Source of the DNA: Candidatus Peribacteraceae bacterium | GTDB lineage: Bacteria; Patescibacteriota; Gracilibacteria; Peribacterales; Peribacteraceae | DNA length: 41,616 nucleotides | Direction of reading: 5' to 3' | Assembly: GCA_041678625.1 (NCBI GenBank) | Contig: JBAYNS010000001.1 | Coordinates: 1-41,616, forward strand | Part shown: positions 1 to 41,616 of the stretch, in pieces | Position numbering within the stretch: the stretch's first letter is position 1 | How the letters are laid out: each line of letters begins with the position of its first letter | Position numbers and translations under genes: made by a program | The notes under the pieces: generated by a model | What the model saw: only the letters and a program-made list of their open reading frames with translations | What the model was told of the DNA's origin: nothing | Database searches by the model: none

Positions 1-1077
1 GATGTGCTGTAGAGAGATAGCGCCTTTGCGGATCCTGAGCGGTTGTGGTGATCGTGGATCCTGCACTTCTAGCGGCGTGCGCAGAATGGCAACCATTTCC
101 TCCGCTTCAGAGAGCGACTGGAATGTATCGCTAATTGCTCGTCCGATATTCCAGGTTTTACCGATAACCATGGCGAAGTACGATTGAACAAGTACCACTG
201 TGCCCACAGTGATCGTACCGTCGCGCCACAGGCGTAGCGTGATATACATTCCGATGATTTCCAGCAGAGCAACCATGATACCCTGCATGGCGTGGAATAC
301 GTTGCTTAATTGCCAAGCGGTAGTACGAGCGCGATATTCCTTTTGCGTACAGTTGGCAAAACGCCGCATCTCCCGCCTGCCAGATGTGAACATCTTCACA
401 TTCAAAATGTTTGTAATGATGTCTGCAATCTGGCCTGTAACTGCAGAATCTGCTTTTGCGGTCTTCAGATCAAAGGGTAAGCGGAAGCGTGCAAATACGT
501 AACTTACGGCAATGTAGAACATGGACCATGCCGTAAAGAAAAGCGCGAGCCCCGGCATGATGACCAAGAGCACGACAATGACTCCCAGCAGCTGAATTCC
601 CGTGAACCAAAAGTCAAAGACCATATGATCGTATAATCGTTCAAAGCTGCGGGAGAAGCGTTTAATTTTGGCGACCAGCCCTCCTGTGAAGTTGCCGATG
701 AAGAAGTTGTACGAATGCCTGTGCAACTTCTCCATTGCGTAGTTCTGCAACTCGCGCATGGTATTTGCCTCCGCGTGGACGATCAGGAAATCCGCAATGC
801 GGAAACAGATGTTATATATGACCATCACGATGACCATACTCAGAAAGATGTGCAATACGGCGGGCCAGAGCTCAGTACGTTCCACTGTCGACGCAATCAG
901 ATCGAAAATATCTCTGTAGTACAGCTTGATCACAATGTCGCTCAGCACAGTGCCGGTTCCGTAGAAAACCAAAAGCAAGATACTACTCAAGGCGTAACGC
1001 TTGGTGATACGCAGATACGTTCCCAGAATTGCCCTCAGGGGCACATTGCCGGTTGCTTGACGATTAATTAAAACCAT
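1..1077 (-). CDS. ABC exporter, MsbA/ABCB-like fused permease-ATPase; N-terminal transmembrane domain only, 3' end runs off the window
   Basis: Not in the ORF track because no stop lies in the window. Hand translation of the minus strand from ATG (complement of 1075-1077) gives MVLINRQATGNVPLRAILGTYLRITKRY... and stays open to position 1, ending ...DPRSPQPLRIRKGAISLQHI. That ending is the typical transition into an ABC ATPase domain. There are several hydrophobic segments and an ABC_membrane-like GGLVAKIKRFSRS motif. Confidence 0.8.
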   Translation of the reverse strand, partial: MVLINRQATGNVPLRAILGTYLRITKRYALSSILLLVFYGTGTVLSDIVIKLYYRDIFDLIASTVERTELWPAVLHIFLSMVIVMVIYNICFRIADFLIVHAEANTMRELQNYAMEKLHRHSYNFFIGNFTGGLVAKIKRFSRSFERLYDHMVFDFWFTGIQLLGVIVVLLVIMPGLALFFTAWSMFYIAVSYVFARFRLPFDLKTAKADSAVTGQIADIITNILNVKMFTSGRREMRRFANCTQKEYRARTTAWQLSNVFHAMQGIMVALLEIIGMYITLRLWRDGTITVGTVVLVQSYFAMVIGKTWNIGRAISDTFQSLSEAEEMVAILRTPLEVQDPRSPQPLRIRKGAISLQHI

Positions 1078-1275
1078 TGAATAACAATTCTACGTGCCTA
1101 TTCTGTATTTGTCCATGATATGGCACATTTGCTCACTGTTCTGCCTATAGAACGTTTGTAGCGTCTAGGCGTTACTTGTTTTCCCTATATTTTCGCGTCT
1201 CTTTAGTTGTTGTATTGAAACTTTTTCAATCATACGTTGTGTTTAGAAGAAACTTGATTCTCTTCTTTCTTTCCC

Positions 1276-1686
1276 ATGCGTCGCATACATCCTCGTTCCT
1301 TTGCAGTCGGCCTCGTTTCGGGGCTAATCGTATTCCTATTGGTTTTTGGTATTCGTGCACTTGTTTCCTCGCCTTCGGCTACGCAGAACACTGTGGATTC
1401 TCTGCGCTTTCAACAGCAAGGAAGTCCAACAACGCCTACAGGAGAACAGATGGATCCGGCACAACGTCTGGAACGCATGGCGGAACGCTTTGGTATGACC
1501 GCAGAGGAATTACAGCAGGAACTCGACGCAGGAAAGGCCATTCAGGATATTGCTGAAGAGCATGGTGTTGAGATGCGCGGGTTCCCGCCACAGGGGAGTG
1601 GCAGCATGCTCGAGCCTCCTCGTGATGGATCGGGAGCAGATCTTGCACAACCGAATGCTGACGCTGCCGCTGTTTCTTCTTATTAA
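1276..1686 (+). CDS. small membrane-anchored protein with one copy of a ~30-aa 'EEL..EL..GK...DIA.EHGV' motif
   Basis: The ORF has an N-terminal hydrophobic helix (FAVGLVSGLIVFLLVFGIRALV) and the motif MAERFGMTAEELQQELDAGKAIQDIAEEHGVEM. It is a paralog of the next ORF. Confidence 0.6.
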   Translation: MRRIHPRSFAVGLVSGLIVFLLVFGIRALVSSPSATQNTVDSLRFQQQGSPTTPTGEQMDPAQRLERMAERFGMTAEELQQELDAGKAIQDIAEEHGVEMRGFPPQGSGSMLEPPRDGSGADLAQPNADAAAVSSY

Positions 1687-1690
1687 TACT

Positions 1691-2149
1691 ATGGATGCAT
1701 TGCACACTCCTTCATTTCTCATTGGTCTGGTCACTTCTATTTGTATTTTTGTGGTCTTCTTTGGTGCATTGCGCTTGGAGCACATGCGTTACCGGAACGC
1801 TGCACCAGGGCAGAATATTGAGCAACAAGCGCACCCGCGGGACATTGCCGAGCAATTAGGATTATCCCCCGAAGAATTGCGTTTTGAGCTTTCTCATGGC
1901 AAATCCATGATGGATATTGCCCGTGAACGCGGAGTGGAATTGCGTCTTCCCCCCCGATGGGTTGATGACGAAGGTCGCCAGGAATTTCTGCGTCGTATGG
2001 CTGAACGTATCGGTATTTCCGAAGAGGAATTGCGCGGAGAACTTTCCACCGGAAAACGATTACTCGATGTTGCTGCAGAACACGATGTTTCTCTTGATTT
2101 ACCTGCTACTTCTGGTCATGGTGATCCTCCTCAAGACCTCCTTCCATGA
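1691..2149 (+). CDS. small membrane-anchored protein with two copies of the same ~30-aa motif
   Basis: Internal ATG at 1691 (MDALHTPSFLIGLVTSICIFVVFFGAL) is chosen because the longer ORF start at 1550 overlaps the previous gene. Motifs are IAEQLGLSPEELRFELSHGKSMMDIARERGVEL and MAERIGISEEELRGELSTGKRLLDVAAEHDVSL. The stop overlaps the next start (ATGA). Confidence 0.6.
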   Translation: MDALHTPSFLIGLVTSICIFVVFFGALRLEHMRYRNAAPGQNIEQQAHPRDIAEQLGLSPEELRFELSHGKSMMDIARERGVELRLPPRWVDDEGRQEFLRRMAERIGISEEELRGELSTGKRLLDVAAEHDVSLDLPATSGHGDPPQDLLP

Positions 2150-4098
2150 ATATTCCCATGCTCAACATGACTTCTCTTACTCAGCGGCTGCGCACACTTG
2201 CTTCTTTGCGGTTACTGCATGGTTTACAGTGGGGGAGTGTTCTCCTCGGCTGTGTCGCTGTCTGGGTACTTGGGGGTGGGTATCTGCTGCTCACTGGAGA
2301 TGATGCTGCATCGCAAACCATCACGGGTGAAATTGTTACCGTTGGACGCAGTAATATCGTCCTTTCCATTAAAGCACTTGGCACGGTGACGCTCGCCAAC
2401 GAACAGCAATTGCTGTTCAACCAGCTGGGCAAAGTAGCAGCTGTACATGTTGAGGAAGGAGATGAGGTAAAGAGAGACGATCTCATTGCGGAACTCGATA
2501 AATCCGATCCGCTGGCGGATGTTCGGCAGGCGCAACTGGCAGTGGGTGATGCGTGGCTTAAGCTCCAGGATCTGCAAGCATCACGTGACCAGCAAATACT
2601 CTCTGCACAGAATTCCGTTCGTGATGTTGAGCGACAACTGGAGGAAAATTATGGCGATCTTCCTTCACAGGAAAAACAAGTGGAATATGCCATTGAACAG
2701 GCGCGCAGAACGGTGCAAGAAAAAGAGTCCGCACTGCAACAGTCCAAGCACACTCTGGCTGCCAGTATTGAAGATGCGCTGACTGATGCCGATAATTTGC
2801 TCGATGATCTCTTTGGTGTACTGAGCGGTGACCGTGTGCGCGGCGCCACACGATACAAGACATTCCAGATAGATTTCCTCTTCACAGATTACAATCTGAA
2901 GAACCAGACGGAGTTCGCGTACTACGATGCCACGAATGCATACGATGATCTCTATGACAAATACGGATCGTCCATTGGAACGATTACCGACACGAGTACG
3001 CTCTCCTCTGTTCTTTCTTCTGCTATTACCATGGCGGAACAGATCGTGGATCTGGCGGATGTTTCCTATCAATTCCTACAGACAGCGGTTCCTTCCGATG
3101 ATTACACCGATGCGGATATCAACACGCTCAAATCTACGGTGAATACCTCGCGTTCCGCGGCGGTTTCCCTCCTTGGTACACTGCGCACTCAACAGGCTAC
3201 GCTCACTACACCGAGCCAGAATACTGCTCAGCAGGCACTGGATAAGGCAAAAGAGGATTTGGCGCTTCTGGAGTCACAACTGGCCAACGGTACAACGACA
3301 GCCGATAGTGCGGAACGGACGATTGCCAATCTTAATGACAATTTGCGTATACAGCAGGCGCAGCTTACACAGACCACTACCAGTGTGGATGTGCAAATCA
3401 ACCAGCAAAAGAATCTCATTGCGCAGAAGAACGTCGCTCTAGAGAAGGCGCAACGTGCGCTGGAGAAATACGAACTGCGTGCACCATTCGACGGAATTAT
3501 TCGCCGCATTGATTTTCAGGTTGGCGACAACCTTCTGGCAGATGCGAGCGAGTCCAAATATGTTGTTATCGAAAACCCCGATCATCTGATTGTTACCGTT
3601 CAGCTGGATCAGGTTGATGTGGTGAATGTGAAAGAAGGCCAAAGAGCATTTATCACTTTCGATGCGTTGCCTGATAAGCAGTTTGAAGGGCAGATCGATA
3701 TCATCGATACAACGCCCATCGAATCGTCCGGTGTTGTATCTTATGCCGTCAAAATCGATCTGGAACCAACGGGGGATACGATTCTTTCCGGGATGACTGC
3801 CAAGGTAGAAATCCAAACTGCTTCTGTTAGCAATGCTCTGGTGGTTCCCAATCTTGCACTGCGAACAACGGGGAATCGCACGTTTGTGACTGATGAGAAC
3901 GAGCAGCAAATTCTCATTGAAACGGGTATTACCGATGGTTCGTATACCGAAGTGCTTTCTGGCCTGGAGGAAGGTGCTCGCATTCAGTCAGTTATGGTCA
4001 ATCTCTCTTCTGATAATGCAACGTCTTCTCAGCAGGGAATGGATGGTCCTCCCGGAGGAGCGATGGGTGGCGTTATGCGTATAAGTGGCGGTCATTGA
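2146..4098 (+). CDS. HlyD/MacA-family membrane-fusion (periplasmic adaptor) protein with very long coiled-coil insert
   Basis: There is an N-terminal TM helix and a biotinyl-lipoyl-like segment (VEEGDEVKRDDLIAELD). About 330 aa of heptad-like Q/L/A-rich sequence follow, then the lipoyl return RAPFDGIIRRIDFQVGDNL and a beta-barrel segment. It sits directly upstream of the MacB-type ATPase and permease. Confidence 0.85.
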   Translation: MNIPMLNMTSLTQRLRTLASLRLLHGLQWGSVLLGCVAVWVLGGGYLLLTGDDAASQTITGEIVTVGRSNIVLSIKALGTVTLANEQQLLFNQLGKVAAVHVEEGDEVKRDDLIAELDKSDPLADVRQAQLAVGDAWLKLQDLQASRDQQILSAQNSVRDVERQLEENYGDLPSQEKQVEYAIEQARRTVQEKESALQQSKHTLAASIEDALTDADNLLDDLFGVLSGDRVRGATRYKTFQIDFLFTDYNLKNQTEFAYYDATNAYDDLYDKYGSSIGTITDTSTLSSVLSSAITMAEQIVDLADVSYQFLQTAVPSDDYTDADINTLKSTVNTSRSAAVSLLGTLRTQQATLTTPSQNTAQQALDKAKEDLALLESQLANGTTTADSAERTIANLNDNLRIQQAQLTQTTTSVDVQINQQKNLIAQKNVALEKAQRALEKYELRAPFDGIIRRIDFQVGDNLLADASESKYVVIENPDHLIVTVQLDQVDVVNVKEGQRAFITFDALPDKQFEGQIDIIDTTPIESSGVVSYAVKIDLEPTGDTILSGMTAKVEIQTASVSNALVVPNLALRTTGNRTFVTDENEQQILIETGITDGSYTEVLSGLEEGARIQSVMVNLSSDNATSSQQGMDGPPGGAMGGVMRISGGH

Positions 4099-4121
4099 TA
4101 AATCTCTTTTTCTCGATTTGC

Positions 4122-4787
4122 ATGATTGAACTTCAAGACATCGTTAAAACCTACACTCTTGGTACGCAAGCACTAACGGTAGTTAACGGTATTTCTCTGA
4201 CAATTTCCGAAGGAGAGTTTGTGGCTATTATGGGTCCTTCGGGCTCCGGTAAATCTACTCTTATGAACATTATTGGCTTACTCGATACGCCGACAACGGG
4301 CGTCTATCGTCTGGAAGATGTTGAAGTGAGTAATCTCTCAGAGAGTGAACAGGCAGACGTGCGCAGCCGACGCATCGGGTTCGTCTTTCAGGCATTCAAT
4401 CTGCTACCTCGTATGCACGCGCTGCGGCAGGTTATGCAGCCGCTTTTGTATCAGGGTGTGCACCGTTCCGATGCTACGCACCGCGCCGAACAGGCGCTCC
4501 ACGCGGTTGGATTGGCGGATCGCATGCACCATCTGCCCAACGAACTTTCCGGCGGCCAGAAACAGCGCGTGGCCATCGCCCGCGCACTCGTAACGAATCC
4601 GGCGATTCTTCTTGCGGATGAACCAACGGGCGCTCTGGATTCGCACACCAGCGAGGAAATTATGGCGCTTCTGGAGAAACTCAACCGCGATGGCGTCACC
4701 ATCGTGATGGTGACGCATGAGCCGCACATTGCGGATCATGCAAAGCGCGCAATTCATATTCTTGACGGTCTTATCTCTCAACAGTAA
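4122..4787 (+). CDS. ABC transporter ATP-binding protein, MacB/LolD family
   Basis: Walker [10 protein letters not shown], signature [15 protein letters not shown], Walker [13 protein letters not shown] and H-loop VTHE are all present. ATG at 4122 ([11 protein letters not shown]) is preferred over TTG at 4095. Confidence 0.92.
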
Positions 4788-6025
4788 TGCACACGCCCAT
4801 CATCTACTTCATCGAAAACCTCCGCAGCGCCTTAGACGCTATTCGGAGCAACAAGCTGCGTTCGGGCCTTACGATGCTCGGTGTCATCATCGGTGTTTTC
4901 TCTGTGGTGCTCATGGTGGCCATCGGGCGTGGTGCGCAGCAGGAAGTCACCAGTCGAATCGAGAGCATGGGAACGAACCTGCTGATCGTCCAACCAGGCA
5001 GTCCCACGCAGAGCGATGTCCGCTCGCTCTTCCGCCGTTCCGGAGGCAGTACATCCACGCTGACCACGGATGATGCTACTGTCATTGAAGAGCAGGTGAA
5101 TGGACTGGTGGGAGTTTCACCGGAATCACAGTCGAACATGCAGGTTATCGTCGGGAATCAGAACATGTCTACCGCTGTCGTAGGCGTCACACCCGCCTAC
5201 TCTACGGTGAGTAATTTTCACGTTGCATACGGCAGTTTTATTACCGATGCACATCTGCATACTATGGAAAAAGTTGTTGTGTTGGGGCGGTCTGTGGTTG
5301 ATACGCTCTACGGCAATCAGAATCCCATTGGGCAGGATATCCGTCTGCAGAATTATATTTTCACCATTATCGGTGTGATGGAAGAGAAGGGGCAGCAGGG
5401 GATGACCAATTACGATGAGATGGCATTTATACCGCTTACGACCATGCAACAGCGTGTGCAAGGTACGGATACAGTCAGCGTCATCAATATTTCCGTGAAC
5501 GACGGTACAACTATGGATTCCAAAAAAGCGCTCATTGAAGCAGTGTTGCTCAATGAGCACCGCAAAAAGGCTGAAGATCAGGACTTCAATGTTCTCAATC
5601 AGGCGGAAATGGTGGAAACGCTCAATGAAGTTACACAGACGTTCACTTTTCTTCTGGGAGGCATTGCGGCGATTTCACTCCTGGTCGGCGGTATCGGTGT
5701 GATGAATATTATGCTCGTCTCCGTCACGGAACGGACGCGGGAAATCGGTATTCGCAAAGCCATCGGTGCCAAGAATCTGGATATCCTTCAGCAGTTTCTG
5801 GTGGAATCCGTTGTCCTGAGCGTCATGGGCGGTGTGATAGGCATCATTCTCAGTCTTATTGGGGCATGGATTGTCACGCGCTACCTCGGTACCACTGCGC
5901 TCATTTCTGTTACCTCTATTGTGCTCGCTGTTTCCTTCTCCATTATTGTTGGTATCTCCTTTGGCATCCTTCCGGCATACAAAGCAGCTCGGCTCAAGCC
6001 GATTGATGCGTTGCGGTATGAATGA
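4787..6025 (+). CDS. ABC transporter permease, MacB/FtsX family
   Basis: The layout is an N-terminal TM helix, a large extracytoplasmic domain, and a C-terminal FtsX-type 3-TM module (GGIGVMNIMLVSVTERTREIGIRKAIGAKNLDIL). The start overlaps the previous stop (TAATG). Confidence 0.9.
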   Translation: MHTPIIYFIENLRSALDAIRSNKLRSGLTMLGVIIGVFSVVLMVAIGRGAQQEVTSRIESMGTNLLIVQPGSPTQSDVRSLFRRSGGSTSTLTTDDATVIEEQVNGLVGVSPESQSNMQVIVGNQNMSTAVVGVTPAYSTVSNFHVAYGSFITDAHLHTMEKVVVLGRSVVDTLYGNQNPIGQDIRLQNYIFTIIGVMEEKGQQGMTNYDEMAFIPLTTMQQRVQGTDTVSVINISVNDGTTMDSKKALIEAVLLNEHRKKAEDQDFNVLNQAEMVETLNEVTQTFTFLLGGIAAISLLVGGIGVMNIMLVSVTERTREIGIRKAIGAKNLDILQQFLVESVVLSVMGGVIGIILSLIGAWIVTRYLGTTALISVTSIVLAVSFSIIVGISFGILPAYKAARLKPIDALRYE

Positions 6026-6154
6026 TAATACACAGAAAGATTTTTTGGTGATTCTTACGCGAAAAGCGTTGCGATTGGTTACTTGAAGCATATTTGGCTT
6101 ATGTATTCTTGCCATGAAAATCTCGTGATAATGCTAAGAGAAGTCCGGAAACTC

Positions 6155-6163
6155 TGCTATACT
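6155..6163 (+). promoter_or_regulatory. candidate extended -10 promoter (TGCTATACT) for the cold-shock gene
   Basis: TGnTATAMT motif about 90 nt upstream of the csp ATG. Long 5' UTRs are typical of csp genes. Confidence 0.35.
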
Positions 6164-6254
6164 CAGTGTCGTAAGCTTAGTTTTGAGAGTAAGAAGTAGA
6201 GATGCTTCTCTTAGAGTTTAAGATTACATTTCTACTTTTTTTCATCCTTATTTT

Positions 6255-6449
6255 ATGGATACAGGTTCTATCAAGAAGCTTTTGAACGGCTTCGGCTTTA
6301 TTTCCCGCGAAGGAAGTGAAGATCTTTTCTTCCACTCAGCGGATTTGGTGGGTGTGTCTTTCGACTCTCTTCAGGAGGGCGATACAGTACAGTTCGAAGT
6401 CGGCAGCGGCCCTAAGGGTCCCAAGGCCGAGAAGGTTTCCAAGGCGTAA
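6255..6449 (+). CDS. csp: cold-shock domain protein (CspA family)
   Basis: 64 aa with RNP1-like NGFGFI and RNP2-like LFFHSA, and a typical CSD length. Confidence 0.92.
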   Translation: MDTGSIKKLLNGFGFISREGSEDLFFHSADLVGVSFDSLQEGDTVQFEVGSGPKGPKAEKVSKA

Positions 6450-6462
6450 TTCTTTGCAAACC

Positions 6463-6499
6463 AAAAAAACACACGATGCGAAAGCTCGTGTGTTTTTTT
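6463..6499. terminator. rho-independent terminator, A-tract/T-tract flanked (potentially bidirectional)
   Basis: AAAAAAACACACGA-tgcgaaagc-TCGTGTGTTTTTTT lies immediately after the csp stop. Confidence 0.8.
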
Positions 6500-6630
6500 A
6501 AAGTGGCCTGCCTACAAGCCTTTGCTAAAGCTACGGTTTGCAGGCCGAAGTTGCAGGAATTCGTTGAAAGGCTAACCTGCTGTGCAGGTTGGAGCACGTA
6601 CCTGAACGTTATTACAGCTATATATACCTC

Positions 6631-7359
6631 CTAAGAATCAAGATTTCTACTTATTTTACCACGCAATGCTGCTCGTCCTAGTTCGACTCCATCTCCTGTT
6701 CCTTTTCCAGACAAGTCTATAAAGCTTGAAAGGAAAGTGAACTTGGATGGCAGTCCAAGCTGCTCTGGAAGATGAGGGTCAAGTTCCTTGGCAATCCTAA
6801 GAAGCATTGGTGCAGGATGTGCTTGTAGTTGTTCAAAGAAATCTCTGGAACATTCGGTTGGTACAGTGATAGACATATAGATAGGTGGATGTCGTCCAAC
6901 ATGATCAGTTCTTGTAGTCCCAATAGTAATCAACATGACAGAGAATCCATCTGGCATGTGAGTCATGAGTACTTTCGTATGTGGAGTCTTAGAATGCTCT
7001 TCATCAGAGAAAGCTTTAGACCGAAGTAAATCAATTGACTCGACAGCTAAACCTTCTCCACACTGCTTAGCTCCCTCTGTTAAAAGATCAGAGTAATCAA
7101 CATGATCGGAGAATTGTCTGGTTCCAGATTCACCCCACCATTTCCCATCCATTTTATCTCCAGGTATAAACCTTTTTAGGATGGATACGCAACCAACATC
7201 ATTTGGATTTACAGTAACATCACATTTTTCTTCTGAAGAAGCATCTCTCTTTTGCATATTTTTTATTATAATTTGCTGTTTGTCAGCAGCAAATCTCAAT
7301 CCAACGAGATTTCGTTTCCATTGTTCACCCAAACCATGATTATTTTGTATCTCATTCAT
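6631..7359 (-). CDS. hypothetical protein (orphan, AT-richer cassette)
   Basis: 242-aa ORF in which I recognise no motif. The 5' half is visibly AT-rich: a hand count of 7201-7260 gives 18/60 G+C. Confidence 0.5.
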   Translation of the reverse strand: MNEIQNNHGLGEQWKRNLVGLRFAADKQQIIIKNMQKRDASSEEKCDVTVNPNDVGCVSILKRFIPGDKMDGKWWGESGTRQFSDHVDYSDLLTEGAKQCGEGLAVESIDLLRSKAFSDEEHSKTPHTKVLMTHMPDGFSVMLITIGTTRTDHVGRHPPIYMSITVPTECSRDFFEQLQAHPAPMLLRIAKELDPHLPEQLGLPSKFTFLSSFIDLSGKGTGDGVELGRAALRGKISRNLDS

Positions 7360-7781
7360 CTTATTATTATAGCATTTTTAATGCTCTATTAGTAGTGACT
7401 CAGTTAGCTAGAAGTTTCTGTCTATCAGTTATATTTCCGCTCAGAAGTGCCATAAAAAATGGCTTCCACAGTCTAAAAATTGGAGCGGGTGGCTCCCGCC
7501 CGAACGTATGTTTGGTATGGACTGGCCACCGTAGTGGGTGTTGCTAGGCATTCGATAAAATCATACTAAAGAGTTTGTGTCCATATCAAACTATATTATC
7601 AATTCATGTATTGTTGGCGCTGTCTTTAGTCTATAGATGATTTCCGCCATCTTGCCACGGGTAATACTCTCCAGACTGTCGACAGAGCTAGGCAAAGTAT
7701 TTCTTCAAACTGTTAGCTACTGAACATAGCGCCGAGGAAGAAGAAGGAGAGGGAGAAAGAAGACAAGAATAAATAGCCCGA

Positions 7782-9521
7782 TCAACGGAAATAGACATTA
7801 AGGTCTTCCAGCGGGAGATACGGTTTTGCGCAGTCCGGCGGGTCTGCGTAGAACGCAGGGACCAGTGAGACGTAGTGCCAATACGGAATGGCGTGCGTAG
7901 GAACCACGATCACGCGCGCCTCATCGGCAATGTTCTGGAAGGTTTCTTGGAACAGCTGATGGTCTTCACCCAAGTACTTGTGGTCGCTCGGGTTGAATAC
8001 CGGACCGATGGGGGAGTGCGTGGCGAACGCCAGCTTGAGAATCGCATCCATCGCCGCGTAACGTTCGAACCCGCAGTCATCGAGCATCCCGTCGAATCGG
8101 CGTACAACATCGGCGTTTCGATTTACTCCGTACAGAAGTTGTCTGTGAATGTACTCTTGGTTCCAGTGTGGATGATAGAGAAGGACGGTCAGCGCGGCCA
8201 GCACGCCGAGAATGCCGCCGAATACCATGAATTTTTCTGTTGCAGCATACCGGAGGAAAACGAGCACGAGCGCGAAATACAGGGGGACAGTGAACGCCCA
8301 ATACAGATCGCGCATGCCTCCTATTTCCACAATGAGACAGAGAGGCAGCAAAGCGAACATGGCGATCAGCGTATGCGCCGCAAAGTTCCGTTTGTGTTGG
8401 AGATAGAGAACAAACGCAAGCCAGCTGGTAAAGGCAAAGTACTGCGCGATCTTTAGGCTAATGAACGAAGCGAAGTCATCCAGATTCACCTGTTGCGCAA
8501 CTTGGAAAAAGGTGAGGAGTTTCCATGTGAGGTGTAGGAAGAAATATCCCGTCACGGAACCGCAAACGATAAGAAACAAACCGAGGAGATCGCTCCTGCG
8601 TTCTTTCCAAAGCGGAAAGAATATCCACAGTACGATCATTATCAATCCGAATCCCCAAGCATCATAGGCGGTCATGTTGTTGTAGATTACTTTTCGCACG
8701 GAGAAGATTCTCACGTACCAAGGTGCAAACGGATCATTTGAGAGGCGATCCTGAAGCATTGCAGGGAGATACAGTGTGAAATATCCCTTCGCAAATCCAA
8801 GAACCACAAGGCTGCAAAGTCCGATGATTATTGCAAGAAGAAGGGGGAGGACAAAGGCGCGCCAGAATTCCTTTCGGTCCCGTACGATCAAAAGGGTACC
8901 TGCCACAGTCGCAAATACGAACGGTTCCTTCATACCAATTGCGCCCGCAAGAAGTACCGCCCGCAGGAGTGTTGACCGCCATGCGGTGGACGGCGTCCAT
9001 GCCACGTGTAGCAGGTAGAGGCATGCGAAGAACGCGCCAAATACCTCTGTTTGCACTGCTACGGTCCATCTTTGCAGGAAGAGTGACAGAGAGATGCCGA
9101 TGAGGAAAGCTGTGCCGGAAAGCCAGAAGAGTGCAATGCGAGACTGTTCGGTTCTGTGTTGCCGGACGGCATAGATCGTGAGCAGAATGGGGAGCAAGAC
9201 GAGCACGATAATATTCAGAACCGTTACAAGCCACGGTCCTCTCGTCACTACCAAGGACAACGCAGTCAGCAAAAACATGCCCGGCGGTTTCGATTCAAAA
9301 AGATCAACATATGGTGTGAGACCGTTGAGGATTCCTCTGCCCATGATGAAATACGCCGGGGTGTCTGCATCCACGATACCCGTCGCGATCAAAGAAGAAA
9401 CACGCCAGAGGTCATACATGCCCTTTGCGATGGCCAGGATGCCGAAGAAGATGATCACTAAGAGGGCAGTGCGCCGCACTTTATATACAATCGTTCCAGC
9501 GTGAATGTTTATCTGAGACAT
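7782..9521 (-). CDS. GT-C fold glycosyltransferase (ArnT/PMT family 39/83-like) polytopic membrane protein
   Basis: At least 10 hydrophobic helices. The first loop carries DADTPAYF...ESKPPGMFLL, which resembles the GT-C DxD/PP signature. There is a C-terminal soluble domain of about 150 aa. Start at internal ATG 9521 (MSQINIHAG...); an alternative ATG lies at 9620. Confidence 0.6.
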   Translation of the reverse strand: MSQINIHAGTIVYKVRRTALLVIIFFGILAIAKGMYDLWRVSSLIATGIVDADTPAYFIMGRGILNGLTPYVDLFESKPPGMFLLTALSLVVTRGPWLVTVLNIIVLVLLPILLTIYAVRQHRTEQSRIALFWLSGTAFLIGISLSLFLQRWTVAVQTEVFGAFFACLYLLHVAWTPSTAWRSTLLRAVLLAGAIGMKEPFVFATVAGTLLIVRDRKEFWRAFVLPLLLAIIIGLCSLVVLGFAKGYFTLYLPAMLQDRLSNDPFAPWYVRIFSVRKVIYNNMTAYDAWGFGLIMIVLWIFFPLWKERRSDLLGLFLIVCGSVTGYFFLHLTWKLLTFFQVAQQVNLDDFASFISLKIAQYFAFTSWLAFVLYLQHKRNFAAHTLIAMFALLPLCLIVEIGGMRDLYWAFTVPLYFALVLVFLRYAATEKFMVFGGILGVLAALTVLLYHPHWNQEYIHRQLLYGVNRNADVVRRFDGMLDDCGFERYAAMDAILKLAFATHSPIGPVFNPSDHKYLGEDHQLFQETFQNIADEARVIVVPTHAIPYWHYVSLVPAFYADPPDCAKPYLPLEDLNVYFR

Positions 9522-9780
9522 ATGTATGCAAACCGGAACGAGTACAAATCTGTGTCTTGAAGGAAGAACTTCTTCAGCCGGATAGCAGTAGCCAAAATTA
9601 TCGTTTTTCTCATAATGCAAAACATAGTAGCTTCTACGAAGAGTTTCTGTCTATGACAATGTTCCCTGGGAATTGTATATATTGTCCTCTTCGGTTTGCC
9701 GGGAACAGAGCCTGAGGGGCATACACGGAAAAATGGCCTGCTTCAGATCGCTGGAGAAATGGAAGCATCGTATTTTCTTG

Positions 9781-10926
9781 TCACTCCTGTGTAATTTCGT
9801 CCCCTTCATCCGATTGCTGGAGCCGTTGCTCGAATTGATCGAGTAATTGCCTAAGTGTCGTGAGGGTGCCGGTGAGGAGATTTTTTCCGGTCTTCAGTCG
9901 ACTCATCAGATTCTGATCCTCCCGCGTACTTGTGAGGAATCGGGCCAGTCTGGGGTTTATGCGTTCAAGTTGTTCCTTGAACGTACGTTTGCTCTTCTGT
10001 AGGCGCGCATCTGCAACGTGCAGAGTGCCTGCATAGATTTTCAAACATTGCTCTTCGAAGCTATTCTCTCCATTCAACTGGAGCTGGTGATCATCGTTGT
10101 CCTGTGTGCGGGTCCAGAGGATTCCTTCGTCCGGAGTTGCGGTGCCGCAGGCAACGGTAATCGGGCATTCATTGGGGAGTTCCTCATGGAATTCAGCGCG
10201 GAGAGAGGGTCTGGTGAGATCCACAGTCTTGCGAAGGTGTTCATCCTGAGTAATTTCTTTTTGGTATCGATCGCCGACGGCAGTGAGAAAATCGTTTTGG
10301 AGAGGTGCATCTCCCTGCAAAATGATTGCGAATTCATCTCCTCCTATGGCAGTTGGTGTCACGTTCAATCTGTAGTCGCGTTCCAGCCAAAGGCGCGTTG
10401 GACCGCTGGTCTCCGTAAGCACTCTGGAGATTCCCTGGAGGCACAAACCGGTGTTCACATGACCGATGTATTTTCTAATCTGTCTTGTTCCATCCATGTC
10501 GAAAGCGATCAGCCCCATGTGCTTGAGGGTCTCCGGCGATGAAGCATGTTTCATAGCACAGCGTTCGAGGTGTTGCTTCACCAGTAGTTGACCAAACCTC
10601 TGTGATTTAATGCGGTGTTCTGGGGTGGAGTACACGTGATTCCAGAGGATATGCATGACGTGGTCTCGTGTTATTGCTTCGATGTCGCGTGCCGCTTTAT
10701 CGGGGAGTTCTCCCTCACGGGGCAAACCCCCATCAATTCTCTGGAGTGTGATGGAAGCATTAAGAAGCTGCTGCACTCTCTCATTGAGACGGCCCGCCAG
10801 ATAGGCAGTACTGCGCAGATGGTCTGGTTTCGGAAAATCACGCGTGTGCGCTTCCTGCAGCGCATGCATGGTTTCTGCCAGTATCGTATCTCTGCTCTGG
10901 TATGTTTCGGCAGCAAATTTTGGCAT
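9781..10926 (-). CDS. divergent GGDEF-domain protein (putative nucleotide cyclase) with unknown N-domain and coiled-coil C-terminus
   Basis: Present are IAFDMDGTRQIRKYIGHVNTG, ...AIGGDEFAIIL, ...ITVACGTAT and ...HVADARLQKSKR, in the order and spacing of a GGDEF fold. Start is set at ATG 10926 because the longest ORF (starting at 11046) abuts the tRNA at 11047. Confidence 0.6.
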   Translation of the reverse strand: MPKFAAETYQSRDTILAETMHALQEAHTRDFPKPDHLRSTAYLAGRLNERVQQLLNASITLQRIDGGLPREGELPDKAARDIEAITRDHVMHILWNHVYSTPEHRIKSQRFGQLLVKQHLERCAMKHASSPETLKHMGLIAFDMDGTRQIRKYIGHVNTGLCLQGISRVLTETSGPTRLWLERDYRLNVTPTAIGGDEFAIILQGDAPLQNDFLTAVGDRYQKEITQDEHLRKTVDLTRPSLRAEFHEELPNECPITVACGTATPDEGILWTRTQDNDDHQLQLNGENSFEEQCLKIYAGTLHVADARLQKSKRTFKEQLERINPRLARFLTSTREDQNLMSRLKTGKNLLTGTLTTLRQLLDQFEQRLQQSDEGDEITQE

Positions 10927-11046
10927 GGTGACGGGCGTGGAGAGGACAGGAAAAAACCTCCAGCGCATCGCGCTCTTGCGCAGCGACGCTGGATACAATA
11001 CTACGGTACACTGCGCATATTTGTCAAATATTTTACTTGTGCTCAA

Positions 11047-11121
11047 TGGAGCGGGCGAGCGGAATCGAACCGCCGTCTTCAGCTTGGAAGGCTGACATAA
11101 TAGCCATTATACGACGCCCGC
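11047..11121 (-). tRNA. tRNA-Gly(UCC), CCA encoded
   Basis: Hand-folded cloverleaf: GCGGGCG/CGCCCGC acceptor, anticodon stem TCAGC/GCTGA, loop CTTCCAA, T-arm GGCGG-TTCGATT-CCGCT. Length 75 nt. Confidence 0.9.
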
Positions 11122-11230
11122 AGATTTTAAAGATCTTCTCACCATCATTGCCCGCAGCATTCGCAGGCAAGTGGAATCCCTGCGTACTCTGCCTACCGGC
11201 AGGCAGGCGGCAATGTCAGGGGACTGCAGC

Positions 11231-11315
11231 CTTCAGCTTGGAAGGCTGACATAATAGCCATTACCTGTCGGCCGTAGCTCCGCGTCCGCGGAGCGAAGGC
11301 TGATACGACGCCCGC
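11231..11315 (-). pseudogene. duplicated 5' part (positions 1-45) of tRNA-Gly(UCC) interrupted by a 40-nt palindromic element
   Basis: 11231-11263 is identical to 11077-11109 (33 nt) and 11304-11315 is identical to 11110-11121 (12 nt). They are separated by the insert at 11264-11303. No T-arm or 3' acceptor follows. Confidence 0.8.
11264..11303 (-). repeat. GC-rich palindromic element (CTTCG-hairpin-CTACGG..CAGG family)
   Basis: The minus-strand reading is TCAGCCTTCG-CTCCGCG-GAC-GCGGAG-CTACGGCCGACAGG. It matches the family seen at 28848, 33550, 33782, 36276 and 41498. Confidence 0.6.
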
Positions 11316-11368
11316 ATGTGGGAGTTAGAGATTGGGAATGAACGTGAGGGCAGGATACTGGAGAACGA

Positions 11369-11668
11369 TCAGTTTTGTGAAGCTCTCTCGATAGTTTTAT
11401 GAATTTTCTCTTCCGTTGGCGCCTTCCATGGATGGCAGGAGAGCAGGCGCCACAGTGCGCGCATCATGCCCAAAACCAGTCCGTAACGCATAATCATCTG
11501 TTGCGCATACTGCGAGCATGTCGGTTCGTGGCGGCAGTATCCGTATGGCCACAGGTACTGTAAAGGACCGTGATCGGGCGAAAGAGTGCGCTGGTAGAGC
11601 GCAATGATGCACAGAGTAAGCGTGCGGGGAAAACGCCAGAAAAATTGCAGAACGTTGCGCATGAGCAT
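11369..11668 (-). CDS. yidD: membrane protein insertion efficiency factor YidD
   Basis: Has YQRTLSP...CRHEPTCSQYA, the hallmark YidD motif. Length about 99 aa. Confidence 0.88.
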   Translation of the reverse strand: MLMRNVLQFFWRFPRTLTLCIIALYQRTLSPDHGPLQYLWPYGYCRHEPTCSQYAQQMIMRYGLVLGMMRALWRLLSCHPWKAPTEEKIHKTIERASQN

Positions 11669-11978
11669 GAAGAGCGGTACTCTTCAGTGTACTCTTCCTC
11701 TTTTGCCCATGCTTTCACTAGGCCAACTCTATATCGGGCTTCAGGTTGCGGTGGCGGTGCTCGTTATCGTTCTCCTCTATAATCTCCTTTTTGTTGCGGT
11801 GGATTTACGCAAGATCCTGCGTCGTGTGGACAGCGTAACGCGCCAGCTGGAGGATGTGATCATGCGTCCCATTTCTATGGCGGATGTCATATTCAATTGG
11901 ATTATGGAGTACATAGAGAACGATCAGAAAGCAAAAGAAAAGAAGCAGAAGAAAGACAAAAAATCTGTCAAAAAATAA
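11661..11978 (+). CDS. small membrane protein with Lys-rich C-terminus (hypothetical)
   Basis: One TM helix (LQVAVAVLVIVLLYNLLFVAV) and a KEKKQKKDKKSVKK tail. Internal ATG at 11661. Confidence 0.5.
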   Translation: MSMKSGTLQCTLPLLPMLSLGQLYIGLQVAVAVLVIVLLYNLLFVAVDLRKILRRVDSVTRQLEDVIMRPISMADVIFNWIMEYIENDQKAKEKKQKKDKKSVKK

Positions 11979-11989
11979 CTTTCTTTTCC

Positions 11990-12277
11990 ATGCCAACTCC
12001 ACCTTCTACAGAAAAGCAGTTAATCAAATCCATTGATGAGCTCAATGCCACATTACGTTTGTTTTTGGGGCAGCGCACTATCCTTGGTCGTCCGACCAAA
12101 GTGCTTGGCCTCTACTTTTTACGCGGCGTTCTGTATGGCGTTGGCATTCTCTTTACCATTGTCATTATCGTGCCCATTATCATCTGGCTTTTGCACTGGA
12201 TAGAATGGGTTCCTCTGCTGGGGGATTTCCTTGCACAGGTTGTTGCACGCATGGAACAGGCGATGCAATTACGGTAG
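11990..12277 (+). CDS. small membrane protein (hypothetical)
   Basis: ATG at 11990 (MPTPPSTEKQ...) and one or two TM helices (VLYGVGILFTIVIIVPIIIWLL). Confidence 0.5.
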   Translation: MPTPPSTEKQLIKSIDELNATLRLFLGQRTILGRPTKVLGLYFLRGVLYGVGILFTIVIIVPIIIWLLHWIEWVPLLGDFLAQVVARMEQAMQLR

Positions 12278-12348
12278 AGAGATACTTTTCTCTCATGCCA
12301 AAATCCGCCGGTACAGACAAAGGAAAGAATCTGGAGTCAGTCGGATTC

Positions 12349-12852
12349 TTATAGTACAGGCTGATTGTCGATGAAGACCCGAATGAAGAGGCGCTTGAGA
12401 ACGTCGTAGGATGCTTCCAGCAGATTTGCGAGCAGGGAGTTTAAGCGGCGGATGCGTGCGTAGAGTTCATTGAGTTTGTAGGCAGCACCCGGCCTAGCTG
12501 CACGCCTAGCTGCACGCCGGATATCCTTTTGTAGGAGTTGAACTTCTTTCTCTATGTGCTTAGCCAGCTGCGCGCGCATGATGCGTTCGTCAGGAATAGC
12601 AGCAATAGCCTGATCGCGGGCAGATGTTCCCTGTTGCCCCTGCGCAGTTGCCCCCGTTGTGGCTCCGCCACCGGCGCTACCCAAATCACTTGAGCGATCC
12701 TCACTTACGCGTTCGCTGATTCGATCAAGCAGCGAAAGCGTCTCCAGGAGACCCTCGAGTTTTTTTGGTTGCTGGACAACCAGGGTGCCGTGCATCTCCA
12801 GGGAACTTTCCTGGTTGTGCAGCCCTTTTTCCACTGGCTTCTTGGAGTCCAT
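12349..12852 (-). CDS. hypothetical protein
   Basis: 167-aa ORF with a low-complexity G/A/T stretch and a helical C-terminal half. It contains an in-frame 12-nt tandem duplication at 12493-12516. Confidence 0.5.
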   Translation of the reverse strand: MDSKKPVEKGLHNQESSLEMHGTLVVQQPKKLEGLLETLSLLDRISERVSEDRSSDLGSAGGGATTGATAQGQQGTSARDQAIAAIPDERIMRAQLAKHIEKEVQLLQKDIRRAARRAARPGAAYKLNELYARIRRLNSLLANLLEASYDVLKRLFIRVFIDNQPVL

Positions 12853-12954
12853 TGTTCACATATATTTTCTCTCTTTTTAGCCTAAAAGTCAATTGCAGAT
12901 AAACGCAGAAGATCGTGGTATTCTTCAGTGGTATTTTCCTTACCAGTTGATTTC

Positions 12955-13296
12955 ATGCCTGATGACACTATCTTCCACAAAATTCTCCGAAAGGAAATTC
13001 CTGCAAATGTCGTTTATGAAGATGATGAAGTGCTCGTTTTCAAAGACATCAATCCAAAAGCTACGACACATTTGCTCTTCATCGCAAAAAAAGCGGAGAA
13101 TTTCACTCCTTCCATTGCAGATCTAACAGAAGAGACGGAGCATGTACCGTTACTACTTATTCGCAAAGCACAGCACTTCGCAAAGGACAACGGGATCGAT
13201 GGCTACCAGCTTAAGTTCCACGTTGGAAAGAGCGGGGGGCAGGAAGTGTTCTTCCTCCATCTGCATTTTCTGAGTCAGGAGACTTTAGGAAATTAG
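12955..13296 (+). CDS. HIT-family (histidine triad) nucleotide hydrolase
   Basis: N-terminus IFHKILRKEIPANVVYEDDEVLVFKDINPKATTHLL and histidine triad HLHLHFL near the C-terminus. Confidence 0.88.
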   Translation: MPDDTIFHKILRKEIPANVVYEDDEVLVFKDINPKATTHLLFIAKKAENFTPSIADLTEETEHVPLLLIRKAQHFAKDNGIDGYQLKFHVGKSGGQEVFFLHLHFLSQETLGN

Positions 13297-13558
13297 GAAC
13301 TAGAAACTAGGAGTTAGGAAGTTAGGAACTAGGAGTTAGGAAGTTAGGAACTAGGAAGTTAGCAAAAATAGGAAATCGTTGCAGTAATACCTAAGGAACC
13401 TCTGAAAAATTACCAAAATGTCATCCTGAGGCCGTTCGAAGGATAGACATTTTGGCTTCTGTACATGGTTCGAGCGACCTCACCATGACAGAAGCCAGAG
13501 TTTTTCAGAGGTTCCCTAACTCCTAACTTCCTATCCTCTATCTCCTAACTTCCTAACC
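13284..13558. repeat. nested inverted repeat: 7-8-nt TAGGA-type tandem repeats (arms) around a ~120-nt three-way-junction palindrome
   Basis: The left arm (13284-13363) consists of TTAGGAAC/TAGGAGT/TAGGAAG units and the right arm (13516-13558) is their complement. The inner stem is GGAACCTCTGAAAAA (13395-13409) pairing with TTTTTCAGAGGTTCC (13501-15). Two internal hairpins are present: CCAAAATGTC..GACATTTTGG and GGCTTCTGT..ACAGAAGCC. Confidence 0.8.
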
Positions 13559-14974
13559 TGAATACCCAGCAGCTTCCGCCTCTTTCTCATCTTTAAAGTA
13601 CACGCGATTCTCCTCTTTGATCTTCTTTCCCTGTGCGGAGTCCGCCGCGTAGTACTTCTTACCGGTCTGAGAAGCAACAAAGGCACCACTCTTTGAAGCA
13701 GCTTTCTTTTTCTCAGAAGGAGATTTCTTCGTTGAATCTTCTCCCGTTTCTTTTGTTTCCTTTTCTTCCTTTTTCTCCTTCCCTTCCCTTTTTTCTTTGC
13801 TCTTCGTTGCTTCTAGCTCTGTTTTGCGCTGTGCTTCCTCTTCCTCGCGCTCCTTTTTGATCCGCTCGAGTGTTGCTTTATCAATAGGTTGCAGTGCTTT
13901 GATGGAAAGTCCAATGCGGCGTTCATCAATATCGATATTGATCACCTGTGCATCAACTTTTTGGCCGATAGTGAGCACTTCGGCGGGATCCATAACCTTG
14001 TGATGGGCGAGCTCCGTGAGGTGCACCAGTCCATTGATATCGCTCTCCAGTTTTACAAAGGCGCCGTAATCCGCAAAACGTACCACCGTGCCGGCAACCT
14101 TTTTGCCGACCGGGTAGCGTTCGGCGATCTCTTCCCACGGGTCCTTTGTGAGTTGCTTGATGGATAGAGAGAGTTTGTCGCCATCAATGCCGATCACTTT
14201 CACGGTAACCTTATCGCCGTTCTCTGCGAATTCCGCCGGATTCTTCACGTGTCCCCAGGCAATTTCTGAAATATGCACGAGTCCTTCCAATCCATCGAAT
14301 GCAACGAATAGGCCGAATTTGACGATTCCGGTGACGATACCTTCCTTTGTGTCGCCGATAGTGAGTTTCTCCAGAGACTTGGAGCGCTCCTCTGCCATGG
14401 CTTCGCGTTCGGAAACCACGATTTTCCCGGCCTCCTCATCCATGGTGATAATTTTGATCGTAAAGGTGTGGCCAACGTATTTCTGCAGCCGGCCAATAAT
14501 TTCATTCGCATCAGCGTTGTTCACGCGTGGGTAGTGAGCCGGCGCAAGTTGGCTTACTGGCAGGAATGTACGAATACCATCAATGTTTGCAAGCAGACCT
14601 CCCTTATTAGCTTCCTGCGGGATGAATTTCATAGTTCTCTCGTTGTCGATGAGTTCATGGAAGCGATCCCACGCTTTCTGCTGGCTGGCCATACGCAAGC
14701 TCAGCACCACCATGCCTTCATCATTTTCTTCCTCGAGTACCATGGCCATTACCATGTCGCCGAGTTTGGTGCTGCGGAACGTGTTGAACGAATCACGCAG
14801 CTCACGTCCTGTAACAATACCGGTGGATCCTCCTGGCAGGTCCAAGAGCAATTTATTCTTTCCACGATAGACAACAGCGCCTTCCACAAGTTCACCGGGA
14901 CGGTGAATGACAATAGGAGGGGAAGCCCGAAGAAGGTCTTCCATAATGGTGTTTTTTACTGCAAGAGCGGCCAT
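13553..14974 (-). CDS. rpsA: 30S ribosomal protein S1 with Lys/Glu-rich linker and C-terminal sunset/Ada-like domain lacking Cys
   Basis: Four S1 OB-fold repeats, for example GELVEGAVV, GDTKEGIVTGIVKFGLFVAF and GKKVAGTVVRFADYGAFVKL. Start at ATG 14974 (MAALAVKN...); an alternative ATG is at 14944. The C-terminus reads GKKYYAADSAQGKKIKEENRVYFKDEKEAEAAGY. Confidence 0.88.
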   Translation of the reverse strand: MAALAVKNTIMEDLLRASPPIVIHRPGELVEGAVVYRGKNKLLLDLPGGSTGIVTGRELRDSFNTFRSTKLGDMVMAMVLEEENDEGMVVLSLRMASQQKAWDRFHELIDNERTMKFIPQEANKGGLLANIDGIRTFLPVSQLAPAHYPRVNNADANEIIGRLQKYVGHTFTIKIITMDEEAGKIVVSEREAMAEERSKSLEKLTIGDTKEGIVTGIVKFGLFVAFDGLEGLVHISEIAWGHVKNPAEFAENGDKVTVKVIGIDGDKLSLSIKQLTKDPWEEIAERYPVGKKVAGTVVRFADYGAFVKLESDINGLVHLTELAHHKVMDPAEVLTIGQKVDAQVINIDIDERRIGLSIKALQPIDKATLERIKKEREEEEAQRKTELEATKSKEKREGKEKKEEKETKETGEDSTKKSPSEKKKAASKSGAFVASQTGKKYYAADSAQGKKIKEENRVYFKDEKEAEAAGYSG

Positions 14975-15145
14975 GGTAAAGGGGGGTGCAAGTGGGAGGA
15001 AACAAGAGGAAGGAGGAACGGTGCCCTTGCACGAGCAGCACGCTATCCTCACCAAAAGAGCATCGCAGGAGTTTTAAATAATGTCAAACGAAATGCTCAC
15101 AGAGACTGATGGCATCGTCACAGGTATTTTGCTTTTCCACGCAGC

Positions 15146-15994
15146 CTAAATCACCAGTCTTTCGGTATTCAGATCGTTGGGGAGCTTCTGTTCCTGGCTG
15201 CTCATAGGGTTGTACATCTCGTAGTAGAGCTGAATGAGTTCCTGTGTTGTGAGCCTCCGTGATGCAATACCAACGTTGTGGAGACCGGATTGCGCCAGGT
15301 TAACACGATCACGCAGCAAAATGCTGCGCTGCTGAAAACGTTGATTCCTCTGACTGATCTTGGCAGAGGAATCATCGGTGTGAATCCAGCTGAAGAACTG
15401 TGTAACGGTGTTCTTCCGTGGCGGGTTATCGTCTTGCGGGATAACAAGATAGAAGCGTTTTTGCATGATGTCGGCGACATCCACGAGTTTCTCCACAAAC
15501 GCTGCGTACATCAACGATTGATCTTTCAGAAGTTCATTCTTGAACATATTCGCCCGTGCACGAATCTTATCGATGTAGGGATCAATGTTCACTTTGGTCG
15601 AACGGATCACGATCTGGATGGGGAACGAGAGCGTATTGAGGAATTGCTGATAGCCGGCAATGATTCCTTCTTGCTCCGTTTCACTCTTCAGGTTGAAGTT
15701 CAGAGGTTCCACCAAGATGACGGCGCGCAATCCACCATTCTTGAGAATGACAGTGTCGTTGCGAATTTCGGCAATCGGAACGTAGCGTTGTGTGGAAGCA
15801 GATTTGCTGCGCTTCCGTTGTCGTACGGTGTCTTTTACACGCTCGAGGATATTTTGCTTCTTCTTTTTCTTTGTATCACCGTCCTCATCCTCTTCATTCA
15901 GAAGATCATCGGTGAGATTTTCATCCAGTGTACCTTTCTGCATTGTTGCGGAGTGCTTATCATCCTTAGCCGGAGGTGTGTTTTTATGAGCCAT
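15146..15994 (-). CDS. VirB4/TraC-like conjugation ATPase, N-terminal domain only (no Walker motifs)
   Basis: TQRYVPIAEIRNDTVILKNGGLRAVILVEPLNFNLKSETEQEGIIAGYQQFLNTLSFPIQIVIRS resembles the N-terminal region of Gram-positive/CPR VirB4-like ATPases. The ORF stops after 282 aa with no P-loop. ATG 15994 lies 4 nt after the prgI-like stop. Confidence 0.55.
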   Translation of the reverse strand: MAHKNTPPAKDDKHSATMQKGTLDENLTDDLLNEEDEDGDTKKKKKQNILERVKDTVRQRKRSKSASTQRYVPIAEIRNDTVILKNGGLRAVILVEPLNFNLKSETEQEGIIAGYQQFLNTLSFPIQIVIRSTKVNIDPYIDKIRARANMFKNELLKDQSLMYAAFVEKLVDVADIMQKRFYLVIPQDDNPPRKNTVTQFFSWIHTDDSSAKISQRNQRFQQRSILLRDRVNLAQSGLHNVGIASRRLTTQELIQLYYEMYNPMSSQEQKLPNDLNTERLVI

Positions 15995-15998
15995 AGGA

Positions 15999-16625
15999 TT
16001 ACGCAGAAGGTGGGGCAATATCGCGAATGACCGGTGCCTGCTTTGCACTGGTGGGCATGTGAGCCACACCGTCCAACGATCCCTGTTTGTTTCTTTCCAG
16101 AGGATCCACAGAGACACGTTCCGGATTTACGGCTTTTGGTTGTTCCTCTGTCGCTTCCTCCCCCTTTTCCTTTGCGACAACTGGTGCACCATCTTTTGAT
16201 GGTCGTTCATCCAGAAGAGAGCTCAATTGCTCAAATTTCCCCTGCATTGGCTCCGTTTGCGCGCGCGCGATATGTGCATCCTGTTGCGTATTAAAGTACG
16301 TCCGGACATTGATGGCGATACCTGTGCGTGGTTCAAATGCACGCAGATTCGGCTTCTCCCATCCTTCAACTGCCAACAGAATAATTTTGAGCAGGCTTAA
16401 ATTCTGAAATCGTATAAAAGCGAATGCTGCCGTAATGAGCAGGGGAGTCCATGCCACAATGAGATGTCCCGTATTCACCGGACCTGCTGCTTTCATGCCA
16501 TTCCAAATTACAAAGCTGATACCGCCGCCGATCAAACAGATGATGACCTGCCTGAGCGTGATGGGCCCGATCAGACGATCTTCGATCTGTACGTCCTGTG
16601 GAATTTTGACAGGTTCGATGGGCAT
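15999..16625 (-). CDS. PrgI family (VirB3-like) membrane protein
   Basis: Has IPQDVQIEDRLIGPITLRQVIICLIGGGISFVIW plus a second TM helix, the typical PrgI signature. It sits directly upstream of the VirB4-like ORF. Confidence 0.7.
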   Translation of the reverse strand: MPIEPVKIPQDVQIEDRLIGPITLRQVIICLIGGGISFVIWNGMKAAGPVNTGHLIVAWTPLLITAAFAFIRFQNLSLLKIILLAVEGWEKPNLRAFEPRTGIAINVRTYFNTQQDAHIARAQTEPMQGKFEQLSSLLDERPSKDGAPVVAKEKGEEATEEQPKAVNPERVSVDPLERNKQGSLDGVAHMPTSAKQAPVIRDIAPPSA

Positions 16626-16645
16626 AAAATGCGAGAAATCACTTT

Positions 16646-16654
16646 ATTATAGCA
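16646..16654 (-). promoter_or_regulatory. candidate extended -10 promoter (TGCTATAAT on minus strand) for the prgI-like operon
   Basis: The reverse complement of attatagca is TGCTATAAT, about 20 nt upstream of ATG 16625. Confidence 0.45.
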
Positions 16655-16766
16655 GAAAATCGCCATTCTCGCTTGTGTCCTACTATTGTCAGATTGCGTA
16701 AATAGTTTCTTATTTGCTATAAACGCGATAGGTCTTCTTTTGCTGATATTGCCAATTATTCCTAGA

Positions 16767-19382
16767 TTATGCAGCCGATGAGGCGATCGATGCCTCTTTG
16801 CGACTGCTGCGTGGTGTGTGCTTCTCCTTCTTCTCTCCGCGCAGAAAATCCAGACCATCTTCCCCCTTGCGAACGATTTTGATCGTGTCGCCTTCCTGGA
16901 AAATACCCTTCAGGATATGTTCGGCAATCTCATCTTCCACCATGCTTTGGATGGTACGTCGCACCGGGCGCGCGCCGTATTCCGGATCGAATCCCTTCTT
17001 CCCCAGCAGGCTGATAGCTTTTGCATCTGTCTCCACGGTGTATCCTTGTTTCTTGAGGCGTTGCTCCAGCTCATGCATGTGAATCAGCACGATCTTGCGA
17101 ATGTCTTCCTGTGTGAGGGCATTGAAGACGATGATGTTATCAATGCGGTTGAGAAACTCCGGTCTCAGTGTGTTTTTGAGTTCCTGGATTACTTCCTGTG
17201 ATTTTTCCTCGTAGGCCATCTCTTCCGCTTCCGCTTCGCTATGCACCCGGAAGCCAATCTTGGCAGCCTGCTTGGTGAGTTTTTCCGCTCCGATATTACT
17301 GGTCATGATGATGATCGTATTCGTGAAGTCGACTTTTTTGCCCTGCCCATCTGTGAGCGTTCCATCTTCCAGAATTTGCAGGAGAATATTGAAGAATTCC
17401 GGGTGCGCTTTCTCCACCTCGTCGAAGAGAATTACAGAATACGGCTTACGACGCACGGCTTCTGTGAGCTGGCCGCCTTCCTCATATCCCACATATCCCG
17501 CCGTTGTACCAATGAGACGAGAAACGTTATGTCGTTCCATGAATTCGGACATATCGATTTTGATGAGCGAATCTTCCTTGCCGTAAATTTCCGATGCAAT
17601 AGTGCGCACAAGTTCAGTCTTGCCGACGCCGGTGGGTCCCAAAAACAAAAAGGAACCAATCGGGCGACGCTGATCGCTGATTCCCACACGACTTCTGCGG
17701 ATGGCGCGCGCCACTTTTTTGATTGCCTCGTCCTGTCCGACTACTTTTTTACGCAGGACGAGCTCCAGATTTTGCAGGCGCTTGCGCTCCGAACTCATGA
17801 GTTTGGTTACAGGAATTCCGGTCATACGGGCTACGCCTTCCGCGATATCATCCTCCGTAATCTGCATTGGTGAGCGCTTGTCTCCATCTTCCTGGCTACG
17901 CAGCTGGTCGAGTGTCTCCTGCAGCACTTGTTGTTCTTGTTTCAGCTTAAGAGCAATGTGGTACTTCTGTTCCCGTACTGCTTCCTGTTGCTTAAGAATC
18001 AGCTTTTCCAACTTCTCTTCCGATTTCTTAATCTCCGGAGATTGATCAACGCGTTGCAGGCTTTTCTTTGCTGCAGCTTCATCAAGGACATCAATTGCTT
18101 TGTCTGGCAGATATCGATCGGCAACATATCGCTTGCTCAGATTGACAGCGGCTTCGATTGCACCATCGGTAATGACAAGACTGTGGAATTCCTCGTAACT
18201 CTGGCGTAGACCTTGCAGAATCTTGATTGCATTTTCTGGAGACGGTTCCTCTATGAGGATAGATTGGAAGCGCCGTTCCAGTGCGCGGTCTTTTTCAATC
18301 GTACGGAATTCATCGATGGTGGTTGCTCCGATAACCTGGATGGATCCGCGGCTCAGAGCGGGTTTGAGGATATTGGCGGCATCCAGAGAACCTTCTGCCG
18401 ATCCGGCACCAACTACGGTGTGCAGTTCATCGATAAAGAGAATAATTTCATTCTCACATTGGAGCGCCTCCTTAATCAGGTCATCGAATCGCTGTTCGAA
18501 CTCTCCGCGGTACTTGGTTCCGGCAACCAGCGATCCCATGTTCAGAATTAAGACCCGCTTGTTTCGCAGGGTATTGGGAACGGCTCCTGCAGCAATGCGC
18601 TGTGCCAGACCTTCAACAATGGCGGTTTTACCAACGCCCGGCTCGCCGATGAGAACGGGGTTGTTCTTTGTCTTGCGGTTGAGAATGTGTACGATGCGTT
18701 CGATTTCTTCGTTGCGACCGATGATCGGATCCATTTTCCCTTCCTTTACCCTGGCTACCAGATCGTCGGTAAAGTAATCCAGCACCGGTGTTTTACTCTT
18801 TCCATCGGCTCGTTGTCTCTTCAGTCCTTCGGGTTCCAGGAGCATGCCATTACCCTGCATGCCGACAATGGCTCCTTGTAATCCCTGGAAAAAGGATTCC
18901 AGCGATTGCTCCATGTTTCGATTCTGCTGTTTGAATTGATTGATCTGTCCGAACATTTCTTCCACGTGTGTCTTGAGATCTTCCGGATCCACCTGCATCT
19001 GTTCCAAGATTGCCGTCGCTGTATTTTTTCCGGAAGAGACGAGTGAGTGTAGCAGGTGCTCGGTGCCGACGTTCGCATGTCGGAACTTATGCGCGGTGAT
19101 CACGCTCTGTTCAATAACATTGTGAAGGTATTGCGATAAACCGTGTTTTATCTGTTTTGCCTCAATATCTTGTTCCTTCATGGCTTTCAGCAGAATGCGG
19201 ACATTCTCCTGTGTCACTCCTGCTCCTGTAAAAATAGAGAACCCCAAAGATTTGGGGATACTCAAAAGTCCCAAGAGCAAATGCTCCGTACCAATGTAGC
19301 TGGATTTCATATTTTTAGCCTCTTGCTCTGCGATCTGCAGAGAGAGTTTGGCATTGGGCGTGAAGCGATCGAATGGGTGCAT
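16767..19382 (-). CDS. clpC: ATP-dependent Clp protease ATP-binding subunit ClpC (class I AAA+, two NBDs)
   Basis: Clp_N repeats (YIGTEHLLLGLL and NVGTEHLLHSL), Walker A motifs GEPGVGKTAIVEGLA and GPTGVGKTELVRTIA, and a short (~70 aa) middle domain of ClpC type. Confidence 0.9.
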   Translation of the reverse strand: MHPFDRFTPNAKLSLQIAEQEAKNMKSSYIGTEHLLLGLLSIPKSLGFSIFTGAGVTQENVRILLKAMKEQDIEAKQIKHGLSQYLHNVIEQSVITAHKFRHANVGTEHLLHSLVSSGKNTATAILEQMQVDPEDLKTHVEEMFGQINQFKQQNRNMEQSLESFFQGLQGAIVGMQGNGMLLEPEGLKRQRADGKSKTPVLDYFTDDLVARVKEGKMDPIIGRNEEIERIVHILNRKTKNNPVLIGEPGVGKTAIVEGLAQRIAAGAVPNTLRNKRVLILNMGSLVAGTKYRGEFEQRFDDLIKEALQCENEIILFIDELHTVVGAGSAEGSLDAANILKPALSRGSIQVIGATTIDEFRTIEKDRALERRFQSILIEEPSPENAIKILQGLRQSYEEFHSLVITDGAIEAAVNLSKRYVADRYLPDKAIDVLDEAAAKKSLQRVDQSPEIKKSEEKLEKLILKQQEAVREQKYHIALKLKQEQQVLQETLDQLRSQEDGDKRSPMQITEDDIAEGVARMTGIPVTKLMSSERKRLQNLELVLRKKVVGQDEAIKKVARAIRRSRVGISDQRRPIGSFLFLGPTGVGKTELVRTIASEIYGKEDSLIKIDMSEFMERHNVSRLIGTTAGYVGYEEGGQLTEAVRRKPYSVILFDEVEKAHPEFFNILLQILEDGTLTDGQGKKVDFTNTIIIMTSNIGAEKLTKQAAKIGFRVHSEAEAEEMAYEEKSQEVIQELKNTLRPEFLNRIDNIIVFNALTQEDIRKIVLIHMHELEQRLKKQGYTVETDAKAISLLGKKGFDPEYGARPVRRTIQSMVEDEIAEHILKGIFQEGDTIKIVRKGEDGLDFLRGEKKEKHTPRSSRKEASIASSAA

Positions 19383-19424
19383 GATAGGGCTAGGGGAGAG
19401 GGTTAGGGCTAGGGTATCTCAGAG

Positions 19425-19451
19425 TTAGCAGTCTAGCATTCTGAGTGCCAA
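19425..19451. promoter_or_regulatory. CIRCE-like inverted repeat (HrcA operator) in clpC leader
   Basis: TTAGCAGTC-N9-GAGTGCCAA compared with the consensus TTAGCACTC-N9-GAGTGCTAA, 16/18 matches with exact 9-nt spacing. It lies 43-71 nt upstream of the clpC ATG. Confidence 0.6.
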
Positions 19452-19690
19452 ACTGTCGAGAGTATCAGAATACTTTAGCAAAAAAATCCTGCAGAGAAAA
19501 GGTCCTATGACAAGCAAACACAACATCCTCTATTTTAGTTGAACACTAAATTAGTTCAAACGACTGCCCTTGATCAGACGGTATTTTCTTTTGTGCTGAC
19601 AATGAAGACGAGCCACAAAAATTTCTTTGTCACACCGAGCACCATCAGATGTCTTCTGACTGGGGATCATCGAAATGTCTGCAATGAACA

Positions 19691-20929
19691 TTACTGGTGC
19701 ATCTTCTGCCAATCCTGTAAGAAGATGGTCAGAATGGTGGTGGCCGGAATTGCCAACATGATACCAATCACGGGGTGGATCGTATCGGGGAAGCTGATAC
19801 CGACCATCATGGCAAAGAGAATGGCAACGGGGGAAAGACCCACAGCCCGACGCATGATGAGCGGCACAAGAAGATTGTTCTCGCACCACTGAATGACGTA
19901 GTACACGCCGGCAACGACCAATGCCCAGATGAATCCTTGTTGGGAGAGGGCAATGATGACTGCAGGGACTGCGGCAATAAGTGGTCCAATGGCAGGAATG
20001 AATTCACAAAAGCCCGCAAGAGCTGCAAGGGTAAGCGCATAGGGCATGCGCAGAATAATGAGCGCAATCAACGTAAGTAGGAAAATGGAAAACATCAACA
20101 AGAGCTCACCGCGTGCCCACTGAGCGATTTTACTGTGCACTGCTTCCGTTTTGGAGCTTGCGTACATACGGTAGCGTTCTGGCATGAAGCTTAAGAACCA
20201 CTGTTGCATGTGCTCTTTTTCCAGTTGAATAAAGAAGCCAAAAACCAACACAATGATCAGGTTTGTAATGAATAAAGCTACAGAACCAGCAAGCTGCGCT
20301 GCAAAATACACGGATCCCTGAGCTGCAGAAGAGAGCGTCTGTCCCATCTGCGCCAGTGCGTCACTGAATTCGTTAATACTGAGATTCTGCAGCGTTGATT
20401 GTGTGAGAATTGTGAGACGCAAATTCACTTCCGGGGAAATCAGAGGAACTGCAATGCGTGGATTTGCCAAAAATGCATCGGCTTCCGAACTGATGAATGC
20501 GGCGATCTGTTGCAACTGTATGGCAATGATTGGAATGAAGGAGAACAATAGAAAGAACAATGCAAAGAGCGCCACGAGGTAATGCAGCAGGATCGCAATG
20601 CCTCGAGGTACGCCCCGTTGTTCCAATGCCTGGATGCCGGGATCCATAACGGCGGCAACAAACAGACCCAAAGAGAGAAGAATGAGCTTATCGCGGAGGT
20701 GGTAAATGGCCAAAACACCCACTGCGATACAGAGCAGTGTTAAACCTGCTTTGGCTACACTGATGATCGATAAATGCATAACAACCTCATCGCGTGCTTC
20801 TGGTTTTGGCAGTCCCACCTTCTTCTGTTGCGTCGTTACCCGCGTACGGCGCGCACGTTCCAGAATGTTCTGAGCCTTCTTGCCGACGATACGCAGTGAG
20901 GTGAATGCGGAAGATTTCTTGGTTGCCAT
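19691..20929 (-). CDS. AI-2E family transporter (PerM/UPF0118)
   Basis: About 8 TM helices and the typical C-terminal segment LAALAGFCEFIPAIGPLIAAVPAVIIAL. Confidence 0.8.
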   Translation of the reverse strand: MATKKSSAFTSLRIVGKKAQNILERARRTRVTTQQKKVGLPKPEARDEVVMHLSIISVAKAGLTLLCIAVGVLAIYHLRDKLILLSLGLFVAAVMDPGIQALEQRGVPRGIAILLHYLVALFALFFLLFSFIPIIAIQLQQIAAFISSEADAFLANPRIAVPLISPEVNLRLTILTQSTLQNLSINEFSDALAQMGQTLSSAAQGSVYFAAQLAGSVALFITNLIIVLVFGFFIQLEKEHMQQWFLSFMPERYRMYASSKTEAVHSKIAQWARGELLLMFSIFLLTLIALIILRMPYALTLAALAGFCEFIPAIGPLIAAVPAVIIALSQQGFIWALVVAGVYYVIQWCENNLLVPLIMRRAVGLSPVAILFAMMVGISFPDTIHPVIGIMLAIPATTILTIFLQDWQKMHQ

Positions 20930-20956
20930 AATGAAGAGAGGAGGGATGGGGGAATA

Positions 20957-21340
20957 TTACCCTGTACCAAGGGCACTGATGAAGAAGTCAATGATGAAGA
21001 AGGAGAGACTGGCGATAATGAATCCTATAATAGCCCACTTGAGCATATTTTTGCCCGTATCCTTGTTCCCCGTTGCCGATCCGATGGCAAAGTAGTAGCC
21101 GGCGAAAATGATTTTAATGAGAAAGAACGATCCAATGAGCACAAATGCAATGCGAATCAGGTGCTTTATGAATTCAATAATACACGATGCTTTCATGATG
21201 CCTGTTGTAAAATTGCATCCGGGGAGGCCTCCAGAAGGAATCAGTGAAGGCGCTGCCACTGCAGCCAGTGGCATTATGCAGGCGCACGCGAAGGCGATTA
21301 TTCCGTACGCGCGTACTTTTTTCTGTGCACTGTTCAACAT
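20957..21340 (-). CDS. T4SS pilin-like (TrbC/VirB2-like) small membrane protein
   Basis: Internal ATG at 21340, a signal-like N-terminus (AFACACIMPLAAVAAP), then two TM helices flanking GSATGNKDTGKNMLKW. Similar architecture to the ORFs at 36550-37909. Confidence 0.55.
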   Translation of the reverse strand: MLNSAQKKVRAYGIIAFACACIMPLAAVAAPSLIPSGGLPGCNFTTGIMKASCIIEFIKHLIRIAFVLIGSFFLIKIIFAGYYFAIGSATGNKDTGKNMLKWAIIGFIIASLSFFIIDFFISALGTG

Positions 21341-21473
21341 AGTGCTCTGTATTGTGCGCAATTTTGCGTACACTTCCGCGTGTTTTGGCTCGTCACGGGG
21401 AGAAAAATGTGGTCTTCTATTTGGGAATTGGAATAATAAAGTACCGGAAGCCGAGAGAATTTTTTCTGAACGC

Positions 21474-22478
21474 ATGAAGCATTCTGCATCATTCAACTGG
21501 CAGACGACAGAGCGTCCGATCGTTGCGCTCGCACCCATGGCTGGTGTTACCGATGCGTCGTATCGGCAAATCATCAAGCGTCTTGCACCGGAAACTATCG
21601 TGTACTCCGAGTTTCTGAGTACCGATGCCATTCACTACGGTGCACGGAAAACCATGCAGATGATGCATTTTGATCCTGATGCGGAGCGACCGTTCATTGT
21701 GCAGATATTTGGAAAAGAGCCGGAGAACTTTCTTTCGGCTGCAAAAGTCATTGAGGATATGGGGGCCGATGGCATTGATATTAATATGGGATGTCCCGCT
21801 GCACGCGTGACATCTTCCTGTCATGGTTCGGCGCTGATGCGCAATCCAGTGCTCGCAGCGGAGCTGGTTGCCGCCACCAAGCAGGCAGTGCATATTCCCG
21901 TGAGCGTAAAGACGCGTTTAGGATGGGATTCGCCGGAGGAGCTCATTCCGTTTTGTCAAAAACTCATCGAAGCCGGAGCGGATGCTCTGGCTATTCATGG
22001 GCGCACGTATCGGCAGAAGTATTCCGGCACAGCGGATTGGGAACCTATTTATGCACTAAAGAAGGAGGTTTCTGTACCGGTTATCGGGAATGGGGATATC
22101 TTCAGCGCACACGATGCTCTTGAAAAAATCGGTAATCTGGATGGTGTGATGATCGGGAGAGGGACGTTTGGAGATCCATGGCTCATGAAGGATGTGTGTG
22201 ACGCACTACGTGAGACGAAAAATGAAAAATTAAAAATGAAAAATGATTTTTTCACAAAAGAAAGGCTTAGTTTTCAGGAGAAAATTCCTCTGATTCTGGA
22301 GCACTGTGCCTTGGCTGTTCGCCTGAAAGGGGAGAAGCGCGGGATGCTCGAAATGCGCAAGCACCTGGCGAGTTACGTGAAAGGATTCGATGGTGCGCGC
22401 GATCTACGCGCGAAACTTGTGCGGGTAGAAACATTTGAAGATGTGCAATGTATTCTTCAGGAAGTGCCTCAATCGTAG
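21474..22478 (+). CDS. dus: tRNA-dihydrouridine synthase (Dus family)
   Basis: Has ALAPMAGVTD, GADGIDINMGCP, VSVKTRLGW, LAIHGRT and GNGDI. Internal ATG at 21474 avoids overlap with the pilin-like gene. Confidence 0.88.
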   Translation: MKHSASFNWQTTERPIVALAPMAGVTDASYRQIIKRLAPETIVYSEFLSTDAIHYGARKTMQMMHFDPDAERPFIVQIFGKEPENFLSAAKVIEDMGADGIDINMGCPAARVTSSCHGSALMRNPVLAAELVAATKQAVHIPVSVKTRLGWDSPEELIPFCQKLIEAGADALAIHGRTYRQKYSGTADWEPIYALKKEVSVPVIGNGDIFSAHDALEKIGNLDGVMIGRGTFGDPWLMKDVCDALRETKNEKLKMKNDFFTKERLSFQEKIPLILEHCALAVRLKGEKRGMLEMRKHLASYVKGFDGARDLRAKLVRVETFEDVQCILQEVPQS

Positions 22479-22873
22479 CGGTGGTATCCCCGGTACATTT
22501 GTGCCCAAGCACGTCTGCGAACTTCTTCTGCGGTGCAGCCTCTCTGGTGTGCGATTGCCTCCCAAACTTTTGGAGGAACATGACCAAGAGCTTCTTTGGT
22601 GTGTATAAGTGCATGGTCCATCTGTGCCGTGGGCGAACGTTGGACTGTATGATATGGTTTGGGCTTTGCGGAATGTAATTGTAGGAGCATAGCGATCATA
22701 CCGTGAATTACTTGCGCCAACGTTTTGTGTTGTATGTTTTCCGGGAGACGCAGTGCTCTTTGAACGCTGGCTCCTTCTTGTGGAAATTGTTCCGCTAAAT
22801 GTTGGCCAAGAATGATGAGCTCTTCTGGAGTACAAGAAGACGCGAGCAATGCTGGTGAACTTACAAAGGCCAC
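22469..22873 (-). CDS. hypothetical protein
   Basis: It is the only ORF filling the dus-rplA gap, and I recognise no motif. An alternative frame (22404..22835) also exists. Confidence 0.3.
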   Translation of the reverse strand: MAFVSSPALLASSCTPEELIILGQHLAEQFPQEGASVQRALRLPENIQHKTLAQVIHGMIAMLLQLHSAKPKPYHTVQRSPTAQMDHALIHTKEALGHVPPKVWEAIAHQRGCTAEEVRRRAWAQMYRGYHRYD

Positions 22874-22904
22874 TGCAGGTATATTCGCTGAAAAGTGGTG
22901 TACG

Positions 22905-23600
22905 TCAAAGTGTTATCTTGATTCCGGGTCCCATTGTGGGTGCAACAGTCACCGAAGTGATGTACACACCTTTGATTCCCGAGGGCTTGGCTTCTTTTAC
23001 GGCATTGACGAGAACTTCCATATTCTCCTTGAGTTGCTGAGGAGAGAACGAGAGTTTCCCAAAAACAGTGTGGATGATTCCCTGCTTATCCATCTTCAAT
23101 TCCACACGCCCGGCCTGGAGCTCCTTGATCGTTTTCTCGATATTCGCGGTTACGGTTCCCGCTTTAGGATTAGGCATGAGTCCGCGCTGTCCCAGAATCT
23201 TGGCGACCTTTGCAAGATCTTTCATGACGTTCGGGTGGGCGACGGCAATATCAAAGTCAATCTTCTCTGATTGAACTTCCTTAATCAAATCTTCATTCCC
23301 GGCTTTTACGGCACCAGCTTTGGTTGCTTGAGCGATCATATCGTCCGGCACGAACGCTGCAACTCGCAGTACTTTGCCTGTTCCGTGAGGGAGGGCAACG
23401 GTTGTCCGTACCAGTTGATCTGCCTGCGTCGTATCGGCGTTGATGCAGATGTGCAGCTCCGCTGATGCGTCAAATGATGTGGTCGAAAGTTGCGGCAGCA
23501 GAGCAGATGCTTCCTCAATAGTGTAGGCATCTTTCTGGATGAGCGCGGCTTTCTGTACATACTTCTTTCCGTGCTTTTTTGTGAGGACTTTTGCAGTCAT
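22905..23600 (-). CDS. rplA: 50S ribosomal protein L1
   Basis: Has KKHGKKYVQKA...FDASAELHICINAD...VRTTVALPHGTGK...VAAF..., typical of L1. Start at ATG 23600. Confidence 0.9.
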   Translation of the reverse strand: MTAKVLTKKHGKKYVQKAALIQKDAYTIEEASALLPQLSTTSFDASAELHICINADTTQADQLVRTTVALPHGTGKVLRVAAFVPDDMIAQATKAGAVKAGNEDLIKEVQSEKIDFDIAVAHPNVMKDLAKVAKILGQRGLMPNPKAGTVTANIEKTIKELQAGRVELKMDKQGIIHTVFGKLSFSPQQLKENMEVLVNAVKEAKPSGIKGVYITSVTVAPTMGPGIKITL

Positions 23601-23724
23601 GATAGTAGGGGGAACGTGGTAGGTCCTTTCGTGGACTGAGGACATGGACGTCCCACAGATGCGAGACTCCCACGAGGGCGCCATTCTGCCTCATGGCTAA
23701 TGGTACTGCAACGCAAAATCCGTA

Positions 23725-24387
23725 CTATTTCCGCTTCTTTGTTACATATTTTCTCCTGACAGTTTTCTTCACAACAGACTTCTTTGCAGGGGAAACAGCG
23801 GTTTTTACTGATACCGGCCGTGTGTGCATAGGCTTACTGTTGAAAAGTGGAGTGGGCGATCGTTCCGAACGCGTGCACCACATCAGAAGCAGTCCGTACA
23901 AAAATGCAGTGAGCGGCATGGCCCACCACTGTTCCTCGGCACTTCCAAGAATGAGCGTGAGTATCACGGATAATCCGGAGAGTATCGCTGCCAGCATACC
24001 CACCGATTTCACCGTGTAGAGGTAGATGATTGATGGGATGAGTGCGGATGCCGGCTCAAGAGCGCGAAGCCAGTGATCGTGCCACAAGAAGAGTACGCCG
24101 CCGCCGACGAAGATGACCAAGAGGGCAAGGTATGTCGGACCGGCGTACGACACTCCGGCAAACACGCTTGCGACAGTCGGCAACGCGGCAACAGTCATCA
24201 GGAGCAACCCCATACCCATCATGAGCGTGCAGTAGGTTGCCTGTGCAACCGTTCGTGCTTTGGTACCCGGACGCAGCAAACTGATGACCAGAAATGCTCC
24301 AAAGAGGAGAATAAGAACGATCGGCACAACAATTCCGTAGATGAGACCAACCGTTGAAAACATAATAGAGAGGGGACTCTCGAACAT
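23725..24387 (-). CDS. polytopic membrane protein with strongly basic C-terminal tail (hypothetical)
   Basis: About 6 TM helices and the tail AKKSVVKKTVRRKYVTKKRK. It lies between rplK and rplA. Confidence 0.55.
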   Translation of the reverse strand: MFESPLSIMFSTVGLIYGIVVPIVLILLFGAFLVISLLRPGTKARTVAQATYCTLMMGMGLLLMTVAALPTVASVFAGVSYAGPTYLALLVIFVGGGVLFLWHDHWLRALEPASALIPSIIYLYTVKSVGMLAAILSGLSVILTLILGSAEEQWWAMPLTAFLYGLLLMWCTRSERSPTPLFNSKPMHTRPVSVKTAVSPAKKSVVKKTVRRKYVTKKRK

Positions 24388-24501
24388 TGCGATATGGGGA
24401 AAGGCGGCATCAAGCCTAAATTCGATTAGCGATCAATGCACACGAAAGGCATTGCAATGTTCCTCGGTTATATTGTCGTATCGTCTGCAGAGAGATGAAA
24501 A

Positions 24502-24924
24502 TTACTCAATCGTCACTCCCATGTTTTTTGCAGTTCCTTCAATAATTTTCATTGCTGCTTCCACATCTGTTGCATTAAGGTCAGGCATTTTTGCCAGTGC
24601 AATCTCCTTGAGTTGCGCTTTGGTAAGCGAGCCAACTTTTTCTTTGTTCGGAACACCACTCCCTTTTTTAATCTTCGCTTTTTCCATGATCATGTTTGCA
24701 GCAGGGGCCTGCTTGAGTTCGAAGGTGAAACTGCGATCTTCGTAGACCGTAATGACGATAGGAACAGTTTGCCCCATGCGATCCTTGGTTTTCTCATTGA
24801 ACTTGGTGCAGAAAGCATTGATATCAATACCTGCCTGTCCGAGTACAGGTCCCAGTGGCGGTGCGGGATTGGCTTGCCCGCCTGTTGCCTGTGCCTTGAT
24901 GATCTTCATGATCTTTTTTGCCAT
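24502..24924 (-). CDS. rplK: 50S ribosomal protein L11
   Basis: [43 protein letters not shown] is a canonical L11 N-terminus. Confidence 0.93.
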
Positions 24925-25027
24925 TGAGAGCGTTTGAGAAAAGCGCAGCTACTCTACGGATTGGCTTCCGGAGTGTCAAACATTAGCTCCACGGCTTTCT
25001 GAACATTCTTTTCCCCAAAGAGAGCCC

Positions 25028-25681
25028 TTATCGGGTGAGTTCCTCAATAATGAGGAAAATGGCGTCATCGTTGTTCGGGGCAATGTGGAATTCATACAGG
25101 CGGTCGCGCACCCGCACAAAAACCAGCCGTTCTTCGCTGATGGCAGGGTCGCGGAAAGTCAGCAGATTTTGCGTTGGCCTGCCAGAGAGCTGCTTGGTCT
25201 CGTCAACAAGATCGGTGATCTGCGGGGAAAATGCACTGTGGAGCGCTTCTTTCAGCGCAAGGAAGTGCATTTTTACACGAGGAGATTCTGTCCAAGCAAT
25301 CAGACCGATACGGTCGTTATTCGCCAGAATGACTCGTGTGTGTACCGGGGTGTCGTTTGTCACAACGAGCGAGATAAGCGTGCGTTCCGTCGTCTCTTTA
25401 AAGGTGAATCCCTGCGTCATCAGTGTTTCCAGAACATTGGGTCCCTGCGCAGTTTGTACGCCTACCTGCGGTGTCTCGGTCTGTGCCCCATTGACGTCAT
25501 CATCGGCTATCACTGGCGGTTCCGGGGTTACCTGTACAGGTTCTTCCCCGGGGGAAGTATAGGTGGTGAGGACTGCATCAGCGGCCCCAAAACCCAGAAG
25601 AATAAGCAGAAGTCCAAGCGTGGTGACGGTTTTCTGTGCACTGGTCATATACGCTATTGTACCGAAAGAAGGGTCTGTCAC
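25028..25681 (-). CDS. membrane-anchored/secreted hypothetical protein
   Basis: N-terminal TM or signal anchor (TTLGLLLILLGFGAADAV). No recognised domain. An alternative start lies at 25648. Confidence 0.5.
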   Translation of the reverse strand: MTDPSFGTIAYMTSAQKTVTTLGLLLILLGFGAADAVLTTYTSPGEEPVQVTPEPPVIADDDVNGAQTETPQVGVQTAQGPNVLETLMTQGFTFKETTERTLISLVVTNDTPVHTRVILANNDRIGLIAWTESPRVKMHFLALKEALHSAFSPQITDLVDETKQLSGRPTQNLLTFRDPAISEERLVFVRVRDRLYEFHIAPNNDDAIFLIIEELTR

Positions 25682-25763
25682 CAGCCCTCCTCTCTGCTAC
25701 ACTGCATCCGTGGCTATCAAACGCACCACGACACGGCACATTGTTGAGCCGACGCAGACCGGT

Positions 25764-26753
25764 ATGGATAGCGATGTCTTGGAACAAACGCTGCGCCCCA
25801 AGCGCCTGAGCGAGTACGTTGGGCAGAGCGAAGTGAAGGGGCATGTGATCGTTCATATTGATGCTGCCAAGAAGCGTAAAGAAGCATTGGGGCACACCTT
25901 ATTTTTCGGTCCTCCGGGCTTAGGAAAAACCACGCTCGCGCACATTCTTGCGCGAGAGATGGGAGCACAGATTCGTGTGACAACGGGGCCGGCAGTCGAA
26001 AAGCCGGGAGATATCGCATCGCTTCTGACGAATTTAGAAGAAGGAGACATTCTCTTCATTGATGAGATCCATCGGTTACGGCCGACCATTGAAGAGGTGC
26101 TTTACAGTGCCATGGAGGACTTTGTGCTCGATCTGGTAATTGGCAAAGGCCCAACGGCGCGTTCCATGCGTCTGGATATCAAGCCGTTCACGCTCGTGGG
26201 AGCAACGACCAAGGCGGGTTCTATCAGCGCGCCGCTGCGCGATCGTTTTGTCCACAGTTTCAAACTGCATTTCTACACCGAAGAAGAAATGGAACAGATT
26301 GTGGAGCGCAGTGCGCGCATCCTCTCACTGCGTCTGGAAAAAGGAGCCGCCCGCAAAATTGCTCAGTGCTGCCGTTTTACGCCACGTGTGGCCAACCGGC
26401 TCGTGCGATCGATACGCGATTACGCACAGGTGGCCAACGAAGACCTAGTGACGTTCGACCGCGTAGCGGTCACTCTCGGATCTTTGGGAATTGATGACTA
26501 TGGTCTCGATCGTAGCGATCGTCTTATCCTGCAAACTATTATCGAAAAATTTGCCGGTGGGCCGGTGGGGCTCTCCACGCTTGCGGCGGCAACGGGGGAA
26601 GAAGAGCAAACGCTGGAAGACATGATTGAACCGTACTTGTTGCAGCAAGGGTACTTGCAGCGCACGCCGAAAGGGCGAACTGTTACCAGAGTTTCCTATG
26701 ATCTGCTGGGCATTCCTGTTCCCGAAGGTTCCCAGACTGCACTCTTCTCATAA
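25764..26753 (+). CDS. ruvB: Holliday junction branch-migration helicase RuvB
   Basis: LRPKRLSEYVGQ, Walker A GPPGLGKTTLA, Walker B ILFIDEIHRL, and the GATT and RTPR..NRLLRR-like segments. Confidence 0.93.
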   Translation: MDSDVLEQTLRPKRLSEYVGQSEVKGHVIVHIDAAKKRKEALGHTLFFGPPGLGKTTLAHILAREMGAQIRVTTGPAVEKPGDIASLLTNLEEGDILFIDEIHRLRPTIEEVLYSAMEDFVLDLVIGKGPTARSMRLDIKPFTLVGATTKAGSISAPLRDRFVHSFKLHFYTEEEMEQIVERSARILSLRLEKGAARKIAQCCRFTPRVANRLVRSIRDYAQVANEDLVTFDRVAVTLGSLGIDDYGLDRSDRLILQTIIEKFAGGPVGLSTLAAATGEEEQTLEDMIEPYLLQQGYLQRTPKGRTVTRVSYDLLGIPVPEGSQTALFS

Positions 26754-26767
26754 TTCCCTCATTTTCC

Positions 26768-27208
26768 ATGACTCCACAAACTATTGGTCTTCTTGTCGGC
26801 GGCGTGGTTCCCGCAATTCTCTTTAGCTTCTCTAATATTTTCATGAAGGCAAGCATGGAGCAGGGGAGCAGCTTCCCTTTCTATCTGCTTAGCGTTGGCT
26901 TAGCTGTTGTTCTCACAAGTGTTGTTCTACTTTTTGTTTTTCATGACCGAACAATTACAACTTCCGGAGCGCTCTACGCATTTGGTTCTGGTGCATCATG
27001 GGCGATAGGAATTTCCTGCGCAATTTTTGCTTTGCACCACTTTGGAAGTCCGCTAAGCAAACTGGTACCGATCTTCAACATGAATACCCTCTTCTCCGTT
27101 CTGCTTGCACTCTGGATTTTTGCCGAATGGAAAACCACGCACGTCCCTCAGCTTCTTGTCGGGTCCGTTCTGATTGTTCTGGGCGGAGTGATCGTAAGCC
27201 GCGCCTAA
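26768..27208 (+). CDS. small DMT/EamA-like membrane protein
   Basis: 146 aa with 4-5 TM helices and a C-terminal LLVGSVLIVLGGVIV segment typical of EamA repeats. Confidence 0.5.
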   Translation: MTPQTIGLLVGGVVPAILFSFSNIFMKASMEQGSSFPFYLLSVGLAVVLTSVVLLFVFHDRTITTSGALYAFGSGASWAIGISCAIFALHHFGSPLSKLVPIFNMNTLFSVLLALWIFAEWKTTHVPQLLVGSVLIVLGGVIVSRA

Positions 27209-28326
27209 AGCAGAGCGATGGCACTGCGAATACCTTCTTCAAAATGCGTACGGGAAAAGAGGGTAGACCGTGCCGTTAGTACATTTTTTGTATAAGTTTT
27301 TTGTTCGCATTTTTCCATTGCTTGCAGCAGAGATTCTGCAGTCGGTTCCGTAAAGAATTCCCCCGTTTCTCCTTCCACGATTGTCTCCAGTGCTCCGCCG
27401 CTGCGGTAGGCGATCACCGGCGTTCCGCACGCCATAGATTCCAGCGGAACAAGACCGAAATCCTCATCGCCCGGGAAGAGTGTTGCCGTTGCATTCGTAT
27501 ACAGTTCACGGATTTTTTCCTGCGGCTGGAATCCCAAAAATTCCACCGTCGGTCCCGCACACTTTTCCAGTTCTTTGCGTGCCGGGCCTTCCCCAATGAT
27601 TTTCAGTGGTCGCTTTCCTTTGTTGCACGCTTCAATGGCGAGTTCAATACGTTTGTAATGGACGAGGGTGGAAACAACGAGGTAGTACGTACTGGTTACT
27701 GGTTGCTGGTTGCTGGTTACTGGTTGGAGCCAGAAGTCGTCTATGGGTGGATAGATCACGTCGCTTTCCCGTCGCCAGTAGAGTTCAATTCTCCTTTGCA
27801 CTTCCTTTGATGCTGCGAGCAACATATCCGGCCGTGCGGCTGCTTCGCTATCCCAGATACGCAATTGATGGAATGTACGTTCCAGATGTCGTCGCTTCAA
27901 AGGTCCTAGCATCCCTTTCCCTGCACGATCGAGTACATCGTGCGTGCGGTCCCACAGATAACGGGCAGGGGACTGAACGTAACACAAATGCTTCGGCTTT
28001 CCATTGGTGATGATGCCGTGTGCAAAAGCGGAGGAACTGCTGATCACCAGATCATAGTCGAAGAAATCCCAGGCCTCGACTGCTTTTGGAAATGCACGCA
28101 GATACAAATGATGGTTGTAACGATAGGGATCAGGGAATAGGGAATAGGGAATAGGGAGCTTTGCAGGAATGACACGATCTGCGGCAAACCAGTCGCCAAG
28201 TTTCTCTTTGTTATAGAGCAATGTGTAGATCGGAGCCTCCGGAAACATATTCGCAAAAATCTTGAGGACGCGTTCAGCACCACCTTTCATAGTGAGGAGT
28301 TCGTGGACAAGAGCGACTTTCATCAT
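27205..28326 (-). CDS. glycosyltransferase family 4 (GT-B)
   Basis: MKVALVHE...GGAERV N-terminus and a C-terminal EX7E-type region DEDFGLVPLESMACGTPVIAYRSGGALETI. Confidence 0.85.
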   Translation of the reverse strand: MMKVALVHELLTMKGGAERVLKIFANMFPEAPIYTLLYNKEKLGDWFAADRVIPAKLPIPYSLFPDPYRYNHHLYLRAFPKAVEAWDFFDYDLVISSSSAFAHGIITNGKPKHLCYVQSPARYLWDRTHDVLDRAGKGMLGPLKRRHLERTFHQLRIWDSEAAARPDMLLAASKEVQRRIELYWRRESDVIYPPIDDFWLQPVTSNQQPVTSTYYLVVSTLVHYKRIELAIEACNKGKRPLKIIGEGPARKELEKCAGPTVEFLGFQPQEKIRELYTNATATLFPGDEDFGLVPLESMACGTPVIAYRSGGALETIVEGETGEFFTEPTAESLLQAMEKCEQKTYTKNVLTARSTLFSRTHFEEGIRSAIALL

Positions 28327-28393
28327 AAGCGATTATGCAGTACAGAGGCGATGTTGGCGAATTTACATTTGTCTTTTAGTTTTTTGGTATAGA

Positions 28394-28708
28394 ATGCTCA
28401 CTATGCAAGAAATTCCATCAGGGCAGGTGCGTGTGGTAGCACATGTTCCTCGGGAACGGTTAGTCCAACTGACACAGGAAGCGCATAAGGCAGGAGTATG
28501 TATTGAAGATTATATCAGGGGGAAGCTTGCTACTGTCTTTGCAGTGCCAGGTACAGAAATTCATGAGGTGACACTGGAGCCGCGTCCGAATCCTGTAACG
28601 AGAGCAGCACGTGACTATTTTCATCTTTGCCGTGCTCCTCATACTCGTCAGGGTGATTCTCTCGAATTGCCACATGAACCTGGAACTTTTACGGTGATTG
28701 TTGATTGA
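28394..28708 (+). CDS. hypothetical protein
   Basis: 104-aa ORF from ATG 28394. No recognised motif. Confidence 0.35.
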   Translation: MLTMQEIPSGQVRVVAHVPRERLVQLTQEAHKAGVCIEDYIRGKLATVFAVPGTEIHEVTLEPRPNPVTRAARDYFHLCRAPHTRQGDSLELPHEPGTFTVIVD

Positions 28709-28772
28709 TACAGATTACACAGGTTATCTCTGTTCCAATCCTCCAGAATTTACGTACAATGCCCTTGCGCTT

Positions 28773-28847
28773 GGGTCAGTAGCTCAGTGGTAGAGCAGAG
28801 GCCTTTTAAGCCTTTGGCCGTGGGTTCGATCCCCACCTGACCCACCA
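28773..28847 (+). tRNA. tRNA-Lys(UUU), CCA encoded
   Basis: GGGTCAG/CTGACCC acceptor, D-arm GCTC-AGTGGTA-GAGC, anticodon loop CTTTTAA, T-arm GTGGG-TTCGATC-CCCAC. Length 75 nt. Confidence 0.92.
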
Positions 28848-28886
28848 TTCGTCGCCCCGCGTACGCGGGGCTCCTCATGGCAAGCC
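28848..28886 (+). repeat. GC-rich palindromic element (family member)
   Basis: TTCGTC-GCCCCGC-GTAC-GCGGGGC-TCCTCATGGCAAGCC, with a 7-bp stem at 28854-28871. Confidence 0.55.
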
Positions 28887-28908
28887 ATTTCTGCTACGTT
28901 CATATGCT

Positions 28909-29163
28909 ATGGCTTTTTTCACATATATTCTTGAGTTAGAAAATGGCTCCTATTATGTTGGGCACACGAGTGATCTGAAACGTCGTATCAAAGAACATCA
29001 AGAAGGTCGAGCATGTTCTCATACACGAAAATATCCCATAGTACGATTATGTTGGTATGAGAAACAACCCGATCGTTTTACTGCTGCCAAGCGAGAAAAA
29101 GAGATAAAAGGTTGGCGCAGAGAAAAGAAAGAAAAACTTTGGTTGGATGTGGGCTCGTCCTGA
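28909..29163 (+). CDS. stand-alone GIY-YIG nuclease family protein (UPF0213/YhbQ-like)
   Basis: Has FTYILELENGSYYVGHTSDLKRRIKEHQEG...AAKREKEIKGWRREKK, i.e. GIY..YVG, R and E in canonical spacing. Length 84 aa. Confidence 0.85.
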   Translation: MAFFTYILELENGSYYVGHTSDLKRRIKEHQEGRACSHTRKYPIVRLCWYEKQPDRFTAAKREKEIKGWRREKKEKLWLDVGSS

Positions 29164-29176
29164 GCATAACGAAGGA

Positions 29177-29199
29177 TTCGATCCCCACCTGACCCACCA
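29177..29199 (+). repeat. direct repeat: copy of the last 23 nt of tRNA-Lys
   Basis: Perfect 23/23 identity to 28825-28847. Confidence 0.9.
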
Positions 29200-29270
29200 A
29201 TCAGGAAAATGGTTTTAGTTTAAAAAGAAATGCGAAAGTTTTCTACGATCGAATATCGTTGCATTTTCTG

Positions 29271-29837
29271 TTACTTTTCTACCTCTACTATTCGACCAGA
29301 GTCAATTGTGTAGTAATCAGATAATCCTGTAGAACGTAGCCACTTTTCCAATTCTCCCTTCTGGGGTTTTGGGCGTATGCTCTCAATTTTCTCATCCATG
29401 AATTTTAGGAATCCTGCTCCTTTGTTTTTATCAATTTCTCTCAACATTGTGAGCTTCTGCAATTCGGGGTACATCGTGTATAAGTGATTCACTTCGACCA
29501 CTGCGTGTCCATTTTCTATGGAAAGCCAAAATCGATGCTGCAAGTCAATATACCCTCTTGAGGGATGATCCTTATTTTTTGTATGAAAGCCATCAATCCA
29601 TTCTTGTAATTGATCAGCTTTTACTGCACCTGTTGACAGTTTCTTGTTTAGCCTACCCAACCTTTCCTTTATATCCTTCTCCCAATTGCTAATATCTTCT
29701 TCCGTCATCCATTGAGTATGGTGTAGTTGTTCTACAACACCTATATCATTCCATAATCGCAGTATATCCAGCTGGATGTTCTCAGGTACATTTTCAGATG
29801 CACGTTCTTTTGAGCCAAAGAAATCTAATATTCCCAT
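29271..29837 (-). CDS. hypothetical protein (AT-rich orphan)
   Basis: ORF from ATG 29837 (MGILDFFGSKE...). A hand count of 29271-29330 gives 21/60 G+C. No recognised motif. Confidence 0.5.
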   Translation of the reverse strand: MGILDFFGSKERASENVPENIQLDILRLWNDIGVVEQLHHTQWMTEEDISNWEKDIKERLGRLNKKLSTGAVKADQLQEWIDGFHTKNKDHPSRGYIDLQHRFWLSIENGHAVVEVNHLYTMYPELQKLTMLREIDKNKGAGFLKFMDEKIESIRPKPQKGELEKWLRSTGLSDYYTIDSGRIVEVEK

Positions 29838-30123
29838 AGAAAAGGTTGGTATGTGTTTATATATTTTCAGTATAGCAAAATACACCCCTTTTCGCAACAG
29901 AAATCAGAGCACATAAAATTGTTACTATTCCCTAAATATCATCATACATGCAAAATTTCAGCAGAATTCTGACTAGCATAATTCTCTTTCGTCAGGCGGA
30001 ATCCCTGTGCATGGCAAGTCCTGTATGCTATCGGAGCATCAAAACTGAACAGGGAATATGTAACCTTCACATTCCGACCCGCTACCGATTTCATCGGTTT
30101 CATTTCCTTCTATACTGTACGTC

Positions 30124-30684
30124 ATGGCTACGGTATTCATCTTTCACGGTATTCAGGGGCATCCTGAAGAAAACTGGTTTCCTTGGCTTAAAAAGAAGCT
30201 AGAGGCAGAGGGGCATCAGGTTATTGTTCCGGCATTTCCCCATGCGGACCATCCGACATTGCAGGAGTGGCTCGATCACTTTGCGCAGTACACACAGCAC
30301 ATCGCCGAAGATTCTGTGATCATTGGACACAGCTTTGGAGCAGCTTTTGCATTACAGATATTGCAGAATCTTCCCCATCCTGTGCGAGCCAGTTTTTTCA
30401 TCGCAGCAGTCTACGACGTTATGGATAATGAGTTTGATAATCGTATGACGACATTCGTTGAAAATGGTTTTGCCTGGGAAACTATCAGAAAGCGATCAGG
30501 TCACGCGCATGTCATACACTCTGACAATGATCCATACATTGCTTTGGCAAAGGCACAGCACCTTGCGGAGATTCTGCGGGCGCCTTTAACTTTGATAAAA
30601 GGAGGAGGTCACTTTAATACGATGGCAGGATATTCCACATTCGATGCACTTTTCCAGAGTGTGCGGGAAGAGCTCAGCGAATAA
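30124..30684 (+). CDS. alpha/beta serine hydrolase, YdeN/RBBP9-like
   Basis: 186 aa with VFIFHG N-terminus, nucleophile elbow GHSFG, then SDNDPY and GGGHF, giving a Ser-Asp-His order typical of this small hydrolase family. Confidence 0.7.
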   Translation: MATVFIFHGIQGHPEENWFPWLKKKLEAEGHQVIVPAFPHADHPTLQEWLDHFAQYTQHIAEDSVIIGHSFGAAFALQILQNLPHPVRASFFIAAVYDVMDNEFDNRMTTFVENGFAWETIRKRSGHAHVIHSDNDPYIALAKAQHLAEILRAPLTLIKGGGHFNTMAGYSTFDALFQSVREELSE

Positions 30685-32148
30685 TTACGGATTTATGTAC
30701 TGCTCGCGCAGTTGTTGATAGAGCTCTCTCCCTTTTGGTGTGGGGTACTTTCCGTCTACACATGCCATGCATAAGTGTTTAGACGGCTTGTTGAGAGCTT
30801 GTGAAACAGCGCCCTTTGGTAGGAATTTTATTGATGTCACCTCAAGGCGCTGCGCCATTGCTTCCAAAATCTCTGGGCCCAGCGTGTCGCCGTGCAAGGG
30901 TTGTCCATTGGTGAATGCCGGGGCAAAGAGCTCCTTAATCGTTTGGATATCAATACCGTAGGGGCAAATGCCGAAGATGGGTGGGCACCCAAGACGCACG
31001 TGAATTTCGCGCGGCTGTGCCGCGCGGACATCCTGCAGCAGCCGCATGAGTGTTCTGGCGCGCACGATACTATCTTCCCAAATGATGGCGACTTTCCCCC
31101 GGAATTGCTCTGGGTGCACAAGGTGCTTTGCTTCTTTTTGCTCCAGCATAAACTCTCTTCCTCTGTGCTGCGGATTGCGTTCAATACCGCGATAGTTTGT
31201 GCGTAATCCCAGTGTCTGCGCGTAAGCGTTTCCTCCCGCTTTGGCGGATTCCGGAACGGGGAACACGATGTGATCAAAGCTCTTTTCCACAAACTCCGGA
31301 TCGATCTGTGCCATGAGCTTGCCTGTACGATGGCGAAAGTTCCGCACAGACTCTCCATCCAGTTTGGATTCTACGAATGCAAAGTACACCCACTCAAAAA
31401 AGCAGTGCGACAACTTCGGATCCTTGATGAGTTCCCTGAGCGACCACTGATTTCCTTCTGCATGAATGTGCCCGCCCGGGGGAACATCTTTGATGTAGGC
31501 ACCTTCCCACATCTGTCGTATCGGCCAGTCCTCCGATGCAACAACCATGAGGTCGTCCACAACAGAGTAGAGGAGCGGATGCTTGCCGGAGGCATCCCGG
31601 TACGCATCCAATGATGCCAAGTGTCCTTTATCTGCCGCCTGCAGTATGGCTACGTTGAATGCTCCATCGAATAGTTCTTCCATCCTCAGAAAAGTAGCTG
31701 CTGTACAGCGTTGGTGTACATCAGCGCTGATTTCTTCTAGCGCTACACGCAGCAGCAATTGCGTGTCTGTGATTTCCTCCGGCAGTTTTAAATCAGAGAA
31801 GTTGGCAAGCGTACCGTTGAATGCAACCGCTATTTTTCTCTGGGGATCCAGCAGTGGTTGATAGCATTCTCCGGGAGAGGTGCTGTAGCGCGTGTGGCCC
31901 ACGGCTGCGCGCGATGGATCCAGAAATAATCCCTGTGGTTCCGGAAAAACCCGTTGTGCCTGTCCTGGTCCTGCAATGACATCCAGTGTACGTCTACGCG
32001 TGTCATCCTTTGCCCGTGCGATACCTGCCGATTGCTGGCCACGGTGACCGAGTTCCCTAATACCGTGTACAACGTTTGGCATGAGCATACGGCCTCCGGC
32101 GAGGTCATAAACCGCAAAGAGTCCGCAATTGTGATTAAGCTCAGGCAT
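30685..32148 (-). CDS. purF: amidophosphoribosyltransferase (PurF-like, Ntn-glutaminase + PRTase, Cys ligands for an Fe-S cluster)
   Basis: Propeptide then Cys (MPELNHN-CGLFAVY), followed by GHRGQQSAGIA, VGHTRYST, AFNGTLAN, CFFEWVYFA, PRPP loop IIWEDSIVRART, CPPIFGICPYGID and CMACVDGKYP. Confidence 0.8.
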   Translation of the reverse strand: MPELNHNCGLFAVYDLAGGRMLMPNVVHGIRELGHRGQQSAGIARAKDDTRRRTLDVIAGPGQAQRVFPEPQGLFLDPSRAAVGHTRYSTSPGECYQPLLDPQRKIAVAFNGTLANFSDLKLPEEITDTQLLLRVALEEISADVHQRCTAATFLRMEELFDGAFNVAILQAADKGHLASLDAYRDASGKHPLLYSVVDDLMVVASEDWPIRQMWEGAYIKDVPPGGHIHAEGNQWSLRELIKDPKLSHCFFEWVYFAFVESKLDGESVRNFRHRTGKLMAQIDPEFVEKSFDHIVFPVPESAKAGGNAYAQTLGLRTNYRGIERNPQHRGREFMLEQKEAKHLVHPEQFRGKVAIIWEDSIVRARTLMRLLQDVRAAQPREIHVRLGCPPIFGICPYGIDIQTIKELFAPAFTNGQPLHGDTLGPEILEAMAQRLEVTSIKFLPKGAVSQALNKPSKHLCMACVDGKYPTPKGRELYQQLREQYINP

Positions 32149-32195
32149 GAGGAGTTATTCTCCTGCATTCAGGAGATATTGGTCTAGTAGATTCA

Positions 32196-32223
32196 TTGAC
32201 ATTATTTAAATCAATAGTACAGT
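32196..32223 (+). promoter_or_regulatory. candidate sigma70-type promoter: TTGACA-16 nt-TACAGT
   Basis: A perfect -35 at 32196-32201 and a -10 at 32218-32223. The ATG of the next ORF is at 32233, so the predicted leader is very short. Confidence 0.4.
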
Positions 32224-32232
32224 GAGAGTATT

Positions 32233-32607
32233 ATGGTAGCTCGTGTAGAAGATCACAGTGGACCTCGTGTCCATTCGACACCGGTAACCAGGGCAGAGAT
32301 TGAGGACGGCAACGTACCTGCTTGCACTCCTCTAGAAGCGGGAATTTCCATGCTTACCAGTAGTGCCGTTGAGCGGTTGCGAGAGTTGATTGCAGGTGGA
32401 GATGCCAATGTGGCACTTCCTGAGGACGAGCAGCAGCGTGATGAAAATGTGCATGGTAGGGCAGATGTTGTCCGGATTGCTGGTGTTCCTCATGCTGTGG
32501 CGCACCTCAAGCGCACACTTCAGTTTGCAATTGCAGCGCGGAATCGTATGCCTGATGTAGCAGCGCAAATTGATGCTGCGGAGTTAAGTGCGGATGTAGC
32601 TATCTAG
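32233..32607 (+). CDS. hypothetical protein
   Basis: 124-aa ORF downstream of the candidate promoter. No recognised motif. Confidence 0.35.
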   Translation: MVARVEDHSGPRVHSTPVTRAEIEDGNVPACTPLEAGISMLTSSAVERLRELIAGGDANVALPEDEQQRDENVHGRADVVRIAGVPHAVAHLKRTLQFAIAARNRMPDVAAQIDAAELSADVAI

Positions 32608-32667
32608 GAAAACGGTTCGGGATAATGTGATATGCATCGTGTATGAAGTGCGTATGATATTGCTGTT

Positions 32668-33432
32668 ATGATCGACAGTCATTGCCATTTGGCTGACCAG
32701 AAGTTTGCGCAGGATCGTGATGCGGTCATTAACCGTGCTGTTATTGCAGGAGTTGATCGTATGGTTACGATCGCTGACTCTCTTAGAGAAGGGGAACAGT
32801 GTCTTGCAATTGCGGAGAAGTTTCCTCAGGTGTTTTGTACCGTCGGTGTGCATCCTCATGGGGCTAGGATTTGGGTTAGGGCTAGGGATGAGCAATTATT
32901 GAGACAGTACTTTTCTCATGAGAAGGTTGTTGGTATCGGTGAGATCGGACTCGATTACCACTACGACCACTCTCCGCGCGATGTGCAGTGCGATGTCTTC
33001 CGCGTACAGATGGAACTTGCAAGAGAGCTTTCTATGCCGGCTGTTGTGCATTGCCGAGAAGCGATTGAAGACATCAAAAAGATTATCCGCAGCGTGCAGC
33101 CAGCGAAGTTGGTTCTGCACTGCTGTACGGAACGCTGGGAGGATGTGGAAGATTTGGTGAACGATGGGTATTTACTCGGATTCACCGGTATTGCCACATA
33201 TCCACATGCAGAGGAAATCCGGCGCACCATTGAGCATTGTCCGCTTGAACACATGCTCATAGAGACGGATGCACCGTATCTGGCGCCTGTCCCTCATCGT
33301 GGAAAGCGCAATGAACCGGCATTTGTGGTGGAAGTGGCCAAGCTCGTTGCCGATATTAAAGGCGTACCCTTCAAGGAAGTTGATCGCACAACAACACAGA
33401 ATACGGTGGCGTTTTACAGTCTTCCTTCGTAA
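32668..33432 (+). CDS. tatD: TatD-family metal-dependent hydrolase (YcfH-like)
   Basis: IDSHCHL, GVHPH, GEIGLDYHY, VVHCR, HC and ETDAPYLAP(VP)HRGKRNEP. Confidence 0.9.
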   Translation: MIDSHCHLADQKFAQDRDAVINRAVIAGVDRMVTIADSLREGEQCLAIAEKFPQVFCTVGVHPHGARIWVRARDEQLLRQYFSHEKVVGIGEIGLDYHYDHSPRDVQCDVFRVQMELARELSMPAVVHCREAIEDIKKIIRSVQPAKLVLHCCTERWEDVEDLVNDGYLLGFTGIATYPHAEEIRRTIEHCPLEHMLIETDAPYLAPVPHRGKRNEPAFVVEVAKLVADIKGVPFKEVDRTTTQNTVAFYSLPS

Positions 33433-33528
33433 GATTCTGTTTGTGCCCTCGTCCGCCTACGCCAAGGCTTTGGCGGACGAGTCACTCAGCTTATAATTCA
33501 TTCTCACAAGATTCGCTTCGTATTACTT

Positions 33529-33549
33529 GCCCCCGTAGGCTAATGGATA
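33529..33549 (+). pseudogene. tRNA 5' fragment (acceptor 5' strand + D-arm start), followed by a palindromic element
   Basis: In GCCCCCG-TA-GGCT-AATGGATA, the acceptor strand is complementary (with G.U) to CGGGGGT in the 3' fragment at 33744-33780. Confidence 0.55.
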
Positions 33550-33591
33550 CCCGCCTTCGTCCCGCATATGCGGGACTATGGGCGGGCAGGG
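33550..33591 (+). repeat. GC-rich palindromic element (family member)
   Basis: CCCGCC-TTC-GTCCCGC-ATAT-GCGGGAC-TATG-GGCGGG-CAGGG, with nested stems. Confidence 0.6.
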
Positions 33592-33642
33592 ACTGTTCGG
33601 CTTCCGGCCTGTCCACCGAAGCTTTCCTGTTTATTCTCATAT

Positions 33643-33719
33643 ACACCTGTAGCTCAATTGGATAGAGCGTCAGCTTCCGGAGCTGAAGGTTGTGGGTTCG
33701 AGCCCCGCCAGGTGTACCA
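33643..33719 (+). tRNA. tRNA-Arg(CCG), CCA encoded
   Basis: ACACCTG/CAGGTGT acceptor, GCTC-AATTGGATA-GAGC D-arm, anticodon loop TTCCGGA, T-arm GTGGG-TTCGAGC-CCCGC. Length 77 nt. Confidence 0.88.
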
Positions 33720-33743
33720 TTCAATTGATTGGCGAAGGTGGAA

Positions 33744-33780
33744 GCTGAAGATACAGGTTCAATTCCTGTCGGGGGTACCA
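33744..33780 (+). pseudogene. tRNA 3' fragment (anticodon-stem 3' strand to CCA), Gly-like
   Basis: GCTGA-AGAT-ACAGG-TTCAATT-CCTGT-CGGGGGT-A-CCA. The T-arm is perfect, but no matching 5' anticodon-stem strand lies upstream. Confidence 0.6.
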
Positions 33781-33781
33781 T

Positions 33782-33816
33782 CCGGCTTCGTCCCGCGTCC
33801 GCGGGACTACGCCGTG
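33782..33816 (+). repeat. GC-rich palindromic element (family member)
   Basis: CCGGCTTCG-TCCCGC-GTCC-GCGGGA-CTACGCCGTG. The stem is at 33790-33807. Confidence 0.6.
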
Positions 33817-33897
33817 ATTATTACTTCACATGCCGCCGGATGCCACGGCGAAATTTGCGGCAAAGCGGAGAACAAAGCCGGGCATTCGACTCGATTT

Positions 33898-34629
33898 TCA
33901 CCGTATGTCCCGATATTGCCTGGTTACCGGACGACGCAGAATTACTTCTGAAACAAAGTTCACGGCATACAGAAAACTTGTACGCCAAAAGCCTTCATCC
34001 GATGTCATGCGGCGGCCCGAACTCTTGGTTATAAATTTCAGGTTAAATTGCACGCGGCCGATTTTGTGCAGGCGTCGTGCGATATTCGTATCTTCCCCGT
34101 AGAAAGAGATGGATGTATCAAAGCCGCCAATGCGGAGCAGAGCACTGCGTTTGGCGACGAAGTTCCCGCCAATGACCATGTAGCGCGTACAGCAGTACAT
34201 GGGAAAAGCAATGAACATCCAGAAGAGTTTTACGAGTATGTTTTGCCATCGTGCCAGATCAAAGCAGTAGTACGGTCCGCTCAGGCAGACAAGGTTAGAG
34301 TCTTTGGCGAAGTGTGCGTTGATCATCTCAAACCATCCTTCCGGAACGTGCGTATCCGCATCCACAAAGGCAAGCAGATCTCCTGTTGCACTCTCAAGTG
34401 CCTTCTGGCGCGCATACGTAACTCCTTTACGTGATTCATCCACCACGGTGACGCCGGGGAATTGTTCGGCGATACTGTGTGTTCGATCCGTGCTTGCATT
34501 ATTGATCACGAGCACTTCACACACATTCGGCGTCTTATACATCAGGCAGTGCTCCAAACATGCTGCGATGTAGTCTTCCTCGTTATGTGCCGGAATGGCA
34601 ACGGTAATGGTCATAACCGGGTGAGGCAT
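33898..34629 (-). CDS. glycosyltransferase family 2
   Basis: VAIPAHNEEDYI, VINNASTDRT and the FVDADT (DxD) motif, GT-A fold signatures. An alternative start lies at 34614. Confidence 0.85.
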   Translation of the reverse strand: MPHPVMTITVAIPAHNEEDYIAACLEHCLMYKTPNVCEVLVINNASTDRTHSIAEQFPGVTVVDESRKGVTYARQKALESATGDLLAFVDADTHVPEGWFEMINAHFAKDSNLVCLSGPYYCFDLARWQNILVKLFWMFIAFPMYCCTRYMVIGGNFVAKRSALLRIGGFDTSISFYGEDTNIARRLHKIGRVQFNLKFITKSSGRRMTSDEGFWRTSFLYAVNFVSEVILRRPVTRQYRDIR

Positions 34630-34683
34630 GCAAAATATTCGTGTCTAGAATAGACGCATTCGATCTGTGGCGACAGTGTTACA

Positions 34684-34719
34684 GTCAATGGAGCGGGATA
34701 GTGGAGTGTATTCGGAACT
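34684..34719. repeat. 36-nt direct repeat, copy A (contains TGGAGCGGGATA, identical to the 3' end of tRNA-Gly(CCC) on this strand)
   Basis: GTCAATGGAGCGGGATAGTGGAGTGTATTCGGAACT matches 35546-35581 at 35/36 positions. Confidence 0.85.
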
Positions 34720-34757
34720 AGTTCGAACCTATAGTTAGCAGTAATTCAATGAAATAA

Positions 34758-35513
34758 TCATGCACCAGCTTCTTTCTTGTTACCCTCTCTCAAAGTCCGA
34801 AGATCAGTCATAAATGCCTCTGGAGAATATTCGGGACTTGGCAAAGGAGAAGATATGTATGCTGTTTTATACTCTTCGTATCCTATGAGATAGTTGCCTC
34901 TTCGCAATGCTTTCCCCGTAGGGATGCCCGTTCGAATTATGCCATCTAAAGATGGACAGGGTTGCTGAAGAATCTGAGGTAAATAGAGATGATCCCGAAA
35001 TGTTCCATTTTTGTTCACAGACCAATTTCGTATTGCATTTGCCAACTCTTCGTCTCCGTTGTAATTCAAGCAAAAAGCTATAACTAGTCCTGTTCTTGTT
35101 TTGGTGGATGCAACGACATCATTAAGAGCATTCGCCGTTTCTTTCGTGTAATCTGGTAATCCACCCAATGGTTTTCCCAAATGAATCAGCCTTACATTTT
35201 TGTTCTCTGCTTTATTGATCCAATTTTCTAAGAGATTTCTGAAGAATGTATGAAAAACATCAAACAATACGCGTAAATTCATCTCTGTTCGTTGGGACAT
35301 ATTTTTGTCTGACAAACCCCAAAATGCCAAAATACCTCGCATTTCTCCAATTGCAGTATTCATCAATTGTTCGACAGAATTTGCCCCCATTGAATACCCA
35401 TCACGTAATTGATCAACAGTAAGATCTGCCTTGCTAGCAACACCATATTTTTCCTTTGCCCATGTGCGATCACCGTCGCAAATAATGCCTATGAATTCAG
35501 ATTCATCATGCAC
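34758..35513 (-). CDS. divergent cis-prenyltransferase (UppS-like isoprenyl transferase) in an AT-richer cassette
   Basis: By eye, collinear with E. coli UppS: IGIICDGDRTWAKEKYG (compare IIMDGNGRWAKK), FWGLSDKNMSQR (compare FSSENWNR), NVRLIHLG, LNYNGDEEL (compare NYGGRWDI) and IIRTG...LRRGNYLIGYEE (compare [21 protein letters not shown]). GTG start. A hand count of 34801-34860 gives 24/60 G+C. Confidence 0.65.
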   Translation of the reverse strand: MHDESEFIGIICDGDRTWAKEKYGVASKADLTVDQLRDGYSMGANSVEQLMNTAIGEMRGILAFWGLSDKNMSQRTEMNLRVLFDVFHTFFRNLLENWINKAENKNVRLIHLGKPLGGLPDYTKETANALNDVVASTKTRTGLVIAFCLNYNGDEELANAIRNWSVNKNGTFRDHLYLPQILQQPCPSLDGIIRTGIPTGKALRRGNYLIGYEEYKTAYISSPLPSPEYSPEAFMTDLRTLREGNKKEAGA

Positions 35514-35545
35514 AGTAAATAAATATGATATTCATATGGATTTCT

Positions 35546-35581
35546 GTCAATAGAGCGGGATAGTGGAGTGTATTCGGAACT
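35546..35581. repeat. 36-nt direct repeat, copy B
   Basis: GTCAATAGAGCGGGATAGTGGAGTGTATTCGGAACT, with 1 mismatch to copy A. Confidence 0.85.
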
Positions 35582-35593
35582 GAGATGGAGTAT

Positions 35594-35837
35594 TACTGCG
35601 GAGCAATATGACGAAAACGAATGGAAGTCCCCGACCCGGACTTCAAGTACTTCTCAAATTGATTGCCTTCGTTTTATTGCGGAATCCACAAAACCATTCT
35701 ATATCCCATGGACGAAGATTCTTGGTCGCAATCACTGATCCTTCGTTATGCTCTTTGAGCCGCACGGATATATCAGAAGCATGGCCAACATATTGTTTAC
35801 CTTTCTGGTTGCGTAAGATGTATACGTAATGCCACAT
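35594..35837 (-). pseudogene. stand-alone GIY-YIG nuclease gene, apparently frameshifted near the C-terminus
   Basis: The ORF at 35643..35837 reads MWHYVYILRNQKGKQYVGHASDISVRLKEHNEG...RPW...KAINLRST*. Shifting frame at the AATTT run (about 35655) gives ...FEKYLKSGSGTSIRFRHIAPQ*, which matches the usual C-terminal (E/R)KYLKSGSG motif of this family. The corrected stop is at 35594-35596. Confidence 0.6.
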
Positions 35838-35956
35838 AAGTGATTGATTCTATAGCAATGTTTATCGGCCTGCCAACCGAAGCGCAGCGAATCTGATCTT
35901 GAATAGCTATCCTGCGCACTTCGTGCTTCGGATGGCAACCTACGCTGCGCGTAGGT

Positions 35957-36030
35957 TGGAGCGGGATACGAGAATCGAACTCGCGTCTTAAGCTTGGGAA
36001 GCTTACATACTACCACTGTACTAATCCCGC
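35957..36030 (-). tRNA. tRNA-Gly(CCC), CCA encoded
   Basis: GCGGGAT/ATCCCGC acceptor, anticodon stem TAAGC/GCTTA, loop TTCCCAA, T-arm GCGAG-TTCGATT-CTCGT. Length 74 nt. Confidence 0.9.
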
Positions 36031-36136
36031 AGAAAAAAAGATCGATTGCCCGGCTTCGCTGCGCTACGCCGTGGCACCCTTGTTATCCAACACTGCGACA
36101 CCGCGGCGAAGTTCGCCGTAGGCGAACGGAGACGGG

Positions 36137-36213
36137 TGGAGCGGATGACGAGATTCGAACTCGCGACCTTCTCCATGGCAAGGAGACGCTCTAGCCAACT
36201 GAGCTACATCCGC
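36137..36213 (-). tRNA. tRNA-Gly(GCC), CCA encoded
   Basis: GCGGATG/CATCCGC acceptor, GCTC-AGTTGGCTA-GAGC D-arm, anticodon loop TTGCCAT, T-arm GCGAG-TTCGAAT-CTCGT. Length 77 nt. Confidence 0.9.
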
Positions 36214-36266
36214 ATTAGAGAGAAAAGAACGAAACTACTATTCTTTCATTCGCTCCTTCGGAGCGA

Positions 36267-36330
36267 CTAGCCAACCCTCCTTCGCCCCGCGAATGCGGGG
36301 CTTCGGCAGGGCAGGCAGGGCTACATCCGC
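36267..36330 (-). pseudogene. 5' fragment of tRNA-Gly(GCC) (positions 1-11 and 15-23) split by a 44-nt palindromic element in the D-loop
   Basis: The minus-strand reading is GCGGATGTAGC-[CCTGCCTGCCCTGCCGAAGCCCCGCATTCGCGGGGCGAAGGAGG]-GTTGGCTAG. The element at 36276-36319 is a family member in inverted orientation. Confidence 0.7.
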
Positions 36331-36549
36331 ATAATGAGAAAATGGACAATAGTGCACTCCTGTGTTCAAAAGGAGTATCCAGCCTGCTGTTTCCAGCATA
36401 GTAGGCTACATGCCATCTTCAATGACGTTAAAGAGCGCGTGAATGCTACGGAGAATCTGTGCCGGATGCAAGAATCTCAGCCCTCTTCCAGGGAGGAAAA
36501 TGGCTATTTTGGGCTCGAAATACACCCGATTTTGCAGTATAATAATGTG

Positions 36550-36981
36550 ATGGCTGTACAAAGATTCCTTGCGGCATTCATTCTGGCACTCCTAGTAGGA
36601 GTGGCAGTTCATATGCCTGTTCATGCAGCAGACGACCAAAATGCAGCTAGCAACAAACATGTTGTTCAGCAGGTTGTGAAAACTATCCCGCTCATTCAAC
36701 CTCTTAATGACACTACAACGCAGTTGCCGGTTGGAACGTCTCCGGCAGGAACCTTTATTGCGTATTTTAACATGGGATCTTCGTGGCTCATTAGTGTCGC
36801 CGTGGGTATTGCTACTCTCTGGGTTCTTGTCTGCGGGGGCGCCATTGTGGTGGTGGGGCATAACGACGGCCAGCGCAGTGAATGGATGGGCAATATGAAG
36901 CGGGCGATCGGAGGACTCATTGCTCTGGTTTTCGCCGGGTCCATTCTGCGGTTCCTCAATTCCGCATTCTTCACTTCATGA
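36550..36981 (+). CDS. T4SS pilin-like (TrbC/VirB2-like) protein 1
   Basis: ATG at 36550 and a signal peptide (AAFILALLVGVAVHMPVHAA). Two C-terminal TM helices flank GHNDGQRSEWMGNMKRAI. Confidence 0.55.
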   Translation: MAVQRFLAAFILALLVGVAVHMPVHAADDQNAASNKHVVQQVVKTIPLIQPLNDTTTQLPVGTSPAGTFIAYFNMGSSWLISVAVGIATLWVLVCGGAIVVVGHNDGQRSEWMGNMKRAIGGLIALVFAGSILRFLNSAFFTS

Positions 36982-37574
36982 TGCGCCGTATCATTACTAC
37001 TCTCACGGCTTTCTCTGCCTCCGTACTTTCTGTGCCTGCGGCTCTGGCGGCTAGGCCACAGGTGGATCCCTGTGCGTACATCGGAGGGTGCACCTACGAT
37101 GCTAACTGGGTCAGCCCGCTTATCGGCAAGCTTGCTGGTTTGGGTATGACTATTGCCGCAGGTACGGCTGTACTCTTTGTGGTTGTTGGCGGTGCGCAGA
37201 TGGTTATCAGCATGGGGGAGGAAGGCACAATCACCAAAGGAAAAATGTCCATGGTCTATGCGCTTATCGGTTTGGGGTTGGCGATGCTGTCTCAGACTAT
37301 TGTGGCATACGTCGCCACAGAATTTTCCGGTCTCTTTATGAGTACTGATCCCATTTTCACCTTCATACGATCCGCAATTACGGTGATTGTTGGTCTCTTC
37401 AATGTCGTCTTTGCGCTGATGGTCGTCTATGCGGGATATCGCATGACCTATGCGCGGGGAGAAGCGGAGAACTTCAATAAGGCAAAGAGTATCCTGATTT
37501 GGTCTGTTGTCGGTGCGATCGGTGTTAATGTTGCTGCTGCTCTGACCAAAGCTGTTATTAATCTGCCTCTATGA
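36978..37574 (+). CDS. T4SS pilin-like protein 2 (apparently duplicated pilin module)
   Basis: The ATG overlaps the previous stop (ATGA). There is a signal peptide (...SVPAALAA) and four TM helices with two loop motifs, ISMGEEGTITKGKMSM and YARGEAENFNKAKSIL. Confidence 0.55.
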   Translation: MMRRIITTLTAFSASVLSVPAALAARPQVDPCAYIGGCTYDANWVSPLIGKLAGLGMTIAAGTAVLFVVVGGAQMVISMGEEGTITKGKMSMVYALIGLGLAMLSQTIVAYVATEFSGLFMSTDPIFTFIRSAITVIVGLFNVVFALMVVYAGYRMTYARGEAENFNKAKSILIWSVVGAIGVNVAAALTKAVINLPL

Positions 37575-37909
37575 TACATACTCTTTTTGTCATCATCGGT
37601 TTGGGAGCGGACAGTGCGTATGCAGGAGCTTTCGATGAATACTGTTCCATTTTGCACAGTGGTTGCGGGAGTGGCAGCAGCTTTTTAGAAGAACTCTTCA
37701 GCCGGTTGGGGAACTTCTTTGCCCCTCTTGTTGCCGGTGCAGCGGTGGCCGTCATCATCTACGGTGCAATCAGACTTATTACATCTGCGGGGAACGATCA
37801 GGGCAAAGAGGAGGCAAAGAAGATTATTACCACGGCGCTTACAGGGCTTATTCTTGCTCTTGCTGCGGAAGCAATCATTATCTATATCAACAATTTCATT
37901 TGGAGTTAA
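37571..37909 (+). CDS. T4SS pilin-like protein 3
   Basis: ATGA overlap with the previous gene, a signal peptide (...ADSAYA), and two TM helices flanking ITSAGNDQGKEEAKKII. Confidence 0.6.
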   Translation: MIHTLFVIIGLGADSAYAGAFDEYCSILHSGCGSGSSFLEELFSRLGNFFAPLVAGAAVAVIIYGAIRLITSAGNDQGKEEAKKIITTALTGLILALAAEAIIIYINNFIWS

Positions 37910-37982
37910 CCTTGATCGGACTTCTCCTCTGTGTTCTCCTGCGCTAGGCTGGCAATGTTTTTACGGTGTCATCTTATTCTTT

Positions 37983-39578
37983 ATGAACAAACGTCAGTAC
38001 ATCACGACGGCGATTGACTACCCCAATGCAGCTCCGCATATGGGGCACGTATTGGAAAAGGTTCTGGCGGATGTCTGCGCCCGTTGGATGCGTCTTAGCA
38101 GGAATCCATCTGATTTTCCCAAGGCCAGGAATGCAGTACGTTTCCAGATCGGGACCGATGAACACGGTGTAAAGATTGCGCGCAAAGCTCAAGAAGAAGG
38201 CGTAACGCCGCAACAGCTTGTGGATCGCAATGTGCCGCTCTTCCAAGATCTCTACGGGCGACTCGGCATTTCCTACGACGCCTTTGTGCGCACCACGGAT
38301 CGCAAGAATCACTGGCCGACGGTGGAAGCACTCTGGCGGAAGCTCGCAGAAGCGGGCAAGCTCGAGAAACGCAGCTACACTGGCCTCTACTGCAGCGGAT
38401 GCGAGCGATTCCTGACGAAGAAGGATCTGGAAGGCGGGCAGTGCGCCATCCACAAGGTTGCGCCTGAGGAAGTGACCGAAGAGAACTGGTTCTTCTCCCT
38501 GAGCAAAGATGCAGCGTGGCTCAAAAAACTCCTCACGCAAAAGGGGAAAGGAAAGTACGCCATGGTCCCGGATTTCCGCGCACCCGAAACACTCATGCTC
38601 ATTGAGCAGGGATTGGAAGATGTCTCATTTTCCCGTCCAAGAACGTCGCTGGATTGGGGTATTCCGGTTCCAGATGACCCCGATCACGTGATGTATGTGT
38701 GGTGTGATGCGCTTACCAATTACATTTCTGGCCTCGATTATTTCGGTCTCAGTGGAGCGAGCGAGGTGGCTCGCCATGAGCGAGCAGGCGACGTTAGTCG
38801 CCTGGGAGTCGAATGGTGGGATGATGCAGAAGTTACGCATGTCATTGGCAAGGACATCGCGCGTTTCCACGCACTCATCTGGCCGGCGATGCTCAAGGCT
38901 GCAGATGTGCGCACGCCCGATAGGCTCCTCATCCATGGGTTCCTGACAAACGAAGGAGAGAAAATGAGCAAGAGTTTGGGGAACGTGGTGAATCCCGAAG
39001 ATGTCCTCACGCGGTTTGGCGGTGACCCCGATCCGTTGCGTTTTTATTTAAGTCACGAGGTTCCCGTTGGGCGTGATGGCGACTTCTCTTGGGATCGTAT
39101 AGAGAAATTGTATGATTCTAAGCTCCGGAATGATTTGGGAAACCTGCTCAATCGTGTGCTTGTTCTTATGAATAAAGAAGGAGGAATACTGGTGAAAATC
39201 GAAAAGAATGAAGGACCGTGGTCAGGCTACGAGAAGTGTATGAACGCATTTGTGTACTCCAATGCATTGGAACATCTGACAGCGTTTGTGACGGAGGCGA
39301 ATCGTTACATTGATGAGACGCAGGTGTGGAAGCTGGAAGGGAAACGCAAACTTTTAGAGCTCTCTGAATTAGCTGAGCGCTTACGTCACATTGCTCTCAT
39401 GCTTCTCCCATTCATGCCTGGTACAGCGCAGAGGATCTCCAAGCAACTCAATGTTCCCTATGTAGACAGAATGCTTGATGTTGATTTTGTCATCACGGAC
39501 GAGATGAAGCAGTGGGGGAGCCAAAAGGAATGGAAGACCGTGGGCAAGCCGGAGATTCTGTTTAAGCCACTGGAGTAG
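37983..39578 (+). CDS. metG: methionyl-tRNA synthetase
   Basis: YITTAIDYPNAAPHMGHVLE (HIGH-type motif), a Cys knuckle CSGCERF...C, and KMSKSLGN. Internal ATG at 37983; the longer ORF (37719) overlaps the pilin gene. Confidence 0.92.
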   Translation: MNKRQYITTAIDYPNAAPHMGHVLEKVLADVCARWMRLSRNPSDFPKARNAVRFQIGTDEHGVKIARKAQEEGVTPQQLVDRNVPLFQDLYGRLGISYDAFVRTTDRKNHWPTVEALWRKLAEAGKLEKRSYTGLYCSGCERFLTKKDLEGGQCAIHKVAPEEVTEENWFFSLSKDAAWLKKLLTQKGKGKYAMVPDFRAPETLMLIEQGLEDVSFSRPRTSLDWGIPVPDDPDHVMYVWCDALTNYISGLDYFGLSGASEVARHERAGDVSRLGVEWWDDAEVTHVIGKDIARFHALIWPAMLKAADVRTPDRLLIHGFLTNEGEKMSKSLGNVVNPEDVLTRFGGDPDPLRFYLSHEVPVGRDGDFSWDRIEKLYDSKLRNDLGNLLNRVLVLMNKEGGILVKIEKNEGPWSGYEKCMNAFVYSNALEHLTAFVTEANRYIDETQVWKLEGKRKLLELSELAERLRHIALMLLPFMPGTAQRISKQLNVPYVDRMLDVDFVITDEMKQWGSQKEWKTVGKPEILFKPLE

Positions 39579-39724
39579 ATTTGGGGAGGAGAAAGATGAC
39601 GCGTTTTCTCGACAGTGCTTTAGTGCGTGCTACAATTCTTCTGCTCTCACAAGCGACACTGAAGTGCGAAAGTTATCTTAAGATGTGGCGAAGGGAGCAC
39701 GATTACTTTTTACCCCCAACAGGT

Positions 39725-40021
39725 ATGTTTGATCCTATGTCCGATCTTACGGGCGACTCCTCCATCGGAGACGATGCTCCTGCTCCTGCAGCTGCACCAC
39801 GTCCCGGCGGTGGCGATCGCCGGTTTGCCGATGAGTTGCACTCCATCACTATTCATGCGAAGCAGCGCACGTTCTATATTGATCTGAAGCAATCAGGCAA
39901 TGGGAAGTTCTTCAAAATCTCCGAGAAGTCCCGCGGTGGTCAAAAGACGACCATCATGTTCGATGCAGAAGATCTGGATCAGTTCATCAAGGCCTTTCAG
40001 GAGATGAAGAGTCATGTTTAG
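39725..40021 (+). CDS. PUR-alpha-like (DUF3276-type) nucleic-acid-binding protein
   Basis: ELHSITIHAKQRTFYIDLKQSGNGKFFKISEKSRGGQKTTIMFDAEDLDQFIKAF matches the bacterial PUR repeat pattern. ATG at 39725. Confidence 0.6.
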   Translation: MFDPMSDLTGDSSIGDDAPAPAAAPRPGGGDRRFADELHSITIHAKQRTFYIDLKQSGNGKFFKISEKSRGGQKTTIMFDAEDLDQFIKAFQEMKSHV

Positions 40022-40062
40022 TGTCTGGTTTTCGAATGTGTCATTCTTCTACTGCGTTCCGT

Positions 40063-40183
40063 AAAGGAAGCAAAGGAGGAAAAAAGAAGCAAAGGAAGCA
40101 AAAGAGTGCGGAGAGATAAAGAGGCATGATCTGATATCTCTCCTTTGCTTCTTTTGCTTCCTTTCATTCCCTTGCTTCTTTTT
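40063..40183. repeat. repeat-built imperfect palindrome (GAAGCAAAG units and their complement) between convergent genes; likely bidirectional terminator
   Basis: The left arm AAAGGAAGCAAAGGAGGAAAAAAGAAGCAAAGGAAGCAAAAGAG faces the right arm TTTGCTTCTTTTGCTTCCTTTCATTCCCTTGCTTCTTTTT. The inner stem pairs GGAGAGATA (40110-18) with TATCTCTCC (40135-43). Confidence 0.7.
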
Positions 40184-40190
40184 GATTTAG

Positions 40191-41450
40191 CTATAGTCCT
40201 TGCATCGGAATCACATATCCATTCACGTGCGGGTTCATGACCATCAGCAGGAAGACGAGCTTGGCGGCTTCTGCGCGCGTGATGGATTGACCGGGTCGGA
40301 ATGTTCCATCCGGATACCCTTCTACGATATCCAGCTCCACTGCTTGTTTGATGAACGGAAAGAACCAGTCGGCTTGCGAAATGTCAGAGAACCCCATGGT
40401 GATGTTGTACCCTTCTGGAGGAGTAACTTTCGATGCACCCAAAAGCATCTTAAGCGCTTCTGCGCGGTTTACCGGCTCATCGGGGCGGAACGTGTTGTCC
40501 TCATATCCCTCTATAATATTCAGGCGTAGTGCGGTGTAGATCACATGACGGCGCAGAGCGCGGTCTTCGGTCTCGTAGGGCCGGGGGGTAGAGGGCAGAT
40601 CTTCAAAACTTGCAGACAGACGTTCATCGTCGTTGGTGAGAGGAATACAACTTGCCAGCAGTGCCAATTTCAGGAGCTCAAAACGTGAGATCTGTTGGTC
40701 CGGCTTAAATGTGCGCTCTGCTCCTTCTCCGTATCCATCGGCGATGCGCGTGTATGAGGGCATGACTTTGGTTTTATGCAGTCGTACAACATAGTCATTT
40801 GCCCAGTGATCTTGCATATCCTCAAACGTTGCCAGAGGCTTATCGTACAGAAGACATGCATTTTCCTGCGGGTCCTCTCCCTGTTCCAATTCGATACCAT
40901 CGGTAATGCCATCCATGTCCGTATCCGCTGCGTTTGGATCGGTACCCTGAATGAATTCTTCCTGATTGGTAAGGCCGTCGCGATCATTATCCATCTGCGC
41001 ATCCGCGGGATCGTCTCCCGAAAGATTATTCATAATCTCATACTCGTCTGGAATGCCGTCAAAGTCTCCATCTGAACGGTAGTGTGCATCGAGCGGAAAC
41101 GGATCATCAAAATCATTGATGCCGTCACCGTCCGTATCAGGATTTGCCGGATCGGTACCCAGCTCCAGCTCTTCTCCGTTCACCAGACCATCGTTGTCCA
41201 GATCGTACGTAAAGTCATCCCTGCGATCGAGCGGATTCCGTCCGGCTGCCAACTCCGCCCCATCAGATTCTCCGCCACCGTCACTATCGGCATTGAAAGG
41301 ATCTGTCTCACCATCGTCAACGCGACCGTTGTTGTTAAGGTCTTCTTCGCTGTTCAGGAGTCCGTCTCCGTCTATGTCCAGTGGCAGAGTCGTGTCCTGC
41401 GCGTATGCCAGGGGCAGGAGTGTCAGAAAGAGGATCAGGAGCAAGCGCAT
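40191..41450 (-). CDS. secreted protein with thrombospondin type-3-like Ca-binding repeats and C-terminal SLH domains
   Basis: Signal peptide MRLLLILFLTLLPLAYA. Multiple DxDxDGxxNxxE/D repeats (DIDGDGLLNSEED, DLDNDGLVNGEE, DTDGDGINDFDD, DNDRDGLTNQEE, DTDMDGITDGIE). Three SLH-like segments (FEDMQDHWANDYV, IIEGYEDNTFRPDEPVNRAEA, IVEGYPDGTFRPGQSITRAEA). Confidence 0.8.
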   Translation of the reverse strand: MRLLLILFLTLLPLAYAQDTTLPLDIDGDGLLNSEEDLNNNGRVDDGETDPFNADSDGGGESDGAELAAGRNPLDRRDDFTYDLDNDGLVNGEELELGTDPANPDTDGDGINDFDDPFPLDAHYRSDGDFDGIPDEYEIMNNLSGDDPADAQMDNDRDGLTNQEEFIQGTDPNAADTDMDGITDGIELEQGEDPQENACLLYDKPLATFEDMQDHWANDYVVRLHKTKVMPSYTRIADGYGEGAERTFKPDQQISRFELLKLALLASCIPLTNDDERLSASFEDLPSTPRPYETEDRALRRHVIYTALRLNIIEGYEDNTFRPDEPVNRAEALKMLLGASKVTPPEGYNITMGFSDISQADWFFPFIKQAVELDIVEGYPDGTFRPGQSITRAEAAKLVFLLMVMNPHVNGYVIPMQGL

Positions 41451-41497
41451 GGTTCCCAGTATGCAGCGAAAGGAGTTATAGAGCTACTGGTTGTTCA

Positions 41498-41540
41498 CCC
41501 GCCTTCGCAGGATGCCTCCAGCGTAAGCTGGAGGATGAAT
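41498..41540 (+). repeat. GC-rich palindromic element (family member)
   Basis: CCCGCCTTCG-CAGGATG-CCTCCAGC-GTAA-GCTGGAGG-ATGAATGCG. A further related, inverted copy lies at about 41561-41600 (CTTCGTGCC...CTACG read on the minus strand). Confidence 0.5.
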
Positions 41541-41616
41541 GCGTCTCAATTGAAAGGCGATCCTGCTACGGACGGGTTACGCCCTGCGAGGCACGAAGTG
41601 AGTGAAAAGAAACCGC

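Follow-up and report, generated by a model that had tools for sequence, protein, structure and literature searches.

Transfer RNA genes are usually regarded as passive targets into which large elements integrate, and integrase-type elements such as islands and prophages target them and duplicate part of the tRNA. Free-standing GIY-YIG homing endonucleases, such as SegB of phage T4, occur in tRNA gene clusters of phages, and intron-less homing is known as well. Short palindromes are found inside genes as well, and the Rickettsia palindromic elements and the GC clusters of yeast mitochondria are tolerated inside working genes. Hairpin repeats with known or proposed enzymes include the REP, BIME and REPIN elements, among them GTAG- and CGTC-tagged families, which are mobilised by RAYT (Y1 HUH) transposases (PMC3733652), and the NTS/SRM hairpins with the Ssn single-strand-specific GIY-YIG nucleases (Chenal et al., 2025; PMC11893778), in the description of which tRNA is not mentioned.

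The locus described here lies in a window of 41,616 nt, which is the whole stretch of DNA that was analysed, from an ultra-small member of Candidatus Peribacteria (CPR) whose assembly comprises 1.13 Mb in 129 contigs with 40 tRNA genes. A disabled partial copy of tRNA-Gly(UCC), broken by a GC-rich palindromic element (PE) and by a second, 20-nt palindrome (PAL), stands upstream of the working gene. As when an integrative element enters a tRNA gene and restores it, a partial tRNA duplication has left a working gene beside a remnant fragment; here, however, it is the 5′ part that is duplicated, the insert measures tens of nucleotides, no integrase is present, and dozens of loci per 1-Mb genome are concerned. 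The likeness to SegB-type homing is that small GIY-YIG genes adjoin tRNA genes and that a resident allele is replaced by a nuclease-linked allele, whereas at this locus there is no nuclease gene, the disrupted resident copies have not been lost, and their breaks are marked by palindromes; the layout in which the replacement allele is coupled to a nuclease gene was found at the Phe and Ile loci of another genome (G022) and at the Lys locus of the window, but is absent at tRNA-Gly(UCC). Like the Rickettsia and yeast mitochondrial elements, PE and PAL are short mobile GC palindromes inserting in genes of small genomes, but unlike them they were seen only in disabled tRNA copies.

The tRNA-Gly(UCC) locus and its upstream copy

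The features of the locus are listed below by coordinate in the window. The relatives used for comparison are MAGs or metagenome contigs, among which lineage X comprises L130, L139 and L155.

11047-11121, minus strand: working tRNA-Gly(UCC) gene (ARAGORN; Rfam RF00005, 62.6 bits), the only one found in the assembly
11122-11165, minus strand: leader L, 44 nt, the interval between pseudogene and gene, homologous but diverged in L004 and lineage X
11166-11178, minus strand: pseudo-tRNA positions 56-68, GATTCCACTTGCC, 11/13 identical to the gene, from alignment with L004 and lineage X
11179-11220, minus strand: T-loop insert block, a degenerate PAL with 10 and 13 extra nt on its sides
11189-11207, minus strand: degenerate form of the 20-nt palindrome PAL, CCTGCCTGCCGGTAGGCAG, within the T-loop insert block
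11221-11230, minus strand: pseudo-tRNA positions 46-55, diverged (6/10 identical), from alignment with relatives
11231-11263, minus strand: pseudo-tRNA positions 13-45, exact (33/33), from the exact k-mer census
11264-11302, minus strand: PE, GC-rich and palindromic, 39 nt, lying between tRNA positions 13 and 14 (nhmmer E = 6e-7)
11303-11315, minus strand: pseudo-tRNA positions 1-13, GCGGGCGTCGTAT, exact, from the k-mer census
11316-11381, minus strand: leader of the ancestral gene with its conserved promoter, located downstream of yidD and now leading into the pseudogene
11352-11381, minus strand: promoter TTCACA-18 nt-TATCCT, from the promoter scan, with the same motifs in the relatives L015, L024 and L033

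The working gene is identical at 75/75 positions in the window, L004 and L133. The k-mer census placed the two intact pieces of the copy, positions 13-45 and 1-13, on the same strand as the gene and 110 and 182 nt upstream of it, in agreement with an earlier note on this DNA, which had given two exact tRNA segments (positions 13-45 at 11231-11263 and 1-12 at 11304-11315) parted by a 40-nt GC hairpin, and the same distance of 110 nt to the intact gene. When the 40 tRNA genes were compared with the whole assembly, the longest tRNA-derived exact match off this contig and outside tRNA genes was 18 nt; the 33-nt match at the locus exceeds this maximum, and the copy is therefore not a product of chance. 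Independent assemblies of three further metagenomes (L130, L139 and L155) contain the same architecture.

A functional tRNA was defined by a complete cloverleaf in ARAGORN or by a score of at least 29 bits against RF00005. The upstream copy (11166-11315) fails on both counts: no tRNA was called in it by ARAGORN, by cmscan at the gathering threshold or by cmscan at E <= 10, and its 3′ acceptor strand is absent. Partial tRNA pieces, none of which the covariance model finds at E <= 10, were instead located with k-mers and nhmmer half-profiles. The copy had been taken at first reading for the first 45 nt of the tRNA, without T-arm and 3′ acceptor; the loss of the acceptor stands, whereas alignment with relatives extends the pseudogene to position 68, and the T-arm is not altogether missing, since diverged remains of positions 46-68 are present. 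Judged from these alignments, the upstream copy is a tRNA-Gly(UCC) pseudogene that spans positions 1-68 and has suffered at least two element insertions. Neither an ORF nor a nuclease gene or remnant was found between the pseudogene and the working gene.

Ancestral position and order of events

In relatives, the corresponding region consists of yidD, the promoter-like TTCACA-18 nt-TATCCT, a short leader and a single tRNA-Gly(UCC) gene; in L015, L024 and L033, the leader and promoter of this gene can be aligned with those that precede the pseudogene. Because the conserved promoter and leader run into the pseudogene, the dead copy sits at the ancestral position, and the added part, on the same comparison, is the intact gene together with leader L. 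Leader L is 30/46 identical to its counterpart in L004 and 29/44 identical to that in lineage X, and it is unrelated to the ancestral leader before the pseudogene. Its first ~20 nt (TGCGAATGCTGCGGGCAATG) resemble a decayed hairpin element, and no source sequence for L was detectable; a by-eye sequence comparison ruled out that L is a copy of the tRNA 3′ end with its downstream flank. The promoter scan found no sigma-70-like promoter in L, the conserved upstream promoter being the sole one detected, and since no further promoter-like site lies between the copies, a long 5′ leader that includes the pseudogene and its hairpins is probably transcribed. The reading that we favour, with a probability of roughly 0.65, is that a dead tRNA-Gly(UCC) copy stands at the original site, where it was colonised by PAL and then by PE, and that the intact copy, 44 nt farther downstream, is the functional one.

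A simpler account would be a plain local duplication of the leader and the 5′ part of the gene by slippage or unequal exchange, followed by neutral decay and opportunistic landing of the elements. Precedents exist in the true tandem arrays of tRNA 5′ end plus leader, which comprise five units at Val(GAC) and two units at Ile(GAT) in this genome, with further arrays at Leu(CAG) (two units) and at Arg(TCG) in G024, a genome of a second genus. Tandem duplication predicts similar leaders, however, and these are unrelated here as well as at the perfect copies of positions 1-13 of Trp, Pro, Cys and His; moreover, the allele-discordant pseudo-halves described below cannot stem from local duplication. 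Since the two leaders at the locus are unrelated, plain tandem duplication is disfavoured there, and we consider it unlikely.

The order of events was established by scanning metagenome contigs with the 33-mer, which yielded a series of states for this tRNA allele. Among the syntenic Peribacteria loci, 27/29 are without the fragment.

State 0, L133: promoter and leader, then the gene alone; same allele, no fragment
State 1, L004, L131, L136 and L145: pseudogene 1-55 / PAL / 56-68, then L, then the gene
State 2, L130, L139 and L155 (lineage X): pseudogene 1-13 / PE / 13-55 / PAL / 56-66, then L, then the gene; two substitutions in the copy
State 3, window: like state 2, with the 3′ part of the copy more decayed

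In L004 and lineage X, PAL lies exactly between tRNA positions 55 and 56, and PE is missing from the corresponding site in L004 and identical (39/39) in L155. Because the state-1 lineages hold the copy without PE, PE entered a copy that was already redundant, and it did not trigger the duplication. Comparing homologous loci across relatives, as the earlier note had proposed, does order the events, with the copy first and PE later. This reverses the sequence offered in that note, insertion of the element followed by rescue through duplication, since L004, L131, L136 and L145 carry the fragment without the 40-nt element, an observation that the note itself had named as refuting; its other suggestion, element-mediated recombination as the source of the duplicate, is a live option.

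The wider idea that a palindrome hit the sole working tRNA-Gly and that a partial duplication restored the gene is possible only for the 20-nt PAL in the T-loop. PAL occupies the T-loop of the dead copy in every copy-bearing lineage, for which reason it may belong to the founding event and could be the primary hit, and at other loci pseudo-tRNAs are interrupted by PAL in the T-loop or the anticodon loop. In a single-copy essential tRNA gene, however, such a hit would be lethal unless rescued in the same event, a variant that we have folded into the favoured explanation, and for PE the order in L004 is the reverse of the one required. We rate this idea slightly below plain duplication, as improbable. 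Two further events took place at tRNA-Gly(UCC). In L003, the same gene underwent an independent event that left the order 1-28 / PE / 27-37 / leader / gene. At the G024 locus, a third event placed type A positions 1-26, PE and a leader before an intact type B gene, which is followed by a trailer containing an inverted hairpin and by type A positions ~36-75.

The palindromes and their candidate enzymes

PE reads CAGCCTTCG-CTCCGCG-GA-CGCGGAG-CTACGG-CCGACAGG and is 39 nt long, or 40 nt when T13, which occurs on either side, is included. In single-stranded form, it is predicted to fold into a 7-bp GC stem (CTCCGCG/CGCGGAG) with a 3-bp outer stem, at -10 kcal/mol. The insertion is clean, with 0-1 nt (T13) duplicated and the element itself a palindrome, where a MITE would show terminal inverted repeats and a target-site duplication of fixed length. 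The initial interpretation of the hairpin as an insertion into tRNA-derived DNA was upheld, the site being the D-stem/D-loop junction. A profile search found 40 copies of the PE family in 1.13 Mb, of which 17 lie upstream of a tRNA or tmRNA gene at a distance of no more than 200 nt, where 0.29 would be expected (P = 3e-26). All but one of these (16/17) share the orientation of the gene, and this strong bias fits a strand-specific process. Upstream of tRNA genes, PE usually stands directly after a copy of tRNA positions 1-13, and its junctions with tRNA sequence cluster at positions 11-13; further PE or PAL junctions are located at 5/6 (class II Leu), 18-20, 22/23, 24-28, 34/35 and 55-57. Mapped on the predicted cloverleaf, the junction positions are loops or helix junctions. 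The genome-wide census thus gave the strong D-arm preference that the earlier note had anticipated, and not a random placement of the element. The junction of GTAGCTC with CMDCCTWCG was present in 30/65 genomes of the family and in 0/336 genomes of other families in the class, with 4 genomes matched by the reversed-pattern control, and a contig of another CPR lineage (L150) carries an analogous split copy with a different hairpin.

PAL is a repeat separate from PE, a multi-copy perfect palindrome of 20 nt (CCTGCCTGCCGGCAGGCAGG) with letter-perfect conservation, which was found in 34/71 genomes of the family at up to 17 copies; the control found none. Three of its sites in the L004 genome lie in loops of pseudo-tRNAs. 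A pseudo-tRNA-Phe that immediately follows tRNA-Phe and a GIY-YIG gene carries PAL in its T-loop, and a full-length pseudo-tRNA-Ile of a different allele, behind tRNA-Ile and a GIY-YIG gene, carries it in the anticodon loop; the third site is the T-loop of a pseudo-3′ half of a different allele behind tRNA-Ala.

PE shares with the REP elements a GC-rich, imperfectly palindromic sequence of 20-40 nt and the occurrence in many extragenic copies, and its outer stems differ among copies by paired changes (CCACC/GGTGG, CAGCC/GGCTG and CCTCC/GGAGG). GTAG abuts the stem on one strand, as PE reads ...CGCGGAG-CTAC-GG, which is GTAG on the opposite strand, and a CG(T/C)C-type tag stands on the other, degenerate in the locus copy (TCGCT); with its palindrome length, end tag and 40 copies, PE has the properties that define a GTAG/CGTC-tagged REP. 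Nearly half of the PE copies lie inside tRNA-derived sequence at defined cloverleaf positions, a placement that PMC3733652 does not report for REPs, and, unlike the cognate RAYT gene of a REPtron, the RAYT genes of this genome are not flanked by PE. Two RAYT genes scored above the NCBIfam cut-off (NF047646, 84.8 and 87.1 bits), and their flanks hold other repeats (CCACATCCGCGGCCACGAAG) or none, and no PE. No Y1 transposase was detectable in G024, though this genome has PE-type elements. On these two grounds, RAYT was rejected as the obvious mobiliser of PE.

The PE core also resembles the Neisseria NTS (CGTC-CCCGCG-loop-CGCGGG-A), and a further likeness to the NTS/SRM-Ssn system is the presence of small GIY-YIG genes; the layout of repeat, gene and repeat is IS-like. 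An SRM flanks a single-domain GIY-YIG gene of the cd10448 type; the genome contains ~9 small single-domain GIY-YIG ORFs, several directly behind tRNA genes and some flanked by hairpins. The differences are that none of the 40 PE copies matches the published SRM motif HGTCWYN(0-2)YYVSBRHN(0-5)WNVSBRGN(0-2)RNCYNB (PMC11893778), which is no more frequent in the genome (5 matches) than in simulated genomes (4-9), and that an ssn gene is absent near the locus copy, the nearest GIY-YIG gene being 17 kb away from its PE. Ssn-type GIY-YIG nucleases and RAYT transposases, assigned here from sequence family only, are candidates for the mobilising enzyme.

Recurrence and identity across lineages

The pattern is not confined to tRNA-Gly(UCC). 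An exact copy of the first 9-22 nt lies within ~200 nt upstream, on the same strand, of 13/40 tRNA genes; ~10 further genes have degenerate upstream copies, many have copies of their own 3′ end downstream, and more than half of the tRNA genes in the genome are affected in total. The parallel at tRNA-Gly(GCC), to which the earlier note had pointed, was found again as positions 1-11, a reverse-oriented element and positions 15-23, and the tmRNA gene is preceded by its positions 1-9, PE and a 56-nt leader. In the second genus, G024 has the same pattern at Gly(GCC), Pro(GGG), Pro(UGG), Ile(UAU), Val(GAC), Asn, Arg(GCG), Trp, His and Asp; since its elements, positions or orientations differ from those of the orthologous loci here, the events are recurrent and not inherited. 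Allele-discordant pseudo-halves were identified at Arg(CCG), Glu(CTC) and Leu(TAG) in this genome and at Ile(GAT) and Ala(TGC) in G022. Because pseudo-halves are sometimes of another allele than the working gene, resident genes have been replaced in place, and such allele comparisons show that the working gene is in some cases a foreign allele flanked by the two halves of its predecessor (G024 Gly; others). In the papers searched, which included a search for tRNA-targeting palindromes in CPR or Peribacteria, we found no description of palindromes at defined cloverleaf positions of pseudo-tRNAs beside most tRNA genes or of in-place nesting of tRNA alleles, and a process that repeatedly disables and replaces tRNA genes is apparently undescribed.

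The divergence between the window, L004 and lineage X is deep, with identities of 58-62% for YidD, 65-78% for coding DNA and ~66% for L. Despite this divergence, the tRNA is conserved at 75/75 positions, positions 1-45 of the window copy are perfect, and PE is identical at 39/39 positions between the window and L155, for which the neutral expectation is 0.78^39 ~ 6e-5. The PE core of this locus is unique in the genome, and a second master copy as the cause of the identity was dismissed on that ground. The identity of PE and the perfect positions 1-45 are unexpected under neutral decay, and they point either to recent lateral exchange or gene conversion or to selection on the copy. Lateral exchange is considered likelier than constraint because alleles are visibly replaced elsewhere; the segment would then have passed between lineages recently, with the tRNA-like flanks as homology.

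Selection on the copy would be expected if the pseudo-5′ half and the hairpin were kept as a functional leader, whether for pre-tRNA processing, as a decoy for anticodon nucleases or for absorbing insertions. The persistence of positions 1-45 at 45/45 and of PE at 39/39 against a background of 65-78% would agree with such a role, as would the sole promoter-like site upstream of the copy, which makes co-transcription probable. Most relatives, however, are without the copy, substitutions have occurred in the copy of lineage X and positions 46-68 have decayed in the window, the orthologous tRNAs of the two genera bear different PEs at different positions and in different orientations, and no Rfam match was found, so that a functional leader appears quite doubtful. 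A deleted remnant of an integrase-type island or prophage, suggested by the standing of tRNA genes as classic integration sites with partial tRNA duplication, is very improbable, given that the 5′ and not the 3′ part is duplicated, that the copies are only 44 nt apart without an integrase, where a kb-scale insert would be expected, and that the pattern extends to more than half of the tRNA genes of a 1.1-Mb genome. An artefact of assembling a repeat-rich MAG, conceivable for a genome in 129 contigs, is hardly credible, as the same architecture appears in independent assemblies (L130, L139 and L155; L004, L131, L136 and L145).

We return to the favoured reading of a dead copy at the original site and an added working gene, and take PE and PAL to be selfish mobile palindromes whose targets are loops in tRNA-like DNA, together with a recurrent duplication or replacement of tRNA genes in place. 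PE and PAL would move as single-stranded hairpins into tRNA-like DNA folded as a cloverleaf, mobilised by a hairpin-specific enzyme for which the ~9 Ssn-type GIY-YIG nucleases and the two RAYTs are the candidates. Insertions would survive only in redundant copies, because a hit in a single working gene would be lethal. At this locus, a cassette of the PAL/GIY-YIG type, or incoming DNA anchored on tRNA homology, may have supplied a fresh 5′ part together with leader L, and the nuclease gene of the cassette would have been lost later. PE arrived at 13/14 after PAL at 55/56, and the copy decayed; the pseudogene and its hairpins are now probably part of a long transcribed 5′ leader, removed by RNase P and functionless.

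This genome has single-copy tRNA genes, yet most of its tRNA loci and the tmRNA locus hold broken partial copies, scars that interrupt assemblies of CPR genomes and complicate their tRNA annotation. The pattern offers a biological context for Ssn and RAYT enzymes beyond Neisseria and Pseudomonas. More tentatively, Peribacteria, and probably other CPR, may harbour natural 'cleave-and-rescue' selfish DNA, in which hairpins with or without a minimal GIY-YIG nuclease attack cloverleaf loops, accompany or precede a replacement tRNA, and spread between genera by tRNA-anchored recombination; this would, if true, explain the identity of PE, the allele-discordant broken halves and the widespread scars at tRNA loci. 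If our reading of PE and PAL holds, these bacteria would possess a class of hairpin elements that recognises tRNA-shaped DNA and a route for the in-place turnover of essential RNA genes, and tRNA sequence would serve as a homology anchor for gene flow among diverged CPR lineages.

An apparently replaced tRNA-Arg gene and nested alleles

The tRNA-Arg(CCG) gene of the window looks like a resident gene that has been replaced in place. Its acceptor stem is ACACCTG/CAGGTGT, and it lies between two halves of another tRNA-Arg allele (GCCCCCG ... CGGGGGTACCA), the 5′ one degenerate, each of which is adjoined by a copy of the GC-rich hairpin element PE. A nested tRNA-Gly(UCC) was found in G024, a genome of a second genus, where allele B (GCGGGTA...) sits between positions 1–26 and ~36–75 of allele A (GCGGGCG...), with a PE at the junction on the left and, at the one on the right, an inverted hairpin.

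Window 33529–33816: tRNA-Arg(CCG) with its flanking halves
G024 C1:249800–250800, minus strand (L087/L096): nested tRNA-Gly(UCC)

Scars and tandem units at other RNA genes

In G000, the 1.13-Mb assembly of the same organism, the tmRNA gene, located outside the window, was found to carry the same type of scar as the tRNA genes, the order being a copy of tmRNA positions 1–9 (GGGGATGAC), a PE (CCACCTTCGCCCCGCGAATGCGGGGGCTACGGTG), a leader of 56 nt and the tmRNA itself, whose tag peptide is unusually long (ANYKQTFASLKARFARPSFAFAPAMAFAV) in the ARAGORN reading. tRNA-Val(GAC) is preceded by five tandem 44-nt units, each composed of tRNA positions 1–9, the hairpin TCCCGCGGATGCGGGA and a leader, and tRNA-Ile(GAU) by two units homologous to these; the two tRNAs have their first 27 nt in common (26/27 identical). 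PEs also adjoin pseudo-fragments of tRNAs absent from the assembly, including a 5′ end that resembles Glu(UUC), in which a PE interrupts position 13, and a 3′ end that resembles Asn. The distance from one such fragment to the end of its contig is 30 nt, suggesting that at some tRNA loci the assembly is broken by the hairpin scars. Two genes for RAYT (REP-associated tyrosine transposase) passed the NCBIfam cut-off, and after the one on C5 come three copies of CCACATCCGCGGCCACGAAG, which belongs to a repeat family other than the tRNA-associated PE.

G000 C111:460–560: tmRNA scar
G000 C2:14810–15032 and C115:1870–1960: tandem-unit loci
G000 C88:1–140, C104:2040–2320 and C56:520–720: pseudo-fragments of absent tRNAs
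G000 C5:8247–8546 (−) and C42:499–726 (+): RAYT genes

Analogous scars were seen in a different, AT-richer CPR lineage, represented by metagenome contig Ga0180433_10033783 (L150), on which a split tRNA-Gly(UCC) copy runs from positions 1–24 through an unrelated 36-nt hairpin to positions 25–32, more hairpins, a leader and the gene. Duplicated tRNA-Pro tails, again with hairpins, were observed in locus L146.

The tRNA 3′ trailer

Several tRNA genes are followed by a conserved trailer of ~77–80 nt (GAGTWATAACT...AACTCCCG...hairpin) that terminates in a copy of the last 12–13 nt of its own tRNA, and the position of this 3′-end copy, +77 to +83, is shared by two genera.

G000 C45:5922–6010, C66:4048–4138 and C2:3230–3311: trailer loci
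G024 L123, L113 and L118: trailer loci

The palindrome PAL and pseudo-tRNAs

Both G000 (C8:19853–19929) and G024 (L104) encode a tRNA-Ile with the anticodon UAU, which is uncommon in bacteria, AUA usually being read by a lysidine-modified CAU tRNA. In genome G022, a small GIY-YIG gene lies behind an intact tRNA-Ile(GAU), and next comes a full-length pseudo-tRNA-Ile that represents another allele and is interrupted twice: its D-arm holds a small hairpin and its anticodon is split in the middle by the repeat PAL. Comparable layouts, with PAL in the T-loop, were observed at tRNA-Phe and tRNA-Ala (loci L192 and L194). Another repeat of ~200 nt also contains PAL, between two CCTCACC heptamers.

G022 C8:260350–261000 (L193): tRNA-Ile(GAU), GIY-YIG gene and pseudo-tRNA-Ile
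Window 11189–11207, G000 C8:19763 and G000 C71:332: PAL sites

PAL is a 20-nt perfect palindrome (CCTGCCTGCCGGCAGGCAGG) that is conserved letter for letter. Of the family's 71 genomes, 34 carry it as a multi-copy repeat, with a maximum of 17 copies.

Follow-up and report, generated by a model that had tools for sequence, protein, structure and literature searches.

The Ssn family comprises hairpin-guided nucleases that cut only single-stranded DNA (ssDNA), with SsnA of Neisseria as its founder (Chenal et al., Nat Commun 2025, PMC11893778), and represents the first site-specific nucleases restricted to ssDNA (2025, PMC11893778). These enzymes bind their hairpin only in ssDNA and cut by hydrolysis a few nucleotides to its 5′ side; the characterized members leave double-stranded DNA (dsDNA) and RNA uncut (PMC11893778). 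The gene architecture was noted to be IS-like, with a mobile origin raised as a hypothesis only, and the authors favor domestication and demonstrate a role in limiting transformation (PMC11893778). A link to tRNA genes is absent from that paper (PMC11893778), and the literature that we searched contains no description of tRNA-linked GIY-YIG cassettes.

The window (the whole stretch of DNA that was analyzed, 41,616 nucleotides from a CPR bacterium) contains a cassette that resembles the Ssn system with its NTS/SRM motifs (SsnA of N. meningitidis; CDD cd10448). In both, a single-domain GIY-YIG protein of ∼84–94 amino acids is encoded between inverted flanking hairpins, which in the window are SRM-like, the downstream one lying at the stop codon, and further copies of the motif occur elsewhere without an ORF (in the window, as a doublet at 13419–13491). 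In contrast to the perfect GC palindrome of Ssn, the motif of the window reads GTC-CCTGAG..CGAAGG-ATC and features tandem G·A pairs. Whereas Ssn genomes can hold hundreds of motif copies, this host has few. Also unlike the published Ssn loci, the unit is positioned exactly at the 3′ end of a tRNA gene, between copies of the tRNA tail.

The cassette probably represents an IS-like Ssn/SRM unit whose insertion at the tRNA-Lys 3′ end duplicated the target; the underlying transposition chemistry is inferred. Judged by sequence comparison, the tail duplications at this locus and in its relatives are comparative evidence for the insertion of Ssn/SRM units at tRNA genes, which is new with respect to PMC11893778. 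A preliminary description had found no described element class of this structure; the gene, and probably its hairpins as a variant, belong to one, the Ssn/SRM system published in 2025 (PMC11893778).

The tRNA-Lys gene, the cassette, and its nuclease

The target gene is an intact tRNA-Lys(UUU) with encoded CCA (28773–28847, plus strand), on which ARAGORN and Rfam (tRNA, 77 bits) agree. Its segment from the T-loop through CCA, TTCGATCCCCACCTGACCCACCA (28825–28847, plus strand), forms the first copy of a direct repeat. The second, at 29177–29199 (plus strand), reproduces all 23 nt without mismatch and is followed by the host flank ATCAGG; the match reaches 27 of 29 positions between 28822–28850 and 29174–29202. 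Local alignment of the tRNA tail to the downstream region scored 48, and none of 2000 shuffles exceeded 23. The intact tRNA and perfect repeat of the preliminary description are confirmed. The cassette between the tail copies measures 329 nt and, as first described, is a minimal unit with the nuclease as its only gene, the ORF at 28909–29163 being the sole same-strand ORF of at least 30 amino acids in this interval. On the minus strand, the ORF list includes a 40-amino acid ORF (29078–29200) that overlaps the GIY-YIG gene and touches the inter-repeat region.

The second repeat begins 13 nt past the ORF stop, as had been reported, but the second tail copy is longer than 23 nt and split. Its 5′ half, GTGGGCTCG (29149–29157, plus strand), lies inside the last ORF codons and is identical at 8 of 9 positions to the T-stem 5′ strand and T-loop start of the tRNA (GTGGGTTCG). 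A 19-nt hairpin, TCCTGAGCATAACGAAGGA (29158–29176), which includes the ORF stop codon, intervenes between the two halves.

The cassette gene (28909–29163, plus strand) is intact and encodes a single-domain GIY-YIG nuclease of 84 amino acids, with PF01541 as its sole Pfam domain (E 9e-17). We aligned the protein with the SsnA ortholog of Neisseria gonorrhoeae (94 amino acids, taken from NZ_CP119140.1), to which it is 41% identical over 74 amino acids (E 3e-17; hhalign probability 97.9%). The residues Y6, Y16, R26, H30, and E63 are conserved; in an alignment of 39 sequences, Y16 and E63 do not vary, and conservation of Y6 is at least 90%. Y6, Y16, and E63 line up with the catalytic residues Y6, Y17, and E64 of the gonococcal SsnA ortholog, with an offset of one position, and mutation of Y6, Y17, or E64 in SsnA abolishes cleavage (PMC11893778).

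The UPF0213/YhbQ-type GIY-YIG proteins (BH0048, EF2693; SLX1-related) are also of the same size and consist of a single domain. BH0048 shares 41% identity with the window protein, on par with SsnA, and the closest solved structures are those of BH0048 (PDB 1zg2, profile E 3e-19) and EF2693 (PDB 1ywl, 3e-16). BH0048, however, does not possess the KGW-R-KK signature and the WxE motif, both of which are common to the window protein and SsnA. We know of no association of UPF0213/YhbQ-type proteins with hairpin repeats. NCBIfam offers no informative family for the window protein. By sequence, the cassette ORF is assigned to the Ssn family and is not an orphan.

The gonococcal SsnA ortholog gene lies amid 12 NTS copies in 1.4 kb, the nearest upstream NTS being on the minus strand and the nearest downstream NTS on the plus strand, 3 nt past the stop codon. 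The hairpins of the window match this NTS-ssnA-NTS layout, with the left motif on the minus strand and the right motif on the plus strand, overlapping the stop.

Terminal hairpins of the cassette

The left terminal SRM-like hairpin (28845–28886, minus strand) was recognized by sequence and by a tandem-GA hairpin scan and reads GGCTTG-CCATGAGGAG-CCCCGCGTACGCGGGG-CGACGAATGG on the minus strand. Its outer stem, CCAT/ATGG, borrows the CCA of the tRNA. The palindrome GCCCCGCGTACGCGGGGC (28854–28871) lies within this hairpin; the preliminary description had located it correctly but treated it as a GC hairpin of its own, whereas it is part of the left inverted terminal motif. Folded as ssDNA, the GC stem has a z of −2.2. 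The left motif occupies the equivalent place in five related loci (L002–L006) and in 84 metagenome instances.

The right terminal SRM-like hairpin, CG-TCCTGAG-CATAA-CGAAGGA-TTC (29156–29179, plus strand), was found by the same two approaches and comprises the stem TCCT/AGGA and tandem G·A pairs, with the stop codon (29161–29163) inside. Its thermodynamic backing is weak (z only ∼ −2), and nearest-neighbor DNA folding misses the tandem-G·A form. Homologues of CCTGAG..CGAAGG are located at the equivalent position in L002–L006, L126, and L133 and also flank the wider family, in which ORF-less arrays of the hairpin motif occur as well. The two ends form terminal inverted repeats: in the window, L002, and L006, the left TTCGTCG..CTCATGGCAAGC is the reverse complement of the right GCTTGCCCTGAG..CGACGAA. 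Such repeats exceed the shuffle maximum in ∼35 of 80 homologs, with the consensus TGTCATCCYGAGCG..CGARGGATC.

The published SRM pattern, HGTCWYN(0-2)YYVSBRHN(0-5)WNVSBRGN(0-2)RNCYNB, has no match in the window, nor in the vicinity of the ORF at the 80 loci. The pattern misses the CCTGAG..CGAAGG type because it demands a continuous GC stem; the motif is therefore a variant recognized by resemblance (GTC, palindrome, then TC). Over the whole window, the generic tandem-GA hairpin scan gave 14 hits versus 12 expected from shuffles, which is no enrichment, and we judged its hits singly by sequence. One motif-like hit inside the MetRS gene (38941–38957) proved to be ordinary MetRS coding sequence.

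In the window and six related loci, the terminal motifs match no RNA family of Rfam at gathering or permissive thresholds. A hammerhead-like reading of CUGAGGA..CGAAGG was dropped, as position 15.1 is G and Rfam gives no match. Given a complete upstream tRNA and the inactivity of Ssn enzymes on RNA, readings at the RNA level (a T-loop intron or a tRNA-like processing signal) appear improbable and were set aside.

Occurrence of the unit at tRNA genes

Five relatives from Peribacteria/Gracilibacteria were chosen by protein similarity alone. All five cassettes lie downstream of a same-strand tRNA (Pro-CGG twice, Leu-TAG, Arg-CCG, and Leu-CAA) and carry a copy of its tail, which bears out the proposed tie to the T-arm and acceptor end. 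In four of them, a perfect 17–18-nt copy of the own tRNA tail directly follows the right hairpin; in L003, the copy matches at 17 of 18 positions, with an exact core of 14 nt. A metagenome scan added further cassettes at Pro-CGG (L126) and Leu-CAA (L133) and a second copy of the L003 locus (L135). In these eight further intact loci of the same subfamily, the tRNA ahead of the unit is Pro-CGG, Leu-CAA, Leu-TAG, or Arg-CCG, and the copy of the own tRNA 3′ end is perfect over 17–18 nt in seven and matches at 17 of 18 positions in the eighth. The scan also found mini-units of ∼65–100 nt that have the same ends and repeats but no ORF, some of them in tandem (L106, L111, L123, L139, and L159).

Copies of the cognate tail, 12–23 nt in length, were observed at Lys-UUU, Pro-CGG, Leu-CAA, Leu-TAG, Arg-CCG, Met, Leu-CAG, and Arg-ACG, with repeat boundaries that always coincide with the Ssn hairpins. 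Among ∼1660 trials with permuted controls, 11 yielded repeats of 13 nt or more. For a target-site duplication, the tail copies have an unusual length and variability. Split T-arm pieces are present also in L002, L004, L106, L111, L133, and L159, and the T-loop variant in the split copy (TTCAA/TTCGA) is that of the cognate tRNA in 10 of 10 readable elements (3 TTCAA, 7 TTCGA-type). In the wider family, 23 of 80 homologs lie at most 200 nt downstream of a same-strand tRNA, versus 0.47 expected, and the architecture is widespread.

The subfamily proteins are 60–77% identical (they differ by 23–40%). The Pro-CGG cassette of L126 is 73–75% identical to Leu-CAA cassettes, versus 65–68% to other Pro-CGG cassettes. 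L002 contains a tandem duplication of the cassette, and L153 has a truncated cassette at tRNA-Lys. Dispersed near-identical copies at different sites were not seen; each MAG fragment examined holds one intact subfamily cassette.

Three relatives (L204, L205, and L206) possess tRNA-Lys(UUU) near an ortholog of the glycosyltransferase (71–75% identity) and have no cassette there. In L204, the order of glycosyltransferase, tRNA-Lys, and glutamine amidotransferase (GATase) is kept, with only 100 nt after the tRNA, and in L206 the CCA runs directly into another ORF. The empty sites sought by the preliminary description are represented by these relatives, not by filled and empty alleles with identical flanks in one population, of which we found none. 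An exact DNA pattern for the empty site (tRNA tail plus right flank) had no match in the metagenome contigs. In silico, the empty-allele junction would read ...CCCACCA joined straight to ATCAGGAAAATGG.

Contig L202 from the same strain carries the cassette at 99.99% identity. Two other same-strain contigs break within the repeat, L001 beginning at 28825 and L203 stopping at 28843; this may reflect allelic branching or assembly behavior.

The preliminary report of a locus without integrase or transposase holds for the ORFs tested. No integrase or recombinase domain was detected in those between 22.9 and 34.6 kb of the window (glycosyltransferase, RuvB, L1, GATase, TatD, GT2 glycosyltransferase, serine hydrolase, and several without a Pfam match), and no integrase or transposase domain in neighbors within ∼6 kb.

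A second, decayed cassette is found at tRNA-Gly(CCC) (35957–36030, minus strand; ARAGORN, Rfam). A GIY-YIG gene is indeed located near this tRNA, but the claim that the tRNA-Lys architecture recurs there stands only in part. The gene (35593–35837, minus strand) is a frameshifted pseudogene of another subfamily (FEKYLKSGSG type), recognized by sequence: its first frame stops at 35645–35643, and a one-base frame shift recovers the C terminus. The repaired translation matches Pfam GIY-YIG (E 1e-16), is 34% identical to the 84-amino acid protein of the window, and aligns to SsnA by its N-terminal 29 amino acids only. The T-arm and acceptor end of tRNA-Gly(CCC) recur over 29 nt (35553–35581, minus strand) in degenerate, gapped form; only the 10-nt core TATCCCGCTC (35553–35562) is an exact repeat, and 12 of 2000 shuffles attain the score of the gapped copy (23). 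Compared with the tRNA-Lys cassette, tRNA-Gly(CCC) is the weaker case.

Origin of the unit and its relation to mobile elements

The favored explanation starts from a unit that consists of an Ssn-family GIY-YIG gene between two inverted hairpins of the type that Ssn nucleases recognize. Its insertion at the tRNA-Lys 3′ end would duplicate the segment from the T-arm to CCA; the duplication would therefore leave the upstream tRNA intact, and the displaced tail copy would mark the far end of the unit. The unit may move, or may have moved, as DNA via single-stranded intermediates such as those at replication forks. The nuclease would nick beside the terminal hairpins, and host replication and repair would join the unit into the 3′ part of the tRNA gene. 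A processing offset of ∼19–28 nt followed by fill-in could then produce the tail duplication, although Campbell-type integration of an excised circle via short homology would yield the same product. The ORF-less hairpin doublets could be non-autonomous derivatives mobilized in trans.

This arrangement is reminiscent of REP/REPIN elements with RAYT and of IS200/IS605 (HUH Y1, “peel and paste”), in which a small gene is likewise situated between inverted hairpins and gene-less doublets are scattered or arrayed. There, the enzyme reads ssDNA hairpins and cuts at a fixed offset, as the window protein would by analogy with Ssn. In contrast to the HUH tyrosine enzymes, which form a covalent 5′-phosphotyrosine link, the enzyme here is a hydrolytic GIY-YIG protein and so cannot rejoin strands itself. 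No transposition chemistry is known to us for hydrolytic GIY-YIG enzymes; lacking a covalent intermediate, such an enzyme would, we conjecture, leave the joining to host functions. Furthermore, IS200/IS605 insertions lie beside a tetra- or pentanucleotide and produce no target duplication, whereas the units here are located at tRNA ends. The split second tail copy is evidence against the favored explanation, as a simple staggered-cut model does not predict a split by the hairpin. The mismatch of the motifs to the published SRM pattern, the equal similarity of the protein to BH0048, the weak folding of the right hairpin, and the lack of paired filled and empty alleles also count against it.

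Alternatively, the cassette could be a domesticated, vertically inherited, and immobile Ssn gene whose place after tRNAs aids its expression or processing and whose nuclease works for the host, perhaps by restricting entering ssDNA, the role proposed in Neisseria, the tail copies having arisen locally by hairpin-provoked slippage or by unequal recombination at SRM hairpins. We regard this as rather unlikely, even though domestication with a transformation-limiting role is favored in the Ssn paper (PMC11893778) and agrees with the single intact cassette per MAG fragment and with protein identities (60–77%) that are typical of orthologs. ORF-less SRM hairpins are also common right after tRNA and tmRNA genes without any repeat, and in L015, L038, and L060 the unit merely occupies the spacer between two tRNA genes. 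Inheritance in place, however, is difficult to reconcile with six tRNA identities in one close subfamily (Lys-UUU, Pro-CGG, Leu-CAA, Leu-TAG, Arg-CCG, and Leu-GAG), with cassette similarity that is independent of tRNA identity, with the missing cassette at tRNA-Lys in three relatives (one with conserved flanking genes), and with ORF-less mini-units of the same boundaries and repeats at further tRNAs, whereas slippage leaves unexplained why a whole gene lies between the copies each time.

Two further explanations invoke established modes of spread. The tail repeats might be attL and attR of a tyrosine or serine integrase acting in trans, with the cassette as a cis-mobilizable remnant or cargo of a reduced tRNA-targeting island. 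Integrase insertion classically leaves a duplicated tRNA 3′ end behind, and the window bears a separate tRNA-replacement footprint at tRNA-Arg(CCG). Like tRNA-targeting integrative elements (islands, prophages, CIMEs), the units have an intact upstream tRNA, a displaced 3′-end copy, and tandem arrays, and the observed order (intact tRNA, insert, T-arm 5′ half, hairpin, T-loop-to-CCA tail) would fit Campbell-type integration of a circle via the 58–76 homology. In contrast to such elements, no integrase was seen between the repeats or among the neighbors tested, the insert comprises ∼330 nt with one nuclease gene or ∼65–100 nt without, and one element family uses many tRNAs and tmRNA. Recurrence of the same minimal content of ∼330 nt at many tRNAs would need an integrase specific for each. 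The variable repeat length (12–23 nt) and the coincidence of boundaries with Ssn hairpins in all cases likewise make an integrase very unlikely. A free-standing GIY-YIG homing endonuclease, the mechanism suggested in the preliminary description, would cut the dsDNA of cassette-less tRNA-gene alleles and be copied in by double-strand-break repair. Such enzymes exist (T4 SegB, I-TevI) and share with the cassette the GIY-YIG domain, a gene among tRNA genes, and selfish inheritance; SegB resides in the tRNA gene cluster of phage T4 and cleaves there (PMC2330249), and the cassette is absent in relatives. SegB and I-TevI, however, have at least 200 amino acids, possess DNA-binding domains, and cut dsDNA, whereas the protein here is an 84-amino acid catalytic domain only, scores 19 bits against a cut-off of 56 with the NCBIfam group I intron endonuclease model, and has characterized relatives that cut ssDNA only. 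Homing proceeds by gene conversion between homologous flanks, with neither target duplication nor terminal hairpins, and the cassette has both. To our knowledge, target-site duplication is not a homing signature, and spread to unrelated tRNAs, each with its own tail duplicated, is not homing; we consider this mechanism extremely unlikely.

For insertion of an Ssn/SRM unit, the single intact cassette per MAG fragment and the lack of near-identical copies at different sites make recent activity no more than a possibility. The loci add to the hypothesis of a mobile origin precise insertion boundaries, duplicated targets that are numerous and independent, derivatives that lack the gene but keep the ends, tandem as well as truncated copies, and one syntenic cassette-free site. 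They also make a defined set of biochemical substrates available, consisting of two hairpins and one tRNA tail.

We tentatively raise the possibility that Ssn/SRM units form an unrecognized class of autonomous DNA transposon: a hydrolytic, hairpin-guided GIY-YIG ssDNA nuclease would be its sole enzyme, and insertion at the T-arm and acceptor end of genes for tRNA or tmRNA would duplicate ∼17–28 bp of target. ORF-less SRM doublets would then be its MITEs, and debris of this transposon family would make up the dRS3/NTS-type repeats found in Neisseria, Wolbachia, Rickettsia, and many further bacteria. If the units truly transpose, a GIY-YIG hydrolase would be added to the few folds of DNA-transposing enzymes, ideas on how abundant bacterial hairpin repeats arose would become testable, and the 3′ ends of tRNA and tmRNA genes would house a new type of tenant beside integrase-borne islands.

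The tRNA-Lys(UUU) cassette and its terminal hairpins

The window comes from a metagenome-assembled genome of Candidatus Peribacteraceae (Peregrinibacteria, CPR) and carries an intact tRNA-Lys(UUU) at 28773-28847, called by ARAGORN and Rfam. The last 23 nt of this tRNA, TTCGATCCCCACCTGACCCACCA, form a direct repeat whose second, perfect copy lies at 29177-29199. With the flanks counted in, 27 of 29 nt are identical, and 2000 shuffles gave no comparable score. Between the tail copies lie a GC palindrome (28854-28871) and, as the sole same-strand ORF of the 329-nt interval, an 84-aa GIY-YIG reading frame (28909-29163; Pfam GIY-YIG, E = 9e-17). All of these elements had been named in the preliminary description, which was accurate for this locus.

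We compared the cassette ends in a by-eye alignment of the window with the five closest relatives from species-representative genomes (L002-L006, Peribacteria and Gracilibacteria), which have one plan in common. On the left side, the CCA end of the tRNA is followed by TTCGTC(G), a variable GC hairpin, and CTCATGGCAAGCC; on the right side, an ORF ending in TCGAGCTTGCCCTGA leads through a variable stretch to CGACGAAGG and the tRNA-tail copy. The ends are inverted, the left being the reverse complement of the right, and each assumes, on the strand with the tandem G.A pairs, a stem-GAG...CGA-stem hairpin. Positions 28845-28880 of the window form the left hairpin (minus strand; CCATGAGGAG-CCCCGCGTACGCGGGG-CGACGAATGG) and 29158-29176 the right hairpin (plus strand; TCCTGAGCATAACGAAGGA). 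The left hairpin incorporates the CCA of tRNA-Lys into its outer stem, and the stop codon of the ORF lies inside the right hairpin. Two conserved oddities of the protein alignment, C-termini in 'SSLP*' and spurious 'MASH' extensions at the N-terminus, are thus both DNA-level motifs.

Relationship to the Ssn nucleases

The Ssn family consists of proteins of about 94 aa with a single GIY-YIG domain, which bind an oriented hairpin repeat (NTS in Neisseria, SRM or Ssn-related motif generally) solely as single-stranded DNA, cleave a few nucleotides to its 5' side, and are inactive on dsDNA and on RNA (Chenal et al. 2025, PMC11893778). The ssn genes are typically repeat-flanked on both sides, a layout termed "identical to" an insertion sequence and likened to RAYT/REP (PMC11893778). 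Our SsnA comparison sequence was taken from a Neisseria gonorrhoeae chromosome; two such chromosomes are filed as plasmids in PLSDB, one of which was matched by the window protein. The gonococcal ORF encodes 94 aa, features the residues mutated in PMC11893778 (Y6, Y17, and E64), and is surrounded by 12 NTS copies within 1.4 kb. The window protein shows 41% identity to this SsnA over 74 aa (E = 3e-17), and profile comparison gave a probability of 97.9%. Among solved structures, the UPF0213 proteins BH0048 and EF2693 are the closest to the window protein, with BH0048 at the same level of similarity as SsnA, so that sequence alone cannot separate Ssn from UPF0213 and the hairpin association must decide.

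Clear flanking inverted repeats were found in about 35 of 80 homologs (consensus TGTCATCCYGAGCG...CGARGGATC), and gene-less arrays of the motif also occur in the wider family. The consensus shares with the Neisseria NTS (CGTCATTCCCGCG..GCGGGAATC) the GTC(AT) 5' flank, the palindrome, and the C that follows it, which are important for Ssn cutting and binding (PMC11893778). The orientation in the window is also that of Neisseria, which has a minus-strand NTS upstream of the gene and a plus-strand NTS at the stop codon. The degenerate SRM search pattern of PMC11893778 matched none of these motifs, and we therefore name them SRM variants by resemblance.

Related hairpins are found elsewhere in the window. 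A canonical "GTCAT"-type doublet, inverted, intergenic, and devoid of an ORF, lies at 13419-13446 (+) and 13464-13491 (-) (TGTCATCCTGAGGCCGTTCGAAGGATAG and TGTCATGGTGAGGTCGCTCGAACCATG) and looks similar to a REPIN. An SRM-like copy at 38768-38816 (GGCTCGCCATGAGCGAG-CAGGCGACGTTAGTCGCCTG-GGAGTCGAATGG) is placed in frame within the methionyl-tRNA synthetase ORF (37719-39578), where it encodes an insert of about 16 residues (ARHERAGDVSRLGVEW) with conserved MetRS motifs on either side; the Pfam match to the MetRS domain falls into two stretches. Separately, a GC hairpin followed by CGAAGG (CCCCGCATTCGCGGGGCGAAGGAGGG) at 36283-36310 (-) precedes tRNA-Gly(GCC) by about 70 nt and is similar to the 3' half of the cassette terminal motif.

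The gene family, the hairpins, and the IS-like layout are already published (PMC11893778), whereas the preliminary description knew of no such element class. The Ssn paper makes no mention of tRNA (PMC11893778), and in the searchable literature we found no report of tRNA/tmRNA 3'-end targeting or target duplications for Ssn/SRM units, of same-boundary mini-units, or of Ssn/SRM units in CPR bacteria.

Recurrence at tRNA genes and absence in relatives

A same-strand tRNA ends ≤200 nt upstream at 23 of 80 homologous loci, compared with 0.47 predicted from the local background; together with the tail copies in relatives, this bears out the proposed link of such ORFs to tRNA genes. All five Peribacteria/Gracilibacteria relatives sit after a tRNA (Pro-CGG twice, Leu-TAG, Arg-CCG, and Leu-CAA). 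Four have, directly after the right hairpin, a perfect copy of 17-18 nt from the 3' end of their own tRNA, and the copy in L003 matches at 17 of 18 nt with a 14-nt exact core. L002 (3968-4660) possesses two identical 330-nt cassettes in tandem after tRNA-Pro(CGG), each closed by an 18-nt tail copy, followed by a third tail copy and a partial left end (TTCGTCGGCCTGCGGGCCTCCTCATGGCAAGCCA). Either the regenerated target received repeated insertions, or the tandem is an artefact of assembly.

Scanning metagenome contigs with the left-end motif returned at least 84 instances. Among the 84 matches listed, 44 adjoin the 3' end of a called tRNA or tmRNA (at least 15 tRNA identities, tRNA-Sec, and tmRNA), a further 12 have a T-loop-like tail, and most are without an ORF. 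Besides two new intact, repeat-bearing cassettes, at Pro-CGG (L126) and at Leu-CAA (L133), these listed matches comprise at least five ORF-less mini-units (L106, L111 (in tandem), L123, L139, and L159) of 65-96 nt; the mini-units keep both cassette ends and repeat 13-19 nt of the tail of the cognate tRNA. Permuted controls yielded repeats of ≥13 nt in 11 of ~1660 trials. L135 is a duplicate of the L003 locus, L099 is a cassette at Leu-GAG cut off by the contig end, and L153 is a truncated cassette at tRNA-Lys(UUU). The motif lies directly at the tmRNA 3' end in at least five loci (L085, L114, L145, L154, and L160) and at the tRNA-Sec 3' end in at least three (L115, L119, and L132), with an Ssn-type ORF downstream at L085, L114, L119, and L132. 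On the Nomurabacteria contig L018, a sub-threshold type III hammerhead ribozyme match (7389-7442 (-); 32 bits versus a gathering threshold of 48.5, E = 0.004) about 3 kb from the cassette appears unrelated. The L126 cassette is 73-75% identical to Leu-CAA cassettes versus 65-68% to other Pro-CGG cassettes; cassette similarity does not track tRNA identity.

The same-strain contig L202 contains the cassette. Breaks within the 23-nt repeat occur in two independent assemblies of this strain (JGI and Logan): L001 (window 28825-30954) starts at its first base, and L203 (window 25485-28843) ends inside it, 4 nt short of CCA. These breaks could stem from allelic branching (filled versus empty) or from assembler behaviour. 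The preliminary description had suggested looking for empty sites; three relatives (L204-L206), reached via orthologs of the neighbouring glycosyltransferase (71-75% identity), have a nearby tRNA-Lys(UUU) without the cassette. L204 retains the window order of glycosyltransferase, tRNA-Lys, and GATase, with only 100 nt after the tRNA; L206 has ACGTACAATGC of the window in its tRNA leader, and another ORF directly follows CCA.

The second cassette, at tRNA-Gly(CCC) (35957-36030 (-)), is likewise absent from L205. The "same architecture" claimed for this locus holds for the presence of a tRNA, a GIY-YIG gene downstream of it, and a tail copy, but the gene is frameshifted and from a different subfamily (34% identity to the first protein; only the N-terminal 29 aa align with SsnA), and the copy after it is degenerate (10 nt exact; gapped copy p about 0.006). 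These features would fit an older insertion, since decayed, of a related type of unit, for which the locus alone is weak evidence.

A further tRNA feature spans 33643-33819. After an intact tRNA-Arg(CCG) (33643-33719; acceptor stem ACACCTG/CAGGTGT) come 19 nt (TTCAATTGATTGGCGAAGG) and then the 3' half of a second, distinct tRNA-Arg(CCG) (33739-33780; ...ACAGGTTCAATTCCTGTCGGGGGTACCA). This fragment matches the intact tRNA-Arg(CCG) of L206 (GCCCCCG...CGGGGGTACCA) and has the same kind of trailer hairpin after it. It looks as if the ancestral 5' half was displaced by a whole foreign tRNA-Arg gene. The trailer belongs to a second hairpin family, TCCGGCTTCGTC-(GC hairpin)-TACGCCGTGAT, found directly 3' of different tRNAs in this lineage (window 33781-33819, L204 after tRNA-Lys, and L206 after tRNA-Arg(CCG)); in L204, a partial T-arm-like copy, GGTGGTTCGATCC, follows it.

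Proposed insertion at tRNA 3' ends

The best reading of the cassette is an Ssn/SRM unit inserted at the tRNA-Lys 3' end with target duplication, from a family that has inserted likewise at many tRNAs and at tmRNA and that includes gene-less derivatives. The anatomy, homology, recurrence, and absence in relatives are directly observed. The second tail copy extends beyond 23 nt and is split: GTGGGCTCG at 29149-29157 corresponds to the T-stem 5' strand and first T-loop bases (8 of 9 positions) and precedes the right hairpin, after which comes the perfect 23-mer. The copy is likewise split in L002, L004, L106, L111, L133, and L159, and in 10 of 10 readable elements the T-loop variant of the split piece (TTCAA or TTCGA) is that of the cognate tRNA. 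The duplicated target would therefore measure ~27-28 nt, with the right hairpin inside its T-loop, a position that a simple staggered-cut model does not explain. Hairpin-guided nicking of ssDNA, known only for homologs, may also be the activity of the cassette enzyme; the nicks would lead to insertion through host repair and fill-in, or a circle might integrate through short homology.

That the gene is domesticated and immobile, with repeats generated locally, seems rather unlikely. We consider it improbable that the tail repeats are att sites of an integrase acting in trans, and dsDNA homing, as put forward in the preliminary description, is more improbable still, the characterized Ssn proteins acting on single strands.

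Follow-up and report, generated by a model that had tools for sequence, protein, structure and literature searches.

Organization of the locus behind tRNA-Gly(CCC)

The window, i.e., the whole stretch of 41,616 nucleotides that was analyzed, belongs to one of the 129 contigs of a 1.13-Mb genome (G000) that is 88% complete. Its nearest relatives in our comparison belong to other genera of the same family. The following features were found between a tRNA-Arg gene and two tRNA-Gly genes:

33643 to 33719, plus strand: tRNA-Arg(CCG), far border of the variable interval
33898 to 34629, minus strand: gene for a GT2 glycosyltransferase (243 aa), just outside the repeat-bounded unit and of normal G+C
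34679 to 34738, minus strand: site copy 1, comprising the first direct repeat (DR1, 34679 to 34719) and 19 further bases of the conserved unit end; right end of the cis-prenyltransferase cassette
34758 to 35513, minus strand: divergent cis-prenyltransferase P0001 (251 aa, GTG start), the cassette's only gene
35522 to 35550, minus strand: promoter-like TTGACA-17-CATATT, a consensus match only, ending 9 nt before the GTG
35541 to 35581, minus strand: site copy 2 (second direct repeat, DR2), joining the right end of the GIY-YIG unit to the left end of the cis-prenyltransferase cassette
35624 to 35644, minus strand: terminator-like hairpin and T-run after the GIY-YIG ORF
35643 to 35837, minus strand: GIY-YIG nuclease gene (64 aa, shortened), in the tRNA-proximal unit
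35957 to 36030, minus strand: tRNA-Gly(CCC), the docking gene; each site copy repeats its last 12 nt together with CCA
36137 to 36213, minus strand: tRNA-Gly(GCC), conserved neighbor of the docking tRNA in relatives

The order TatD, tRNA-Arg, variable interval, tRNA-Gly(CCC), tRNA-Gly(GCC) is syntenic with that in G210, with different cargo: G210 carries other genes at the position of the GT2 gene and, at the place corresponding to the GIY-YIG gene, an 81-aa homolog. The GT2 gene (GC3, 56%) is codirectional with the cis-prenyltransferase ORF and lies 128 nt downstream of it. Its best homologs reached at most 59% identity, and the GT2 loci of family members showed no synteny within 1.5 kb. Counted from tRNA-Gly(CCC), the order is GIY-YIG gene, site, cis-prenyltransferase gene, site, and the latter gene is thus stacked behind the GIY-YIG unit, as had been proposed in an earlier note made from the sequence alone. 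That note had also placed a single ORF with a GTG start between the repeats, which we found as described; its strand, not given there, is minus. The unit is indeed AT-richer than its surroundings, with 38.7% G+C (40.1% for the ORF) compared to 49.3% for the genome. A G+C of 39% or less is reached by just 2.1% of 800-bp windows of the genome. Among ORFs of 200 aa or more, the GC3 of this ORF (32.5%) ranks at the 1.6th percentile.

Repeats resemble attachment-type junctions

The 36-bp direct repeats reported earlier (34684 to 34719 and 35546 to 35581) are identical at 35 of 36 positions, as claimed, and can be extended to 41 nt (34679 to 34719 versus 35541 to 35581; 38/41 identical), with an exact core of 29 nt; the 3 mismatches are all found at the same end. 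In the 1.13-Mb genome there are exactly two copies of the core, a count that was reproduced by a profile search, compared to zero matches for a reversed-pattern control. The core did not occur in the metagenome contigs searched.

Read on the minus strand, site copy 1 is GGTTCGAACTAGTTCCGAATACACTCCACTATCCCGCTCCA / TTGACTGTAA (the slash marking the junction) and contains the 12-nt tail TATCCCGCTCCA of tRNA-Gly; the junction of site copy 2 is ..CCCGCTCTA / TTGACAGAAA. Each 41-nt repeat would accordingly represent a copy of one attachment-type junction with three parts: the conserved unit end (..AGTTCCGAATAcaCTCCAc), the acceptor/CCA tail of tRNA-Gly, and the start of the next unit (TTGAC...). The joined site would consist of the right end of one unit plus the TTGACAGAAAT left end. 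In an alignment of all site copies, the sequences part directly after CCA. The −35 hexamer of the promoter-like element belongs to site copy 2 and lies at the cassette's left end, and the next units in G220 and G076 likewise begin with TTGACA. A tRNA pseudogene within the repeats was considered and rejected, as Rfam and ARAGORN showed no tRNA-like fold; apart from the acceptor/CCA tail of 12 nt, only a loose likeness to a T-loop recalls a tRNA.

P0001 is a divergent member of the cis-prenyltransferase family

The full-length likeness to UppS, noted earlier by eye, was borne out by a match of P0001 to Pfam family Prenyltransf (PF01255) over profile positions 1 to 211 of 219 (65.9 bits; cut-off, 27). 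A cis-prenyltransferase fold was predicted confidently by AlphaFold2 (pLDDT 93.5, pTM 0.91), and Foldseek searches with this model gave TM scores of 0.72 to 0.84 to lavandulyl-diphosphate synthase, the best match, and to many UPPS structures. P0001 nevertheless failed every equivalog model, i.e., TIGR00055 for uppS (43.5 bits; cut-off, 109.55) and all PRK equivalogs.

With the UppS/UPPS enzymes of E. coli, S. aureus and M. luteus, P0001 has in common its fold (TM 0.72 to 0.82) and length, the P-loop Asp, the Ser/Asn/Arg of the IPP/allylic site, the RTG motif and an RxG-like C-terminal end. In contrast, identity to these enzymes is only about 22 to 27%, DGNGRW is replaced by DGDRTW, and a 3- to 5-residue insert lies between the RTG and R..N motifs. 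The changed motifs singled out previously (DGDRTW, GY and RTGIPTGKALRRGNY) were each found in P0001. Its residues D13, S68, N71, R75, R194 and R204 align with the catalytic residues of E. coli UPPS, which we take to be the P-loop Asp D26, S71, N74, R77, R194 and R200. Relative to the same enzyme, S202 is changed to Gly, H43 to Tyr, N28 to Asp and R30 to Thr. In E. coli UPPS, Asn28 and Arg30 hold the allylic diphosphate, and the Asp and Thr at these positions in both P0001 and P0003, like the Tyr in place of His43, count against the function preferred below.

In the subfamily alignment, G14, R16, S68, N71, R75 and R194 are invariant, and the C-terminal RxG is present in most members. D13, the first Asp in the DG motif, is found in 17 of 19 rows, with Asn in P0004 and P0005. 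The changed motifs are for the most part common to the whole rare subfamily and do not signal decay of P0001.

P0001 is distinct from the housekeeping UppS

Two PF01255 genes were found in the genome. The second, on contig C51 (G000:C51:4313-4948), scores 237 bits on Pfam, passes TIGR00055 (217 bits; cut-off, 109.55), and is only 22% identical to P0001. A canonical uppS is hence present elsewhere, and P0001 is a second copy, on a putative mobile cassette, rather than a single, vertically inherited one. The earlier suspicion that it is not the housekeeping gene therefore held. The accompanying argument that uppS usually sits with frr/cdsA fared less well: the C51 gene is not beside frr/cdsA either, and adjoins a GHMP-kinase gene. 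Canonical UppS is encoded by one full-length gene in 33 of 41 sampled family genomes.

The subfamily of P0001 is rare, with 17 representatives at E ≤ 1e-10 in a search space of 1.84 billion. When the genome contigs were scanned with the subfamily alignment, only canonical UppS was recovered, at no more than 30% identity. In relatives, the subfamily gene lies in a conserved block with WecG, phosphoglycerate mutase and Wzy-like genes. An assembly gap in the window's genome, between contig C36, which breaks off within gpmI, and contig C113, which begins within the Wzy-like gene, coincides with the spot where relatives keep this resident gene, so the count of cis-prenyltransferases given here may be incomplete. 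Among 60 relatives surveyed for subfamily members, a single one (G001) has such a gene, and it is the sole cis-prenyltransferase of that genome.

In the tree, the stem of the subfamily has 98% support. P0001 groups with P0003 and P0006 (100% support; 59% and 49% identical to P0001, respectively), both of which are encoded outside the conserved block, and not with the G001 copy or P0010. This clade sits on a long branch (0.92), apart from the conserved-block copies. The grouping agrees with the foreign, nonvertical origin suggested earlier, and the two nearest homologs of P0001 are also low-G+C genes relative to their own contigs. A phage origin was rejected, since viral contigs held no relative and phage records gave only weak matches to canonical UppS. 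A literature search returned no cis-prenyltransferase described in genomes of the candidate phyla radiation and none coupled to a drimenol synthase.

The site recurs in other genera and ends a recombinase-bearing element

We surveyed 200 genomes of the family, representing 84 genera, and found the site (∼32 nt) in 12 genomes from 10 genera; the reversed pattern gave no match. In G210, G022, G076, G188 and G220, it lies 0.4 to 1.1 kb downstream of tRNA-Gly(CCC), i.e., the same tRNA is followed by varied cargo across genomes. Tandem site pairs, as in the window, also occur in G076 and G220. The units bounded by the site are small and mostly contain one gene; their ORFs are unrelated, and their G+C is below that of their own loci.

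G178 and G004 have in common a 6,039-bp segment (99.97% identity), which ends exactly at the site and, in G178, begins in the last bases of tRNA-Gly(UCC). One of its genes, at L115:6878-8443 in G178, specifies a protein of 521 aa in which Resolvase, Recombinase and Zn_ribbon_recom domains are combined. A homolog of this recombinase also follows the second site in G076. The conserved end is hence common to the small units and to recombinase-bearing elements, with identity ending at the junction. Because the same sequence ends units in other genera as well as the 6-kb serine-recombinase element, the repeats mark cassette boundaries, as the earlier note had assumed, and do not belong to a generic intergenic repeat. 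Searches for a serine recombinase in the window's genome, whose assembly is 88% complete, gave neither a PF00239 match nor a tblastn match; two Xer-like tyrosine recombinases, on other contigs, are the only ones there.

A horizontally acquired cassette as the probable origin of the unit

From these observations, we consider it fairly probable that the 862-bp unit reached tRNA-Gly(CCC) by horizontal transfer, as a single-gene cassette moved by a serine recombinase and carrying a rare cis-prenyltransferase as cargo. It would have been inserted site specifically at an insertion hot spot behind this tRNA gene, directly behind the GIY-YIG unit, which may have been acquired earlier or later. In relatives, the same site behind the same tRNA bounds other small cargo genes, and full-size or neighboring partners of the site encode a large serine recombinase. 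The mover is most likely such a large serine recombinase acting in trans, and the cassette is probably immobile now, because no serine recombinase was found in the assembly. To our knowledge, serine recombinases normally do not create long identical direct repeats, which counts against this reading; the repeats would have to reflect units sharing conserved ends, as suggested by just 12 genomes.

Known accretion systems offer partial parallels. In the SCC/SCCmec composite islands at rlmH, which are built by large serine recombinases (CcrAB/CcrC), and where integrative elements accrete in tandem with cis-mobilizable elements (CIMEs), small recombinase-less units are likewise stacked head to tail at one docking site, with repeated attachment-type sites between units and recombinase-bearing relatives that use the same site. 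Here, however, docking is at the 3′ end of tRNA-Gly, the units measure 0.4 to 1.1 kb and are mostly single genes, and the host is a Peribacteria-type bacterium with a tiny genome in which no recombinase of this kind was found. Integron cassettes are similar in being single, mostly promoter-proximal genes of unrelated functions, in one orientation and with a conserved end site. In contrast to these, the site in the window has no hairpin or attC-like symmetry and derives from a tRNA tail, the cassette appears to bring its own −35 box, and no IntI-type tyrosine integrase is nearby. Identity of the site with attC was rejected, as the 41-nt site and its 101-nt contexts folded no better than shuffled sequences (z, 0.3 to 1.6). 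With the Ssn GIY-YIG nucleases, single-strand enzymes whose genes are flanked by hairpin repeats (PMC11893778), the likeness concerns only the neighboring unit, which encodes a small GIY-YIG protein with hairpins, like the window's tRNA-Lys cassette, whereas the cis-prenyltransferase cassette has neither nuclease nor hairpins.

Other routes to the same arrangement were weighed against a serine recombinase. Units behind tRNAs might be inserted by Ssn-like GIY-YIG nucleases, or by repair after these cut tRNA tails, which would make the cis-prenyltransferase mere cargo and the link to serine recombinases a coincidence. Copies of a tRNA's own tail are found downstream of 12 of the 40 tRNAs in the window's genome and upstream of none, GIY-YIG genes occur in several units (at tRNA-Lys, tRNA-Met with GNAT-like cargo, tRNA-Ile and tRNA-Gly) including the G210 unit at tRNA-Gly(CCC), and ssnA loci are reported to have an insertion-sequence-like architecture (PMC11893778). 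We nonetheless regard this as unlikely for the present unit. The cis-prenyltransferase cassette itself lacks a nuclease gene; the stretch that precedes the tail in the site is peculiar to tRNA-Gly units, while other tail copies are preceded by a CGAAG-type sequence; the site ends a 6-kb element whose sole recombination gene is a large serine recombinase; and site-bearing cassettes in G076, G022 and G188 lack a GIY-YIG gene. The 11 other tRNAs with tail copies are of different identity and carry these often with GIY-YIG genes but without the site, and a different or additional insertion mechanism may operate there. Campbell-type homologous integration of a circular or linear fragment through the ∼40 nt in common with the GIY-YIG unit end, or a local duplication, would dispense with a dedicated recombinase altogether. 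A single crossover in short homology would be expected to leave just such a 29-nt exact core, with the 3 mismatches gathered on one side, and the scenario fits an assembly in which no recombinase was found. It is very unlikely all the same, as it does not account for a single site flanking unrelated units behind one and the same tRNA in 10 genera with identity stopping exactly at CCA, and the DR1 side matches the unit end of G210 over 51 nt (88%), i.e., past the repeat. Finally, a foreign fragment joined at a shared short repeat during assembly or binning is highly unlikely. The assembly is fragmented, the unit is compositionally alien, and P0001 was seen on the window's contig only; yet a chimera would need the same 29 to 41 nt at both ends of the foreign fragment, the flanks are syntenic with G210, and independent genomes show the same succession of tRNA-Gly(CCC), unit, site, unit and site.

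Putative function of P0001

P0001 retains the catalytic Asp, the Ser/Asn/Arg triad and the RTG...R..N motif. Going by these residues, it would most likely still condense IPP and an allylic diphosphate to a cis-polyprenyl diphosphate, so that its product is probably a polyprenyl diphosphate. It would then be an accessory enzyme beside the housekeeping UppS, possibly supplying envelope glycan synthesis together with the adjacent GT2. This product, its chain length and the GT2 link are what we infer for the enzyme. An envelope role is opposed by P0006, the nearest homolog whose neighbor is informative: its partner is a class II terpene cyclase and not a set of envelope genes.

This coupling is also an argument for an unlikely alternative for the same cassette, in which the clade of P0001, P0003 and P0006 makes a short or unusual prenyl diphosphate for specialized terpenoid synthesis and not a lipid carrier. 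The cyclase, a 313-aa protein encoded 17 nt after P0006 at L105:960-1901, resembles bacterial drimenol synthase (9mhs, 9m7d; E, 1e-45) and AstC in their class II cyclase domain; its AstC-like_C match was present in precomputed annotation and in a PDB sequence search but not in a Pfam search. The long branch of the clade away from the conserved-block copies, the diphosphate-binding loop altered to DGDRTW, and the best Foldseek match of P0001 would fit as well, with lavandulyl diphosphate synthase (5hc6), Z,Z-FPP and neryl-PP synthases and Rv1086 as precedents for short or irregular products in this fold. Identity to lavandulyl-type enzymes is, however, 19 to 23%, as for UPPS, which indicates no specific relationship. 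The cyclase link was seen on one contig only, and no cyclase homolog was found in the window's genome. P0001 also keeps S68, R75, R194 and N71, the Asn that removes the IPP proton; this general base presumably sets it apart from the lavandulyl enzyme. In short-chain enzymes, the helix is shorter, and a bulky residue limits chain length. In P0001, by contrast, this helix, which follows R75, exceeds its counterpart in E. coli UPPS in length, and Ala69 of the E. coli enzyme aligns with Gly, i.e., not with a bulky residue. That P0001 is instead a noncatalytic homolog (an NgBR/Nus1-type partner) or a decaying gene has very little chance of being right. Its failure in all equivalog models and the N28D-, R30T-, H43Y- and S202G-type changes would suit such a fate, but the frame is intact, the fold is predicted confidently and D13 is present. 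Moreover, R16, S68, N71, R75 and R194 are invariant in a subfamily that provides the only cis-prenyltransferase of G001, and three clade members at 48 to 59% identity keep the catalytic residues.

Taking a catalytically active P0001 on a recombinase-mobilized cassette as the preferred reading, we tentatively suggest a broader picture, which is possible but goes well beyond this locus: the family's tRNA-Gly(CCC) may serve as an integron-like gene-capture platform operated by a large serine recombinase. Cassettes with a promoter and mostly one gene, ending in a ∼32- to 40-nt site derived from the tRNA-Gly tail, would be stacked and swapped between genera, and one of them would spread a rare cis-prenyltransferase able to take over from UppS or to supply a terpene cyclase. 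If so, a single insertion would change lipid-carrier or terpenoid chemistry. P0001 belongs to a rare, uncharacterized branch of the cis-prenyltransferase fold, one sub-branch of which appears to replace UppS altogether in G001; another appears to ride mobile cassettes, in one case in an operon with a drimenyl-type terpene cyclase. The repeats link the locus to small recombinase-less cassettes docked behind tRNA genes of ultrasmall bacteria, and the two-cassette example with conserved ends, together with its recombinase-bearing relatives, defines recombination substrates. No published description of serine-recombinase cassette stacks was found in a literature search.

As a separate observation, a His_Phos_1 gene adjoins five members of the subfamily. 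It was considered as a prenyl-diphosphate phosphatase partner and rejected, being a textbook gpmA in housekeeping synteny. In the window's genome and in G001, its position is taken by iPGM, so the proximity does not reflect a functional link.

A repeat-bounded, AT-rich unit behind tRNA-Gly(CCC)

The gene for the divergent cis-prenyltransferase, P0001, lies in an 862-bp unit between two direct repeats. The earlier note had placed a single GTG-start UppS-like open reading frame (ORF) between such repeats, stacked behind a GIY-YIG cassette at the same tRNA. All of this was confirmed: the repeats proved longer than described (38 of 41 bases identical, with an exact core of 29 nt), the ORF was assigned to the minus strand and matched Pfam Prenyltransf end to end, and the order behind tRNA-Gly(CCC) is the GIY-YIG unit, then the prenyltransferase cassette.

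34679-34719: direct repeat, copy DR1
34758-35513, minus strand: P0001 gene, the single ORF between the repeats, GTG start, 251 aa
35541-35581: direct repeat, copy DR2
Repeat layout in the tRNA sense (minus strand): AGTTCCGAATACACTCCAC, then TATCCCGCTC(C/T)A, then TTGAC(T/A)G(T/A)AA

The 29-nt core occurred exactly twice across the 1.13-Mb genome (reversed control, 0), and a genome search with a profile built from the core and its relatives returned the same two copies only. The middle 12 nt of each repeat correspond to the acceptor 3' strand, discriminator and CCA of the tRNA-Gly(CCC) gene, located 375 nt from the nearer copy; the tail with its TTGA flank resembles tRNA-Gly(UCC) genes too. The repeat was not recognized as a tRNA by tRNA detection, and no hairpin was found in it. 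The unit is AT-richer, as noted earlier, with a G+C content of 38.7% versus 49.3% for the genome, a value as low as that being reached by 2.1% of 800-bp genome windows. GC3 of the P0001 gene was 32.5% (1.6th percentile of long ORFs), versus 56% in the adjacent GT2 gene. By consensus match only, TTGACA-17-CATATT is promoter-like; it ends 9 nt before the GTG and uses the TTGACA of the unit start as its -35 box.

The GIY-YIG ORF of the window (35643-35837) encodes 64 aa versus 81 aa for the same-place homolog in a relative, G210 (L116:4051-4296), and appears shortened at its C terminus.

The repeats represent a site shared across genera

We regard the comparative evidence as decisive for what the repeats are. 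A site of ∼32 nt, AGTTCC(G/T)NATA(A/C)(G/A)CTCCANTATCCCGCTCCA, was detected in 12 of 200 family genomes and 10 of 84 genera (reversed pattern, 0). In G210, G022, G076, G188, and G220 the distance from tRNA-Gly(CCC) downstream to the site is 0.4 to 1.1 kb. As in the window, tRNA-Gly(GCC) accompanies that tRNA gene in G210, G022, G188, and G220; the G076 contig starts only a little upstream of tRNA-Gly(CCC). The repeats are thus not the generic intergenic repeat considered as an alternative in the earlier note, since in other genera, too, the site ends small units behind tRNA-Gly(CCC).

Stretches between tRNA and site, or between two sites, contained small unrelated ORFs with a G+C content below that of their locus. 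One main ORF is the usual content; examples include a Nudix-box protein, and several of the proteins had no match. The G210 unit combines a coiled-coil ORF with a GIY-YIG gene, and in one short unit of G220 no clear ORF was seen. Tandem site pairs were spaced 465 nt apart in G076, 380 nt in G220, and 862 nt in the window. In aligned copies, identity runs to the CCA and ends there; the next unit starts with TTGACAGAAAT in the window, TTGACAGAGAT in G220, and TTGACAATTAT in G076. Next to DR1, 51 nt matched the unit end in G210, more than the repeat itself spans. The window and G210 share the order TatD, tRNA-Arg(CCG), a variable part, tRNA-Gly(CCC), tRNA-Gly(GCC), and pilin-like genes, with the variable part completely different apart from the GIY-YIG gene. 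No genome of the same genus was present in the collections compared.

At 36334-37909 of the window, T4SS-pilin-like genes (PF18895) stand in tandem next to the tRNA-Gly pair. In G210, a membrane protein likewise lies beside the pair.

P0001 belongs to a rare subfamily distinct from housekeeping UppS

P0001 matched Pfam Prenyltransf over its full length with 65.9 bits (cutoff, 27). The suspicion that it may not be the housekeeping UppS was substantiated by a second PF01255 gene in the genome (contig C51, 237 bits), which lies beside a GHMP-kinase gene: this copy passed the uppS equivalog model TIGR00055 (217 bits; cutoff, 109.55), versus 43.5 bits for P0001, and the two proteins are only 22% identical. 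P0001 is therefore a member of the cis-prenyltransferase superfamily outside the UppS equivalog. An AlphaFold2 model computed from a 19-sequence alignment (pLDDT 93.5, pTM 0.91) resembled lavandulyl diphosphate synthase and many UPPS structures in Foldseek (TM 0.72 to 0.84), leaving the predicted cis-prenyltransferase fold not in doubt.

Among 5.8 billion clustered proteins, only three close relatives were found (58%, 35%, and 32% identity). Searching 1.84 billion representatives yielded 17 matches at E≤1e-10, followed by canonical UppS at ∼60 bits or less. We found no description of this branch in the literature searched. G14, R16, S68, N71, R75, and R194 do not vary in the subfamily alignment, 17 of its 19 rows retain the P-loop Asp (D13), and most members have a C-terminal RxG; from alignment to solved UPPS structures, we take the kept residues to be the equivalents of the Escherichia coli P-loop Asp, S71, N74, R77, and R194. 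The altered motifs pointed out in the earlier note are all present in P0001. Instead of the canonical GGExRxSNF, members have a loop 3 to 5 residues longer that ends in R-x-[GAT]-N-[YF]-L, and Tyr in place of His43 is the norm. Because these features are shared across the subfamily, most of the changes are subfamily traits rather than damage to the P0001 copy. The exception is DGDRTW, common to P0001 and its nearest homolog P0003 only; most other members have DGNRRW.

Distant subfamily members occupy a conserved block

Seven more distantly related members (P0004, P0005, P0007 to P0010, and the copy of G001) have one neighborhood in common on their contigs: thioredoxin/DsbA, WecG-type glycosyltransferase, a 112-aa protein, phosphoglycerate mutase, prenyltransferase, sometimes gmk, UDP-GlcNAc 2-epimerase, and a Wzy_C-like membrane protein. 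None of P0001, P0003, and P0006 (0/3) was in this block.

The adjacent His_Phos_1 gene was rejected as a partner of the prenyltransferase. It is gpmA, and since iPGM takes its place in G001 and in the window's genome, the adjacency is housekeeping synteny. The two alternate at one conserved position (gpmA on L107 to L110, L007, and L008; iPGM on C36 and L018), a same-locus swap of analogous glycolytic enzymes.

One full-length canonical UppS was present in 33 of 41 family genomes sampled. G001, a member of this family whose genome is 98% complete, lacks a canonical UppS, and its only PF01255 gene is of the subfamily type (L018:5780-6556, inside the WecG/iPGM/Wzy-like block). A subfamily gene can therefore be the cell's sole cis-prenyltransferase, which argues for a polyprenyl diphosphate carrier as the likely product. 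If true, this is a non-orthologous-looking replacement of an essential enzyme.

In the window's genome, contig C36 ends inside the N terminus of iPGM (gpmI; 9188-9418), directly after WecG and a small gene, and contig C113 opens inside the Wzy_C-like gene (1-1188), the next one in the relatives' order. The iPGM_N domain and UDP-GlcNAc 2-epimerase are missing from this 88%-complete assembly. The gap falls exactly where relatives keep the subfamily prenyltransferase, and a resident copy could be hidden in it.

P0001 and its closest homologs resemble a horizontally moving gene

In the maximum-likelihood tree, the subfamily stem was long (98% support), and P0001, P0003, and P0006 formed a clade (100% support) with a long branch of its own. 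This clade is separate from the G001 copy and from P0010, whose WecG is 59% identical to that of the window's genome. The three clade genes have a G+C content of 37 to 40%, each below the rest of its own contig. Because of this and the composition of the repeat-bounded unit, the clade has the pattern expected of a horizontally moving gene. Low G+C and GC3, the grouping with P0003 and P0006, and the position apart from the G001 copy support the horizontal acquisition proposed earlier.

The P0003 gene comes after a TrmB regulator, near two tRNA genes. Its contig also contains tRNA-Gly(UCC), one SDR-like 261-aa ORF, and then a 21-nt tail copy (86%; L005:1939-2877), which aligns with the window's repeat at 25 of 30 positions.

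Predicted function of P0001

Beyond sequence comparison, we infer both function and mechanism. P0001 is most likely an active IPP-condensing enzyme, given the kept catalytic set, the intact frame, the conservation in three clade members (48 to 59% identity), and the G001 case. The subfamily alignment places Gly at the E. coli Ala69 position and has a longer helix after R75 than in E. coli, which under the chain-length rules of such enzymes mildly favors a medium- or long-chain product. The GT2 gene located 128 nt downstream, in the same orientation, hints that P0001 may take part in assembling glycans on a lipid carrier. Alternatively, P0001 might supply a terpenoid precursor, which we consider less likely. 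What points to this role is P0006 (49% identical to P0001; L105:182-1901, a 2-kb metagenome contig): 17 nt after its gene follows one for a 313-aa protein, a stand-alone class II terpene cyclase domain with matches to that of bacterial drimenol synthase (9mhs, 9m7d; E 1e-45) and of AstC, and the two genes possibly form a cis-prenyltransferase/cyclase operon.

A large serine recombinase as likely mover

The site co-occurs with a serine recombinase. G178 and G004, from different genera, share a 6,039-bp segment with 99.97% identity (L115:6884-12922 and L114:6702-12740), which reflects a very recent transfer or else cross-binning. Its left boundary in G178 falls within the final six bases of tRNA-Gly(UCC), and its other end coincides exactly with the site; G004 has no tRNA at the left junction. 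The first gene, adjacent to the tRNA in G178, codes for a large serine recombinase of 521 aa that has Resolvase, Recombinase, and Zn_ribbon_recom domains, and the cargo comprises flavodoxin, DsbB, and nitroreductase. A homolog of this recombinase directly follows the second site in G076. In the window's genome (88%-complete assembly), no serine recombinase was found; its two tyrosine recombinases are Xer-like.

In the simplest reading, small units with a conserved right end would be integrated at the tRNA-Gly tail by a large serine recombinase, newly arrived units would push older ones outward from the tRNA, and the window's stack would now be stranded without its enzyme. Such a stack is akin to SCC-type composite islands and to tandem accretion involving cis-mobilizable elements, whereas its likeness to integrons is superficial only. 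In the literature searched, we found no report of cassette stacks of this serine-recombinase kind at tRNA genes in candidate-phyla bacteria.

Exact own-tail copies of at least 12 nt were counted across the whole genome. They occurred within 3 kb downstream of 12 of 40 tRNAs (e.g., C69:3808-3884, C26:8995-9071, C12:15818-15892, C115:1793-1869, and window 28773-29199), versus 0 of 40 upstream and 7 of 1,560 cross-pairings. Since GIY-YIG genes occur in several of these units and the tail copy is preceded by a sequence other than that of the site, more than one insertion mechanism may act at tRNA tails in this genome. Among them, the larger units have a low G+C content and contain cargo genes: GIY-YIG and a GNAT-like 169-aa ORF at tRNA-Met (1.49 kb, 42% G+C), a 432-aa ORF at tRNA-His (1.62 kb, 39% G+C), and two ORFs at tRNA-Gln (1.87 kb).

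Directly after tRNA-Arg(CCG), the window contains what looks like a displaced, diverged tRNA 3' half (33720-33781; T-arm ACAGG-TTCAATT-CCTGT plus CGGGGGT-A-CCA). A GC-rich hairpin repeat, one copy of which follows this tRNA-like half, is present at 33453, 33551, 33782, 36049, and 36276.

Follow-up and report, generated by a model that had tools for sequence, protein, structure and literature searches.

Organization of a tRNA-Gly(CCC) islet in a Candidatus Peribacteraceae contig and its possible origin from an integrase-less GIY-YIG nuclease cassette

tRNA genes are classic hot spots for integration. On a contig of a Candidatus Peribacteraceae bacterium, an intact tRNA-Gly(CCC) gene is followed by a frameshifted gene for a small GIY-YIG nuclease, a low-GC gene and two copies of a repeat that carries the end of the tRNA gene. 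This arrangement raises the question of what built the islet. In this study, we analyzed the whole 41,616-nt stretch of DNA (the window) together with compared loci and assemblies, which are labelled with L-numbers (L003, L081, L163 etc.).

The tRNA-Gly(CCC) islet and its broken nuclease gene

The Gly-type islet consists of the following features, given in the order of the coding strand.

35957..36030 (-): intact tRNA-Gly(CCC) (ARAGORN; Rfam tRNA model, 68.2 bits)
35838..35956 (-): conserved left spacer of the Gly-type element, 119 nt (alignment to relatives)
35593..35837 (-): GIY-YIG (UPF0213/Slx1-like) nuclease pseudogene (ORF plus restored frame; PF01541)
35541..35581 (-): DR1, proximal boundary repeat (direct-repeat family D11)
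34758..35513 (-): cargo gene for a divergent cis-prenyltransferase (UppS-like), 251 aa (Pfam Prenyltransf, E=5e-18)
34679..34719 (-): DR2, distal boundary repeat (direct-repeat family D11)

The cassette is anchored at the 3' end of the tRNA gene, which reads ..GTATCCCGCTCCA. A sequence-only reading of this DNA had placed the start of the nuclease ORF 119 nt downstream of this end on the same strand, and this was exact; taken as a whole, its observation held, and its coordinates were off by 1-3 nt. The 119-nt spacer contains a hairpin (35956-35938) immediately 3' of the CCA and a long-range helix in which 35937-35925 is paired with 35883-35871. The promoter scan found a promoter-like TTGGCA-18-TAGAAT at 35876-35847, shortly before the nuclease ATG, and the same -35/-10 spacing was present in L164, L167, and L172. 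The spacer could be aligned with those of L081 (two copies), L082, L084, L083, and L003. This alignment contained compensatory changes in 5 of the 18 predicted pairs of the helices, as well as G-U pairs. Spacers of 112-119 nt were also found in L081, L086, L088, L168, and L172. An Rfam scan of positions 28000-37000 at a permissive threshold returned only tRNAs, and the spacers and repeats matched no known family. The possibility that the left end is a generic tRNA trailer was rejected because CTCATGGCAAGCC was confined to the left ends of elements and always lay in the orientation of the ORF (15 loci). In the window, CTCATGGCAAGCC occurred once, with one further 2-mismatch match at chance level. 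Synteny with the window was kept upstream of the element and lost downstream of it in L084 and L168.

The first frame of the Gly-type nuclease gene (35837..35643, minus strand) encodes 64 aa and ends with ..KAINLRST*. A 1-nt deletion was located at codon 60, within 35653-35666 (GCAATC-AATTTGAG), and the next frame yields the C-terminal 22 residues, QFEKYLKSGSGTSIRFRHIAPQ*, up to a TAA at 35595-35593. The restored protein has 81 aa and was aligned without gaps to 29 intact 81-aa homologues with 51-84% identity. The early stop and the shift of frame that restores a family-typical C-terminus, both proposed from the sequence alone, were thus borne out by intact homologues of equal length; the proposed stop was also real, and only its position, given as 35594, had to be corrected. 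Because the frameshift lies at codon 60, the truncated 64-aa product lacks the invariant Glu62. The view that this nuclease is decaying agreed with the loss of Glu62 and the intact 81-aa homologues. From the reading frames, the deletion takes away the predicted catalytic C-terminus, and the Gly cassette of the window is apparently in a phase of decay.

The Logan assembly of run SRR6484787 (L163) was 100% identical over 4228 nt and contained the frameshift and both repeats. L163 is perhaps derived from the same reads as the window contig, so that an assembler artefact is excluded and a systematic read error is not. A relative, L099, was likewise frameshifted, and the decay therefore extends beyond the window copy. 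A programmed frameshift is unlikely from the sequence context, since C AAT TTG does not conform to a canonical slippery heptamer and the intact relatives have one extra base.

DR1 is composed of a 19-nt element tail, AGTTCCGAATACACTCCAC, an 11/12 copy of the tRNA 3' end, TATCCCGCTCTA (35562-35551), and then TTGACAGAAA. DR2 has the identical 19-nt tail, a 12/12 copy of the tRNA 3' end (34700-34689), and then TTGACTGTAA. The two repeats are 41 nt long and identical at 38/41 positions, with 35/36 in a 36-nt core. The repeat first noticed at 35581-35546 was therefore real and longer than the 36 nt assigned to it. The short gap between the restored stop and the repeat was also found, at 11 nt instead of 12; the 13-nt gap claimed for the tRNA-Lys cassette was not, and the distance there is 10-12 nt depending on the choice of copy start. 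The match of TATCCCGCTCCA in the distal repeat to the terminal 12 nt of tRNA-Gly(CCC) was confirmed at 12/12. The comparison with homologous loci was run, and the tRNA-end identity was present there as well (13/13 in L168, 13/13 and 10/10 in L081, and 10/10 in L172). L168 carries a homologous tail and copy, AGTTCCTCATAAGCTCCA+GTATCCCGCTCCA. By sequence comparison, the 41-nt repeat represents the putative right boundary of the cassette (19-nt tail, 12-nt tRNA end and 10 nt), duplicated around the captured UppS-like gene, and the 36-41-nt repeat is more than the terminus of the cassette.

A second lineage in the window and recurrence of the layout

The window contains a sister cassette on the opposite strand.

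28773..29199 (+): sister cassette of a different subfamily (tRNA call, repeats (D3), Pfam)
28773-28847 (+): tRNA-Lys(TTT)
28848-28888 (+): Lys-type left end with hairpin
28909-29163 (+): intact Lys-type GIY-YIG ORF, 84 aa (Pfam)
29152-29175 (+): Lys-type right end
29176-29199 (+): copy of the tRNA-Lys 3' end, 24 nt (repeat D3)
29203..30021 (no strand): low-GC cargo behind the Lys cassette, GC 0.37 (composition)
29271-29897 (-): 208-aa ORF in the Lys cargo, no family match
29987-30021: degenerate second left end after the Lys cargo, TTTCGTCAGGCGG..CATGGCAAGTCC (repeat D2)

The Gly-type and Lys-type cassettes lie within 7 kb, and exact copies of the tRNA-Lys locus were found in L173. The Gly cassette had been described as a second copy of the same element type. 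The element type was right; the two are not copies, as their nucleases share 34% identity and their subfamilies and end sequences differ. When the ends of the two cassettes were compared, the tRNA-end repeat was present at both, and the end sequences themselves were not the same. The sequences thus point to two lineages of one element type.

Both proteins belong to the GIY-YIG family, with PF01541 scores of 62.6 bits for the restored Gly-type and 61.6 bits for the Lys-type protein (cut-off 22.6). The best PDB matches were 1zg2 (E=1.1e-5 and 1.1e-11), 1ywl, and SLX1 7wme. The suspected relationship of both proteins to UPF0213 was therefore upheld, the UPF0213 proteins 1zg2 and 1ywl being their best solved relatives together with SLX1. 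Each is a minimal domain (81 and 84 aa) without accessory domains. In the subfamily alignments A1 and A2, Y6, Y16, R26, H30, and E62/E63 were invariant. The Lys-type gene has kept all catalytic residues (Tyr, Tyr, Arg, His, Glu); the Gly-type gene of the window has lost Glu62. TIGR01453 (group I intron endonuclease) gave 19-24 bits for both proteins, under its cut-off of 56. A free-standing GIY-YIG homing endonuclease of the Seg/I-TevI type combines a nuclease with a sequence-specific DNA-binding domain, and 81-84 aa leaves no room for a second domain. Scans for defence (PADLOC) and phage (PHROGs) genes gave only marginal matches. A viral origin was set aside, as no Gly-type relative was found among the viral contigs of IMG/VR.

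We found that the layout is far more general than these two loci. A tRNA or tmRNA gene on the same strand was present within 400 nt upstream in 48 of 73 metagenomic Gly-type loci and in 16 of 17 assessable Lys-type loci of Peregrinibacteria; for Lys-type loci of other phyla, outside Peregrinibacteria, a tRNA or tmRNA lay upstream in 13 of 61. An exact 13-18-nt terminal tRNA copy followed the Lys-type stop codon by 12-72 nt in 14 of 16 loci, the other two having 1-2 mismatches, and the repeat was 17-18 nt long in 13/16. Gly-type copies of 10-13 nt matched the local acceptor sequence in the window, L168, L081, L172, and L161, and in the wider Gly-type subfamily a 3' copy was recognisable in only about one fifth of the tRNA-linked loci. 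The copy extends from the T-loop to the CCA in the Lys-type and covers the acceptor strand and CCA in the Gly-type. Targets were diverse (Pro, Leu, Tyr, Met, Arg, Lys, Ser, Gly, Ala, His, Glu, and other tRNAs, and tmRNA). The target is the source of the copy, as nucleases with 80-83% identity were found beside Pro-TGG, Leu-TAG, Arg-CCG, and Leu-CAA and were in every case accompanied by a perfect copy of the local tRNA end. Thus, the cassettes adjoin the 3' end of an intact tRNA or tmRNA gene on the same strand and terminate in a copy of the 3' end of that same tRNA. Their ends are hairpin-rich and conserved inside each subfamily.

The repeat-bounded unit was often 350-400 bp with the nuclease alone inside, and units ranged over 0.35-1.3 kb. 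The nuclease was the sole constant gene, always in the tRNA-proximal position and on the same strand. No transposase (DDE, HUH, serine/tyrosine) was found inside the unit, where the GIY-YIG domain was the only ORF. Lys-type elements have inverted ends that include the CCA (16 nt at 94% and 12 nt at 92% complementary in L018). No terminal inverted ends were seen in Gly-type loci, where repeats were 10-13 nt. In L008 and L014, remnants without an ORF lay ahead of complete elements; L018 had another GIY-YIG beyond the copy, and L081 had three boundaries. In L004 and L010, repeats of ~65 nt comprised the tRNA end and the left end, reaching ~45 nt beyond the tRNA. Conserved degenerate tRNA-like tails, GGTTGTAATA..TTCAGGT+ACCCGCTCCA, were found in L081, L083, L161, and L172. 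The content behind the tRNA varied among relatives (L002 vs L003; window vs L084 and L168). L002 and L003 had different inserts directly after the CCA of the copy, after which their sequences converged. Cargo included NYN, a deaminase-like protein, Phd/YoeB, ParE, and patatin. The nuclease gene at tRNA-Gly(CCC) was kept in three syntenic genomes with 60-77% protein identity. Searches with the exact proteins of flanking genes yielded either identical arrangements (L163, L173) or no match, and an empty site for the nuclease gene was not recovered.

Possible origins of the islets

In our view, the islet on tRNA-Gly(CCC) was fairly probably built by an integrase-less selfish cassette whose sole conserved gene encodes a minimal GIY-YIG nuclease (UPF0213/Slx1-like). 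The break made by the nuclease would fall either in the T-arm/3' region of the tRNA gene or inside the tRNA-like core of an excised element copy. The element could then be copied or integrated by host recombination or repair, and the essential tRNA would be preserved through the duplicated 3' end. The displaced tRNA-end copy may act as a homology arm and may also be used again as a landing site; in this way, remnants, tandem elements, and cargo genes would pile up behind the tRNA. Spread is probably via a nuclease-induced break and host repair. In the window, the right boundary (tail and tRNA end) would have been duplicated around the foreign, low-GC UppS-like gene, with the TTGACA of the boundary becoming its putative -35 box.

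A precedent is SegB of phages T4/T6, a free-standing GIY-YIG homing endonuclease. Its gene is embedded in a tRNA gene cluster, the site that it recognizes includes the T-psi-C stem-loop motif conserved in tRNA genes, and it favours its own inheritance together with that of adjacent tRNA genes (PMC2330249, PMC13096335). SegB-induced breaks are repaired by homologous recombination, which leads to local segmental or tandem duplications (PMC13096335). However, SegB is a larger phage protein of the homing-endonuclease clade, whereas the proteins described here are 81-84-aa Slx1-like domains on bacterial chromosomes. Bracketing duplications of the tRNA 3' end, conserved structured ends, or cargo arrays have not been reported for SegB.

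Several observations count against the cassette model. Known homing endonucleases have a DNA-binding domain, which the 81-84-aa proteins lack, and retention of the gene in three syntenic genomes is also compatible with long vertical residence. Simple homing alone leaves the duplication of the new tRNA unexplained, and the ~65-nt repeats of L004 and L010 go beyond it. No clean filled/empty pair was found for the nuclease gene, and the low share of tRNA-linked loci with a recognisable 3' copy (~1/5 in the wider Gly-type subfamily) also counts against it.

A transposon-like insertion is an unlikely alternative. Here, the Slx1-like nuclease would make staggered nicks at the T-loop and the tRNA 3' end of the target, the element would have inverted ends, and the repeat would be a target-site duplication. 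The Lys-type inverted ends, which adjoin the repeat on both sides, fit this scheme, as do the near-constant repeat length of 17-18 nt in those loci and the close nuclease relatives at different tRNAs with a perfect local repeat each. Hairpin-rich ends would also suit a protein family that is structure-specific (PMC1564403). However, GIY-YIG enzymes hydrolyse DNA and are not known for strand transfer, and Gly-type elements have no terminal inverted repeats. Repeat lengths also vary by subfamily or locus (10-13, 13, 17-18, and 24 nt), and in L004 and L010 the repeat runs well past the tRNA. The degenerate tRNA-like tails suggest that elements carry tRNA-like sequence and do not only generate it.

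Genomic islands and prophages with tyrosine integrases insert at the 3' end of tRNA or tmRNA genes, leave the gene intact, and are bounded on the far side by a directly repeated tRNA 3' end. They also accumulate in tandem, carry accessory genes (e.g., toxin-antitoxin genes), and have an atypical GC content. The cassettes share all of these: 3' insertion with the gene intact, a distal 3'-end direct repeat that starts from the T-loop or 3' end, tandems, cargo, and atypical GC. They could therefore be ordinary tRNA-integrated islets made by a tyrosine integrase that is encoded elsewhere or lost, with the GIY-YIG protein as a frequent cargo or accessory factor. Tandem arrays and toxin-antitoxin cargo are compatible with this, and joined Lys-type ends would give a core with inverted arms resembling a recombination site. 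In the Tsy transposon, which integrates site-specifically, a small GIY-YIG nuclease raises integration efficiency as a non-essential helper of the recombinases (PMC10293859). However, Tsy requires two tyrosine recombinases and targets comM, and its nuclease is dispensable, whereas here the nuclease is the only conserved gene. No recombinase was found in the 41.6-kb window, and none recurred among 117 downstream ORFs (>=150 aa) of 75 loci, although a single isolated match might escape a table of recurrent Pfam families. The small size of the unit, with the nuclease often alone and in the tRNA-proximal place usual for an integrase, also counts against this origin. Near-identical nucleases frequently differ in their tRNA target, which is hard to reconcile with site-specific recombination that depends on a core. 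We consider this origin quite improbable.

It is very improbable that no mobile element is involved, and that a host GIY-YIG gene is expressed together with tRNA and tmRNA genes or tied to them in function (e.g., in nucleic-acid repair or RNA metabolism), the tRNA fragments being debris of local duplication and the frameshift a sequencing error or a tolerated loss. In favour of this reading, syntenic genomes keep the gene at tRNA-Gly(CCC), its protein sequence is highly conserved, tRNA fragments without a nuclease lie near tRNAs in the window, and relatives are lacking among viral contigs. Vertical inheritance has been assumed for the Slx1-like clade, and one fusion to a tRNA methyltransferase hints at RNA metabolism (PMC1564403). 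However, two subfamilies lie inside 7 kb, the range of tRNA identities is broad and includes tmRNA, and the repeats are perfect copies of the tRNA end at their own locus. Tandem and ORF-less copies, foreign GC, variable downstream cargo, and recurring pseudogenes also argue against a host gene, as does the frameshift in the second assembly, L163, which is possibly from the same reads.

Chance or artefact, with a coincidental 12-mer identity and a frameshift from assembly error, could appeal to the shortness of a 12-nt match, but it is effectively refuted already and extremely improbable: the tRNA-end 12-mer had 4 matches with at most one mismatch in the window vs 0.12 expected (at least 4 in 0/100 shuffles), the feature lies at the homologous position in L168, L081, and L172, and the second assembly is identical.

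An intron-like reading, in which the tRNA is completed by a second 3' end once the ORF has been looped out of the T-loop, was rejected. It does not fit the complete tRNA upstream or the conserved promoter-like site in the spacer, and no match to a group I intron model was obtained. To our knowledge, bacteria do not have the splicing endonuclease that it would need.

Returning to the integrase-less cassette, the best sequence relatives of its nuclease are standalone UPF0213/Slx1-like proteins (BH0048, 1zg2; EF2693, 1ywl; E=1e-5 to 1e-11), which likewise consist of the minimal domain, have no accessory modules, and conserve Tyr, Tyr, Arg, His, and Glu. In contrast to the present loci, this lineage has been treated as ancient, vertically inherited housekeeping of unknown function, and the same work does not link the family to tRNA gene ends or mobility (PMC1564403). 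In the openly accessible full-text literature, we found no description of chromosomal tRNA-flanking UPF0213 cassettes with tRNA-end repeats. We tentatively raise the possibility, which we hold with less confidence than the origin of the islet itself, that minimal Slx1-like GIY-YIG nucleases mark a widespread, undescribed class of integrase-less mobile cassettes. These would target the T-arm/3' end of all tRNA and tmRNA genes, and their duplicated ends would act as new landing sites that give rise to integron-like gene-capture arrays in CPR and other bacteria by means of the nuclease and host repair. If true, this would be a new route for DNA into tRNA genes, with an ~80-residue nuclease as the only element-encoded protein, and it would give a biological role to a large uncharacterised family. 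It would also account for the way in which variable low-GC genes, hairpin repeats, and pieces of tRNA crowd the tRNA loci of streamlined CPR genomes. Whether a small nuclease and a tRNA-like repeat suffice for gene-preserving site-specific insertion could be asked in this compact, testable system. For annotation, recognisable ends and tRNA-end repeats would allow islets, captured genes, and pseudogenes to be delimited automatically.

The UppS-like gene and base composition

Membership of UppS was judged by the equivalog cut-off of the TIGR00055 or PRK models. The cargo protein scored 43.5 bits with TIGR00055, under the cut-off of 109.55, and by these profiles it belongs to the cis-prenyltransferase fold family and is not a bona fide UppS. 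Only 3 relatives were found among 5.8e9 proteins, and the closest (L161) lies ~2 kb from a tRNA-Gly(TCC) without a nuclease. The UppS-like gene was therefore rejected as a typical cargo of these cassettes. The promoter scan predicted the TTGACA of DR1 as the -35 box of this gene (TTGACA-17-CATATT, 35550-35522).

The window also contains further tRNA fragments near tRNAs without any nuclease. The GC content of the UppS-like gene was 0.40, compared to 0.49 for the contig, and both the Gly and Lys islets had values of 0.37-0.43 vs ~0.50 in their surroundings. Past DR2, at the GT2 gene, the GC composition was again that of the chromosome.

A decayed nuclease gene and two boundaries behind tRNA-Gly(CCC)

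The Gly-type cassette of the window comprises the following features.

36030-35957, minus strand: tRNA-Gly(CCC)
35837 (start) to 35643 (stop), minus strand: GIY-YIG ORF of 64 codons, ending ..KAINLRST*
35581-35541 and 34719-34679, minus strand: direct repeat of 41 nt (proximal and distal copy), identical at 38 of 41 positions

The ORF began 119 nt past the CCA of the tRNA, on the same strand, exactly as the sequence-only reading had placed it, and the early stop was also found. That reading had further proposed that a shift of frame restores a family-typical C-terminus. The next frame reads QFEKYLKSGSGTSIRFRHIAPQ, and the restored protein of 81 aa aligned without gaps to 29 intact homologues (mostly also 81 aa; 51-84% identity). 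The restored stop was confirmed, but its position (35595-35593) puts the end at 35593 and not at 35594. The frameshift site reads GCA ATC -AA TTT GAG, and codon 60 is complete in relatives. The invariant Glu62 comes shortly after the deletion, which rules out activity of the 64-aa product. L099, a locus among the closest relatives, carries its own independent 1-nt deletion. L163, a Logan assembly of run SRR6484787 whose reads are possibly shared with the contig, matched a 4228-nt stretch with 100% identity, and this stretch takes in the frameshift and the two repeats. As judged by sequence comparison, the frameshift would be a real lesion and the gene a real gene.

Both nucleases of the window matched Pfam GIY-YIG; with the group I intron (homing) endonuclease model they scored below its cut-off. 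Alignment to UPF0213 had been suggested earlier, and the UPF0213 proteins BH0048 (1zg2) and EF2693 (1ywl) were among the best solved relatives of both, together with SLX1. No DNA-binding domain was found in the cassette nuclease. The clade was previously held to be housekeeping (PMC1564403). The Gly locus had been described as a decaying second copy of the same element type; decay and type stood, but it is not a copy of the tRNA-Lys cassette, since the two nucleases are 34% identical and belong to separate subfamilies (KREKEIKGWRREKK in the Lys cassette, FEKYLKSGSG in the Gly cassette).

The repeat, earlier delimited as 36 nt (35581-35546), was present but longer. It starts 11 nt after the corrected stop instead of 12, and the corresponding gap in the tRNA-Lys cassette is 10-12 nt instead of 13. 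The distal copy holds TATCCCGCTCCA, which matched the terminus of tRNA-Gly(CCC) at 12/12 positions, as had been claimed for 34684-34719; the proximal copy matched at 11/12. In each repeat, a 19-nt tail is joined to the 12-nt tRNA end, with 10 more bases behind it; three positions differ between the copies. The pair is two successive right boundaries. Between them lies a UppS-like gene of 756 bp (GC 0.40) with just three relatives among 5.8 billion proteins, and its product scored under the UppS equivalog cut-off. The TTGACA that ends the proximal boundary was predicted by promoter scan as the -35 box of this gene. At the tRNA-Gly of L161, a relative's contig, TTGAC.. likewise follows directly and is the -35 box of the next gene. 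At 1861-2798 of L161, a TTGACT -35 box comes immediately after tRNA-Gly(TCC), and behind it lie a short-chain-dehydrogenase-like ORF and the conserved tail GGTTGTAATAGATTCCAGTA+ACCCGCTCCA, a repeat-bounded cassette without nuclease; the contig also carries the closest relative of the UppS-like gene.

Recurrence and anatomy of the cassettes

Among Peregrinibacteria of the genome collection, a same-strand tRNA lay 36-274 nt upstream of the Lys-type nuclease in 16/17 assessable loci (Pro with three anticodons, Leu with three, Tyr, Met and Arg). In other phyla, 13 of 61 loci were linked in this way; among them are cases of tRNA-Ser in Ignavibacteria and Zixibacteria, and one of a tmRNA. In 14 of the 16 Peregrinibacteria loci, 13-18 nt of the locus's own tRNA 3' terminus recurred without mismatch 12-72 nt past the stop codon; the remaining two had a copy with 1-2 mismatches. 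For the Gly type, a same-strand tRNA or tmRNA stood within 400 nt upstream in 48 of 73 assessable metagenomic loci. The closest relatives of the window's gene were all behind tRNA-Gly (TCC, GCC or CCC; spacers of 104-137 nt), and the next clade was behind tRNA-Ala. A recognisable 3' copy was kept at only about one-fifth of the tRNA-linked loci of the wider Gly-type subfamily.

Lys-type nucleases 80-83% identical to one another stood at Pro-TGG, Leu-TAG, Arg-CCG and Leu-CAA, with a perfect local tRNA-end copy at each; among Gly-type copies, those at Gly(CCC) show ATCCCGC and those at Gly(TCC) show ACCCGC. The repeat therefore appears to be taken from the local gene. Since near-identical nucleases occur at different tRNAs with local copies, specificity appears to be for a generic feature of tRNA/tmRNA genes (T-arm, acceptor 3' strand, CCA).

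Past the CCA, the Lys-type element runs TTCGTCG, a GC hairpin of variable sequence, CTCCTCATGGCAAGCCAT and the ORF. At the right end, the ORF ends ..SSLP* (AGCTTGCCCTGA), followed by GGAGCGAAGCGACGAAGG and the tRNA copy from GTCC in the T-loop. The ends are inverted repeats; in L018, 16 nt were complementary at 94% and 12 nt, which take in the tRNA's ACCA, at 92%. CTCATGGCAAGCC occurred at left ends only, always in the orientation of the ORF. Repeated activity at this site is seen in Lys-type variants. In L008 and L014, full elements are preceded by remnants that have a right end and a copy but no ORF; L001, L008 and L013 have three to five left ends in tandem; an identical second left end lies past the tRNA copy in L004 and L010; and in L003 and L018 the copy has a Gly-type spacer or a second nuclease behind it. 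The tandem left ends (L013 2778-3000, L008 2727-3000, L001 1-111) are 33-54-nt units with CTCATGGCAAGCC between tRNA and nuclease ORF, which suggests repeated break-and-repair or slippage there. The copy in the window's own Lys cassette is as follows.

29176-29199, plus strand: tRNA 3'-end copy of the Lys cassette

Behind it are 785 nt of cargo (GC 0.37) and a degenerate second left end at 29987-30021. The 208-aa cargo ORF (29271-29897, minus) had no match in Pfam, NCBIfam, PADLOC or PHROGs.

The Gly-type spacer of 119 nt is a conserved feature. Right next to the CCA stands a hairpin that varies in sequence while pairing is kept (ACCTACGC/GCGTAGGT, ACCTGC/GCAGGT, GCCTCC/GGAGGC, ACCTTCGC/GCGAAGGT). 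Compensatory and G-U changes were also seen in a long-range helix of 13 bp; counted over all 18 predicted pairs, 5 had compensatory changes. The 3' strand of this helix overlaps a conserved promoter-like TTGGCA-18-TA(G/T/C)A(A/C)T a few bases before the ATG. Past the ORF, often after one opposite-strand cargo ORF, come a short tail and 10-13 nt of the local tRNA end. This tRNA-end match, for which homologous loci had been proposed as a check, was present in three. L168, syntenic with the window (pilin, tRNA-Gly GCC, tRNA-Gly CCC, nuclease), has a 108-aa ORF and then AGTTCCTCATAAGCTCCA+GTATCCCGCTCCA; L172 and L081 have GG(C/T)TGTAAT..TTCAG(G)T+ACCCGCTCCA behind a deaminase-like and an NYN ORF, respectively. 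Further on, L081 carries an ORF-less spacer and a 32-nt repeat pair (tail plus tRNA end) around a 90-aa ORF, in the geometry of the window's pair. L083 and L164 were taken as later array members, because their elements follow a tail-plus-copy and no full tRNA.

Proposed mobility and mechanism, and alternatives

The window, an entire 41,616-bp contig of a Candidatus Peribacteraceae (Peregrinibacteria, CPR) metagenome-assembled genome, is ordinary chromosome. It encodes ribosomal proteins L1 and S1, ClpB, RuvB, MetRS, Dus, TatD, an ABC exporter, type IV pilins and five tRNAs, and no integrase or transposase was found in it. GC was 0.37-0.43 in both islets (Gly and Lys) against about 0.50 in the surroundings. 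L002 and L003 were 98% identical through the element and had different inserts starting exactly at the end of the copy's CCA: one of 631 nt that contains a 186-aa ORF, the other a solo spacer of 122 nt. Beyond the inserts they converged. Compared with syntenic L084 and L168, the tRNA side kept its gene order, which the region behind the element has lost. Relative to L084 (TatD, tRNA-Arg, tRNA-Gly GCC, tRNA-Gly CCC, GIY-YIG, pilins, MetRS), the segment at about 33790-36330 with tRNA-Gly and nuclease is inverted and has extra GT2 and UppS-like genes; the breakpoints lie at hairpin/tRNA-fragment debris. Downstream cargo in relatives included Phd/YoeB, ParE, patatin, acetyltransferase and NYN. The 117 ORFs of 150 aa or more that lie up to 3 kb downstream of 75 tRNA-linked loci included no recurrent recombinase family; IMG/VR viral contigs gave no Gly-type relatives, and no empty site for the nuclease gene was recovered.

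Anatomy, recurrence, tRNA-specific repeats, conserved structured ends, arrays, cargo, decay and recombinase absence were observed. We infer that the nuclease would break the tRNA gene in or beside the T-arm/3' region and that host recombination or repair would install the element. In one variant, it would home from a filled allele, with the complete tRNA as left homology arm and the displaced 3' end as right arm. In the other, a circularised or excised element would integrate: once joined, its ends would make up inverted arms on either side of a tRNA-like core, and a cut inside the core would stimulate integration and duplicate it, as in ends-in recombination. Both fit the data. In either, every new tRNA-end copy would be another landing site, so that tandem elements, remnants and cargo flanked by boundary repeats would arise. 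Once fixed, the nuclease gene would be free to decay, as in the window and L099. Decay after fixation is expected from the classical life cycle of homing endonucleases.

As a precedent, T4 SegB, a GIY-YIG homing endonuclease, has a 27-bp site that includes the conserved T-psi-C stem-loop motif of tRNA genes, and promotes its own inheritance and that of neighbouring tRNA genes (PMC2330249). Breaks induced by SegB, with homologous recombination, lead to local tandem duplications (PMC13096335). Several points weigh against the nuclease-plus-repair model: the missing DNA-binding domain, the supposed housekeeping role of the clade, the failure to recover an empty site, the persistence of the gene at one tRNA in syntenic genomes, and the small share of Gly-type loci with a recognisable copy. 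The model also leaves the duplication at a newly acquired tRNA unexplained. A structure-specific nuclease acting like a transposase, with the repeat as a true target duplication, would agree with the inverted ends of the Lys type and with a repeat nearly constant at 17-18 nt; it conflicts with GIY-YIG chemistry, with the ends of the Gly type and with the 65-nt repeats, and we consider it unlikely. Movement of the islets by an integrase in trans agrees with their island hallmarks, but the consistent absence of recombinases, the 350-bp units and frequent target switching make it unlikely. That the nuclease is an immobile host gene has little probability: its persistence at tRNA-Gly(CCC) in three syntenic genomes fits, but repeats, arrays, foreign GC and pseudogenes contradict this reading. 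A chance layout is excluded, as the tRNA-terminus 12-mer has four matches in the window at one mismatch or fewer against 0.12 expected, L163 is identical and homologous loci agree.

We classified the element as a probable selfish nuclease cassette with features partly common to tRNA-integrating islets, and the window's Gly locus is a decayed, cargo-bearing member. Full-text literature searches turned up phage SegB and, for the Tsy transposon, an accessory GIY-YIG nuclease (PMC10293859), but no account of UPF0213 cassettes that flank chromosomal tRNA genes and have tRNA-end repeats.

tRNA fragments and hairpins elsewhere in the contig

GC-rich palindromic hairpins (..CTTCG(T/C)CCCGCG-nnn-CGCGGG(A/G)CT..) adjoin the contig's tRNA genes, some with no attached nuclease gene.

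11264-11295: hairpin family member
28841-28872: hairpin family member
33546-33577: hairpin family member
33777-33808: hairpin family member
36271-36302: hairpin family member

At 11122-11300 (minus), the first ~54 nt of tRNA-Gly(TCC) are duplicated upstream of that gene; a GC-rich hairpin of 39 nt (cagccttcgctccgcggacgcggagctacggccgacagg) splits the D-loop of the duplicate, and neither T-arm nor acceptor 3' strand is present in it. Here a 5' part has been displaced, in mirror image to the displaced 3' ends. At 36214-36330 (minus), the first 11 nt of tRNA-Gly(GCC) (GCGGATGTAGC) recur ~100 nt before the gene begins, and a GC hairpin of that family comes next. At 33741-33785 (plus), 20 nt past tRNA-Arg(CCG), CGAAGG precedes the 3' third of another tRNA (..GGTTCAATTCCTGTCGGGGGTACCA) and a GC hairpin; the fragment is conserved in L084, and the stretch resembles a right end left behind by a lost Lys-type element. 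Beside the S1 protein gene, intergenic 13285-13557 contains tandem TTAGGAA/CTAGGAA-type repeats of 22-29 nt and 43-nt inverted arms that are 84% complementary and 159 nt apart.
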